Shown in pieces: positions 1 through 64,000 of a stretch of 64,000 bases of DNA. Below the pieces are notes generated by a model. It was not told where the DNA came from, did no database searches, and saw only the letters and a list, made by a program, of their open reading frames with translations. How positions within the stretch are numbered: the stretch's first letter is position 1; every line of letters starts with the position of its first letter. The position numbers and the translations under genes were made by a program. This stretch comes from a virus: IMG/VR virus record IMGVR_UViG_3300030329_006193, positions 1-64,000 of that record; one strand, 5' to 3'.

Positions 1-2
1 CT

Positions 3-50
3 AGTATACAGGACGTGTAGGTGGTGTCAAGGATTATTTTAGTAATTTTG
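3..50 (-). promoter_or_regulatory. sigma70-type promoter (TTGACA-N16-TATACT with AT-rich UP-like region) firing leftwards out of the window
   Basis: Minus strand reads caaaattactaaaataatcc-TTGACA(30..25)-16 nt-TATACT(8..3). It is intergenic, just after the stop of the 54..446 ORF. Confidence 0.7.
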
Positions 51-53
51 CTG

Positions 54-446
54 TCAAGATGTGTAATCTATAATCCGGGGGGGCTCGTCAAGCGCCGTAA
101 GTTCTCCGGTATCAAGATTGTAATTGGCGGTAATTTGGATGGACTCGGGCGGACCTTCCTCAAGCCACCGGGCCCTAAGTCCCGTGAACCCCAACTCTTC
201 CATAAATTCTGGCTTTAATTCAAAGAATCTTTCCGGGCTGCGGTAGCCATCTTCTTTGTGGCTAACATAGCTTGATGTGTCTATCTTGTCGAGAGGCACA
301 CCGGTCACATACGCCACCGGACGCGAGCGGTCGCCCCTGTGGTGACCTGCGGAGTATATTAGAAAGTCGTAGGTGCCACCAAGACCTTCCACTTCTTCCA
401 GTTCTTCTCTAATGATTTGCTTTAGTTTTGCTTTTGTTAGTTTCAT
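54..446 (-). CDS. leader-family protein (MKLTKAKLKQIIREEL), putative internal head/ejected protein
   Basis: 130-aa ORF with the N-terminal leader shared with five neighbours. Its TYDF...YxxxVP cargo resembles that of 1112..1873. Confidence 0.8.
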   Translation of the reverse strand: MKLTKAKLKQIIREELEEVEGLGGTYDFLIYSAGHHRGDRSRPVAYVTGVPLDKIDTSSYVSHKEDGYRSPERFFELKPEFMEELGFTGLRARWLEEGPPESIQITANYNLDTGELTALDEPPRIIDYTS

Positions 447-450
447 TTTA

Positions 451-1110
451 TTATGCCCTGGGTGCCTTGTCTTCGAGCGCCCTTAGGAGCGCCGATGCCG
501 GGTCGAGGCCGTCGGCGACGTACTTATCCACCAGCTTCACGCCATTTCCCAACTGGGAAACGAGGCCCGGATAGAGTCCCCGAAGCTCCTCTACCGCGTC
601 GGCGCCTGATGAGGCGAGTCCGGTCTTGAGGGGATATGCACCAGTGCGAGCATCAAATTTGTCCTTCCGGCGCCAATACCTTATTCCCGACTTGGTGTCG
701 ATTTCCTCGTCGTAGTACCTGGGATCGGGGTAATCATTTTCACTGGCGTCGAGCATCTGCTGTAATTGCTCTAGGCTCGGCTGACCACGATTCGGCTCAC
801 CGCCATAACTCCAAATTATTTTGGGCAAGTCAGCAGTATGTTCAACTTCCAGATTTGCCAGGTGCCTCGCCCTTTTCTTGAAGAACCTGTTCACATCATC
901 TGGACCAGCGATGTGGGGTTGGTCGGTGCCATAGAGGCGAGAGACTTTGTCAAAAAGTTCCAGAGCCTCGTCATCCGGATAAGGAGCCCCCTTAACAATG
1001 ATCTTTTCTTCTTCCCAGGCGCCCGGGTCCTGGGGACGAAGTCTTTTACTTCGCGCTTCGTTAAGCTCTTCCTTGATAATCTGTCGTAGCTTTGCTTTTG
1101 AAATCTTCAT
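451..1110 (-). CDS. leader-family protein (MKISKAKLRQIIKEEL), function unknown
   Basis: 219-aa ORF with the shared leader; GGAG RBS upstream (AAGGAGAATAAAATG). Confidence 0.8.
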   Translation of the reverse strand: MKISKAKLRQIIKEELNEARSKRLRPQDPGAWEEEKIIVKGAPYPDDEALELFDKVSRLYGTDQPHIAGPDDVNRFFKKRARHLANLEVEHTADLPKIIWSYGGEPNRGQPSLEQLQQMLDASENDYPDPRYYDEEIDTKSGIRYWRRKDKFDARTGAYPLKTGLASSGADAVEELRGLYPGLVSQLGNGVKLVDKYVADGLDPASALLRALEDKAPRA

Positions 1111-1114
1111 TTTA
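1063..1114. repeat. 52-bp direct repeat, copy 1 (leader-coding); copy 2 at 1577..1628
   Basis: aagctcttccttgataatctgtcgtagctttgcttttgaaatcttcatttta vs ...ctttggaaatc...: 51/52 identical. Confidence 0.9.
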
Positions 1115-1873
1115 TTCTCCTTTGCCGCGGCCGGTATAGCGGTGGTTGATTGTCATGATCAATTTTTGCTTCTGATTTTCATATTGCCTATCGGCATTTT
1201 TACTTGGATAGTCAGCGTTCTGGTACATACGCCAGAGGTACTCCATCCCGTCCAGGGCAGTGAGAATATCATCATAACTCGCTCCGGTAGGGTGGTCTCC
1301 TGCGGCAAAGTCGTGTACCTCGGCGTCGCTGCCGGGTTCTCCCTCTAGGGGGCGCACGGCGTGCTCGTAACGATCGAAGCCATATCTCTTCAGGAGTGAA
1401 GATTTTGGTTGTCGCTCGTCCTTGTAGCCCGAGAACTCCGTCGCAGACTTCGGTACATTCACTAAATAGAAAAGTGTCTCCCCGAGTTCGCCGCGACTGT
1501 CTGTCACGAAAACCTGAAAGTCGTAGGTTTCGTCGGAATCCGCATCTCTCGGGTCCCACTCCTCGTTAAGATTTCCAAGCTCTTCCTTGATAATCTGTCG
1601 TAGCTTTGCTTTGGAAATCTTCATTTTACTATTCTTTTTTTTAGACTCCTGTAAAGAGTTCATTATATCTATCAGCTCTTCAGAACTATAAACATCCCCC
1701 AAAGTCAGAGCTTCATACTCCGGATCACCTACGTCACCGACCACATCTCTCAGGGTAATGGCTTCAATGTCCACACTTCCCAAGTCGTCTCCCGTCACCC
1801 GAGCCGCTTGCAGTTCTGATGCAAGGTGGTCGCGGACATAGTGTTCGATCTCCTCTTTGTCGACGGGTTCCAT
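1112..1873 (-). CDS. leader-family protein with an internal leader copy (possible second start at 1624)
   Basis: 253-aa ORF: acidic 83-aa N-terminal region, then MKISKAKLRQIIKEEL beginning at ATG 1624. Confidence 0.75.
   Translation of the reverse strand: MEPVDKEEIEHYVRDHLASELQAARVTGDDLGSVDIEAITLRDVVGDVGDPEYEALTLGDVYSSEELIDIMNSLQESKKKNSKMKISKAKLRQIIKEELGNLNEEWDPRDADSDETYDFQVFVTDSRGELGETLFYLVNVPKSATEFSGYKDERQPKSSLLKRYGFDRYEHAVRPLEGEPGSDAEVHDFAAGDHPTGASYDDILTALDGMEYLWRMYQNADYPSKNADRQYENQKQKLIMTINHRYTGRGKGE
1577..1628. repeat. 52-bp direct repeat, copy 2 (leader-coding)
   Basis: 51/52 identical to 1063..1114. Confidence 0.9.
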
Positions 1874-1877
1874 TTTT

Positions 1878-2366
1878 TTATCCTAATCCTAGGCGCTGAG
1901 CTACCTGATAAGATGAGACTGCACCCTGCGCAGCTTTCTGAACCTGCTGGGGGCTAACCCTCTTCTGACGGAGTGCATCAGCAACCCGATTGCGAAGTCC
2001 ATGCATCTCTGCGTGCTTACCCAAAAGCTGGGTAGCCTGCTGATACGCCCTATCGCCTTGTCCCCAACCTTCTTGCATCGGAGCATACATCGGGTTGGCG
2101 AGGATGTGCTGAAGCGTGGCAAACATCGGAGCATCCAAACTCATGCTAAGGTCTTTTAACTCATCGCGAGTCATGTTGCCCAGAGCCTCTCTAGCCTTTA
2201 TAAGAATGAGAAGTCGCTCTTCAGGGGATCCGAATGCTCGGTCAATAACCTCCTCTTCCTCGGACGCAGCAATATCTTCGATACCAGCGCCTGGTCGCTC
2301 AGCGCCGCGCATGGCATCCAGCTCTTCCTTAATAATATCTTTTAGTCTTTGTTTGGTGATTTTCAT
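1878..2366 (-). CDS. leader-family protein (MKITKQRLKDIIKEEL)
   Basis: Start moved to ATG 2366, which overlaps the upstream TAA (TAATG coupling) and begins the leader. Confidence 0.8.
   Translation of the reverse strand: MKITKQRLKDIIKEELDAMRGAERPGAGIEDIAASEEEEVIDRAFGSPEERLLILIKAREALGNMTRDELKDLSMSLDAPMFATLQHILANPMYAPMQEGWGQGDRAYQQATQLLGKHAEMHGLRNRVADALRQKRVSPQQVQKAAQGAVSSYQVAQRLGLG
2338..2365. repeat. 28-bp exact direct repeat (leader-coding); copy 2 at 2703..2730
   Basis: tcttttagtctttgtttggtgattttca is present at both positions. Confidence 0.9.
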
Positions 2367-2731
2367 TACTTTCTCCATCTCCCTGTTCTCGCTCCATAGG
2401 CTAGCCTATCGATTTCTTTCTGTGAAGGGTCGCCTTTCAGACGTAAGGTTGCCGCGGGCTCGACTTCGGCAAGACCGTCGCCATCGGCTTTGAGGGCGCT
2501 TTGGCGATTCATCGCTTTGTCAATGCTACTATACTCGTGCGCGCCATCTCGGGGGCCAAACTTAGGGCGACCGCCGGAGTCGAGGCCGTGAAGGTAAGCC
2601 TCTTCGGCACCCTTTCCGGACATCCTCAATACAAACGGCCCATCTTCATCATCCATCATCAGAGCTTCGCGCTCATACTTGGTAAGTTCTTCCTTGATGA
2701 TCTCTTTTAGTCTTTGTTTGGTGATTTTCAC
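2366..2731 (-). CDS. leader-family protein (MKITKQRLKEIIKEEL)
   Basis: 121 aa; GTG start overlaps the upstream TGA (GTGA), with AGGAG RBS upstream. Confidence 0.8.
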   Translation of the reverse strand: MKITKQRLKEIIKEELTKYEREALMMDDEDGPFVLRMSGKGAEEAYLHGLDSGGRPKFGPRDGAHEYSSIDKAMNRQSALKADGDGLAEVEPAATLRLKGDPSQKEIDRLAYGARTGRWRK

Positions 2732-2979
2732 TTTAGTTCTCCTACCTTGCGCATTGCGGCGGCCACATACCCTTCGGGGTTTTTGATCTTGGGCTTATTT
2801 GTTTTGACCCACGCAACCTTCGCGTCGAAGGTGGGCTGAGACATCATGTCCTCTAATAGCCCCTTCTCAATGTCTTCTAGCAACTCGTCGCCCATCTGAC
2901 GTATCTCGTGAACCATCTTGTACCTCTTGTAGGTCTCTTCGTGGATGATCTGTTTTAAGCGGGCGCTTGAGATTTTCAT
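2728..2979 (-). CDS. leader-family protein (MKISSARLKQIIHEE)
   Basis: Start moved to ATG 2979, preceded by AGGAG-TTGAT; 83 aa with a divergent copy of the leader. Confidence 0.75.
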   Translation of the reverse strand: MKISSARLKQIIHEETYKRYKMVHEIRQMGDELLEDIEKGLLEDMMSQPTFDAKVAWVKTNKPKIKNPEGYVAAAMRKVGELK

Positions 2980-2987
2980 ATCAACTC

Positions 2988-3923
2988 CTATAACGACATC
3001 GTGAGTGTCAACAATAAATAGTTGTCCGGTGTTATAAGGGTCGCCTTTTCCAGGCATTTTCGGAAATGATCCTTTTTCATTGAGCCAACATCCTCGTTGT
3101 CTCCGATATCAACCTTCCAAACCTCAATATCAAAATCGAGCAACGTCTTTATAATCTCAAGCTCTTTCTTCTTCGCGTCAGGATCCAGAGCAACATAAAC
3201 TCCGGCATCCTCTTTTACGATCCTACGGAGCAAAACAGAGTTCTGATTTAGTGTAGATCCCAGAATGGGTACTGCGTTTCTGCCCGCGGTGATGGCATCG
3301 AAAACACCCTCCACCAGAATAATATCGGAACTCCAATCCACAAACAAATCATTGAAGACAATGTTCTTGCTCACTGGTGGGTTCTTGTACTTGGGATAGA
3401 ACTTCTTGTCGTAAGAGCGAGACACAAAATAGGTCAGATCGCCCTCTTCGTCAAATGACGGAATGATGATGCGCCCCTCATACTCGCCACTGGCGCAGTA
3501 TCCCATCTTCCACCACATGATATCTTTCTTGTCGATACCACGCTTGCGCAGATAGTTACGGGCCGCGAAACCGGTGGGGGGAACGTCTTTGCTGGCCAGA
3601 GAAACAAACCCCTCCGGCATCTCAACTACTTGTTTTTCTTCGACTTTCTCTTCGAAAAGATCTTCGAGCTTGTCGTATTCAACAGCGTCAGTAAACTCTC
3701 GCCACTGTCCTTTATCATGATTCGTACCGAATCTTCTAATAACACGGTAAATGTTCTTGCCACGCGTATCGCAGACCCAACACTTGTAGTAACCTTTGTC
3801 GATGTTAACAGAAAACTTGCGCTTGTGATGGTTGCAATAAGGGCAAGAAAATAAATATTCATTGTTGGATCTGTAAGCAGGTCCGAGAACATTAGTGAGA
3901 ATCTTGAGTTTCTTGGTTTTCAC
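2988..3923 (-). CDS. dnaG: DNA primase (Zn finger + Toprim)
   Basis: CPYC...CWVC zinc finger; RIIIP and YFVSR; Toprim ILVEGVFDAI and VALDPDA. Confidence 0.9.
   Translation of the reverse strand: MKTKKLKILTNVLGPAYRSNNEYLFSCPYCNHHKRKFSVNIDKGYYKCWVCDTRGKNIYRVIRRFGTNHDKGQWREFTDAVEYDKLEDLFEEKVEEKQVVEMPEGFVSLASKDVPPTGFAARNYLRKRGIDKKDIMWWKMGYCASGEYEGRIIIPSFDEEGDLTYFVSRSYDKKFYPKYKNPPVSKNIVFNDLFVDWSSDIILVEGVFDAITAGRNAVPILGSTLNQNSVLLRRIVKEDAGVYVALDPDAKKKELEIIKTLLDFDIEVWKVDIGDNEDVGSMKKDHFRKCLEKATLITPDNYLLLTLTMSL
3014..3022 (-). promoter_or_regulatory. candidate phage late-promoter motif ACTATTTAT
   Basis: Lies ~35 nt upstream of the first leader-family gene; the same 9-mer is intergenic at 8433..8441. 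Confidence 0.3.
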
Positions 3924-4425
3924 AGATAAGCCCAGCCTTTGCTACAACGTAACTGTCGGCTCGGTCAGCATAACCGGGGCGAGGATTACCTTGTCTAGTG
4001 TATTCTACATCAAAGTCGGGCACGTTGTCAATGATAAAATCCATGACAACCTTCTTTGCCTTCTGGCCGCGGGGGACCTTAATAGAGCAAAGCTTTCGCG
4101 CTTCCTGGGCCTTCAAGTACTTGGGCTCAAGGTCAAATAAATTATAGCATATCCACGACACAACGCCATTAAATTTTTGCAGCGCGGCCATCGTCGCGGC
4201 GGAAGAGCCGCCGGACTTGAAAAATAAAAACGGCTGCTCGATGTATACCGCGTGAATGGTGGCGTAGCTCGTGATGCGTGCGAGGGCATCCTCCACAAGT
4301 GCCACCTTCTTAAAGAAGTTCTTCTCTTTGCGCATATCCACATGGCCGCACTCTACAATTTTGCCTGTTTCATCTAGCAGAGTATAGCCTGTAATACTAG
4401 TGGAGACATCTATTCCTAAAATCAT
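3892..4425 (-). CDS. ruvC: RuvC-like Holliday junction resolvase
   Basis: MILGIDVSTSITGY, VYIEQP and DRADSYVVA supply the RNase H-fold acidic catalytic residues. Confidence 0.8.
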   Translation of the reverse strand: MILGIDVSTSITGYTLLDETGKIVECGHVDMRKEKNFFKKVALVEDALARITSYATIHAVYIEQPFLFFKSGGSSAATMAALQKFNGVVSWICYNLFDLEPKYLKAQEARKLCSIKVPRGQKAKKVVMDFIIDNVPDFDVEYTRQGNPRPGYADRADSYVVAKAGLICENQETQDSH

Positions 4426-4646
4426 TTATTCCTCTTTACTCCAAAGTCTATCTTATACCACACCCGCTCGTGAGCATAGTACAATATCATCTTTGTGACG
4501 ACCTCTAGAGAGCCAATGGTGAGCCCCACCGTCGGATCTCCGGATACAAGCCACCCAAGTGCAATCGTATCTAGGGTTCCTACGGTGCGCCACGTAAAGG
4601 TTTTCAACAGATGGCGCGAACGATTAATCGACGGTTTTGAGGTCAT
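4422..4646 (-). CDS. DUF2061-family small membrane protein
   Basis: RHLLKTFTWR...EVVTKMILYYAHERVW signature. Confidence 0.8.
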   Translation of the reverse strand: MTSKPSINRSRHLLKTFTWRTVGTLDTIALGWLVSGDPTVGLTIGSLEVVTKMILYYAHERVWYKIDFGVKRNK

Positions 4647-4872
4647 CTAAATCTCCTAGTCCTTCCAGGGCATAAATCGGCTTAATATCGGATTCTTCTA
4701 TTTTTATGCGAAACGAAACAGTCACTTTTTTCATCTCCCACTCTCCCGGGGCAATCGGTATTCGTTTATAAAAAACCACAGTATTCCCGGAGCGCTCGAT
4801 CCACAAAAAACTATTAATAGCGTCACGGATAGAGCGATATAACTCTCCAAGAATTTCATCCCGGAACGACAT
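4624..4872 (-). CDS. hypothetical protein
   Basis: 82-aa ORF in the tightly packed minus-strand run. Confidence 0.6.
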   Translation of the reverse strand: MSFRDEILGELYRSIRDAINSFLWIERSGNTVVFYKRIPIAPGEWEMKKVTVSFRIKIEESDIKPIYALEGLGDLDDLKTVD

Positions 4873-5052
4873 TTAGATCTTTTCGTTCATCGCCCACTTG
4901 GCAGAGTGTGCAAAAACATAATCATAATGTTCAGTGTCCTCTAAAACATTGTGAGCCCTCTGAAGAGCAATTTGCAACGTGTCCACCAAGGCTCGGAGGT
5001 CGGAGGCTTTTTTCTCCAGATCTCTAATCCGTCGTCGTGTTTCTTTATCCAA
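4873..5052 (-). CDS. small coiled-coil hypothetical protein (59 aa, not in the ORF track)
   Basis: TTG start after a GAGAGG RBS. Translates to MDKETRRRIRDLEKKASDLRALVDTLQIALQRAHNVLEDTEHYDYVFAHSAKWAMNEKI*; the TAA abuts the next ATG. Confidence 0.65.
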   Translation of the reverse strand: MDKETRRRIRDLEKKASDLRALVDTLQIALQRAHNVLEDTEHYDYVFAHSAKWAMNEKI

Positions 5053-5073
5053 TTGGGGCCTCTCTTCTCTAAG

Positions 5074-6330
5074 TTAGATATCGGTCTTAATTTTGACTGT
5101 AAAGCCTCTTTCGACCGTCTTTTTGACTGGCATTGCCAACTTAGCAATTCCAATAAGATTCTTTTCATCATCGTATATTCCCACCCGCGAAACATAGGTA
5201 GTTTTTTGAAATGAACCTGTGGGGTCATTATACGATGAGGATACAATATTTTTAATATGAATATTGGAATTTTCAAGGTAGGTCTTACTAGTGGCTGAAG
5301 CAAAGCTCCCCGTAGAGTACTCGCGGTAGGTGGGGTTGTTGGACTGATTAAGATCCCCCTTTGGTGCCTTTGCAAACATAGTAAGAGTTTGAGTTTCTTG
5401 AGTCCCGCTCATTTCCATGATAAAAGCAGACTGGGGTGCCCAGACCGACCCCGAGATGGACTGAGCATAGTAGATCCACTTAGGGTTGTCGGCTACCAGA
5501 AGATCACTAGTATTGCGATAGTACTTGTCTGTCTGCGCGACCGGACCTAGGCGATAGGAGGCTGTAAGAATTAGAATCCCTTCCCCATAGAGGGCAAAAC
5601 CCACCGCACTACCACTGCGGACCCCCGTAGTAGTATAAAGCACCCCATTACGCTTGGTGTCTTGGGCGCGTGCGAGGAGGGAACCTGTATAGTAGAATTT
5701 AAGATCAATAGTGCCAGGCTTGATGTTCGATCCATAGAAAATAGTAGGAACACTCACCAAACCCACCTCCACATCATCAAGGTCGCGACCACTAGTGGAA
5801 GAGGAGTAAACTATAAGAGGGTTGACATAAGTGTAGCTATTGATAGTATTCTTGAGCGCGCGCAAATGGGATACAAACCCGTTAGTGAGGGTAGGGTTAG
5901 CATTAAAGCGCGGCGTAGTACTTAAATACAGCTCCTTACTGATAGAAGAAGTGAGGGGGTAAGTGCCCTGGATGACATCTCCATAGTTGAGAGCATTGAA
6001 CGAGCCCTGGGTCGTTGAACGGAACCCAATGCTGGTACCGTTCTTTACCACCCAGGGATATATCAGTCCGTTGTCGATAGTAGTGGTGCCTGCAGGGCCG
6101 GCGGGGCCAATAAGCCTAGTGGACGACCCAAAATACTGCCTATCAACATTTAGTTCATAGAGAGAGATGTTTCCGGCATTGGTGCGCAAGATAGGGTCGC
6201 TATGGGCCCCAGAAAGATTTGGCCTGTTATTATAATAGGCTGAGCCACTATAAATTAAAAATTTAACACTCGGATACGTCTTTAACGTATTGTGGTAAAC
6301 GTCATTGGTGCTAAACTTGTAATAAGGCAT
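5074..6330 (-). CDS. virion structural protein (baseplate/tail-fibre collar-like C-terminus)
   Basis: C-terminal TYVSRVGIYDDEKNLIGIAKLAMPVKK; paralogous to 6349..7452. Confidence 0.65.
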   Translation of the reverse strand: MPYYKFSTNDVYHNTLKTYPSVKFLIYSGSAYYNNRPNLSGAHSDPILRTNAGNISLYELNVDRQYFGSSTRLIGPAGPAGTTTIDNGLIYPWVVKNGTSIGFRSTTQGSFNALNYGDVIQGTYPLTSSISKELYLSTTPRFNANPTLTNGFVSHLRALKNTINSYTYVNPLIVYSSSTSGRDLDDVEVGLVSVPTIFYGSNIKPGTIDLKFYYTGSLLARAQDTKRNGVLYTTTGVRSGSAVGFALYGEGILILTASYRLGPVAQTDKYYRNTSDLLVADNPKWIYYAQSISGSVWAPQSAFIMEMSGTQETQTLTMFAKAPKGDLNQSNNPTYREYSTGSFASATSKTYLENSNIHIKNIVSSSYNDPTGSFQKTTYVSRVGIYDDEKNLIGIAKLAMPVKKTVERGFTVKIKTDI

Positions 6331-6348
6331 GACATGACCGTTGAACCA

Positions 6349-7452
6349 TTAGTAATCGAGCCGGACTCGTAACGTAAACTCCGTAGTAGGATCTTTCTTG
6401 AGAGGCTCCGAAAGCTTCGCCACTGCTAACAACTCGTTATCCCCCGAATACAAGCCGACTGTTGTAACATAGGTCACCGGAAGATCATTAGCATTGTTCT
6501 TCACCACAAGTTTGCTACTACTCAGATAGGTCGGATTACCGGAGTAATTAAAGTCCGTATTATTTACTCGACAGAAGTACACCGAGGAGTTAAGCTCGGT
6601 CGTGTTGTTGAAAGAAATATTATTAATGCGATGACGTAGAGCGGTGCAGTTGGCATTAATGGTAGATCCGGTTAGGACGGCTTCCACACCATAGTTAGCA
6701 GCGCTGGAGCCATCCTTCAGCTGAACTGTGCCTCCTACGAGAGGGCCGAAGACTGAAGAGGTAATCACCGCAATACCCGCCTGATAATAAATCAGGCCGA
6801 CCTTTGGGTGACTTCCAGACAGGGGATCAGGGTTAAGCAGAGCGGAGTTGCCGCTGCCCGATGCACGCAGAATACCGTATTCCCCAGCAGGAGAGTTAAC
6901 TTTGTAGCTTGTCGAGCCACTGCCGTCAGTGATAAGAAGGCGCTGGCGGAAACCGCCGTTGGGGTAGGCTTGGCCGACGCCCAGCGTCAGTGAGAAGCTC
7001 CCCTTCTTAATCTCGTCTTTAGACAGGAGGCGAGTAAAGTTAAAGAAATAAGCTTCATCGATCTTAGTTCCCCCCGTAAAATCGCCATCGCTATCAAAAC
7101 GACGAATGGTATTTGTCTCATCATAGCCAACTAAAACCTGAGCCATCTCGTTATAGATATTGATCTTCTTGGGCTGCATATTGTAGTTTGCAGCGCTCGA
7201 CTGGGAGAGCCCGGACTGTGCAGCATATCCCACAGTAAGATCAAAAATATGGTTAGCCGAAGAACTCAGATAAGGATAATCATACACCGACTGAAACATT
7301 CCGTGGCTATAAGTTTTAATGTTGTATTCGGTCCCTCTCTTGTTGGTATATGTACCGGAGACAATGGTACCCGTAATGGGAATAGCCTCATGTAGGAGAT
7401 TCCGCGTAACAACTGAATCTTGGTCATTGAAAGTTTTATACGAAGTAGCCAT
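6349..7452 (-). CDS. virion structural protein (baseplate/tail-fibre collar-like C-terminus)
   Basis: C-terminal TYVTTVGLYSGDNELLAVAKLSEPLKK and NPTY motif shared with 5074..6330. Confidence 0.65.
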   Translation of the reverse strand: MATSYKTFNDQDSVVTRNLLHEAIPITGTIVSGTYTNKRGTEYNIKTYSHGMFQSVYDYPYLSSSANHIFDLTVGYAAQSGLSQSSAANYNMQPKKINIYNEMAQVLVGYDETNTIRRFDSDGDFTGGTKIDEAYFFNFTRLLSKDEIKKGSFSLTLGVGQAYPNGGFRQRLLITDGSGSTSYKVNSPAGEYGILRASGSGNSALLNPDPLSGSHPKVGLIYYQAGIAVITSSVFGPLVGGTVQLKDGSSAANYGVEAVLTGSTINANCTALRHRINNISFNNTTELNSSVYFCRVNNTDFNYSGNPTYLSSSKLVVKNNANDLPVTYVTTVGLYSGDNELLAVAKLSEPLKKDPTTEFTLRVRLDY

Positions 7453-7467
7453 TTTCTAATCCTTATC

Positions 7468-8415
7468 CTAATTCTTTTTCACTAAACGAATGGGTACGTC
7501 GAGTGTATATCCCGTCGAAACTCCGGAGATTCTCACCGTCGAATCAATAAATTTGTAAGTGCCAGCAGCAAGAGTAAGTGACCCCTCGCCAGTGATGGCA
7601 GTTGTACCCACGGTTCCCAGTTGCGTAAACAAGAAGCCCGAGGTCTTAGCATCCAAGCTGCTCCCAATTTTGAAAGATACCTTAGTTCCCCGGGGACCAC
7701 GAATGGATGAAGCATCTCCTTCGGGGATACGCGTCACTACATCAGACTCATCATTAAGAGTAAAGATATAGGTAGCAATGTTATCATCATCAATTGTGGT
7801 GGGGGTAAAGCTCAAAGAAGCATTAGTGTTGGCATCCGTCGTAGGAGAAGCAATAAAGCCCAAACGATTGTCCATCTGAATAAAATATTGGGTTTCAAGC
7901 AGGTCTTGATTAATAACACTGTTGGCCGAGAGTTCTAGGGTATCTAAACCCTGATCAACTCGAACCATCTTACTTCCCTGCTGGGGGATGTTGCCGTTGA
8001 GTTGGCCGGCAACAAGGGTATTGCCACCAGTTGACTTTAGAGCGTTAACCGTAGTCTCATCAACAAGAACCACATAATTCGTAAACTGAGAATTGAGGGC
8101 CGAGGCATCCTGATTGAATATCTTTACCACGGGCAAGTAAAGTAAGTCTTTTCGCGCCACTGAAAGTAATCGCGATTTCATGCTCGACATATTGTTTGTA
8201 AAGGCTTCTAGGACGGGGGTCTGAAGAATATTAATATCATAGTACGCCGATCCGCTCGTGTTATTCTTGTCATAAAGAGCGTAGTCAATCTCGTCGTCAG
8301 CTAATGCAAACTTGGAAACCTTAAAGCTTCCATTTCCTTCTGCGAGCCTTTTGCGCCCCAAATCAGTCAAAACGGCGTCCAAAATAATGTCGCCCGAATT
8401 ATCTAGAAATCCCAT
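7468..8415 (-). CDS. virion structural protein (collar-like N-terminus)
   Basis: LDAVLTDLGRKRLAEG...FALADDEIDY; paralogous N-terminus to 14005..14988. Confidence 0.6.
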   Translation of the reverse strand: MGFLDNSGDIILDAVLTDLGRKRLAEGNGSFKVSKFALADDEIDYALYDKNNTSGSAYYDINILQTPVLEAFTNNMSSMKSRLLSVARKDLLYLPVVKIFNQDASALNSQFTNYVVLVDETTVNALKSTGGNTLVAGQLNGNIPQQGSKMVRVDQGLDTLELSANSVINQDLLETQYFIQMDNRLGFIASPTTDANTNASLSFTPTTIDDDNIATYIFTLNDESDVVTRIPEGDASSIRGPRGTKVSFKIGSSLDAKTSGFLFTQLGTVGTTAITGEGSLTLAAGTYKFIDSTVRISGVSTGYTLDVPIRLVKKN

Positions 8416-8432
8416 AATAGTGTCCTCTTCAT

Positions 8433-8441
8433 ATAAATAGT
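8433..8441 (-). promoter_or_regulatory. candidate phage late-promoter motif ACTATTTAT
   Basis: Intergenic, directly upstream of the GAGG RBS and ATG of structural gene 7468..8415. Confidence 0.4.
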
Positions 8442-8452
8442 CTTAAATATCA

Positions 8453-11179
8453 TTATTCGCTTCCTTTTACAATACCGGAATTCTTAAAGTTTAGATTCAA
8501 ATCTATTTTCCTTCCTGTTTTTTTGCTTACTAAGCGAACCTTGAAATCCTTATTCCAAATACTGTCTGCAATATTGGCCTCCCCTAAATGCACTGTAGGG
8601 GTGTCGTTCGTTGTGACAGGAAGCGGCTGCGCATCACTCTGATATTCAACTTGCCGCGCTGCCGGCTCTATCAGTATATACTTCCTTCCCGAAATTGTTA
8701 ACGGTTGTTTTACAGTTTCAAAAACATAGGGCTTCTGTCGCAAGTAAATTTGGCCGGCGTTATCTACCATCTCCACCTCAATAATGGGGCTAGGATTGGA
8801 AATGTTGTCATGCACATCCACGGAGCGCACACAATAATAATACGTCACATTTGGTTCTATAGTGTCCATAAAATCTGCGGGCGTTCCGTACGTTGGATCT
8901 AAATCCGGGGAAATTCGCTCCGCATCAACAAAACTCTCATAACCGGTTGGCGGTGTTGATGTGCGGAACACCTGATATCTATCCACTGGGTCATCACTCC
9001 TAAAGTGAATGGTTTTCTTCTGCTCTCGAATCTGTTCATATGTGAGTGTGGCCCCCTGCTGAGAGGCATACTCCATCTCAAAGAAGGCTGGATCCGTATC
9101 CTGAATTGCGATAGGAGGCATATGATAGTCCCCGGTGCTGGAATTCAAGAGGAGGCGCACTCGATTGGCTACGCCTTGATGAGCATAAAACGAAACCTCG
9201 GGGGGTACGGGAGGAGAATCTACAATTAGGCTTTCGAGACCTTGATCTTCGGGGTCTGGGCCCGCTGTATAAGGCAATAATATCACCTTTAGGTTACCCA
9301 TATTTTGGACCTCTACGGGAACAGCGGCGGGTTCGCTGAGGTCCAAAACGACACTTGTGTCGTAGCTGTAAGCATTTCCAAAAATGGCAACCATCTTTTG
9401 GATCTTATAGCGATACTTCTTTTCATATTTTACCTGAGAATCGTAAAACGTAATAGCACGACCTAAGGTATCAGTTCGGAAGCGATTAGTGAGATAGAAC
9501 TTCTGTACTAAGGCGCCATCTGATCCATTCTCATTGACTTCGTGCTTGCTCACTACATACATCAGGGTCTCCGTGTGGCACCACTGTCCTTGAAGAATTT
9601 CTATATAGGTTCTCATGAAAGCGGGGTAGTCATTTAAAATTTGAGCGTAGGCTGCTTGAGCGGTTCCAGGAGGGATCTCAAGGCGCGCGGAGGGGTCTGA
9701 GGAAAAACCGTTTCCAGCAGAGTCAAGGCAGCGCGCATAATCTCGGATGAACCGATAGGGAGGGCCTCCCGCGGGGAGGACCGTCGGGTCGACGTACTCA
9801 TTAATAATATCTTGGGCTTTAGCGATTGCAGTCTGAGCTTGCAGGTTCGGATGTATCGCATTAACATAGTTATTAAGTTCCAACATCATATTTACCAAAT
9901 AAGAATAAGAATTTTGGGCAGTTTCGTACTGAATATCCGAGGCGTCGGTGGCACTTAAAACATTTTTGGTAGTTACCCTATACTCTCCCGAAGAGTCACC
10001 CGGAGCGCGATATCCCTCTAGGGTATTAATGCACATTACCTGAAGAATATCTATAAATGCCGCGGTGTCGGGCTTATCAGCCATCCAAGTGAACAAAGAT
10101 TGTCCACTATTGAGCCCCGTCCGCGCTTGCGGATCCTGAGGGATTTGGATTTCATTTACGAACGGAACCAGGGTGTCGGAAATATATTCTCCCAATAGGG
10201 CCTTCTCATCGCTACTAAGCACCACAAATGTTGAATTATTTTGGGCAGCAGTCGCCAGTTGGCCCGCAGGGATAGAGGAGATACCCGTGAAGGTCTGGGC
10301 ATATACCTCATAAGCAGTCTTAGTGGTTTCTTCGGTAACGGCTGTGCCGTCCTGTAACATATAGGCTGCGGCTCCGCCCACATTCAGAGTGTCGACATGC
10401 CACATCGTGAGTGGAGTTGCGCTTTCATTATGCATCTCCGATTGCATAATATAAATATTAGGAAGATAGGTTTCGGACACCTCTGACGGGGCAATTGCAC
10501 TCTCATAGGGTCCTACATAATAATTGTATTTAGGGAGCACCCCAAGAGACGTTCCAATGGCTTCTCTCTTGTCTTTTTTGCCTGAGATGGAGTAAACACA
10601 GCATGCATAATCCTCATGGGGAGAAACCAGAGAGTCATCATTGAGGAGGCTCTTATAGTCTTGCGTCACAACAGTGAAAGAATCAGGGTTTGCTATATAG
10701 TTATAAAAGTTCTGCCGGCTGGACTGTAGGGTCGCCAGGGGCGGTCGCAACGTGTTCCCCTCCCAGGATCCGATCCAATTCATGGCTCCCGGAACCATGT
10801 TGTTATAGTAATTCCAGGCGCTACTCTTAGGAACAACCTGTAGGGTGGGGTTTATCTGTGCGGACCGAGAGCTATTTTCTATCTGTTCCATATTGGAGAT
10901 TTGAATAACGAGGTTTTCAGTCTGGAATTCCAGCCGGCCTAGAGATGGAGACTCGTGGTCCGTCGCGTTCCCCGGATTAGGATAGGGCCACAGTGTGTAT
11001 CCTCTAGAAGATTTATAGACGGTTTGATATCTCCCTAAGACTGCGCGCAGGCGATCGCTCATATTCCAGTTTTGGCGCAGCATGGGATGGAAGCCATTAG
11101 GATTATTGAGCCTCTCAGTGGGACCTACGAGTGCCTCGTTAACAATCTTATATAAGGTTTTGAAACTACTATCTGTCAT
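8453..11179 (-). CDS. large structural protein with FN3/Ig-like C-terminal elements
   Basis: 908 aa; FMDTIEPNVTYYYCVRSVDVHDNISNPS is an FN3-type strand pattern; tail-module context. Confidence 0.55.
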   Translation of the reverse strand: MTDSSFKTLYKIVNEALVGPTERLNNPNGFHPMLRQNWNMSDRLRAVLGRYQTVYKSSRGYTLWPYPNPGNATDHESPSLGRLEFQTENLVIQISNMEQIENSSRSAQINPTLQVVPKSSAWNYYNNMVPGAMNWIGSWEGNTLRPPLATLQSSRQNFYNYIANPDSFTVVTQDYKSLLNDDSLVSPHEDYACCVYSISGKKDKREAIGTSLGVLPKYNYYVGPYESAIAPSEVSETYLPNIYIMQSEMHNESATPLTMWHVDTLNVGGAAAYMLQDGTAVTEETTKTAYEVYAQTFTGISSIPAGQLATAAQNNSTFVVLSSDEKALLGEYISDTLVPFVNEIQIPQDPQARTGLNSGQSLFTWMADKPDTAAFIDILQVMCINTLEGYRAPGDSSGEYRVTTKNVLSATDASDIQYETAQNSYSYLVNMMLELNNYVNAIHPNLQAQTAIAKAQDIINEYVDPTVLPAGGPPYRFIRDYARCLDSAGNGFSSDPSARLEIPPGTAQAAYAQILNDYPAFMRTYIEILQGQWCHTETLMYVVSKHEVNENGSDGALVQKFYLTNRFRTDTLGRAITFYDSQVKYEKKYRYKIQKMVAIFGNAYSYDTSVVLDLSEPAAVPVEVQNMGNLKVILLPYTAGPDPEDQGLESLIVDSPPVPPEVSFYAHQGVANRVRLLLNSSTGDYHMPPIAIQDTDPAFFEMEYASQQGATLTYEQIREQKKTIHFRSDDPVDRYQVFRTSTPPTGYESFVDAERISPDLDPTYGTPADFMDTIEPNVTYYYCVRSVDVHDNISNPSPIIEVEMVDNAGQIYLRQKPYVFETVKQPLTISGRKYILIEPAARQVEYQSDAQPLPVTTNDTPTVHLGEANIADSIWNKDFKVRLVSKKTGRKIDLNLNFKNSGIVKGSE

Positions 11180-11182
11180 TGT

Positions 11183-14005
11183 CTAGTATCCCGTTAGGAT
11201 GGAATCCTCCAGCGACATCCTTCCCCCTGCAGAAGTACGACTTAGCGAGGGGGGCGAAGGACTATGGGGCACCAAGGGGATGTTACTGGCGTAATAAATC
11301 TCAACGTGACCTCTCATTTCTTTATTAGCGCTCGCATCTACGTTCCTAACATAATCATAAATGTTCTTTAGAACGCTAGTGTAAGTAGACCGACCAGTAG
11401 CATTTTGGGCCGGGCCGAGACTAAACAGAGTCCCGAGAGACTCCAGATCCAAAATATTATTAGCTGTGATGGTTTGTTCGATCCGATTTAAGCGACACAG
11501 TAATGGTCGACCGGCGTCAAGAGCGGTTTTGAAAATTTCTTCATTCAACGCTGCCCACTCTGGTGCTAAGACGCCTAAGCGCTGATCATAAGATTTCAAA
11601 TACTCCACCCGAACCAGAGAATCAAAGTTAATAACCTTGGAAACATCATCTATCTTGGCCTCTATAGTGGGAGCAGCGTTATCGGCTGCCACCGCTAAGG
11701 CCCCCGGCAGAATGGTGCGATTAGTCATCTTAACAACCGGCTGAAATTGAACCATCTGCTTATTGAAAACCGCACGAGCTAGGGGTGCAGCGAAAATCCT
11801 TCGAGAACGTGCCGTACTTTTACGCAAAATGCTATCGAAAGACCCCGAAACCCTGGCCCGTACATAAGTATCGTCATCTACAAACCTAGAGGTACGTGAG
11901 AGATAGTTAGCTGATGACACGCCCTCTGACAACTTCTGAGCATCCGGGAATAGCAGTTCCCGTAAACTCTCCTGTAGAGGCTCCACTGCGATTCCGGCCA
12001 TGGCTAGGGACTCTTGAATATCGGTCGTGGCCGACTTCTGCTCTTCCATGGCTAACTCAATAGTAGGGGACACACGGTCTCGGAGCAATCCTGTGAGTGC
12101 TTCAGTGTCCACTTGAACACTCATGGTAGAAATAGGGTGGTCTTTGCGACCTGTTCTGATCTGGATGGGGGACATATACCCGTAGGTATTAATCGAAGCA
12201 GCGTTAGGATTAGGAACGGCATACTTGGTAACTTCCTGGCTTACCCTCTCCGACATTGCCTCATAAGAAACAGTCGGTAGAAGACCAGAGGACGGAGAGA
12301 AGTAATCTCCCACATAATCAAAACCAACCTGTTTGCGATTTTTTAAAGTATAGCGTTGTCTAAAGGTATGAACCCCAGAGAGTACGCCGGGTTGGACCGG
12401 ATGATAAATAGTAGAATAATTTTTACTCGACAGAGAAGTGGTCGCTTGTCCCACCTTTAGAACATTGGATATCTGAGCGGCGAAGGTTTCTACTATGTTG
12501 CTCACCAACAAATGGTCCGCCTGATTAGTATTGGCGGCAGCACCCAAGGCAACTAAATTTTTCTTCCACGAAAGCATTGAGAATTCCGCAAAAGGGAGCG
12601 AGCCGAAAATAAAATTAACGGTGGCCAGGTAGGCATCGATAAGCTGCTCTAAAATTTTATCCCCGTTGCCGCGGCCAGTGAGATGAGCTGTGTAATCCCT
12701 CAGTCCCGCCTGAAGCATGTCGCGAAGATTTCCTAAAACCTCTGCTGTGTTATCGGCTATCAAAACTTCTGCACGATATTCTGCTACGCCCATATCCAAC
12801 TGGGCGGCTGCTTTATCCGAAAAAACAATATTCAATATATCCTCGTTCTCTAGATTAGGAACTTGAATCAATTGGACGTCTCCCTTTTTGAAGGAGGCGA
12901 AATATTCAAAAGGTGCCGGTGTCACCTCGCTCAAGTTCATGTCCGTCCCTGGGGTGAGGGCATTACTGTTAGCTCCCCCCGAAGCCACGCGGCGGTACAG
13001 TTTAATATCATCGAGTTGAACGCTGCTTAAGAGAGCCTGAGGGTTCTTCATCAGTCCGCCGAAGCGCGCGTTTTGAACTACATAAGAGCGCAGATCGAAA
13101 GCAAACATTCCTAAGATTTCTCCCGACGGATTCCGCGAAAGAGTCACGGGAGAAAAATAAGGCTTGTCTTCATAAGGGGCCGGGACATTTTCAAAACTTA
13201 ACTGACGAGCAGATGACAAAAAGCGCAAATCCTGAATCTTAAGGTTTTCCACCACCGACGGGGTAAGGGCGGGGTGCTCCTCGTCGGTATGATAATCGCC
13301 TGCCATGATAAGATTGTGGTGAGTATGAATAGGGCCAGGCCAGACATCTCCCTGCTGACCATAGCCTTCCATGGTAGTAGTAAGACGATAAAGGTGGGAC
13401 GTGGCCGCACTGACGTTATTCTCTAAGAGAGTTTCCCGAGAAACATTTCCTATAAAGCACATCTCCCCCACTATACGATAGGAGGCGACCAGAACATAGA
13501 GAGAGGAGACCTCCCTAGAGTCAAGACCCAATATCTCATCATCCTGCGTATGGGCAGCGACGAGGAGGCCGGTAGTAGCGGACCCACCCTTCGTGTCACG
13601 CAGTACACTTTCTTCGCTATAGACATACTGGTGGATCTTCCTCTCAGTATCGTGAGAGGACATGAGAGTTTTGAAGTGAAAGTCTTGTGCGGTCAGCAAA
13701 AACTCTTTATTGCGCACTTGAGAGGTGCTAAGTTTGGTTCCCTTGATGAGTGTTTTAAGGCGCGACATGTCCGGGTGTCCGGTGTCATCATAAAGCATTG
13801 CATCCAGGGTGCCCTTTTCAGTACTCAAAAACACAAAATTACCAAACCCAATATTCTGCTCGGGTGAAGGAAGCTTTGCTAACTCGTTAGATATCTGTAG
13901 CTTGACTACCGCCTCGTTCTCGGCGTTGTAAGATAGCGTAGCCTGTTGAAGATTAGCAAAAGGAATCTGTTGAGAAGATTCGAACATCAAAGGGGAGATA
14001 GCCAT
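11183..14005 (-). CDS. large hypothetical structural protein
   Basis: 940-aa ORF coupled to the upstream gene (TGATG); tail-module context. Confidence 0.6.
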   Translation of the reverse strand: MAISPLMFESSQQIPFANLQQATLSYNAENEAVVKLQISNELAKLPSPEQNIGFGNFVFLSTEKGTLDAMLYDDTGHPDMSRLKTLIKGTKLSTSQVRNKEFLLTAQDFHFKTLMSSHDTERKIHQYVYSEESVLRDTKGGSATTGLLVAAHTQDDEILGLDSREVSSLYVLVASYRIVGEMCFIGNVSRETLLENNVSAATSHLYRLTTTMEGYGQQGDVWPGPIHTHHNLIMAGDYHTDEEHPALTPSVVENLKIQDLRFLSSARQLSFENVPAPYEDKPYFSPVTLSRNPSGEILGMFAFDLRSYVVQNARFGGLMKNPQALLSSVQLDDIKLYRRVASGGANSNALTPGTDMNLSEVTPAPFEYFASFKKGDVQLIQVPNLENEDILNIVFSDKAAAQLDMGVAEYRAEVLIADNTAEVLGNLRDMLQAGLRDYTAHLTGRGNGDKILEQLIDAYLATVNFIFGSLPFAEFSMLSWKKNLVALGAAANTNQADHLLVSNIVETFAAQISNVLKVGQATTSLSSKNYSTIYHPVQPGVLSGVHTFRQRYTLKNRKQVGFDYVGDYFSPSSGLLPTVSYEAMSERVSQEVTKYAVPNPNAASINTYGYMSPIQIRTGRKDHPISTMSVQVDTEALTGLLRDRVSPTIELAMEEQKSATTDIQESLAMAGIAVEPLQESLRELLFPDAQKLSEGVSSANYLSRTSRFVDDDTYVRARVSGSFDSILRKSTARSRRIFAAPLARAVFNKQMVQFQPVVKMTNRTILPGALAVAADNAAPTIEAKIDDVSKVINFDSLVRVEYLKSYDQRLGVLAPEWAALNEEIFKTALDAGRPLLCRLNRIEQTITANNILDLESLGTLFSLGPAQNATGRSTYTSVLKNIYDYVRNVDASANKEMRGHVEIYYASNIPLVPHSPSPPSLSRTSAGGRMSLEDSILTGY

Positions 14006-14988
14006 CAGCAGGGCTCCTCGTTATCGGATTCATAGATATCTCGGACAAGGCCGGGGCGGTCGGCGGTGTCGACCGGCACATTCCATTCAGCATAAGTAGA
14101 CTGAGCGATGTCGTCATCCATAAGAATGTTTATATAATATTCTACATTCCCCGGCAGATTTAAATCATTTTCGATTGGTCTTTCTGGAGCAAACATAGAA
14201 CTTCCTGTAGGAGTGAATGCAAGTTGAGTATAATTGCCGTCTGAACCAGACGCGTAGACTTCGATATCGAAATTGTCTTTATCAAAGGGGGTGTTCTGTT
14301 CAGTTATCTCCAACAATAAATAGTTGTTTTCTACAGTTAGATAAAGGTCCCCTCCGGGAATAGTAAAAATGGTCTCACGAGGATTCTCAAAGTTAACACT
14401 ATCCACATCACTATAGAACATTTGATAATCTATGTTGATGTTGAGTTGGGGAATATTTTCTACACCCCCCTCGGAGCCCGTAGCATAAAAACGGACAGGA
14501 CCATCTGCGCCCGGAGCGACCGTATAGCCCGTATTAAGATAAGTAGTACTTGAAGCTATCTCAGGGGTGGAATGCAGTTGAACATCCCACGCGGCGTCGT
14601 GTCGGGAATCTAAGGAGGAGCGCCCAATAGCATGAGCATTTAAGCGGCCCTTTTCAGCAAAAGGCTCCACCTGACTAAAAACCTGCAAGTCATCCGCCAC
14701 ATCAGTGTTGGGTCCTACCAGATCGGTAATCTCCTGAACAAATGAAGCGACGCGTTGTTCGGCGCCCGTGCGAGTAGGAATCACTTTAAGATTGGGGGTG
14801 TTAGACTGTATGCGGGGCTCGGCCTCGTTCTGATTCTCGGTAAAGCCCGCACAGTTGGTATCATAGACTACATCGTCATCAAAAAACGCATAGTAGACAG
14901 GCTTAAGGCGCCCGAGGGACAGAAGATATTTGCCGTACTCTGTAAGTTGAAAGTCTAAAACTTCTTCTTTCTTATTAAAGAATTCCAT
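14005..14988 (-). CDS. virion structural protein (collar-like N-terminus, paralog of 7468..8415)
   Basis: LDFQLTEYGKYLLSLG...YAFFDDDVVYD; TAATG-coupled to the giant ORF. Confidence 0.6.
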   Translation of the reverse strand: MEFFNKKEEVLDFQLTEYGKYLLSLGRLKPVYYAFFDDDVVYDTNCAGFTENQNEAEPRIQSNTPNLKVIPTRTGAEQRVASFVQEITDLVGPNTDVADDLQVFSQVEPFAEKGRLNAHAIGRSSLDSRHDAAWDVQLHSTPEIASSTTYLNTGYTVAPGADGPVRFYATGSEGGVENIPQLNINIDYQMFYSDVDSVNFENPRETIFTIPGGDLYLTVENNYLLLEITEQNTPFDKDNFDIEVYASGSDGNYTQLAFTPTGSSMFAPERPIENDLNLPGNVEYYINILMDDDIAQSTYAEWNVPVDTADRPGLVRDIYESDNEEPC

Positions 14989-17900
14989 TAGGATTCATCT
15001 CCTCTCGTTCTCCTCGGATCGCGGCGGAGACGACGGAGGAAGTCTTCGGGCCGCGGGAGGTCGGGGCCGCGTCTCCTTGGCACCTCCTCCACTCTCGGAG
15101 TTTGCGCGCGCATTTGGCGATTAGGTTCCGGTGGCGCTTGGCGGTTACTAGCGTTCGGAATTGAGGCAATCTCCATTCTTCCGGCCGTAGGCGGCCGGCC
15201 GTCGAGGTCTCCGGCATCGTTGTCCGAGATTTCGTATTGCATGTCCTTCGATGTCCATTGAGCTGTCGCCTCGATGTTGGCCAACTCGACCAAAGAGAAG
15301 TAGTCGTAAGGCCAATTGTAAGTGTAGTCCGGAATTGTCTCCGGGAACGCGTCGGTATTGTCAGTAACTAAGGAGCGCCGATACTTTTCATAATCCTTCT
15401 TGGCTCGCTTCTTCACCTTGAAAACCATCCACTCGATTTTATCCGTAGTAGAGGCCATCAGATTCAAAAGTTCGCGGTCCTCGACAATAACTTCCTGTTC
15501 TGTCATGCGCGACTCAATATCCGGCGGCAAGTTCTGCCACATATCGGCGATATCTTGTTGAGTGATATCCACCGAGAACTCAAAGACATATGTCAAAACA
15601 GGATTGACTGTATTATGACGCAAGAAATCAAACTTGGGCGGGAAGATATATTTATCCATAGCGGCCGTTAAGTTTCGGAACATCGCTGTATTGCGCATTC
15701 TCTTGTTGACTTTAAAGAATTTACGTTTATTTTTACTAACCTTATAAGGAATAGCAATAACTGCTTCTTCGAGTTTCGCCTCTTTTTTCAAAGAACCGAC
15801 GCGGCGGGGAGAGCTGGTGCCAAACCCAACAATGTCTGCCAACGAGAAGGAGCCAACAGTAGACGTAGTAGACGGAGGAGGTCCATCTCGCAGCTGAGCA
15901 AACACTCCCGTAGATCCCGTGGGGATGACTCCGTACTGTTGCCACATCCCCTTGTGAATAAGCTCATTAGGTGCCGTTGTTCTGGTCCTCCCGGCAATAG
16001 GTCCCGAGGGCACATAAGGCACGGAAGAACTTACACTCACCGAGTAAGTAGCGTTGGCAAAATTAAGAATCGGGGTCTCAAACTTAGACTGAATAAGCCA
16101 CCTTTTCTTTTGTGCGGTGGTTTGATCAGGCACCTCCGATAAAATCTGAGTTAAGTTAAACTGACTATCTATTTGCTGGCGGGGGTCCGTTCCTTCAGCC
16201 CAGGTTTGGGAAAAGGGTGTATATTCATCGCGTTCGTAGGTTATGATAGTTTGGGCTAAAATTTCATCTAAGGTTGGAACCCCAGTATACCTCGCTGTAA
16301 AGCTAAAGGTGGCGGCTCCTACTCCCGCATAATAAGCGGGGGTAAGATGGGCAAACGCCCCCTTATAATTAACATCCTCGGTTGAAGCTATGGGGAATCC
16401 AAAAGCCGAGATCCGGTTGAACATCTCAAATTTGGTGCGATCTGGTTTAAGTTCGGTGGCGCTCGATCCACTCCGCATAGTTCGATAGAGGTCCAGTTTC
16501 ATTGTGTAAGTCGACCCACTCACCACCGGCATAAACTCTTCTTCTCGGGCGGACTGGAAGGATGTCAGAGAGTCCATGAAAAAGTTGGTGGTTTCGCATA
16601 AGAAATTATCGGCGGCTAATTCATACAACCTAGTGGCACTTGCAAGGCCTTGGCCGAACTGAACAACGGCCGGCCTACAATAGGCACAACCGCCGAGGAC
16701 GCTACCACCAGCATAAATCTTCTGATATGAAGCATAGGTGGTAGCGGTGTCGTACAGCACCTTACGATCGTTGGACTCGCCGGACTTGCCGGTTCTAACT
16801 GTCAAATTAAGAATATAATCATCATTATAATATTGAGCCGGCTTATAAATAGCCTCAAAAGGCAATTGCTTTATCACATAACCGCGGCGTGGCTCAGAGC
16901 CAGTAAGGGTAAGCATATTCTGAAACGCCAACCCGGAGGGGGCGGCCGGGTCGGGAGTGGGGCCTGACCGGCCTCCGGTGCCGAAAGCCGAAGGGACGTC
17001 AACGTTAGCCATATATCGCGGGGAGGCTGGGCTAACGGAGCCTGTGTTTATCAAAATAGGATAGCTGACCGCAATGCCGGATTTCACTGTATTGAACAAG
17101 ATTCCCGGAGCGAACAAGGGCTCGAACGCAATACGACACATTCCCACGCGAGGCGCCGTAGATGGAGGGAAGTGCTGAGGATATAGAAGAAAAGGCTCCA
17201 CCGAAGCAGAGAACTTATTGGCCAAATACAGACCCCGTTCGGCCGGATAGAAACCCTTGTAGGGTAAAAATTTCAAAAGTGCGGAAGCCTTCAGTTTTAT
17301 GCGGTCGCGAGAAATTTTCAAGTCCCCCGAGCGTTCATCATTAAGATCCCCATCGATAGCCCCGAAATATTTCATGAAATCACTATTGCTATAGGTACGG
17401 AAAAACTTAGGATGTGAACTATTAGCAAGCACAGTACCCGAAATCTCATATAAGCCCGGGACATCGGCCAAGAAATCACTCTCTTTCTTTCCAATAAACG
17501 TCTCTAGGTGTTCGGAAATTCTAAACTCTGGAATGATACTACTGTTCTGCGCGGCCAGTCGAATCTGTTCGGACCAGCTAGAATAGTTTTCATAGGGATG
17601 CTTGCCGGCGGCGGCAGGGGCATCCCATTTTGAATCTCCCCCGAAAATGGGATAAAATTGAGTATTATCGTTATAACCCTGCCAAATTCGATATACATAG
17701 GCCGGTCCACCAGCAATATCAAAGCCCGCGGGGGTGGATCCTGCATATCCAAAACGAGTAAATGCCGTTTGTAATTCGCCGGATCCATCCCACCATATTT
17801 GAGAGGCCGTAGTCTCAAAATTAAGATGACCATCAAGGGGCCATACACTAGCCGTGGTATAGGTTCCCGGGTTTTTATACATCATCGACGCAACCTGGAG

Positions 17901-20900
17901 GCCCTTCCTATATCCCATATTCCTATAGCCACCGGTTAAAAACTCACTTCTCTTCTGGCGATTGTCATTCCAAATATTGTCGATATTATACTTTGCGCGT
18001 CCACGAATCTGTTCACTATACATGTTCCGGGCAGCGGGATACATGCTTTCAGTATAGGTCACCACCGTGCTGAGGTCACTGTCCACCAAGTAGTTGCGTA
18101 CTGTGTCGAAGGCCATCGGCTTGTCCAGGTCAATCTGGAGACCTAGGCGGTTATTTAACGCATCATTGTTAAAGTACTCAAGATCATTACCGTAAGTCGT
18201 CCGCAATGTAACATTATTGTCCGGATTGGAATCCGTGGTGTTGTCTTCAAAATAAAACTGCACGGCCCCATACTTGCTATTAACGGGTGGCTCGTAATAA
18301 TCCACAAAACTATTGGCCTGAAGCGCTGGTACACTTCCCACTTGCACATTGTTGATAATATTCGGAACGGGAGAAGGGGGCACGATCTGACCGATCAAGT
18401 TCTTGGACCGTAGCTTTCGAGCCACGGGTGATTCGCCGGCTCGGATTTGCTTCCACGTAGGCCAACCATAGGGGCCCTGCCGATGTAGTATCATAGAGTT
18501 AAAGGAGTAGTTCATCGATGCAGGGGGCACCGAAGAGGTGGCCCTAATGACTCCTGTTCCGTTGGTCTCCAAATGACCGTCGAACTGGCCGCCCTTGTAA
18601 AGCGTATGGTTGACCGCCGCATTATGAATATTGCCGCCGCTACCCAGACTATCGCCCGGGGCATCACCCATCCGATACCATGCCACCAACTTGTCACTTG
18701 GGAAAGTAGAATCATTAGATTTGAGACGATAGGGCTCTGCCGGTGCTCCATAGTTATACAAAGCATGTACATTGCGAGCTGTCAATTCGGTATCGTAGAT
18801 CTGAAACTCATTCATATTTCCAACCCAGTTTCGATCGCCAAGGCCGCGTTCGCCAATATAAGAATCTCCACTAATAGAAGCTGGATTATCCAGCTCCTGT
18901 GTTACCGAGCTAGTGCCGATACCATTTATATAAAGCCTCATGAAGTTTCGTGTACTACTGCCGTCAGGATCTCCTCCCTTAAACGTCACCACCACATGAT
19001 ACCATTTACCGTAGGAAAGCGGGGGGCCCGTGATTTGGCCGTCTGTGGTCAGACCGTTGATTACAAACGTATGCTTAAAGCGATTACCCCCATAATCAGT
19101 TTGCAGCAAGGCCCGATCACCGCTTCCCATATCAAACACGCGAGGGGAATAGGTTCCCGGTGAGCCCGTAGGGGCCATTATCCAGGTCGCCACACTGAAA
19201 GCCTTAGCGCTGGCGCCGCTACCGCCCACTATAGGATTCCACTCAGCGGTGGGCCCTATATCCACCCGAGCATAGTTCGAGGTGTCGCTTCCCAGGGTAC
19301 CACTCATATACAGGGACTCTGAGTCAAAGGCACCTAGCGAGCGCTCAAGGGTGTGTGTCGCTAAGTTGACCGGAGATGCAACGGCCGGCCCAATAAGATT
19401 GGCGCCTACGAATGCAGGCTTTACAGGCCCCGTGCGGGGGTTCAAGGGGAACGGCGCTAACCCAGAGGGATAACCCTTAGTTCCGACGGTATAGTCCGCC
19501 TCTATGGCTAACGGCCACGTTGAGGCAGTCACACTAGCCGGAGCATTCAGTCCCAGAATTCTTCGATTCTGTGCCGGGAGGAGCCCTCGCTGCAGCGACG
19601 CTGTCACCCACGCATACTGTTGTTCTGAACGCGGGATCTGATGCTGCACAAAGAGGTTGTCATAAACTGATGCTGTGTAGTACTGTCCCTTAGTAGCTGA
19701 ACTGAACATGAAGCGCTTGCGGTTGCTGTTTGTCTTGTGCCAAGAAGGCAGCGCTGGGTAAGATGAAGACGGTTGGACTCCTGGGCCGAAAGCAGCGTCT
19801 GCGCCGAACTTACCACAGCGAAGTGAGGCGCGTTGGTCGAGGCCTCGGTTCTTTCCGATCTGATCCACAACTGTGATTGTTTGTGCAGCGATTGGGTCGG
19901 CCGGGACGTTACCCGAGAGGCCATGATCAATAATAGCTAAGTTATGATAAGGCGCAGCGTTATAGACCGACATCTCGGTGTGAGCCGGGTCCATATAACC
20001 CAAAGACATGACTTCATAACCAGAGCCGGCATAACGGTTAACGATCACTGTCTCTTGAGAGTCCGAGCCGGTTCGCTGGGGAACTAAAAAGTTAAGGTTG
20101 CCTCCACAGTTGGCGGTTTGGCCAGTTGTGGTTTTACTCCATGTACCGCCCCCATAAGCGGCAAGCTCTGAAGCCGAGAAGGCGTTACGTGTATAGTTCG
20201 TCTCGGCGGATGCCGAGATCGCCAGGGTGTCCCACCCTCCCTGGAAGTCTTGAGAAGCAGGGCCCTTGTCATACACACGACCCACATCTGGGTTAGGTCC
20301 AAATTTCCACCAGTTCTTTATGTTCAAAGAATAATTAAAGCCCGCATGAGGAGTAGAGGAGGTAAGGTCTGTCCACCCTCGATTTTTTCCTCCTGACGGG
20401 GTTCCACTCGAAGCGCCAAGCGTACATGGGGCGGTGGCTGGATCTTGATAAGACGAAGTCGTCTTGGCTGTCATGAAGTTGTTAACCCACGCGGAACTGG
20501 TCGCATGAGCGGCACCAACCGGCGCGTGGGGAGACGGAGTATAGACGTCGCGCCAAACAGCAATCTGTCCTATGCCTACGCCGGCGGCTCCGTGAGGGGC
20601 TCCGAAGAGGTTTGTGGCGATCACTCCTCCATAAATGGGAGCGAATGCCGTCATTGCAGCCTTCTCACCGCCGATAGCCTGATTGGAGCCTGTGCGGGCC
20701 GTTCCGTGGTTACTGCCGCTCAGGAAAGCTGAACTAGTGGCCGCGGAGATACCGTTCACATAGATGGTGGAGCCCTTCCGGCCGGTTCCTGATCTATAGA
20801 CCAAGTAGCGCTGATGGGTTCCATGTCCATTCAAATTCCCGGTCGATGCCGACATGAACGCCGGGCCCTGTTCGCGAGTCATGTCCGCGAGTTCAAAATT

Positions 20901-30181: not shown

Positions 30182-30577
30182 TTATATGCTATCCACACTT
30201 ACACTCAAATTCTCCATAATCTGAAGGGGCTTGATAGTGAAAGCAATGTCGACACTTAGTGTGTGGGGATACAAGTCCGGATTGCTCTCTGGAATCTTAA
30301 ATTTAATGTCATCAATCCTCAGATATGGTAAATAGGTACGAACTTGGCTAAGAATCTTCGAAGATATAGCAGAATAGGTGGCCTGTTCATTAAACTCGAA
30401 AAGATAGTTACGTAGACCCACTCCAAAATTAGGATCCATAATCCGCTCTCCGGGGGCGGTAAGCACCAACATCTTCAAGTTCTGCAGAGCTACTTGATTG
30501 AAGCTGGTGTTAAGATTGTAAGCCCCAAAAACATCACTAGTATTAAGGGGAAGCATTGGCGAAAGCCCCGAACTCAT
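30182..30577 (-). CDS. baseplate wedge / sheath initiator gp25-like
   Basis: QNLKMLVLTAPGERIMDPNFGVGLRNYLFE is the GPW/gp25 signature. Confidence 0.9.
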   Translation of the reverse strand: MSSGLSPMLPLNTSDVFGAYNLNTSFNQVALQNLKMLVLTAPGERIMDPNFGVGLRNYLFEFNEQATYSAISSKILSQVRTYLPYLRIDDIKFKIPESNPDLYPHTLSVDIAFTIKPLQIMENLSVSVDSI

Positions 30578-30580
30578 GTC

Positions 30581-32347
30581 TTATTCCTCCCCGTTAGTGG
30601 CAGCATCTGAGCCTTCGGATGTGTTGTCATCGCATTCCTCACCCGTCGGCGTCACATCGATCACGTCTTCAGTGGTCTCTAATTCATTATTCTTAATTAG
30701 TCCCAATAACAAATAAATCAAACCAATCGGACTGGGAGGAATCATAAACATTCCCATAATTGTGCCAGTAAAGTCGATACCCTTTTCACCGATGCGGGGA
30801 TAGAAGTTATCCGGCCGCGGGTCGGGAGGTAGCGGAACGCCGTTCTCATCGTATGGACCCCACGGCGGACCAGGGACTGGTACTTGTTCCTGCAGACTTA
30901 GGTCGATCAAGCAAAGGATTAATTTTAACAGGTCGTTTCCGCTTGGGCCCGTGAACGCCTCCAACTCCTCCTCGGACGCTCCCAGTTCTTCCATCACTGC
31001 CTTTTGGGCTTCGGTGATACCTTCCGCTGCAGGGTCCAGGGCCAACTCCAACTGATTGAATGCAAAGCCTGAGCCAGTTTTAATTAACTTAGACAACGCC
31101 ACGTGGGGGTCAATGAGTTCGGCTAGGCCTTTAAGGATATTGACAGGAGTCATCAAGATCATCTTCAAAATAAAGTCTTTAGCCTGAACCCCAAAATTCT
31201 CGGCATCGGGTAGCCCCCCGGTGTTAAACCCTTGGGTGGCTGCAGTGCGTCCTGTCTGGGGCTCTTTCTTATAGTCATCATTATTTCGAATAGTAGAAAG
31301 AAGGATTTCCAAGATCAAATTGTTGGTATTCTCAAACGAATCACTAATGTTTTGAAAATATTTGGTAGTTAAATAAAAGTTTTGCAGGATAGGAATGGTT
31401 ACGATGGCTTCCTTGTTGAAGGTAGTGGTGAAATACTGTTGGTAATCAGATTGATTCATAATCGCTCGGCGCTCACGGGCAGTAAGGGGCTCTAAGACGA
31501 AGCCACCGACTCCCTCCGCCAGCTCCGTTTCCTCTAATGTTTCCTCAATAGCATCATCGATGGCGCTCCCCTCAGCTCCGTACGCAGTTTCAATGAGTTG
31601 ATTCAGTGCAGTCAGGCCCGCCTGAACATTATCCATAATCGCTGTAAAGGTGCCGCGTTCGATTCGGAGAGCTACCCTATCCGCAGTAATGGGAGCTATG
31701 TTGCTTCCAAAAAGCTTGTTGTGAAGCATCACCACTCGCGTAACGATGCTGTAAGGGAGGGCAAACAAATCAGCCGGATCCAACATAAAAAGGTCCGGCG
31801 TATGGTTGCCGCCGTATTTTCGCGTCGGGCTGGCCGGTCGGGCGGCGGCCTTAAAAACAGTCTTCGAGACACTATTAAATTCGGTGCGAGGCTTATAAAT
31901 GGAGGTTCCCCATCCATTCGCACTGTTGTCAAGGTCGTCAAGGAAGGGATTATCTAAGATGTCGGCCCCATTCGCGCGCTTCAACAGCTCATACCAGCTC
32001 TCGCGCATCGAGGAATTCTTACCTCCAATGTTTCCTATATCTCCGTTCAGACGACTATTGGGGTCTTTATAGGTGTACATAGGGGATTTAGGAACCGTCT
32101 CCACCAGCGAAGGGCCACCACCCGTGCTGGAGTTTACCTCAAAGCCAGCAAGTCGGACGCGTAATTTAAAGGCCGAGTCGTCCATAGAAATATCAAAGTT
32201 GGTGCCGCTTTCCCCAAAGATCGTGGCTTTATAGAGTTCGGTTACCTGTACCTGGGTGGGGTCCCCTTCCAGGAGTTGGACCCAATGGATGGACTCATCC
32301 AGGGGAAGCAACTCGGATACAACTAAATTTATTTCTTCGTCTGCCAT
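30581..32347 (-). CDS. hypothetical acidic virion-associated protein with a C-terminal hydrophobic segment
   Basis: 588 aa; FTGTIMGMFMIPPSPIGLIYLLLGLI; lies between the spike genes and gp25. Confidence 0.55.
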   Translation of the reverse strand: MADEEINLVVSELLPLDESIHWVQLLEGDPTQVQVTELYKATIFGESGTNFDISMDDSAFKLRVRLAGFEVNSSTGGGPSLVETVPKSPMYTYKDPNSRLNGDIGNIGGKNSSMRESWYELLKRANGADILDNPFLDDLDNSANGWGTSIYKPRTEFNSVSKTVFKAAARPASPTRKYGGNHTPDLFMLDPADLFALPYSIVTRVVMLHNKLFGSNIAPITADRVALRIERGTFTAIMDNVQAGLTALNQLIETAYGAEGSAIDDAIEETLEETELAEGVGGFVLEPLTARERRAIMNQSDYQQYFTTTFNKEAIVTIPILQNFYLTTKYFQNISDSFENTNNLILEILLSTIRNNDDYKKEPQTGRTAATQGFNTGGLPDAENFGVQAKDFILKMILMTPVNILKGLAELIDPHVALSKLIKTGSGFAFNQLELALDPAAEGITEAQKAVMEELGASEEELEAFTGPSGNDLLKLILCLIDLSLQEQVPVPGPPWGPYDENGVPLPPDPRPDNFYPRIGEKGIDFTGTIMGMFMIPPSPIGLIYLLLGLIKNNELETTEDVIDVTPTGEECDDNTSEGSDAATNGEE

Positions 32348-32350
32348 CTT

Positions 32351-35300
32351 TTAATCCTCACTTGGGGGCCAGTTTAATGCTGGTGGCCCACTCGGCGCGT
32401 CGCCGGGGTCCGCCTCCTCTTGGCCTCCCGTTGGTGGAGGCGGCTCGCCTTCCGGACATATGCGGGACGGATCCACGGTCACCCCTAGACTTTCCATAAC
32501 TGATGCTGTAGATCTATCAATACAATCAGTTCGAATGCCTTCGGTGGTAGCGCTTTCAGCAAGCTCCTGGCTTACCAGCGGGGAAAGCGGGTTGCCATCG
32601 GGGTCGAAGGTGTTGGGGCACCCACGGCCACGAGGGACGGTGCCCCCAAATGCATAGATTTGATCAATTTGTGACTGATCTAGGCAATCCGGGCGCTCTT
32701 CGGCGGTCACCACTATCTCCCCAGATCGGATGCGATCGAACATCGAAGGTTGGGGTTCCCCCACTGGAATAGAATTCTGAAGAGAGAAGATTGGCGCAAG
32801 AGTGCCATCCGCATGATAGTACCACACCTTAATCCGGGCGCGGGGGCGACTGAGTGGTCCGTCAATTAGCTTCCGGGTTACAAAGACCTGACAGGTGTCA
32901 TTCCCCTCCGTGAAGACATTGTTAGCGAGGGGCGCAATAAAGTCTATGGTGTCATAATCCGCGGTATATGTCGGTAGACTCGCCAAAAAGGCTTCGTCCA
33001 TGGGGAGAGGGGAATTGTCAGGAAGGGCATTGCGCAAAACATTATTGATGGCGGTGCCCCCAATGACCAAACGATCCTCGATCAGGTAGTTGATAATATC
33101 GTTAAAACTAGCAGAATTCTCCTCGCCATGAATAGTAAACCTCGTGCCTGGTAAAAAGGCGACTCTACCATCTCCATAACGGATGCCTCCCTGGCTTACC
33201 ACCAGTTGCCGCTGAATTTTACGATTAAAATACGCGACAAGGTCCTGTTGAATTGTCAATTCATTCTGGCGAGCTTGCGCATCTACAAGGCGATCAATGG
33301 CCATCACCAATTGGGAACGCAAAAATGCAAAAATAAAGCCGTCGCGATTGGTAAGAATCGTATCGACGCGGAAAGCTGTAAGGACAAAAATGTTCTTCAC
33401 AATGATCTCCGCAATATTAGACTGCACAAACATCAAATATAAGCCGTACTTAATGATATTCCGCACCGTCTCACGAAGCGGAGGCTTTGGCGAATCGTTA
33501 CTGCACCGGGCTTCGACATATTCTGCTCGCATTTGCTCGAAGATCCCCTCGATATCTAATAGGTCTCCCGATTCCGACGGCGGGCAATTAGGCGGTGACG
33601 GCAGAAGATTAAGTTGCTGCATAGTGGCCGCATCAAAAACGCCGTTACGCACCGTATAATCAAACATGCGATCCACCAAGCTGGCATAAGCAGCCGGAAA
33701 GTGTTTAGCCTCAACGAGGCGCTTCTCTTCGATAGTGAGAGGGGTCTCTTCCTGCGTGAACGAATTGTAATTGGTAAACTTGTCTACAAACTGCTTAACA
33801 TAGACATTCTGAAAATCTTGAGTCACCTGCTCAAATTCTTGTTCCGCCACGCTGGTAGTAATAAAATTGGCAACTTTTTGCTCCGGAATGAAATCTCCAT
33901 CCGATTGAAACTCTAACGCCAGATTAGGAATATCGGGGGCCTCGCGCGGATAACTCAGGCGCATATAGCTACGGGTTATTTCCAGGTCACTGTCGGCAAA
34001 CTGCGCCACCGAATCGCGTACGTACCCCACGATATCCTCAGTGAAGGTGATAGTACAGTTATGCACGTCTTCGTAAAGTTTTGCAGCCTCTGCAATTATT
34101 CCCCCTAACTGCAAACGGTCGCCCTCTGCGCCAAAGTAATCCTGAACCGCTATCAGAAGCTGTGGAGTTAACTGTTTCAGAGGTATGGAGGTGCTGGCCT
34201 GGCCCGCGAAGCGTAACTGATTGTAGGCCACCGGGGCATACTCCAAAAACGTGGGGAGGGTCGCAAGCACCGAGGTGGAAGTAGCACCCCGTTCGGCCAT
34301 GAAAGTCTGGTAATTATACCCTGGCTCCTGGCGGAAGGTAACCATTAAAATATTCCACAAAATGCGAGAAAGAATCTTCTCGGGATCTAAGCAGCCGCTG
34401 GTGGCAACAATGTTGCCTCCTACGTCAAGTTGGCCGATACTAGTCACCTGCTCCGTCATCTGTTCTGCCAGCGTCATATCGCGAGCGCCAAAATTAAAAG
34501 GAGTTAAAAACGGAAAATTAAACTCTAGGTGGATGGGGCGATAAGAAGCGTCGGCCAGCTCTAGAGCGGAAAAACCAGCATCAGGGTTCTGAGTGGCCTT
34601 GGAGTTAAAGTAAAGAGGAATAGAGACGCGCCCGTTAGCGTAAGACATTTCTCTCATATCAATATAATTCACGTAATCTTGTAAGAAGTTGAGATTAAAT
34701 CGATAACTACTAAAAGCAGTGAGGCTATTGGGGCCGAGGGCGGCCATATCCTCCGGGCTCAGTTCTTCCAGTTGGCTCCTAATTCCCTCAATAGCCCCTT
34801 GAAATTCCGGATTAGCTAAAGTGCTAGTTACAGCTTCGATAGCTGCCTGGGCGGCCTCGGTTCCGGCTGCGGCATCGAAGCCCAAAATCTGAGACAAGTC
34901 GATAGGGCACGAACTCAAATCAAAACTTGCTATCTGATCAAGAACATCAATTACCTTATTAAGCACCTCGGGATTGATCTCGCCTAACTCGTCGGTGGAA
35001 ACCTCAGCGTATTCCATGTTATTGAATACATCTGACCCCCCATCGCCACTTACTAAGCGCGGCTCTAAAAGACTCTCGCGCACCGAAGTTACAGATTCGA
35101 GAAATTGAAGTTCCACAACCTGTGTCAGGGTAGAGAATACTTCCGGGATTGACACGGTGATAGTGCGATCGCTCAAGAACCCAGCCTTGTCCGGGCAATC
35201 CATGTTTATCTCAGGCAATTCTATTTGGAGGCCGTTATCGATAAGATCTACCAAAGTTAACGCATCGGCGGATAAAGGGTCGTAGGGAGTCAAGCACACT

Positions 35301-37372
35301 TCAATACTATCGCGATTGATAACATACACCTCGTTCGCAATGGCATTACACAATTCCCCTACGTTCATAAACTTGCTGATTTGAGTAAAGAAGGTGAGGA
35401 CTTGGGATGGAGTGACCATCCCTGTGTTGACGTACTCCAGAGGGTAAGCCGCATTAAAAGCGATGATCTTATCTATTAGCTCGTCGGACGCTTGAGGGCG
35501 AACAGAGTCCTGCAAGAGAATGCATACATCCATGGAACTCAAAATCGAAGATAGCGCAGTTAAATAAGCGAGGAACTCTTCTAACGTCAGATTGAAAGCT
35601 AGCGCAGCTTGATTGGCGGCGTTGCCGGCGCCGCCCAACCGATCGGGGAGAGAGTTATCAAAAAGATCCGCCAAATCATTTGCTCCATGATCCTGAGATC
35701 TGGGATTATTAAGTGGACACGAAAACTTAATCATTTCTGCGAGCTTTTGAATCATTTCCAGAGCTGTCTGCTGGAGCGTATCCACAATAACCCGGAGCAC
35801 AGCCTTGTGCAAATCTCCATCAATGCTGAACACCTTCATCATGTCGAGATCGATCTTGGGTTTGGTAATGTCGCCCCCGGCTCGAGGCATGGGAGGAGGA
35901 TAGTAAAGAGAAGAACCTAACTCCGCTAACGACTTCTGAACCGCTTTGGTGATCCGGCTCATTTCAAAGTTAAGCCCAAAGGTCACACATAACATTGCCT
36001 CTTTGGCCAAATCAGTGAGCCCTAATTCCCGAAAGAGCAACTCGATGATAGGATTCTTACTAATAAAGCCCATGGGCCCCTGTTGAAGAATATTATCCAG
36101 CTTTTGAGTGATCTCCACCCCTTTTTTCAGGGCCTTTTCCATGTTTGCTTTCTGAACGCGCTGATACACTTCGGGATTGTCGGCAACTTGCATCTTCAGC
36201 TTTGTCAACTCTTCCGAAGTAAAGGCCGTTTTAAACCCTTTTTCTAGCTGTTCGGTATTGTTGACGTCAATAAGGCCGAACTCTTTGGCCGCATTAATGA
36301 AAAGGTTTTCTGCTTCCTCTTTAGGATTCATCTGGGACAATTCATTGATAAACCCACCGAGAGGACCATCTTTAAATTCTTCTCCTAGGGCGCCCTGTAC
36401 ATCCGGGTTATCTAGAAAATTAAAAAACGAAAAGTTAGTGGGGCCCTCCGGAGTACTCATACCATCGAGAATAGACTGATAGTTTTTAAGAGTAGCCAGC
36501 GTAAGAGGATCTCCGAGCTGCTTATTGTACTTAATATTAGAGAGATAACCTACTTTGAGAGGGCGTGATCCTAGGCCGTCTTCAACCAGGAGGTAATCAA
36601 TGCGTGTAATGGCAATCCGGGGTATCTTCCCCTCTTCTTCCTTCGTTCCAAAATAAACAGTTAATTGATCTGCTTCTGTAAACTGGAAAGAGGGGCGCCC
36701 TACCATTAACTGCGTGGTTAAAAGAGAGACTACCAAGTTGAGCGCGTTCTGAGTTCCCATCTGAACCCCGGTGAAGTCCACACCGAGGGGGCCAGGCAAC
36801 TGTCCCTCATAGCCTACCATCTGATCATTGAAGGCTTTAAGGCCGTCATTCAACGCATTATTGGTTTGACCCATTGTACCCACCGCAAACGAGGCCGCGG
36901 AATTGGTGTCCCCAATAGACTGTTGTTCATTAAAGAAGGTCAACGTCTGTTCAAACGCAGGAAGTTTGTTGTCCTCTAGCAAGCTTCTGCGCTTGTTGTC
37001 CACACTGTAGGAAGTAAGCTTACACACCACTGCAGCATTCTGAGGATTAATTGGATCCTGGAAGGCACCCTCGATAGATATGCGGCGGCGTACGCTACCC
37101 AGCAGGTCGTCGGCTGCATCTGTGTCAGCGTTCTCATAGGTAGAGAAAGTGCCCGGGCTATAGAGATAAGTATAAAATTCCGGAAAGAAGTAAGTGATAA
37201 AGCGATTGAGGGCGCGTTGCTCAATCATCTCCTCATCGACCGATGTATAAAGGCGCGGGACAAGGGGGGACCCCGCAAAGTCCGCCTTAGGAAAAGATAG
37301 CTTCACTCGGTAAATGTCATCACCAGATTGGTAGAAGGGGATATTAAATTTTTTACCAGGATACTTTTTCAT
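32351..37372 (-). CDS. large helical hypothetical virion protein
   Basis: 1673 aa, acidic and helical, with two 27-aa Cys-containing repeats at the C-terminus; baseplate-module context. Confidence 0.6.
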   Translation of the reverse strand: MKKYPGKKFNIPFYQSGDDIYRVKLSFPKADFAGSPLVPRLYTSVDEEMIEQRALNRFITYFFPEFYTYLYSPGTFSTYENADTDAADDLLGSVRRRISIEGAFQDPINPQNAAVVCKLTSYSVDNKRRSLLEDNKLPAFEQTLTFFNEQQSIGDTNSAASFAVGTMGQTNNALNDGLKAFNDQMVGYEGQLPGPLGVDFTGVQMGTQNALNLVVSLLTTQLMVGRPSFQFTEADQLTVYFGTKEEEGKIPRIAITRIDYLLVEDGLGSRPLKVGYLSNIKYNKQLGDPLTLATLKNYQSILDGMSTPEGPTNFSFFNFLDNPDVQGALGEEFKDGPLGGFINELSQMNPKEEAENLFINAAKEFGLIDVNNTEQLEKGFKTAFTSEELTKLKMQVADNPEVYQRVQKANMEKALKKGVEITQKLDNILQQGPMGFISKNPIIELLFRELGLTDLAKEAMLCVTFGLNFEMSRITKAVQKSLAELGSSLYYPPPMPRAGGDITKPKIDLDMMKVFSIDGDLHKAVLRVIVDTLQQTALEMIQKLAEMIKFSCPLNNPRSQDHGANDLADLFDNSLPDRLGGAGNAANQAALAFNLTLEEFLAYLTALSSILSSMDVCILLQDSVRPQASDELIDKIIAFNAAYPLEYVNTGMVTPSQVLTFFTQISKFMNVGELCNAIANEVYVINRDSIEVCLTPYDPLSADALTLVDLIDNGLQIELPEINMDCPDKAGFLSDRTITVSIPEVFSTLTQVVELQFLESVTSVRESLLEPRLVSGDGGSDVFNNMEYAEVSTDELGEINPEVLNKVIDVLDQIASFDLSSCPIDLSQILGFDAAAGTEAAQAAIEAVTSTLANPEFQGAIEGIRSQLEELSPEDMAALGPNSLTAFSSYRFNLNFLQDYVNYIDMREMSYANGRVSIPLYFNSKATQNPDAGFSALELADASYRPIHLEFNFPFLTPFNFGARDMTLAEQMTEQVTSIGQLDVGGNIVATSGCLDPEKILSRILWNILMVTFRQEPGYNYQTFMAERGATSTSVLATLPTFLEYAPVAYNQLRFAGQASTSIPLKQLTPQLLIAVQDYFGAEGDRLQLGGIIAEAAKLYEDVHNCTITFTEDIVGYVRDSVAQFADSDLEITRSYMRLSYPREAPDIPNLALEFQSDGDFIPEQKVANFITTSVAEQEFEQVTQDFQNVYVKQFVDKFTNYNSFTQEETPLTIEEKRLVEAKHFPAAYASLVDRMFDYTVRNGVFDAATMQQLNLLPSPPNCPPSESGDLLDIEGIFEQMRAEYVEARCSNDSPKPPLRETVRNIIKYGLYLMFVQSNIAEIIVKNIFVLTAFRVDTILTNRDGFIFAFLRSQLVMAIDRLVDAQARQNELTIQQDLVAYFNRKIQRQLVVSQGGIRYGDGRVAFLPGTRFTIHGEENSASFNDIINYLIEDRLVIGGTAINNVLRNALPDNSPLPMDEAFLASLPTYTADYDTIDFIAPLANNVFTEGNDTCQVFVTRKLIDGPLSRPRARIKVWYYHADGTLAPIFSLQNSIPVGEPQPSMFDRIRSGEIVVTAEERPDCLDQSQIDQIYAFGGTVPRGRGCPNTFDPDGNPLSPLVSQELAESATTEGIRTDCIDRSTASVMESLGVTVDPSRICPEGEPPPPTGGQEEADPGDAPSGPPALNWPPSED

Positions 37373-37385
37373 AACATTCTGTGCC

Positions 37386-38378
37386 CTAATTGGCGTGGTT
37401 ATATTTGCTTAAAATATAAAGACTTTTACCATCTTCAACAGTCTCGGCTCCTCCCGGCGCTTCTAAATAATTGTTTTGTAACATTGCTAGTGACTGTACG
37501 TGGGACTGTAGTTGCACTTCCACATTTGTAAGCTTATTAACCAAGCTTTCTGTTCCTTTGGGAAGCAAGTCATCCAAAGCGGGAGACGTTTTGATTCCAT
37601 AAAAAGGAGAATAATGTGTGTGAGTGAGCAAAGCCTGGGTTAACTCGCGATCATAGGTAACAAAGTTTTTAAACAAGGTCCTAAGTTCGGCAATCTGATC
37701 AATGAGGCCCTTAAGAAACTCATTGAGATTGTCTCCCTTCACCATAGGCTGTACCATTCCCGGCCTATCATCGTTCATGGCAATCAGATTAATCCCGTAC
37801 ACCGCCTGATCAATCCCGTCAAGATTGGCTCCCTGCGAATTCTTACGATCGGTTTTTGTCACCAGTTTAATGTTTTCCCGTGCTACAAAACGCAACGTAT
37901 CGGCTTTAAGAGCAACGGTGCTGCGTGGGCTGTCCTTTGTGGTGTTGCCCACAGTGCCCGCCGCGAGGCCGAAGTCATAATCGGGGTTCGAACGTTGGGA
38001 GAGATACATACGAGCGGCATCCAGCTTAAAGTTGGGATCTACCAAATTTTCTCCACCGCGGTCGTTATGACGTTTTGCTAAATAGCCTAGGTGGCCTGCC
38101 ACAATATCAACGGCCGCGCAGTGAGAATTTCGCTGGCCGCCGTAGCCGGAGAGTATATTACTCGGCCGATCGAGACCCAGAACGATGGAGGCATTTCCTT
38201 TGTGTTGGTACCACTCTACATTGGTGGAGATATAGGTAGGAGTATCCCATTCATTACGTCCCCCTTTTCCAAACCCAAAAAAATGGGCTTTCCCCTCATC
38301 ATCCAAGCCATCATAAAAGGCCCGCGTCTGAGCGGGGAGGCGACTGATATCAATGGCTAAACTGGTTTTACTGGTCAT
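37386..38378 (-). CDS. putative baseplate central spike (gpV/gp5 C-terminal-like)
   Basis: Beta-rich middle (VALKADTLRFVARENIKLV), QPMVKGDNL and LLTHTH (HxH tip motif); adjacent to the lysozyme gene. Confidence 0.5.
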   Translation of the reverse strand: MTSKTSLAIDISRLPAQTRAFYDGLDDEGKAHFFGFGKGGRNEWDTPTYISTNVEWYQHKGNASIVLGLDRPSNILSGYGGQRNSHCAAVDIVAGHLGYLAKRHNDRGGENLVDPNFKLDAARMYLSQRSNPDYDFGLAAGTVGNTTKDSPRSTVALKADTLRFVARENIKLVTKTDRKNSQGANLDGIDQAVYGINLIAMNDDRPGMVQPMVKGDNLNEFLKGLIDQIAELRTLFKNFVTYDRELTQALLTHTHYSPFYGIKTSPALDDLLPKGTESLVNKLTNVEVQLQSHVQSLAMLQNNYLEAPGGAETVEDGKSLYILSKYNHAN

Positions 38379-38427
38379 GGTCTAGTCCCTTTCCCCTATC
38401 TCGCAACAGATGAGCAGAGTGCAGTCA

Positions 38428-39696
38428 TCAGGCATTCCACCTCTCCTTAACTCGGCGCCGAGTAATGAGTTTTTGAGGATGCTCCGGGTCGGCATAGCCG
38501 GGATTCATACGAGCTGTTGTGGCATTTCCTATAACATAACTGTCGGGCTTCCCGATAGCTTTGGGGTAAAAAACTATAAAGTACCAATCCACCTCTTCGG
38601 ACATGGTTCCCCTCTTGTTCTTCTGGAAGTATTTTTCTACGTAATCCAGTTGCTTCTCGGGGCCCATCTTCAGCAATTCTTCTACTGTTGTCCCCAAAGA
38701 ACCGGCCGTGCCAGCGGAGGAGAACTCTGGCATAAATTGTATGAGGCCGGTAGCCGAGGTGTTGTGATTTATGGCGTAGGGATCAAATGTGCCACTTTCT
38801 TTTTTAAAAATCTTTTCGAGCGTAGCCACGGACATCCCCAGGTTGGCGGCTACTTGATCAATCTTTGACTGATTTTTTCTCTTAAGGGTCTGCTGATCGG
38901 ATAGGGATAAGATGGCATTATCGTCCCAATCCCTATTTCTCTTTTTAGCGAGACTCTGATCGGTGAATATTTGTTTACGGATAGCTTTAAGGGATTTAGC
39001 ATGGTCCTTCATCCGCTTTTGAGCGGGCGTATCCTCTTGGGTCCCAGATCCAGGAGGGACAATTTGAGACACAGGAACCGGTGCGGCATTTCGATCTTGC
39101 CATTTCTGGGCTAACTGTCCCTTCCATTTTTTGCATCCACGATCATTTAAATTGGCCGCGTTGGTGGTTAAACCCTCAGTAACCACTCGAACTATAAGAG
39201 GGGCACCTAAATTCTTAGGATCTTGATATTGAACGGTCACTGCTGAACCCAGGGGAATGGGAGAAGTTAAACCAGCGATGTTAGCATAAACCTCGGGAAG
39301 TGACATGGTGACAGGATCCTCCAGATCCCCCATGCCTGGAACTGGACGAGGATCGATTTCGGGAATGAAGACCTTATAAGCGGTACGACGAGTCTTCTCT
39401 ATATCATCATAGGTGTCGGTAGCAACGTTGGGAGGCGGGTTCTGATATTGCCTTAAAAGACCCGCCTTGTCCGAAAACCCGGGGAAGTCGACTTCATATT
39501 GCGCGACCACGATCCCCACATATTCGGAGCGATTACCGATAGTATCGGGCGCATAGGCATTGGCCTGTGTACGACGTAAGGAGGCTACCGCTGTGGTGCG
39601 GCGCGGATCCCCGGTAGTTCCGGTAGCGTTAGAGTCCTGTAAGGTGTTAAGGCTTCCGTTCTGGAGGTCTCGAAGATCTAGGCCGGTACCACTCAT
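38428..39696 (-). CDS. baseplate hub protein with C-terminal lytic transglycosylase (SLT) domain
   Basis: KKESGTFDPYAIN...SATGLIQFMP...QLDYVEKYF SLT motifs; N-terminal gp5-OB-like YKVFIPE...PLGSAVTVQYQD. Confidence 0.78.
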   Translation of the reverse strand: MSGTGLDLRDLQNGSLNTLQDSNATGTTGDPRRTTAVASLRRTQANAYAPDTIGNRSEYVGIVVAQYEVDFPGFSDKAGLLRQYQNPPPNVATDTYDDIEKTRRTAYKVFIPEIDPRPVPGMGDLEDPVTMSLPEVYANIAGLTSPIPLGSAVTVQYQDPKNLGAPLIVRVVTEGLTTNAANLNDRGCKKWKGQLAQKWQDRNAAPVPVSQIVPPGSGTQEDTPAQKRMKDHAKSLKAIRKQIFTDQSLAKKRNRDWDDNAILSLSDQQTLKRKNQSKIDQVAANLGMSVATLEKIFKKESGTFDPYAINHNTSATGLIQFMPEFSSAGTAGSLGTTVEELLKMGPEKQLDYVEKYFQKNKRGTMSEEVDWYFIVFYPKAIGKPDSYVIGNATTARMNPGYADPEHPQKLITRRRVKERWNA

Positions 39697-40004
39697 TATT
39701 CCGGCTCCGGATTGTCATTGAGGAGGTCAAAAAGGTGCTCCTTATCATCAGCAGTGAGACCAAATTCTTGCGACTTCTGTTTCTGGAGAAGCGCTGTGAG
39801 CTTAACAAGCTGCTCGTTAGAGCGTTGGAGGTTTTCTACGTACTTGGCTGCGATAGGGCCCATTTCTTTCCGGGCGGCATCCGACAATTTCATGTCGTTA
39901 ATAGTATCCATTAGGAGCGACTTGGCCATGGCGCGGTCTTCCCGAATGTTCGTTGTGGTTTCTGTTATGTAATCATCTAGAGTTAGATTTCGCCGTTTTC
40001 CCAT
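39696..40004 (-). CDS. helical hypothetical protein (weakly terminase-small-subunit-like)
   Basis: 102 aa with a coiled-coil AKYVENLQRSNEQLVKL; coupled to both neighbours. Function is a guess. Confidence 0.45.
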   Translation of the reverse strand: MGKRRNLTLDDYITETTTNIREDRAMAKSLLMDTINDMKLSDAARKEMGPIAAKYVENLQRSNEQLVKLTALLQKQKSQEFGLTADDKEHLFDLLNDNPEPE

Positions 40005-40681
40005 TTTTGTTTAAAGGTCCTATACCGTTTTCGTAGTTTGTTGAGGTTATTCACCACCTGTTTGGTGTTTAAGCCTGTTATCTCCCGTAAGTACAAGTAA
40101 ATAGCTTTTTTGTTGAAAATTTCAATGGTATCCGCTGAATCTAGGAGGATCCTCACTGCCATCAAAACTTTTTTCTCGTTTTCTTTGAGCATAAAAGAAT
40201 CCCAGGTATCAATTTCATTATCCAAAGAGGTCCAGAATTCTACCTCAGTTCTCTTCTGTTCATACGTCGGATCGTGGGAAATTAAATCCTCTTCCAGCTC
40301 GTTGAGTAAATCTTCCATGAAGATTTCGGTCTGGTTTCTTTTCTGAGTTCTCTTAACCTTGTGAATAAACCAGTTTTTGGTTACCACAGAAAAATAAGAA
40401 AATGCTTTGGATCCCTTGCTCGGATCATATTTATTAAGGATGGTAGTGAGCCAAACTTTACAATCAGCTTTAAGATAATCAATATTAGGGAGCGTAGTGA
40501 ACCTATAGGTATAAATAATTTTGTCAACCATTTGGTCGAAAGCGGGTTGGATATATTCAATGTACAGTTTAGATCGTAATTCTATGTCGTCGGTGGACGC
40601 ATACTTAATGATTGCATCCTCGTGAACCGATGTAAAATAATGATTCTTAGTTGATTTTCTGCGCTTCTTCTTCGGCGGCAT
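39983..40681 (-). CDS. phage-encoded RNA polymerase sigma factor (gp55/late-sigma-like)
   Basis: NKYDPSKGSKAFSYFSVVTKNWFI resembles sigma region 2; C-terminal HTH-like LREITGLNTKQV. Confidence 0.72.
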   Translation of the reverse strand: MPPKKKRRKSTKNHYFTSVHEDAIIKYASTDDIELRSKLYIEYIQPAFDQMVDKIIYTYRFTTLPNIDYLKADCKVWLTTILNKYDPSKGSKAFSYFSVVTKNWFIHKVKRTQKRNQTEIFMEDLLNELEEDLISHDPTYEQKRTEVEFWTSLDNEIDTWDSFMLKENEKKVLMAVRILLDSADTIEIFNKKAIYLYLREITGLNTKQVVNNLNKLRKRYRTFKQKWENGEI

Positions 40682-40973
40682 TCAATTCTTCCTCCAACTC
40701 TTCGTCTAGAGAGTATTCAAATATTTCTCTAAACCCATCTATCTCTTCGTTTACCTCTCTAATACGTACCACTAACTCTTGGATAATTGGCTCACCATGA
40801 TAACTCTCCATGCTGTAGAGACTCTTAACAAACACCCGGAAAGCCTTGGTAGTTAAAAATAAATCAGCCAAATTTTCCGAGATAAAATAAAATTTCTTTA
40901 AGAGCTTGCTAACGTACCAGATAAGCAGCGCGTTAACACACAATGAAAGACCCAATACAATATAAAGATCCAT
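40647..40973 (-). CDS. membrane-anchored hypothetical protein
   Basis: N-terminal hydrophobic helix (LYIVLGLSLCVNALLIWYV), coiled coil, acidic tail. Confidence 0.6.
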   Translation of the reverse strand: MDLYIVLGLSLCVNALLIWYVSKLLKKFYFISENLADLFLTTKAFRVFVKSLYSMESYHGEPIIQELVVRIREVNEEIDGFREIFEYSLDEELEEELNAAEEEAQKIN

Positions 40974-40974
40974 C

Positions 40975-41223
40975 TTAGCGGCTCTCCTCTAGGTCTTCGT
41001 GCTGTTGGCGTAGCTCTTCCCGGGCGTCTTCGATGAACTCTTCGGTGACCTGTCCAATTTTAGGGGACTTTGTCTTCTTCAGAGAAGTAGAAAAGGTATT
41101 AAGCAATTTAATCCACGTATCGGACCGCAGACAAGTAGGGCACTCCTCTATCGTTTCATCGGATAGATGGAAGATTGTACTTACACTTTCACAAGTGTTA
41201 CAACGATATTGATATCGTGGCAT
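40975..41223 (-). CDS. FmdB-family zinc-ribbon protein
   Basis: MPRYQYRCNTC...ECPTC signature. Confidence 0.8.
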   Translation of the reverse strand: MPRYQYRCNTCESVSTIFHLSDETIEECPTCLRSDTWIKLLNTFSTSLKKTKSPKIGQVTEEFIEDAREELRQQHEDLEESR

Positions 41224-41229
41224 GAGAAC

Positions 41230-41418
41230 CTAAGAGCGGTTCTCTAACTCAGTAAGGCGCCGATTAATGTCGTTAAGATGCTTCTCTAATTCGCGAGAAT
41301 GGGATGTAAATGCTTCACGAAGCATCTGCCTTACCATGTCCCGTACAGTGGCGGCGGCCAAGGTCGAGCTGGGCGGGGGAGCCTCAGTAGTCTTACGTGT
41401 TTTGCGTGTAGTAGCCAT
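41230..41418 (-). CDS. hypothetical protein
   Basis: 62 aa with a basic N-terminus and coiled-coil C-terminus; GGAGGA RBS. Confidence 0.55.
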   Translation of the reverse strand: MATTRKTRKTTEAPPPSSTLAAATVRDMVRQMLREAFTSHSRELEKHLNDINRRLTELENRS

Positions 41419-41419
41419 T

Positions 41420-41641
41420 TTATTCTTCCTCCAGGTTTAGGGCTTCGGCGGTCTCAGTGACACTAACCCCGTCTAAAGACACCACCGGGGGGTTGGTCAC
41501 TACCAGGGTAGACTGACTTTGGTCGGCTGGGTCCACCTGTAGGTTCATATCCTTAAGAACCGGAACAATATCGCTCTGTTCCATTAAGGATTTCTGCAGC
41601 GCCATCATAAGGGCGCCAATCGCTTGATTTGACAATTTCAT
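41420..41641 (-). CDS. hypothetical protein
   Basis: 73 aa; AAGGAG RBS. Confidence 0.6.
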   Translation of the reverse strand: MKLSNQAIGALMMALQKSLMEQSDIVPVLKDMNLQVDPADQSQSTLVVTNPPVVSLDGVSVTETAEALNLEEE

Positions 41642-41650
41642 TTTTTCTCC

Positions 41651-42493
41651 TTATTCGGAAACTGCTCTGCCTTTAAGCAGCTCCCAATCTTTTTCTGGTC
41701 TAACTTCCAGATTCTTTTCCCACACCCCTTCAAGCACAGCTGGGGTCAGTCCGTTCATTTTAGCAAAATAAACCAATGCATTTAAGTCTTTTGGGAAACA
41801 AGAGCCTCCGAAGCCTCGACGGCCGTCCGGGCCTGGGGTAGATAAATGTGTGGGGCCGATACGAGTATCATAAAGAGCGTACTCCACGACCTTATCATAA
41901 TCCACCCCGCTCAATTCGCAAATTTGTTTAAACTCATTTGCAAAACTCACCTTGGTTGCTAGAAAACAATTAATAAAATATTTTACGGATTCTGCAGTCT
42001 TCGATCCTGTTTTAACGATAGGGGTTTGCTGGAATACTGTCCGGAACATGTTCTTAACCGTCGTGGTGGCCGGGCGCGGGCCCCCAATAATGATACGATT
42101 TTGATTCTTAAAGTCCTCGATAGAGTTCGCTTCCGTCAAGAACTCCGGATTAAAGACGATGTCGATATTCTCACATTCCGCGTTGAGTCTCTCAGTAGTA
42201 CCGGGGATGACGGTAGATTTGATGACCACAATGTTGTTTAATTTAAAACTATCAATTTGACGAACGGTGTCCTCCAAAATAGATAGGTCACACTCTCCAC
42301 TTTTTTTCATGGGGGTGGGCAAACAGGTAAATACAATCTCTACCTTTTCACAAACCTCTCTGAGCGAAGAACACGTAGAAAGCTCCCCTTTAAATTTGTC
42401 GTAAGTTTCAATGGTGAAATGATTTTTCATTCCTTCTCGAATCGCGGTTCCTACAAACCCTTGGCCAATTATGCCGATTGTTGAACTAGACAT
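41651..42493 (-). CDS. ugd: UDP-glucose/GDP-mannose dehydrogenase family, short form
   Basis: IGIIGQGFVG, CLPTP, IKSTVIPGTT, FNPEFL and GFGGSCFPKD. Start moved to ATG 42493 after AGGGGG. Confidence 0.85.
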   Translation of the reverse strand: MSSSTIGIIGQGFVGTAIREGMKNHFTIETYDKFKGELSTCSSLREVCEKVEIVFTCLPTPMKKSGECDLSILEDTVRQIDSFKLNNIVVIKSTVIPGTTERLNAECENIDIVFNPEFLTEANSIEDFKNQNRIIIGGPRPATTTVKNMFRTVFQQTPIVKTGSKTAESVKYFINCFLATKVSFANEFKQICELSGVDYDKVVEYALYDTRIGPTHLSTPGPDGRRGFGGSCFPKDLNALVYFAKMNGLTPAVLEGVWEKNLEVRPEKDWELLKGRAVSE

Positions 42494-43370
42494 CTGCCCC
42501 CTTTGGGAAGTTAAAGCATCGATGCATTCCCTCCGGAATGGCGACAGAAGCCGTCCATCCATATTCGGCTAACTTCGCCGGGTTGGCGCGCGTAGTGGCC
42601 ACCTCGCCTGGGCGCGCGGCTACGTAGTCGAACTCCACATCATGGTAGGTCTCAACGATTTCCTTCACTTCATTGAGAGAAATGTTATCACCGGTGCCCA
42701 CATCGAAAACCTCACCATTAAAGGGCGCGTCGTACTGCATGCAATGAATATTAGCGGCCACTACATCGTCCACATACACCATGTCTCGCCGCTGCTCCCC
42801 ATCGCCAGTAATAAAGGGGCGCTCATCTTCCAATAACGCGCGGCGCCAATTAGCCACAGCCGTAGCATAAGGGCCGTCGGCGCGCTGGTCTTCAGAGTAG
42901 ACGTTAAAGTACCTCAAACATACCGTATCGAGATCATAAACGCCGGAATATATTCCACACTCCTTTTCCGTAATAAGTTTCTGCAGGGCATAGGGATTGG
43001 TGGGCCCTGCGCCGTTGCCCACCACTGACGATGAGGAGGAATAAATAACTCGCTTTACTGACTTATTCTTGCGGGCAAAATTCAACACAACGGATCCAGC
43101 CATGACGTTGTTACGCATCGTATCAACCGGCTTCTCTAGGCAAAGGCCGATTCGTGGCCAGCACGCAAGGTGAAAAATATACTCTGGCTCAAAGTCTGCA
43201 TAATGGGGATGAAACTTGCCATCCGCATCTTCAGCCAAACAGGTGATTATATCATGGGGAACCTCTTCATTGAGATCTATGCCCATAACCTCGTGGCCCA
43301 GTTCTTTCAATTTTGCATAAAGGCGCGAACCGATGTATCCTTTATGTCCGGTTACTAAACATTTAGCCAT
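42486..43370 (-). CDS. NAD-dependent nucleotide-sugar epimerase/dehydratase
   Basis: VTGHKGYIG, YSSSSSV, PYALQK (YxxxK), LRYFNVY and GDGEQRRD. Confidence 0.88.
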   Translation of the reverse strand: MAKCLVTGHKGYIGSRLYAKLKELGHEVMGIDLNEEVPHDIITCLAEDADGKFHPHYADFEPEYIFHLACWPRIGLCLEKPVDTMRNNVMAGSVVLNFARKNKSVKRVIYSSSSSVVGNGAGPTNPYALQKLITEKECGIYSGVYDLDTVCLRYFNVYSEDQRADGPYATAVANWRRALLEDERPFITGDGEQRRDMVYVDDVVAANIHCMQYDAPFNGEVFDVGTGDNISLNEVKEIVETYHDVEFDYVAARPGEVATTRANPAKLAEYGWTASVAIPEGMHRCFNFPKGADV

Positions 43371-44367
43371 TCTTTACCTGCCCCTCAATCCAAGCATAAG
43401 TGCGTTCCATCCCCACTCGGAGAGCCTGTTCGTAGTCCCAACCAAGCTCCTCGCGAATGAGAGTATTGTCGGAGTTGCGGCCCCGTACACCCACTGGGCA
43501 TGGGAATCCATATTTCTCGTGGAAGCGATCTCCCTCAATGTTATCAATTGTAAGATTCTTTCCGGAAATGTCAATAGCCATCTCCGCAAACTTGTTGATC
43601 GCGATCATTTCTTCAGAGCCAATGTTTACGGGCCCCTCAAACGTAGGATGGTCCATAAGGCGCCTAGTGGCCTCTATACACTCATCAATATACAAGAAGG
43701 AACGCGTCTGTAGGCCGTCGCCCCAAACTTCAATCTCGTCGCCCTCAGCGGCTACAGCGACCTTTCTACAGAATGCAGCCGGGGCTTTTTCTCGGCCGCC
43801 GTCCCATGTCCCTTCGGGCCCAAAAATATTATGATAGCGAGCAACTCGAACCGTCAGGCCGTAGTTCCGCGCAAAAGCAAACCAGAGACGCTCACTGAAG
43901 AGTTTCTCCCAGCCATATTCCGAATCCGGCTGCGCAGGATATGCAGAGTCCTCGGTGCAGTTGGGGTTATCGGGATCCATCTGATTATGTTCAGGGTACA
44001 TACACGCCGACGATGAATAAAAGATTCGCGTGACGTCCTTGCGGACACACTGCTCGGCAATATTTAAATTAATCATCGCCGAGTTATGCATAATGTCCGC
44101 ATCGTTCTCCCCGGTGAAAACGAAGCCCGCTCCTCCCATGTCGGCGGCAAACTGGTAAATCTCGTCCAGGTCTTCGCTCACTACCTCATCACAGATAGTT
44201 GGGTCGCGTAGATCTCCCTGCACAAATTCATCCACTACCGCCGCTATATCAAAAAACTCATGGTACTTGAGATCGACTGCGCGGACCCAGTGGCCCTCTT
44301 CTTTGAGGCGCTTAGCCATGGCGCCGCCAATAAAACCGCCGGCTCCGCATACTAAAATTCTTTTCAT
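43363..44367 (-). CDS. GDP-D-mannose 3',5'-epimerase-like SDR
   Basis: GAGGFIG, AADMGGAGF, SSSACMYPE, YGWEK and HNIFGPEGTWDGGREKAPAAFCRK are GME signatures. Start moved to ATG 44367 after GAGG. Confidence 0.85.
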   Translation of the reverse strand: MKRILVCGAGGFIGGAMAKRLKEEGHWVRAVDLKYHEFFDIAAVVDEFVQGDLRDPTICDEVVSEDLDEIYQFAADMGGAGFVFTGENDADIMHNSAMINLNIAEQCVRKDVTRIFYSSSACMYPEHNQMDPDNPNCTEDSAYPAQPDSEYGWEKLFSERLWFAFARNYGLTVRVARYHNIFGPEGTWDGGREKAPAAFCRKVAVAAEGDEIEVWGDGLQTRSFLYIDECIEATRRLMDHPTFEGPVNIGSEEMIAINKFAEMAIDISGKNLTIDNIEGDRFHEKYGFPCPVGVRGRNSDNTLIREELGWDYEQALRVGMERTYAWIEGQVKNG

Positions 44368-44378
44368 ATTTTCCTCAC

Positions 44379-45107
44379 TTAAGCTTTTGTCATAAAGCAA
44401 ATGCCCTTATAAAAGTCCATTTGCGTAATATCGGGGCGCCCTATCTTAAGGCGGCGGGCCCATTTCGGGTGATCGCCCAAATCTAGTCGGGACAACTGAT
44501 CATGAAAAAATGCCAGCATCTCACTGCGGCGATTTGTGTAAGAATAATCCTCTGGCATCAGATGCATTCCGAACCATCCTGATGTGGCCCCATCAACATT
44601 GGTAGCCGCACGTTCCCGTGCGCGACAGTATGGCCCGTCTAAATCCATATATGAGACTCCTAGATCTTCAATAATATAGAGTCCTCCGGACTTTAACGAG
44701 GGGAACAAACCCTCGAAGGATGCCAGGGTTAAACTATTCACATGACTGCCATCATCAATAATAATATCGAAATGGCCCGCACTATCAATGGCCGCCTGCA
44801 TCACCTCGGGATCGCCTTGACTCCCGATAAAAATTTCTAGCCGGTCTTGCTCATACTCTTTGGTCTTAGGATCGATATCAATCCCATAAACATTAGCCTG
44901 AGGGAAATACTCTTTCCAAGTACGATGAGATGCGGCGCCATGGGGATGGCGGCGCGTAGCTCGTTTTACTCCAATCTCTAGTATGTTTAATTTCTCGTCC
45001 CGGCGCGGTTCGAAATACTTTTCGTAATGGGCAATATATCCATTAGCAACTTTATCGGTACTCCACTTCATGGCAATATCTGTCAAATTATCAAAGGGTG
45101 CAGTCAT
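44379..45107 (-). CDS. class I SAM-dependent sugar O-methyltransferase (MycE/TylE-like)
   Basis: LNILEIGV, VYGIDID, FDIIIDDGSH and GGLYIIED. Confidence 0.8.
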   Translation of the reverse strand: MTAPFDNLTDIAMKWSTDKVANGYIAHYEKYFEPRRDEKLNILEIGVKRATRRHPHGAASHRTWKEYFPQANVYGIDIDPKTKEYEQDRLEIFIGSQGDPEVMQAAIDSAGHFDIIIDDGSHVNSLTLASFEGLFPSLKSGGLYIIEDLGVSYMDLDGPYCRARERAATNVDGATSGWFGMHLMPEDYSYTNRRSEMLAFFHDQLSRLDLGDHPKWARRLKIGRPDITQMDFYKGICFMTKA

Positions 45108-45877
45108 TTTTTATCTCCTAGTAAGCACACGGGTGGCATTTCAAGCTTATGTCGACTTTGCAGATGCCTCCCGATGTATATTTTTAAAACTTGATTCTCT
45201 CGATCGGTAAGGCCCGTAAAGTCCGAGCCTTTCTCATCATAATACTTTAATGCCCATTCTAATTCTTCGTAGGATGCTCCAATTTGATCTTCATCGGAAC
45301 GATCATCTTCCCAGAGTCCGTCGGTCGGGGTCGCACCCAGTATCTCTTCGCTGACTCCCAGCGCGGCAGCTAGGGAGCGGACTTCACTTTTAAGGAGGTC
45401 GGCAATGGGACTTACATCTACGCCGCCGTCGCCATATTTAGTAAAAAATCCAATACCATAATCCTCTACTTTATTGCCGGTGCCAGCCACCATCAGATTA
45501 TGAGTATTAGCGATCGCATATAGTGCTGCCATACGGAGGCGCGATCGCAGATTTACTAGAGCCAAGGGGGAATAATCATCTCCAACATCCCGAAAAGCCT
45601 CATACACATAGGTAAGGTCGTTAGTTTGTTGATACACATTAGAATAAGTATTAGTAAGCCACTGCATGTGATTGTCGGAGCGGTGTACGTGAGAGACCGG
45701 CTGGTGAATGGGGAGACCCACGACCACTACTTTTAAACCTGTGAGGGCGCACAACGTCGAGGTGAGGGCAGAATCGATTCCACCCGACACTCCTACCACA
45801 TATCCGTCCACTCCCGCAGAGCGGGCCTTCTTGGCCAACCAAGACACTATAGTTTTCTTTATTTCTTGCGTATCCAT
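45104..45877 (-). CDS. nadE: NH3-dependent NAD+ synthetase
   Basis: VVGVSGGIDS PP-loop, NLRSRLRM, GTGNKVE, GFFTKYGDGGVD, PTDGLW and DEDQIGASY. Start moved to ATG 45877. Confidence 0.92.
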   Translation of the reverse strand: MDTQEIKKTIVSWLAKKARSAGVDGYVVGVSGGIDSALTSTLCALTGLKVVVVGLPIHQPVSHVHRSDNHMQWLTNTYSNVYQQTNDLTYVYEAFRDVGDDYSPLALVNLRSRLRMAALYAIANTHNLMVAGTGNKVEDYGIGFFTKYGDGGVDVSPIADLLKSEVRSLAAALGVSEEILGATPTDGLWEDDRSDEDQIGASYEELEWALKYYDEKGSDFTGLTDRENQVLKIYIGRHLQSRHKLEMPPVCLLGDKK

Positions 45878-45878
45878 T

Positions 45879-46724
45879 TTATTCCCACTTAAACCAGCCA
45901 TCCAAAGGAATCTGACTGAGATTCTTGTTGGAGGCCCCCTTCCAAGGGCGCCAAGGGCCATAGACTCCTACCTTTTCTGCATTACTCAAAACTGCCGCCC
46001 ACCACGATAGTGTACCATGTTCAAAGAGAATATTTTTGAACTTTCTGATAAAATTAAAATCTTCTCCCACCGTTCGTGTTTCCACATGGGGGTGGAACTG
46101 TGCAAAACCCTCAACTAGTTCATTAAAATAGGCTACTGACTCCTCGATAGGTACTCGGTTTTCAGGCGGAGTATCCACATGAAACTTCATATTTTGAAGC
46201 TCCGCGGCTGTCACCACATCCCACTTTGGCATATCCGTCACAATATGAAATTCGTCAAAATCAAACTTTTCTATGGCTCGTAAATAGTTTTCTACACGAG
46301 GTTTTGAATAAAATTCATTTTTCATAAAAAGACGATCCCCTGTCCTCATGTGAAGAACCAACGCATTATCTTCCCGTGATTCGACCGACGGATACCAATC
46401 TCGGATGAGTTCTAGATTATTGAAATAATACCGGTAGTCTTCAAAGTATCCGCTTAAATGTACGCGCGCATAGCCCTTCGACCGGTTGAATTTCTCGACA
46501 TAGTTGGCATCATTCATGTAGAGAGTATCGGAGCGGACAAAAAAGTCCTTCTCCACGAATTCTATCCCCAGCGCCTCCAAATCGGGAATGGCGTAATAAT
46601 CAGCATGAGGCGGTAGACAGCGAATGGGAACGCCCTTGGTATGTGCCACCAATTTAGCCGCTGTATGTTGAAAAATATTGTTTCCAAAGCCATTGGTCAA
46701 CTGCACCGTAACAAGATTATTCAT
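45879..46724 (-). CDS. GT11-like glycosyltransferase (alpha-1,2-fucosyltransferase family)
   Basis: GFGNNIFQ, LSGYFED, LHMRTGD and TLSWWAA. Start moved to ATG 46724. Confidence 0.8.
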   Translation of the reverse strand: MNNLVTVQLTNGFGNNIFQHTAAKLVAHTKGVPIRCLPPHADYYAIPDLEALGIEFVEKDFFVRSDTLYMNDANYVEKFNRSKGYARVHLSGYFEDYRYYFNNLELIRDWYPSVESREDNALVLHMRTGDRLFMKNEFYSKPRVENYLRAIEKFDFDEFHIVTDMPKWDVVTAAELQNMKFHVDTPPENRVPIEESVAYFNELVEGFAQFHPHVETRTVGEDFNFIRKFKNILFEHGTLSWWAAVLSNAEKVGVYGPWRPWKGASNKNLSQIPLDGWFKWE

Positions 46725-47427
46725 CTGACTTCTCCTCATACGTATAGCCGAAAGCCTCAATATCCGCCTTACACCGCGAGGCAACGATGTCTCTCAACTC
46801 TGAGGTATAATAAGTAGAATAGTGAGGTTCTGGTTTAATATCTTCCCCCGCATGATAACCTACGTGGTTAAGATGTGGTAACTCGATGTCTGGAACTCCC
46901 ATTTCTTGACATGCATAAGCAAAGTCTTCCACTATGTTCTCCACACGGCCTACAAAATCTACCATAAGAGTACCCGAGCGATCGCTAATATGTTCGATCT
47001 GGTTGCGCATATGCCACTTATCATGTTGATATTGATTAATCGGCATATCATAACAGGCTCCAATCTGGTGGACAAAGTCGTGAAATGAAACATTGCCGTC
47101 TTCTCCCTGCCACCCTCGATCTACCCAGCCGGTGCGCTGGCCAGTTCGAGTCAACCAATGCCAGTTAGAAATATACCTATCCCATGGATTCCTTACAAAA
47201 CAAAATTTAAATGTTTCATCCCAGCGTACACTTCCTATTACACTTTTCATCACTTCGGCCCGAGAGATATCAAAATTAAACATCGCCAACAGGGGTAAGG
47301 GGAGCATGGGATGTTGCAAGAATGAAGTCTTTTCCGTGATAAGACCTTCTTCTTGATAAGGTTCAAAAGCCGTCATCATGCTGGTGCCAGCGGCTTTGGG
47401 GACGTGAATAAAAATACCCTTATACAT
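46717..47427 (-). CDS. carbohydrate sulfotransferase (Sulfotransfer_2 family)
   Basis: 5'-PSB FIHVPKAAGTS; 3'-PB FVRNPWDRYIS; DFVGRVENIVEDF. Confidence 0.88.
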   Translation of the reverse strand: MYKGIFIHVPKAAGTSMMTAFEPYQEEGLITEKTSFLQHPMLPLPLLAMFNFDISRAEVMKSVIGSVRWDETFKFCFVRNPWDRYISNWHWLTRTGQRTGWVDRGWQGEDGNVSFHDFVHQIGACYDMPINQYQHDKWHMRNQIEHISDRSGTLMVDFVGRVENIVEDFAYACQEMGVPDIELPHLNHVGYHAGEDIKPEPHYSTYYTSELRDIVASRCKADIEAFGYTYEEKSDE

Positions 47428-48118
47428 TTTTCTTCCTTAAAAACAGTAAATCCCCGGCGGTCCCTTGAGATGAAAATTTCTCTACGGCGGCGAAGCCGCG
47501 GGCAGCCATGTAGTCTACGGTCTCTTGTCGAGTCATCGCGTCGTCGTAGCTCGTCTCGCCATATTCCATCCAAAATAATTGGATATTTCTTATAGCGTCG
47601 CCCATTCCATCCAGCACATCTTTTTCCGCGCCCTGGACGTCTATCCAAACAAAGTCGACGTCGCCTATGGAGTTTTTGATGGCCCAATTTAAGTACGTGT
47701 CTGTGGGGACGGTTATAGTTTCATCGAGGGTGTGGGCGTATCCTTTCTTCAGGGAGGATGATCCCGAATTGTTTAATTTTTCTTCTTCGTAGGTAGCCGG
47801 ATCAATCCAATCATATTTGGGAGGAGTGGGCGCCGCGTTATGCTCTTGATAACTTTGGTAAAACTGCGCTGTCCCTTTTTCGTTTGAGAGGGCTATCTCA
47901 TAAAGATGAACGCGGTCATCGTCTACATATTGTTTGAATACTTTAATATTGCGGGGGTCCGGCTCAAAACAGTGAAGGGTAATATGCGGAAATGTCTCCA
48001 AGAAGCGTAAAGAATCTTCCCCATAATGTGCGCCTATCTCTACTACCACCGGGTTATCTTTACCTAAAATTTTTCTTAGGAACTCAAACTTCGCTCCATA
48101 ATGCTTCATGACCTCCAT
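47420..48118 (-). CDS. FkbM-family methyltransferase
   Basis: VVEIGAHYG, CFEPDP and DFVWIDVQGAE. Confidence 0.85.
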   Translation of the reverse strand: MEVMKHYGAKFEFLRKILGKDNPVVVEIGAHYGEDSLRFLETFPHITLHCFEPDPRNIKVFKQYVDDDRVHLYEIALSNEKGTAQFYQSYQEHNAAPTPPKYDWIDPATYEEEKLNNSGSSSLKKGYAHTLDETITVPTDTYLNWAIKNSIGDVDFVWIDVQGAEKDVLDGMGDAIRNIQLFWMEYGETSYDDAMTRQETVDYMAARGFAAVEKFSSQGTAGDLLFLRKKNV

Positions 48119-48121
48119 GAC

Positions 48122-49282
48122 TTACTTCTTTCGCACTTCGTACAGAAATAGATCGCCGTAGAGGGCTTGAACGGTTTCTATGACCTCTTGCACATCCGAA
48201 ATAAGAACTTCATAACCCCCATAAGCGAGGCCGACAGCAAACTCTAGCTGTTGGGATTCCTCAATCATGGTGGACCCCTCCTTGTATGTCACTGACTCGA
48301 ACCATACCGTAATTTTATCACTGTAATTAGACTTGTCGTGCTGCCCAAAAGCTAAGGTCGCACTATCCTCCTTGGGATTGTTAAGCATGTAATCCTTGAG
48401 TTGGAACTCCAGATGTTTCTTGTTACTGTCATCGGTAGCTCGTGAGATGTCGGCGGCTACATTGATGTCGGCTGCGAAAATCCCTAGTGCGCGGTTGTCG
48501 CGAGGAAAACAGGGTCCTCCATAACCAAACCCATAACGGGTCAGTTTCTTGCCTACTCGACTATCGGCGCCGATTGCATCCAATACCACCTGCGGCGTGC
48601 CTCCTGCTTTCTTCACAATGTCACCGATCATATTGGTGTAGGCAATCTTAGTTGTCAAGAAACAGTTAAGAGAGATTTTAGTTATTTCAGCTTCGGTAGG
48701 GCTCATCCGACACACACGCGGCTCATTATCCGTCATACGTTCGTATAGCTCCTCCAATAGATTACCCACCATGGGGTTGGCCTCACCGATCAATACCATG
48801 TCTGGATTTTCTTGATCGCGGATGATAGTACCCTGTGCGATAAACTCGGGATTATATGTAACGGTCCAATTATAGTCTTCTAGGCGTTTTCCTAGTTCCT
48901 CGCAATAGCCGGGCATCGTAGTACAATTCATTACCAAGTGTTTGGTCTCGTTCTGAACCCCTCTCTCGACAAGGTTGGATACCAGACCTTCAATCTGAGA
49001 GTGATCATAGCGTCCGTTAGGAAGCGAAGGCGTTGCTACCACAACAAACAGGACATTAGAGTGGGCCAGCGCCTTGTCCAGGCTAGTGGTCGCTTCGAAA
49101 TTCTTGCTAGCTGCTAGGCGTACGTTTACCCGCGCCTCAGAGCTGTTAAAAGTCTTATCGTTGATGCTCTTCACATACGGCTCGTTAACATCCACGCCGA
49201 CCACGCGGTAGCCTGCGCGCTCCAGGCTTAGACTAAAGCAAAGCCCTAATTTTCCAATTCCTATAACACTAATATTATCCAT
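48122..49282 (-). CDS. ugd: UDP-glucose/GDP-mannose dehydrogenase
   Basis: IGIGKLG, VATPS, YNPEFIAQG and GFGYGGPCFPRD. Confidence 0.88.
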   Translation of the reverse strand: MDNISVIGIGKLGLCFSLSLERAGYRVVGVDVNEPYVKSINDKTFNSSEARVNVRLAASKNFEATTSLDKALAHSNVLFVVVATPSLPNGRYDHSQIEGLVSNLVERGVQNETKHLVMNCTTMPGYCEELGKRLEDYNWTVTYNPEFIAQGTIIRDQENPDMVLIGEANPMVGNLLEELYERMTDNEPRVCRMSPTEAEITKISLNCFLTTKIAYTNMIGDIVKKAGGTPQVVLDAIGADSRVGKKLTRYGFGYGGPCFPRDNRALGIFAADINVAADISRATDDSNKKHLEFQLKDYMLNNPKEDSATLAFGQHDKSNYSDKITVWFESVTYKEGSTMIEESQQLEFAVGLAYGGYEVLISDVQEVIETVQALYGDLFLYEVRKK

Positions 49283-50243
49283 TGATCAAATCTTCCATAT
49301 AAGTTTTTAGCAGTTCGGCCCGGTGGGCCCAGGTGTGCTTAGCATGAAAGTCGTCATGCGCGCGTTGGATAATCTTCTCCGACTCATCCCAGTTGTTAAG
49401 ATAGTAATAAAACTTCTCCAGGAAATCGCTTAAATCATCCTTGAACTCTACACAGTTTACACCATCTTGAAGATCCTTTTTATATTCTTCTTTAATTTCG
49501 CTACATAATAAAAGAGTTTTAGACATTCCAATTTCATAATAACGACCGGTGACTTCTTCGAATGGGGCCGGGGTGGCGAGCCATATGCGACACTGGTGAA
49601 TCTTTCGAGCATATTCGTCATAGCTGGGAATACGCGGAGCTGTGGAGTCCGAACCATTAAGAAAAGTTGTGATTCCTTCTTGTTCTTTCAAAAGCTCCTG
49701 CAGTCGAGAGCGAATATTGACAGTCTTAAAGGCGCCTTCAACATAGAGCTTATTGTCATGCAGGGCGCCGCTGAAGCCCACATCGTACTGTTTTTCTTCT
49801 TGGCGATCATAGAAAACGGCGGCGTCTGCAGCTTGGGGCAGCAGCTTGCACGGGATACCTGTGGCCTCTTGGTATTTTTTAGTAAGAGGGACAGAAGTGA
49901 CAATCTGACTAAACCCATTAGTTTTTAGAAAGTTAAGCTTCTCAGTAAGAAAGTTTTGAGGCTTAAACAAGTAGCCCATTGAGGGGATCCCCACCTTATC
50001 CAGATTGAAGTTCTTTTCAAAGGCCCGCTCTTTGAGGGCAAACCATCCCATCCCAAAATAAATAATATCCGGCTTCTCCGGGCAAAGCCGGAGTGCATCG
50101 AGAATCGATGTCATGTTTTCGTCTCGATAAAGATAGCACTCGGCTAAGGTACTGAATTGATCATATAAGTAATTGTAATGCTGGTATGTTTGACTCTTCG
50201 CCGAATGAACGGCGGGGTCGATGTAGAGTACTTTCACAGCCAT
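49275..50243 (-). CDS. GT-B glycosyltransferase (CgeB/YkvP-like)
   Basis: LPQAADAAVF, YDVGFSG, RYYEIG and HTWAHRAE. Confidence 0.75.
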   Translation of the reverse strand: MAVKVLYIDPAVHSAKSQTYQHYNYLYDQFSTLAECYLYRDENMTSILDALRLCPEKPDIIYFGMGWFALKERAFEKNFNLDKVGIPSMGYLFKPQNFLTEKLNFLKTNGFSQIVTSVPLTKKYQEATGIPCKLLPQAADAAVFYDRQEEKQYDVGFSGALHDNKLYVEGAFKTVNIRSRLQELLKEQEGITTFLNGSDSTAPRIPSYDEYARKIHQCRIWLATPAPFEEVTGRYYEIGMSKTLLLCSEIKEEYKKDLQDGVNCVEFKDDLSDFLEKFYYYLNNWDESEKIIQRAHDDFHAKHTWAHRAELLKTYMEDLING

Positions 50244-50983
50244 TCTCTCAGGCGAGAAAGGTAATCATTGCGAACAAAGATAAGATTATAGGGATAAGCA
50301 ACGAGGGTATAGCCCTTTGCTTCTCCCAGAGCTTTCATGGGAGGAAAACAAGTGCTCCCACCTAGCTCATTATGTGCAATACCCGGTCGTTGGATGATGT
50401 CCAAATCTAAATTATCGGCCTCAATCACCACCACCTTCGGCTTATAACGCTTAAGAGCATCCCACACCTGATAGTCACAACTATCTATATCTATAGACAG
50501 CAAATCCAGGTCTTGGGGCACTTTCACTGAATCGAAGAAATCATCTAACAAGGTCCCCTGCAGAGGATCATAATGAATGAGAGTCTGAAAGGTTTTTACC
50601 TGCGGCCAGGAGCGAGCGTTTTGGCGAAGCGCCGCATAGCGCTCCGGCTCAATTTCTATTAAAACGGCGCTCCAGCCGTGGTCAACAATCAGGTTATATG
50701 TATTGCTGAACTTGATGCCGTCCCAGGCGCCGAACTCACAGCACACTCCTTTGTCAATTCCCAGGCGGTCAAATATTTCTTTAAGGATCCCATATTCTCC
50801 ATGACTTGATGTCCCCTTCTCTAACGCAAAACGATCGAGTCCATAACCACAGTCAATGCTTACGGGATCTATGCGAAAACGACTAAGGCGGGGGCCGCAC
50901 GACGTGCCTATTAATTCATACGCTTCTTCTTTGGATAACACTGGTCTCCCGTTACGCATTTTTTTACCATCCAAAGTGAGCAA
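50234..50983 (-). CDS. FkbM-like methyltransferase
   Basis: EFGAWDGIKFSNT, GWSAVLIE and DLLSIDIDSCDY. Confidence 0.75.
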   Translation of the reverse strand: MLTLDGKKMRNGRPVLSKEEAYELIGTSCGPRLSRFRIDPVSIDCGYGLDRFALEKGTSSHGEYGILKEIFDRLGIDKGVCCEFGAWDGIKFSNTYNLIVDHGWSAVLIEIEPERYAALRQNARSWPQVKTFQTLIHYDPLQGTLLDDFFDSVKVPQDLDLLSIDIDSCDYQVWDALKRYKPKVVVIEADNLDLDIIQRPGIAHNELGGSTCFPPMKALGEAKGYTLVAYPYNLIFVRNDYLSRLREWL

Positions 50984-51626
50984 ACTCTTCGGGAAATTTT
51001 GCTCTCAAGATATCAGCTAATTCGGGAGTGTAATATTCGTCTTTCTTGCTGCGGTCATAGTTCCCTGCGTTAACGTGAATCTGGGTATTTTCTACTCCCA
51101 GATGCTCACTAACTTTATTAAGGTCTTCGGTGTAGGTATTAAAGTGACCAATGAAATCAAAGAGGGGTTCACCGTCAATGTGAGTCAAATAATACTGGTC
51201 GATAAAACGATGGTACTGTACACGTTTGACTCTAGTATCAACGCACCGAACATGGTTGCGAATAAAATCCTCAAAACTCACCGAGGAATCTAGGGACCAC
51301 GGACCATTCAGCTGTCGATCATAATTATATAAGGATATAAGCAGATCAAACTTATTGCGAACAAACGTAAACTTATAATATTCGTCCCAGTGGGCAGCTA
51401 CATCGCGAAAATATGCTAACTTAGTTTCATAACTGTTGCGCTTATCCGACAACACATAATCATCGAACTCATTATTTTGCAGTAAGCGTACAATAGAGGA
51501 TCCTCCCGTTTTAGGTAAATGCAAATAAAGGGTCTTTTTTTCCTTCGACACCACCATCGGCGTCATCAGTTCCATACCGGCCTCGTCGCGGGCAGCAAAT
51601 CTTTGTACAATTTTTTCACTATTCAT
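50964..51626 (-). CDS. carbohydrate sulfotransferase (Sulfotransfer_2 family)
   Basis: YLHLPKTGGSS and FTFVRNKFDLLIS (variant 3'-PB). Confidence 0.8.
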   Translation of the reverse strand: MNSEKIVQRFAARDEAGMELMTPMVVSKEKKTLYLHLPKTGGSSIVRLLQNNEFDDYVLSDKRNSYETKLAYFRDVAAHWDEYYKFTFVRNKFDLLISLYNYDRQLNGPWSLDSSVSFEDFIRNHVRCVDTRVKRVQYHRFIDQYYLTHIDGEPLFDFIGHFNTYTEDLNKVSEHLGVENTQIHVNAGNYDRSKKDEYYTPELADILRAKFPEEFAHFGW

Positions 51627-51630
51627 CTTC

Positions 51631-52527
51631 TTATTTCCTTATATCTTTAATACTGGGGGCGTAATCTTCAATATCGCGGAGGGCGCCCTGGTCATGGTAT
51701 CCCTCATCAACGGTCTTAAAATCATATACAGTATAGCCGTAATGAATGAGAAAAAACAAGCTATTCAGAATGTGATCCCCCCACCGATACTTATAAATAC
51801 CTCCGGAGGCATTAAGGGCTGCATTCCACTGCTCCCATTCCGGAGTACGAAAAAGTTCCGTTTTAAATACATAAGAATCGGCATAAGTAAATTGATGAAA
51901 ATGGGTCTCCGCGTCCGGGTCGACTAAAAGGTCCTGCATAAACTGAGCCTTGGGGGTAATATGGTAAGTAGTCATGTAGGTTTTTAAAAATTCCCATAAG
52001 CCCACGCGGCAATCAAAGTTTCCCTGCTTCGGGGGCTTATCTTTAGCGTGGGTAACCTTGAGTGCCCCCGCCATCTCATGGCGCGACTGAATAATTTCAA
52101 AAAAATCATAAGGCACCTCCTTAGTAAAGAGAGCCTCATCATCAATGCTCATAATGTAGTCATGATTGTGGAGATCGGTACCAGGGTAACCATAAAGATT
52201 GTTGAAATAATGACACATATGCAGATACCCTTTACGGGCTATTGAAAAACGGGTACGAACATACCACAGGTCGCGGCGGTTATAGAATAGCTCTTCTTCG
52301 GGGATCCCCGGGGGAGTTTGATAGTTAATGGGGCGAAAATGGATGTTTTCACTTATATTTCTCCATAAAAGCTCTCTATAAGCCTCGGAGTCGTAGATGT
52401 CATCAAAATAGTGCACGTAAACCGGGTATTCATACCGATGATTCCACTTTTTCCAGAGGGAATCTAGGCAGATAGGAAGACATCGCTTGCGCGACGAAAG
52501 GATGTTGATACACCCATTGAGACTCAC
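51631..52527 (-). CDS. GT15 (KRE2/MNT1-like alpha-1,2-mannosyltransferase family) glycosyltransferase
   Basis: WNHRYEYP, GYLHMCHYF, DYIMSIDDE and GGIYKYRWGD match GT15 motifs. Confidence 0.75.
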   Translation of the reverse strand: MSLNGCINILSSRKRCLPICLDSLWKKWNHRYEYPVYVHYFDDIYDSEAYRELLWRNISENIHFRPINYQTPPGIPEEELFYNRRDLWYVRTRFSIARKGYLHMCHYFNNLYGYPGTDLHNHDYIMSIDDEALFTKEVPYDFFEIIQSRHEMAGALKVTHAKDKPPKQGNFDCRVGLWEFLKTYMTTYHITPKAQFMQDLLVDPDAETHFHQFTYADSYVFKTELFRTPEWEQWNAALNASGGIYKYRWGDHILNSLFFLIHYGYTVYDFKTVDEGYHDQGALRDIEDYAPSIKDIRK

Positions 52528-53474
52528 TTCATGACTCCCAAACTATCTAAATCATACTTGCTTACCCATTGGATGTACTTTTCGAGGCCTGCACGAAGCG
52601 AGAAAGCATTAACATGCCCATAATCCTTAATCTTGTCCACATTACTCAGTAATTTCTTGACCTCGCCCGGTCGGGGATCCATATGGACAACTGTAGACTT
52701 AGAGTTGGAAATATCGATAATTTCCTGTGCAATGTCGTTAATCGTATGATCTTCTCCAAACCCTGTATTTACAATCTCTCCTGATGGAATCGTCTGCGCT
52801 ACGATGTAACCATTGACCGCATCCTCAATATACTGATAGTCTCGGGTCTGATCTCCGTCGCCGTACACCACCAGGGGCTTTCCATCTAGGGCGCGCCGGA
52901 CAAAAATCGCAATCACGGACCCATAGCCCGAAGACTTTTGTCGGGGGCCAAAGGTATTAAAGTTTCGGACAACACGGACGTCGGTGCCATAAGTGTGATG
53001 ATAAGATACGCATAACGATTCGGCCGCAACCTTAGAGGCCGCGTAAGGGGACTGCGGGTTCACGGGAGATCTTTCGGTATGTTCTCCCGGGGATTCCCCG
53101 TAGACCTCGGCAGACGAAGCCATAGTCATGGAGAGCTTACGATTCTGAGTACACAAATCTAACAGATTTTTAGTCCCTTGCAGGTTAATCTCTAGTGTTT
53201 CGTCGGGGCGAATAATAGATTTCTCCACGTGAATCTGAGCTGCTAGGTGGAAGATGTGATCGCAATCAGCGGTCAACTCCTTGAGTCGTGCGATGTTTAG
53301 GATACTATCTTCTACAAAATAAAAGCTTTTGTTATTGAATAGGCCTCGAATATTATTAAGATTGCCATTATAAAAGTTGTCTAAACACACAACTTCATGG
53401 CCATCTTTTATAAGGCGTTCACACAGGTGAGAGCCAATAAACCCGGCTCCTCCGGTTACAAGATATTTACGCAT
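52524..53474 (-). CDS. NAD-dependent nucleotide-sugar dehydratase/epimerase
   Basis: VTGGAGFIGSHL, HLAAQIHVEKS, SSAEVYG, PQSPYAASK and GDGDQTRD. Confidence 0.9.
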   Translation of the reverse strand: MRKYLVTGGAGFIGSHLCERLIKDGHEVVCLDNFYNGNLNNIRGLFNNKSFYFVEDSILNIARLKELTADCDHIFHLAAQIHVEKSIIRPDETLEINLQGTKNLLDLCTQNRKLSMTMASSAEVYGESPGEHTERSPVNPQSPYAASKVAAESLCVSYHHTYGTDVRVVRNFNTFGPRQKSSGYGSVIAIFVRRALDGKPLVVYGDGDQTRDYQYIEDAVNGYIVAQTIPSGEIVNTGFGEDHTINDIAQEIIDISNSKSTVVHMDPRPGEVKKLLSNVDKIKDYGHVNAFSLRAGLEKYIQWVSKYDLDSLGVMK

Positions 53475-54279
53475 TTTTTGATATTCTCCTTACAGTACGT
53501 GCCGCCTCTTCAGCGACGGGGCAGTTGCCAGTAATCCCGCGGGCGATATAGGCTGGCTGCTCATACACCACTTTGGGATAATGACCTAGCTCGGGGCCAC
53601 GGAGGCCGAGTTCGGCTTCAATTCCAGCCATATGGAGCTTCATTTGTTCCAGGGCCATTAAGCACAATGGCTCAGCTAGGCGAAAGTTGAATCCCACATT
53701 AACGTGATTATATTTGCCGTCCTGACCTTGGTTGCACACCGAGCGAACCTTGGATCCATCTAATTTCGACCCATGGGGAACGCAAATCATTCCTCCCTCA
53801 AAGGTAGAAATATTCTTAGTTTTATAAAAACTAAAAGTTCCCGCATCCGACATCATTCCCGCATGGCGTCCATCGGCGGCGGTGGCCCCGAAAGCTTGGG
53901 CCGTATCCTCGATAACTACTAGATTATGCTTTTGAGCTATCTCGCAAATTTTTACCATGTCGCAGACTCGCCCATATAAATGAACGGGAATAATGGCCTT
54001 AGTTTTTTCGGTAATCGCTGCCTCGATTTTAGTCGGATCAATAAGATAAGTATCCGGATCAATATCTACAAAAACAGGCTTAGCCCCTGCAATGATGATA
54101 GCATTAGAAGTGGCTATAAAAGTAAAGGGAGTGGTAATGATTTCATCTCCGGGTTGGAGGTCCATGGCCCACAGCGGTGCTATAAGTGCAGACGTCCCGT
54201 TATTGACAGCAATACACTCCGCGAGATTAAACCTATCTCTCACATAATCTTCAAAAATTTCTCTCACAATAGCAGGCAT
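53467..54279 (-). CDS. DegT/DnrJ/EryC1/StrS PLP aminotransferase (unusually short)
   Basis: NNGTSAL, PGDEIITTPFTFIAT, IIPVHLYG, IEDTAQAFG and SFYKTKNISTFEGG. Confidence 0.88.
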   Translation of the reverse strand: MPAIVREIFEDYVRDRFNLAECIAVNNGTSALIAPLWAMDLQPGDEIITTPFTFIATSNAIIIAGAKPVFVDIDPDTYLIDPTKIEAAITEKTKAIIPVHLYGRVCDMVKICEIAQKHNLVVIEDTAQAFGATAADGRHAGMMSDAGTFSFYKTKNISTFEGGMICVPHGSKLDGSKVRSVCNQGQDGKYNHVNVGFNFRLAEPLCLMALEQMKLHMAGIEAELGLRGPELGHYPKVVYEQPAYIARGITGNCPVAEEAARTVRRISKNA

Positions 54280-54981
54280 TTATTTTACCTCCACCATGTC
54301 AAGGTCGCCGAGGAATCGCCTAAGGGTCTCCAAATGAAAGGAAGACGAGGAAGTTAGCAGAGGGCTAGCCCCGGGCACAGTCACTCCCACATATCCCATC
54401 TCTGCAAGGAACTCATCTACTGCGGCGCGGACCCCAGTTGGACCCTCGCGCTCGGTGCGCGGAGTGGCTAAAGTATTATTTTCATACCCTTCTAGGTCAG
54501 CATAATAGGTATCAGTCATTGCGTGGCGATTATTATAATCATCGAATAGGATGATCGTTTCTTCATGAATTGTCGATTTAAGCAGCTCACACTCGGTCTT
54601 AACGGTTTCATAATTATGATCCCCATCAATCATAATGATATCAAGTAGTCCGAGGTGACTCTGTTGGGTGGCTTCAAGATTTTGGGCTCGGTGTTCTAAA
54701 TAGCTTAGACTATTGGCTTCGATGAGGCGTAAATTCTCTAGTCCCAGAATGCTGTTGTGCAATTCTCGAACGCCCTCTCTGATTTTTATATCAATGGCTT
54801 CGTAGACATACGGAACCCCTAAAAGTTGTAAGTTGACGGCGTACGGAATAGTACTTAAACCGTCCATTATCCCCACTTCTAACACACGTAGATAGGGCTC
54901 CTTTTCTCCGGACGCTCGGCGCTGGGCGACCGAATTCGCTCCTAACTCGGATAACAATGGAATAAATCCTCGATAAGACAT
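54280..54981 (-). CDS. class I SAM methyltransferase (Methyltransf_24-like)
   Basis: VLEVGIMDGLS, DIIMIDGDHNYETV, ILFDDY and GVRAAVDEF. Confidence 0.8.
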   Translation of the reverse strand: MSYRGFIPLLSELGANSVAQRRASGEKEPYLRVLEVGIMDGLSTIPYAVNLQLLGVPYVYEAIDIKIREGVRELHNSILGLENLRLIEANSLSYLEHRAQNLEATQQSHLGLLDIIMIDGDHNYETVKTECELLKSTIHEETIILFDDYNNRHAMTDTYYADLEGYENNTLATPRTEREGPTGVRAAVDEFLAEMGYVGVTVPGASPLLTSSSSFHLETLRRFLGDLDMVEVK

Positions 54982-54984
54982 AAC

Positions 54985-55692
54985 TTAAAACCTCCTGCAG
55001 TGTTTGTCGATCATGACAGCTTGTTCCATAGCCTGTTGATCCTTCATCTCGCGAGTAAGACCATTATCGCCTTCAAACTCCCGGTGGTGATACATCATAG
55101 CCTCAGGATTAAACTGATACTTGTATCCTAAATAAGCAAGCCGGGCGATGAATTCCTGTCCACACCCTCCATACCCGCGGAAGCGCTCTGAAAACATTCC
55201 GCAGCCTACCCAGTCATGACGATACATGCACGCGTTATTTTCTACAATTCTTTCCGTAATGGTATGAGGCTTACGAATCCCGTACTTGAGTAACGTCCTC
55301 TTCATCTTAGCATGGAGAGAGTCTTTAGGATCATGAGAATTTCGATAACCCCCTGTTAGAACACCCTGGGTGACTGATGCTTTATGTGCCGCCACAAAAC
55401 CGGGTGCAGGGAATGAATCGTCATCTAAGATCACCACAATTGGTCGGGTCGTCTCCACAATTCCCATATTACGAGCTTTAGCTAGACAATAAGTGTCATG
55501 CTCCAAAGTATCGACGGCCTTGATGGAGAAAGGAGCCTGATAGTTGGCAAGCATCTCAGGCGTATCGTCTGTGCCTCCATCTATCGCCACCACTACTTCA
55601 AAATCCATATCTGTCTGTTTCATAAAACAATCCAGATTTTGCTTTAAAACCGCTGAGCGATTATACGTGGTGATAACAACCGATAATGACAT
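54985..55692 (-). CDS. GT2 glycosyltransferase
   Basis: SVVITTYNR, FEVVVAIDGGTD, AKARNMG and ILDDD. Confidence 0.88.
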   Translation of the reverse strand: MSLSVVITTYNRSAVLKQNLDCFMKQTDMDFEVVVAIDGGTDDTPEMLANYQAPFSIKAVDTLEHDTYCLAKARNMGIVETTRPIVVILDDDSFPAPGFVAAHKASVTQGVLTGGYRNSHDPKDSLHAKMKRTLLKYGIRKPHTITERIVENNACMYRHDWVGCGMFSERFRGYGGCGQEFIARLAYLGYKYQFNPEAMMYHHREFEGDNGLTREMKDQQAMEQAVMIDKHCRRF

Positions 55693-56408
55693 TACAGATA
55701 CCTCTTACAGAACGCTGCGGCGTGGGGGAGCTTGAGACGCTGTTCTATTGTAACAGCATAATAGTCCGATTTTAAATGATAGATGCGAGAAGAAAGGTCA
55801 GGGAAAACCGCCGAAACAATCTGTTCGGGTGCTTCTTGTACCCTATAAGCGGGATTTTCTCCGATAGTTTTCGTAAGTGCTGGACTTTCGCAGTGCTTAA
55901 GGTCGGTATGAGCTTGTAAATAGGAGATGTTATTAATCCAGGCCCCTAAAAACGCCTTAGCCTTCTCCACATTCATCGCTCCAAAAAAGGAACCAATATG
56001 CTTTGAGAAGCCTTGACGGTCACGTGTACAAGCTATAATGTCCGCATTAAAATCAAGCACATCCTCAAAAGTAGAAGCAAAAATACAATCTGAATCAATC
56101 ATAAGAGTGGGCAGTCCCGTCTTCTCCAAGGTGTCCAGCAAATACGCAGTCTTGGAATAAGTATTCGCTGCCCAGCCTTCATCATGAATGGCGGCGGACT
56201 TAAAGTCAGATCCTGTCTTTACCACCTGGACTTTGGGAAAGTAGTTAAAATAAGTCACCGTCTCAGGACTTAGGCCGGTGTCATATATATAAATAGCGGA
56301 CACATTACGGAGGTTGACGTTTTCAAAAAGAGAATTAATAAAGAGTTTTCCAAAGGCCGCGTAACCCTCATTGATAACGGTTAAGATATTGTACTTCATA
56401 AAAGCCAC
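55692..56408 (-). CDS. GT-A fold nucleotide-diphospho-sugar transferase
   Basis: YIYDTGLS, SKTAYL and LMIDSDCIF (DxD). Confidence 0.7.
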   Translation of the reverse strand: MAFMKYNILTVINEGYAAFGKLFINSLFENVNLRNVSAIYIYDTGLSPETVTYFNYFPKVQVVKTGSDFKSAAIHDEGWAANTYSKTAYLLDTLEKTGLPTLMIDSDCIFASTFEDVLDFNADIIACTRDRQGFSKHIGSFFGAMNVEKAKAFLGAWINNISYLQAHTDLKHCESPALTKTIGENPAYRVQEAPEQIVSAVFPDLSSRIYHLKSDYYAVTIEQRLKLPHAAAFCKRYL

Positions 56409-57244
56409 TTCTCCAGCTTAAGACATGCCTCATCCCGCATCGTGCGTACGGCAGCTATCAGTTCGTCGCCGTTTAAAGGAAACCAATCTTCGTGGGCGAC
56501 CCCAATTACTTCTTTCTGGGACAAGAACTTACAGTTAAGCATCTTAGCTTCAACCGCGACTCTCGGAGTGGGCTCCGGGTGTCCGGTCTGGAACACCAAT
56601 CCTTTGTATTGGGTGAGCACCCTCAAGAAGTCATGATGATTCGGGGCCTGAATAAGATCATATGGCAAATTTGCTTTCTCGCAAAAAGCTACTGTTTGTC
56701 GCGTTTTCTTAATGGGATTACTCGATTGAATCACAGCGTACTTCTCGTTCTTTGGGGTATTATTAAGGCTCTGAATTAAATTCAGATCAGTATCACTCCA
56801 CATGCTACAATTAATGTTTTGCAGATTGGGCAGAGTAAGGTTCTTGGCAAAAATGGATCTATGCATTTTGCTTAAACACACGACCGCAGCTGCGTTTTGG
56901 TAAAAAGTAAAATTATATTGATAAGTCTCGTCGGGAGCTAAAAACTCGGGGTATACGATAGGGTTCCTATTCTTCAAGAACTTATAGTCGTGTTCGTAAA
57001 TCAAGTAGCGACAATGTTTAGCTAACAGAGCCTTGCACACATTTTTGAGCGCCACAAAGTTACTTATGAACCACTTCTTGTCAGTGTTTTGGAGAATATA
57101 CTCAGGCGTGAGGCTGTAGGTATTGACCTTCGCGTACAATAACCCTTTAGATTCAAAATGTTGCGCTACAACATCATCATGTAGTTCGGCTCCCCCGAGG
57201 TGCTGAGACGCGAAGAAATCCTGGAGAAATATTACCTGGGTCAT
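56396..57244 (-). CDS. GT-B-like glycosyltransferase
   Basis: GGAELHD, YEHDY, VVCLSKMH and EPTPRVAVEAKMLNC (EX7E). Confidence 0.65.
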   Translation of the reverse strand: MTQVIFLQDFFASQHLGGAELHDDVVAQHFESKGLLYAKVNTYSLTPEYILQNTDKKWFISNFVALKNVCKALLAKHCRYLIYEHDYKFLKNRNPIVYPEFLAPDETYQYNFTFYQNAAAVVCLSKMHRSIFAKNLTLPNLQNINCSMWSDTDLNLIQSLNNTPKNEKYAVIQSSNPIKKTRQTVAFCEKANLPYDLIQAPNHHDFLRVLTQYKGLVFQTGHPEPTPRVAVEAKMLNCKFLSQKEVIGVAHEDWFPLNGDELIAAVRTMRDEACLKLEKWLL

Positions 57245-57252
57245 ACATCCTG

Positions 57253-58536
57253 CTAGAGTTCCGAGATCTCTTCAATCTTTTTAAGCCACTCTGCCACATC
57301 CTCATCTGGATCCTCATGAAGGATTGAAACAAACTTTTCATACAAATCCTCCGGCTGGAACTTCTCTCGAATTTCCTTGGCTAGAATCTTGGCACGAGAG
57401 CGATAATGATCCTGCTTTTCGATCGCCTCACGCAGACCTCTCTTGTAAGAAGATTCGCGCGCGAACGCCCACATGCTATCCGCCTGAATGACACCATCCC
57501 ACACGGCTGCCTTCTGCACTTGGCCTAGGCTAAAATCTACCGGAATAATATATGGGACTGCCTTCCCCTTCTTGTTGGTTTTGCAGATAAAGTCTAATTG
57601 ACCACTCCATGGAACCGTAATCAAGGGTACTTCATTCAGGGCGGCCTCATAGAGTGGGAGGCCCCACCCTTCTCCATGGGAAATATTAATATAAGCTTGG
57701 ACGGTAGGATGCTGATAGAGCCACGCAAGATTCCCTTCCGAGATCTCTCCATGGAGCAGATAAATCTTACACTTCCGCTCTTCCACCCCCCACGATGCAG
57801 CTTCGCCTAAGAGGGCCTCCAAGCGCCGGGTGGTATAGGCGCGGTCCATGATACTATCGCACACTGAGTTAGTCTTTAAAATGAGGCCAACATCTGGGTC
57901 ATCTTTGAATTCCTCGATAAACCATCGAATGGTATTATCCAGATTCTTGCGGGTTCCCCACTGAGATACGGCCAAAAAGTTCTTAGAAGTACTGAATTCA
58001 ATATCTAGTGCCTCGGGCGCCGCTTCGCGGATAGGATAGCCCACCACCTCGATAGGCTTATTAACCTTCCATCCCTTCACCATCTCGCCCGTCTTCGCGT
58101 TTTGAACTTCATAAGCGGTCTCTTCGAAACCCTTTTTAGAATGCTCCGAGATTGTAATCAATTTATCGACCACTTCATTAGTTTTCTCTATCCATGCAGG
58201 AGCAATCTTAGTAGTTTCAATTCCGGCAGTGTATCCTACATTGAAATGCGCCATGGGCTCAAACTCATTAGGTACCGTAACTTGCAAAGATATATCATAA
58301 GCGACATTTCCCTGATTAGCATGTATGTGGTGTTGGGTTTTGGTCATCGTCTCCAAAATCCATTTTACTAGCTCCGTATTGGCTGCTACGTGGCCGGTTC
58401 CGCCCCATGGGATATTAATAATATGAATATCAAATACATCGGGGCGGCTGCGGAGAGCTTCGAGAGCAAATCGTGTCTGCTCACCATAGCCGGACCGGGA
58501 GAGGGCCGGGCCCTTAACAATTATCGTTTTCATCAT
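57253..58536 (-). CDS. GT4 glycosyltransferase
   Basis: SGYG, RKNLD and SHGEGWGLPLYEAA (EX7E). Confidence 0.85.
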   Translation of the reverse strand: MMKTIIVKGPALSRSGYGEQTRFALEALRSRPDVFDIHIINIPWGGTGHVAANTELVKWILETMTKTQHHIHANQGNVAYDISLQVTVPNEFEPMAHFNVGYTAGIETTKIAPAWIEKTNEVVDKLITISEHSKKGFEETAYEVQNAKTGEMVKGWKVNKPIEVVGYPIREAAPEALDIEFSTSKNFLAVSQWGTRKNLDNTIRWFIEEFKDDPDVGLILKTNSVCDSIMDRAYTTRRLEALLGEAASWGVEERKCKIYLLHGEISEGNLAWLYQHPTVQAYINISHGEGWGLPLYEAALNEVPLITVPWSGQLDFICKTNKKGKAVPYIIPVDFSLGQVQKAAVWDGVIQADSMWAFARESSYKRGLREAIEKQDHYRSRAKILAKEIREKFQPEDLYEKFVSILHEDPDEDVAEWLKKIEEISEL

Positions 58537-58538
58537 TT

Positions 58539-64000: not shown

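Follow-up and report, generated by a model that had tools for sequence, protein, structure and literature searches.

A portable leader on unrelated proteins of an uncultured marine T4-like phage: a possible analogue of the T4 capsid-targeting sequence

Repoila and colleagues are said to have described, in 1994, internal-protein loci that are polymorphic among T-even phages, with different open reading frames beginning with a start that resembles a capsid-targeting sequence (CTS). Such loci are summarised elsewhere (PMC9026906, section 3.1; PMC3012670). In T4, the internal proteins IPI, IPII, IPIII and Alt carry a CTS which is removed by the prohead protease gp21 (Mullaney & Black 1996; PMC9026906, PMC3012670, PMC8442874). 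This protease cuts after L/I-X-E and the T4 CTSs are 10–19 aa long (PMC9026906). The T4 CTS reads MKTYQEFIAE, with residues 4, 7, 8 and 10 as key positions, and the internal proteins are highly basic (PMC8442874). Among giant phages, phiKZ, 201phi2-1 and SPN3US have a gp175-type protease that cuts head, inner-body and ejection proteins after S/A/G-X-E (PMC9026906, PMC5694885).

A six-gene array and its surroundings

The array studied here belongs to an uncultured marine T4-like phage. It occupies positions 54-2979, on the minus strand, of the window (the whole 64-kb stretch of DNA that was analysed) and consists of six tightly coupled ORFs with dissimilar bodies, all starting with MK[IL][TS]xxxL[KR]xII[KRH]EE. 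Neighbouring genes are separated by gaps of 0-4 nt or joined by stop/start overlaps (TAATG, GTGA), and a Shine-Dalgarno sequence precedes most of them. A degenerate pattern of the leader DNA gave 6 matches in the window, all located in the array, compared to 0.00 expected from 100 shuffles.

The first gene, P6 (2728..2979, minus strand, 83 aa), starts with MKISSARLKQIIHEE and carries AGGAG 5 nt 5' of its ATG. P5 (2366..2731, minus strand, 121 aa) uses a GTG start which overlaps the P6 stop (GTGA), and its product starts with (M)KITKQRLKEIIKEEL. The ATG of P4 (1878..2366, minus strand, 162 aa) overlaps in turn the P5 stop (TAATG). P4 has many orthologues; its leader is followed by a conserved DAMRGAERPGAGIEDIA segment, then by a helical body, and it closes with a C-terminal tail that is variable. 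P3 (1112..1624, minus strand) encodes 170 aa counted from the leader Met, and its frame is open upstream as far as an ATG at 1873. This in-frame, stop-free and acidic extension of 83 codons (1625..1873, minus strand) has its own ATG and an AGGA box, and ends with LQE↓SKKKNSK immediately before the leader (the arrow marks the bond after Glu); no relatives of it were found among the fetched loci. P3 may be translated from 1873 as a 253-aa protein with an internal leader. P2 (451..1110, minus strand) encodes 219 aa, and its leader-coding DNA matches that of P3 at 47/48 nt. The last gene, P1 (54..446, minus strand, 130 aa), is 97.6% identical at the DNA level to the last array gene of the relative L002.

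The six bodies are mutually unrelated as judged by BLASTP (E<1e-3). A weak TYDF(L/Q)(I/V) stretch is common to P1 and P3. Searches of the six array proteins and of head-module neighbours against Pfam and PHROGs returned nothing significant, and the P4 model had no match in the PDB by Foldseek at E<=0.001. An earlier note on this DNA had described six consecutive packed genes with a common leader, mostly unrelated bodies and the hydrophobic-X-E sites LEE↓V, LNE↓A, LNE↓E, LLE↓D, LQE↓S and MQE↓G. All these sites are present in the array and the description of the bodies holds. All six genes carry the leader as well, except that in P3 it may not stand at the head of the protein if translation begins at 1873. 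On the same contig, outside the window (72.9-76.2 kb), we found more leader-like genes together with a second leader type.

Upstream, the array is bordered by a conserved flank, a DnaG-type primase gene (2988..3923, minus strand), with a sigma-70-like promoter on the primase side (4002-4031). Just downstream lies another sigma-70-like promoter, TTGACA-16-TATACT (3..30, minus strand, 11/12), from which the following gene is probably transcribed; in the close relative G041 that gene is gp46/47-like. Since the array is surrounded by replication and recombination genes and placed between these two promoters, early expression by read-through is possible. A CTATTTA motif (3015..3021, minus strand, in the context acaaCTATTTAttg) is located 42 nt 5' of the P6 start, within the 3'-terminal part of the primase gene. 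It precedes the first array gene in both this phage and G041, shows a strand bias of 19:1 in the own genome and 11:0 in G041, and occurs 25-43 nt upstream of the G041 sheath gene and of four other large, likely virion-structure genes in its tail/baseplate and capsid regions. As judged from this distribution, CTATTTA is a candidate promoter that the array and the structural genes would have in common. The T4 late promoter TATAAATA has 0 occurrences on the coding strand versus 9 on the other strand, and was left out of account.

Cassettes turn over between close relatives. When the locus was compared to L002 and G041, the parts that aligned were limited to the flanks, P1, part of P4 and leader segments of 50-60 nt. 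Within the array, the leader-coding DNA of P4 and P5 is identical at 42/48 nt. A conserved Shine-Dalgarno spacer, GGAGAAUAAAAUG, is found ahead of many units. Logan contigs over the array displayed leader-to-leader joints and loose ends, and assembly graphs break at leaders. At the 85% likeness used in metagenomes, most of these joints and ends are indistinguishable from leader genes of other phages, and only the joint from 2730 to 2985 was used, cautiously.

The leader is a portable module

An amphipathic helix, the leader is carried by unrelated bodies. Scanning IMG/VR yielded at least 228 distinct leader proteins, of which 209 bodies fell into at least 181 BLASTP clusters, while a profile search of public data retrieved at least 17,243 clusters at 50% identity (E<=1e-3). 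This supports the modular tag on unrelated bodies that the earlier note proposed. The bodies measure between 22 and 485 aa. Positions 1-16, the core of the leader, are rich in information, 17-22 carry little and later positions none, so that the core is followed by a weaker extension to about residue 22. The helix has a heptad-like spacing (L8, I11/12, L15/16, V19/L20), and in the AF2 model of P4 a helix spanning residues 5-20 is predicted, followed by a disordered stretch (23-43) and then by a separate helical body. The highly charged nature of this helix led us to drop a signal-peptide or membrane-anchor reading.

The leader is under selection at the protein level, because its invariant residues use many synonymous codons: among the matches listed, L8 is encoded by CTT (77), CTA (64) or TTA (50), and E15 by GAA (118) or GAG (110). 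A signal residing in nucleic acid alone was dropped on the same grounds. Leader genes form tandem arrays of 3-28 genes per genome, and polyproteins with repeated leader units are also present, in which internal copies devoid of a start codon (NKITK, TKITK) stay in frame.

Few of the cargos resemble known proteins. A Pfam domain was detected in just 4 of 150, and no known anti-defence family was found among these 150 by Pfam; domains behind the leader include an AAA_33 kinase and FliG_C. The bodies have a median pI of 5.1, with 63% below 6 and 21% above 8.5.

Outside viral metagenomes the leader is all but absent. Only 50 stretches fit its pattern in 596 Gb of cellular genomes, and the two MAGs with leader arrays that were checked (TMED69 and SP2999) are likely mis-binned phage, since both also hold PF03420, the gp21-type protease family. 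No match was obtained in 50,697 cultured-phage records by nucleotide and short-peptide searches. The leader profile showed the leader to be absent from HTVC008M, Syn9, P-SSM2, Mel-JY01 and Flavobacterium phage immuto, which together gave just two weak partial hits, taken as chance. No leader model exists in Pfam or PHROGs, and a literature search for the leader motif strings found no papers.

Cleavage-type motifs, head modules and alternative readings

Conservation of the leader stops at hydrophobic-x-E motifs of the gp21 type. The sequence motif I12-x-E14 is present in 6/6 array genes, and 98% of 199 relatives have an [LI]-x-E whose Glu is residue 14, a figure partly imposed by the search pattern. 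In 38% of the 199 there is another [LI]-x-E with its Glu at residue 21 or 22, and any [LI]-x-E ending at 17-26 was found in 51%, compared to 10% in body windows. The position after the invariant E14 is always E, which was counted against a gp21-type cut there. A second leader, MKLLLENWRKYLxE, unrelated to the first and carried by the same phages, also ends in L-x-E at residues 12-14. L/I/V/M occupies residue 12 in 92% of its copies and E residue 14 in 87%, neither of which is forced by the search.

The earlier note had also suggested looking for a gp21-type protease and for the leader on scaffold/core proteins. The leader appears to be restricted to phages with this S77 protease: PF03420 was found in 7/7 leader-bearing phage genomes at least 79% complete and in 31/50 leader-bearing records >=35 kb. 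The own contig contains neither protease nor head module because it is a 49%-complete fragment. The close relative G041, which shows the same RuvC-primase-array order, encodes portal, gp21, gp23 and sheath. This association could nevertheless stem from the shared ancestry of one phage clade instead of from function.

Leader genes are found within head modules of many relatives. True leader genes directly adjoin the protease in L133, L134, L135 (two), L137, L149, L152 (two), L158 and L160. Among the 27 head modules examined, 8 show such adjacency, and about 15 do when variant leaders are included; these counts are biased because the fragments were chosen for holding a leader. Within 4 kb of the leader, portal genes were found in 29, terminase in 27 and protease in 20 of 126 loci, where about 6 would be expected for a given gene. 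Apart from the S77 protease and packaging genes no enzyme family was enriched within this distance, and apart from head and packaging genes no recurrent partner genes were found beside arrays. In the five near-complete genomes to which the leader profile was applied, the main arrays lie kilobases from the protease.

A conserved protein of about 140 aa is encoded after the protease in 22 of these 27 modules. It starts with MKKSELKxIIKECVKE and is matched to the leader profile by hhalign (probability 74%, E 2.9e-5, 21 columns). This protein was not found in HTVC008M, Syn9, P-SSM2, Mel-JY01 or immuto, and ESM Atlas returned unnamed viral clusters or nothing for it and for the P2 body. Gene position designates this protein and the protease-adjacent leader proteins as putative prohead core proteins. 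Prediction of complexes between the leader peptide and the G041 putative scaffold, post-protease protein or protease gave no answer (score 0.00) and counts neither way.

Several explanations of the conserved leader other than a capsid tag were considered. One could expect that conservation sits in the nucleic acid, as a translation-initiation, regulatory or recombination cassette encoding a functionless peptide, given the near-identity of leader-coding DNA within the array, the breaks of assembly graphs at this DNA and the Shine-Dalgarno spacer ahead of many units. This is largely refuted: across phages the amino acids are kept while codons are free, and the start-less internal leaders of polyproteins are maintained in frame. 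Alternatively, the genes could be fast-diverging paralogues of one ancestral gene, in which the N-terminal helix stayed under constraint and the remainder diverged past recognition, without any modular tag. The near-identity of the P2/P3 and P4/P5 leaders does indicate recent duplication or gene conversion, and the weak TYDF stretch of P1 and P3 would also fit. This explanation is nevertheless very improbable given the spread of body lengths and the at least 181 unrelated clusters among 209 bodies, the different folds and domains behind the same leader, the repeated units in polyproteins and a conservation which is nearly complete in the leader and then vanishes over a few residues.

Two other readings accept a functional peptide and give it another destination or purpose. 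The helix may dock on a hub outside the capsid, the cargos then being small, mostly acidic host-takeover or regulatory effectors tethered to a common host or phage partner, or zipped into hetero-oligomers. The heptad-like spacing of the helix, the acidic cargos, the location among replication genes with sigma-70-like promoters on both sides and the distance of the main arrays from the head module in near-complete genomes are all in line with such a hub. We nonetheless consider it unlikely, since it leaves unexplained why conservation ends at Phi-x-E in two unrelated leaders, why leader genes adjoin the head protease in many lineages and why the N-terminus of a conserved protein of the head module resembles the leader; in addition, only head and packaging genes recur beside arrays. 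The leader might also be a tag for another enzyme (a modifying enzyme, another protease, or a chaperone or degradation system of the host) and govern maturation or turnover instead of location. An HExxH protein (genome positions 71315-72388) is indeed encoded near the second leader cluster, and CTATTTA precedes its gene. However, the enrichment near leader genes is confined to the S77 protease and packaging genes, and the leader lacks the Cys, Ser or Thr patterns that mark modified cores, which makes this role a rather remote prospect.

Proposed role and comparison with known systems

Taken together, these results favour somewhat, with a probability of about 0.55, a leader that acts as a diverged and much expanded analogue of the T4 CTS and serves this uncultured clade of marine T4-like phages as an address tag. 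Core binding, cleavage, retention in the virion, injection and the roles of the cargos are what we infer from sequence and gene context. The array would be expressed with, or alongside, virion proteins. The leader helix would then dock each protein on the prohead core assembling around the gp21-type protease, which would cut after hydrophobic-x-E, either at I12-x-E14 or at an L-x-E at residues 20-22. The freed variable body would stay in the head, possibly to be ejected with the DNA, or be degraded. The near-identical leader-coding DNA may double as a recombination site by which bodies are swapped between genes and strains. Of the modular head-packaging and injection system put forward in the earlier note, the parts supported are modularity, occurrence in T4-like phages with an S77 protease, the Phi-x-E boundary and, in many relatives, the leader on proteins of the head or core module. 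The mostly acidic cargos, unlike the basic T4 internal proteins, speak against it.

A broader proposal is tentative, and we regard it as more doubtful than probable. A globally distributed, uncultured marine T4-like clade may load its heads by two tags, type A (MKITKxQLKQIIKEE) and type B (MKLLLENWRKYLxE), both cut after Phi12-x-E14. These would bring well over ten thousand unrelated cargo families, enzymes and multi-unit polyproteins included, into the capsid, from which the host would receive them, and the families would be shuffled as cassettes via the tag-coding DNA. If true, no larger repertoire of virion-delivered effectors would be known. If the tag does load heads, sequence alone flags at least 17,243 clusters of uncharacterised proteins as candidate virion-carried, host-injected proteins of abundant ocean phages, and a peptide of 14-22 residues would offer a handle for studying how T4-like phages other than the E. 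coli model package proteins; conserved tag DNA would also be seen to drive the exchange of effector cassettes. Even with a destination outside the capsid, few unannotated N-terminal modules would be as widespread as the leader in viral metagenomes.

Encapsulin cargo-loading peptides illustrate how one short conserved peptide suffices to bring unrelated cargos into a shell of the HK97 fold. Unlike the leader as proposed here, they are as a rule C-terminal and uncleaved, and bind the shell directly in a cellular nanocompartment. The giant phages carry many head-internal proteins with N-terminal propeptides, which a gp21-related protease removes after Glu, with several redundant sites. Their propeptides, however, are not one shared portable sequence, and the proteins form large paralogue families found in virions by proteomics.

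With the T4 CTS, the leader shares a short N-terminal format with an MK start on otherwise unrelated proteins, and the spacing Phi-xx-Phi-Phi-x-E (Y4, F7, I8 and E10 in T4; L8, I11, I12 and E14 here); in T4 an E10D change blocks cutting. As in T4, the near-complete leader-bearing genomes encode a gp21-type S77 protease, and the cargo set varies between close relatives. No homology to MKTYQEFIAE is detectable: by eye only MK and the spacing are common, which is too short for an alignment statistic. The leader is also longer (14-22 aa versus 10), and is found in arrays of 3-28 genes, on thousands of cargo families and within polyproteins with internal tags, and one phage can have two distinct tags. 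Its cargos are mostly acidic, in contrast to the highly basic T4 internal proteins. The organisation of the locus recalls the T-even internal-protein loci, which are likewise hyperplastic, with conserved leader or flank DNA framing interchangeable bodies and contents that differ between near relatives. Whereas those loci hold one or few genes, including the anti-restriction IPI*, the leader arrays are larger.

The leader array and its upstream elements

The source record (76.4 kb, the first 64 kb of which form the window) is 49% complete according to CheckV, and all window genes lie on the minus strand without exception. The baseplate wedge protein of the window matches gp6 of T4-like phages, its nearest cultured relatives being found in Microcystis phage Mel-JY01 and Flavobacterium phage immuto (about 30% identity). 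At the extreme contig end, downstream of a RuvC-like gene and a DnaG-type primase, six minus-strand genes, P6 (2728-2979), P5 (2366-2731, start codon GTG), P4 (1878-2366), P3 (1112-1624), P2 (451-1110) and P1 (54-446), share the N-terminus MK[IL][TS]xxxL[KR]xII[KRH]EE, the type A leader. They are translationally coupled, with stop and start codons overlapping or separated by 1-4 nt, and Shine-Dalgarno boxes stand in front of most of them. A degenerate leader DNA pattern matched six times in the 64-kb window, always in the array, against zero expected, and BLASTP detected no mutual match between the six bodies. This confirms what the earlier note had described, a shared leader on six packed genes with dissimilar bodies. 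One point departs from the earlier note: the frame of P3 continues open for another 83 upstream codons and reaches an ATG (position 1873) that has an AGGA box of its own. The P3 product may therefore be of 253 aa, with an internal leader directly after LQE|S. No relatives of this extension were present in the fetched loci.

The heptamer CTATTTA is located at 3015-3021 (minus), 42 nt before P6, with another window copy at 8434-8440 (minus). It is strongly strand-biased, with 19 coding-strand copies versus 1 on the other strand over the whole contig, and 11 to 0 in G041, a close relative. Of the 11 G041 copies, six stand 25-43 nt ahead of a start codon, the starts being those of the tail sheath gene, the gene after the capsid gene, the first leader-array gene and three more large genes in the tail/baseplate region. 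The T4 late promoter TATAAATA occurs nine times, never on the coding strand. CTATTTA may be a candidate late-type promoter element of this phage clade.

A portable leader with cassette behaviour

The leader phenomenon is far larger than is visible from the window. A back-translated pattern run over IMG/VR recovered at least 120 stretches and at least 228 distinct leader proteins. Several positions unforced by the pattern are conserved (T4 79%, K5 73%, Q10 52%, L/I/V at position 16 80%); conservation is weak at positions 17-22 (a hydrophobic pair, then E) and absent beyond. Since the invariant residues are encoded by many synonymous codons, selection acts at the peptide level, not at that of RNA or DNA. 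Most bodies are unrelated: 209 of them fell into 181 BLASTP clusters, 166 being singletons, and a Pfam domain was detected in 4 of 150 (AAA_33, FliG_C, DUF3008 and one weak match). The profile scan suggested by the earlier note placed the leader on 17,243 clusters (50% identity, E<=1e-3) among 1.84 billion representatives. No leader model exists in Pfam or PHROGs, and no paper containing the motif was found in the literature searched.

The best profile matches carry two to four leader units per protein. The ribosome-binding spacer GGAGAAUAAAAUG, when read in frame, gives the frequently seen junction xE(N/S/G)K|M. True polyproteins exist, since certain internal units have no start codon (NKITK..., TKITK...). 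In P0079, P0075, P0090 and P0073, with 2-4 leader-plus-body units each, the internal leaders without Met (NKITKSQLAQIVQEEL) are preceded by ...DDDWMWE, a hydrophobic-x-E site.

The 48-nt leader-coding segments of P2 and P3 agree at 47/48 positions, those of P4 and P5 at 42/48. Compared with the relative L002, identity is 73% in the flank, 97.6% in P1 and 79-88% in parts of P4, while for P5, P3 and P2 the alignment is confined to 50-60-nt leader segments. The G041 array has three genes versus six in the window. Logan contigs assembled from four marine metagenomes show peaks of depth, and also contig breaks, at leader segments; one joint, 2730->2985, deletes P6 in two runs, and most other joints are inseparable from genes of other phages. 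The P4 family is itself a mosaic, consisting of the leader, an invariant 17-residue DAMRGAERPGAGIEDIA segment directly after it, a helical core ending in NPMYAP and alternative C-terminal tails. Within this family (P4, 1878-2366; alignment A5), the switch among several unrelated tails occurs after NPMYAP-M(E/Q)E. The AF2 model of P4 (pLDDT 74.5) has a disordered linker between the leader helix and the body.

Carrier genomes and the head module

A gp21-type protease, which the earlier note had proposed to look for, was identified as Peptidase_S77 in 31 of the 50 leader-bearing records of >=35 kb, all fragments of large genomes, including all seven that are >=79% complete. It was not found in the window's own contig, which is 49% complete. 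G041 has an identical RuvC-primase-array order and 82% identical primase DNA; later genes on this strand encode a gp46/47-like nuclease, terminase, portal (PF07230), gp21, gp23 (PF07068) and tail sheath. Directly downstream of its leader array, a single 1050-aa ORF (L139:14723-17875) combines Metallophos nuclease and SMC_N/Rad50-like domains, and would be a gp47-gp46 fusion (two genes in T4). The leader was absent from the five cultured T4-like phages examined (HTVC008M, Syn9, P-SSM2, Mel-JY01 and immuto).

The leader pattern matched only 50 stretches across 596 Gb of genomes from bacteria and archaea, with multi-copy arrays on MAG contigs only. The two array-bearing MAGs checked also contain an S77 protease, so that the array contigs are likely mis-binned phage DNA. 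These contigs, PBIO01000025.1 and NHDW01000006.1 (loci L204, L206 and L212; 101 kb and 306 kb, with 9 and 11 leader genes), were binned as Halobacteriovorax and Methylococcaceae MAGs and are probably large T4-like phage genomes.

The head module was examined in 26 fetched protease neighbourhoods and G041. True leader genes directly adjoin the protease in 8 of these 27 modules (L133, L134, L135 with two, L137, L149, L152 with two, L158 and L160), a count resting on fragments chosen for carrying a leader; variant leaders adjoin it in L136, L153, L155, L156, L159, L162 and L166. In G041, a 537-aa protein immediately after the protease starts MRISRAELDRLIEAEINE. In 22 of 27 modules the protease is followed by a conserved ~140-aa protein, whose N-terminus, MKKSELKxIIKECVKE, matches the leader profile over 21 columns (hhalign probability 74%, E 2.9e-5). 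The earlier note had proposed to look for the leader on scaffold/core proteins; in many relatives, genes of the head module carry it. At L137:696-1415, immediately upstream of the protease, the leader heads an AAA_33 P-loop kinase-like body, an enzyme cargo placed where T4 has core genes 67/68. Most relatives also carry a bS21-like ribosomal protein gene just after the MKKSEL protein (e.g. L140:10051-10272, L136:2441-2647 and L151:3389-3631). Within 4 kb of leader genes, the commonest neighbours at 126 loci were portal (29), the protein upstream of terminase (28), terminase (27), gp46/47-like (25) and protease (20), against ~6 expected for a random gene.

Cleavage-type motifs and comparison with T4

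I12-x-E14 of the leader is near-invariant. In 38% of leader proteins a further [LI]-x-E has its E at residue 21 or 22, and such a site ends at 17-26 in 51%, versus 10% in equal body windows. The same phages use a second, unrelated and widespread tag, type B (MKLLLENWRKYLxE; at least 120 stretches, up to 4 copies per IMG/VR locus), which flanks the protease in six modules. Its conservation ends at hydrophobic-x-E, residues 12-14 (L/I/V/M 92%, E 87%), neither being imposed by the search. Helix periodicity alone would hardly account for two unrelated tags ending, at one shared position, in an identical protease-type motif.

At the far end of the window's own contig (locus L132, minus strand), three adjacent type B genes (12141-12722, 12785-13549 and 13550-14182; contig 74.1-76.2 kb, outside the window) encode larger proteins starting MK(L/I)(L/I)(L/F/M)ENWRK(Y/F)(L/I)xE, one HAD-like in look. 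Three leader-like genes stand at 10922-11245, 11252-11821 and 11825-12118 (contig 72.9-74.1 kb; MKLTRKNLKALIAEE, MSIDYAQLKRLVEDA and MKKSELMRIIREEIEVVL), the last with CTATTTA 30 nt upstream. The same heptamer precedes L132:9316-10389 (contig 71315-72388, minus), a gene adjoining Ala/Lys/Glu-rich low-complexity ORFs; its 357-aa product bears the HExxH metalloprotease-like motif HELVHH and is very charged in its C-terminal half.

Taken together, these sequence features suggest, with a probability of about 0.55, that the leader is an analogue of the T4 capsid-targeting sequence (CTS) which has diverged and expanded greatly, and that type B is a second tag following the same logic. This reading also draws on the position of the type B motif, on the head-module protein with its leader-like N-terminus, on the upstream motif and on the neighbourhood counts. 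The main rival, a docking helix for a non-capsid hub, appears rather unlikely. Several observations weaken the capsid reading. Most bodies are acidic, with a median pI of 5.1, in contrast to T4 internal proteins, which are highly basic. The five near-complete genomes searched with the leader profile carry 5 to 28 leader genes, mostly arrayed, and their large arrays are not beside the protease; the adjacency counts, for their part, come from leader-selected fragments, and the leader-S77 association may be partly phylogenetic. The window array is flanked by two sigma-70-like promoters within a replication/recombination region, making early expression possible. Finally, E15 is invariant and immediately follows the putative cut site, which hints at a function additional to cleavage.

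The cargos might conceivably be injected as anti-defence effectors. T4 CTSs are propeptides of 10-19 residues conferring affinity for the prohead core, and gp21 cleaves after L/I-X-E (PMC9026906). Compared with the T4 sequence MKTYQEFIAE (PMC8442874), the invariant leader residues L8, I11, I12 and E14 are spaced as T4 residues 4 and 7, involved in targeting, and 8 and 10, involved in processing.
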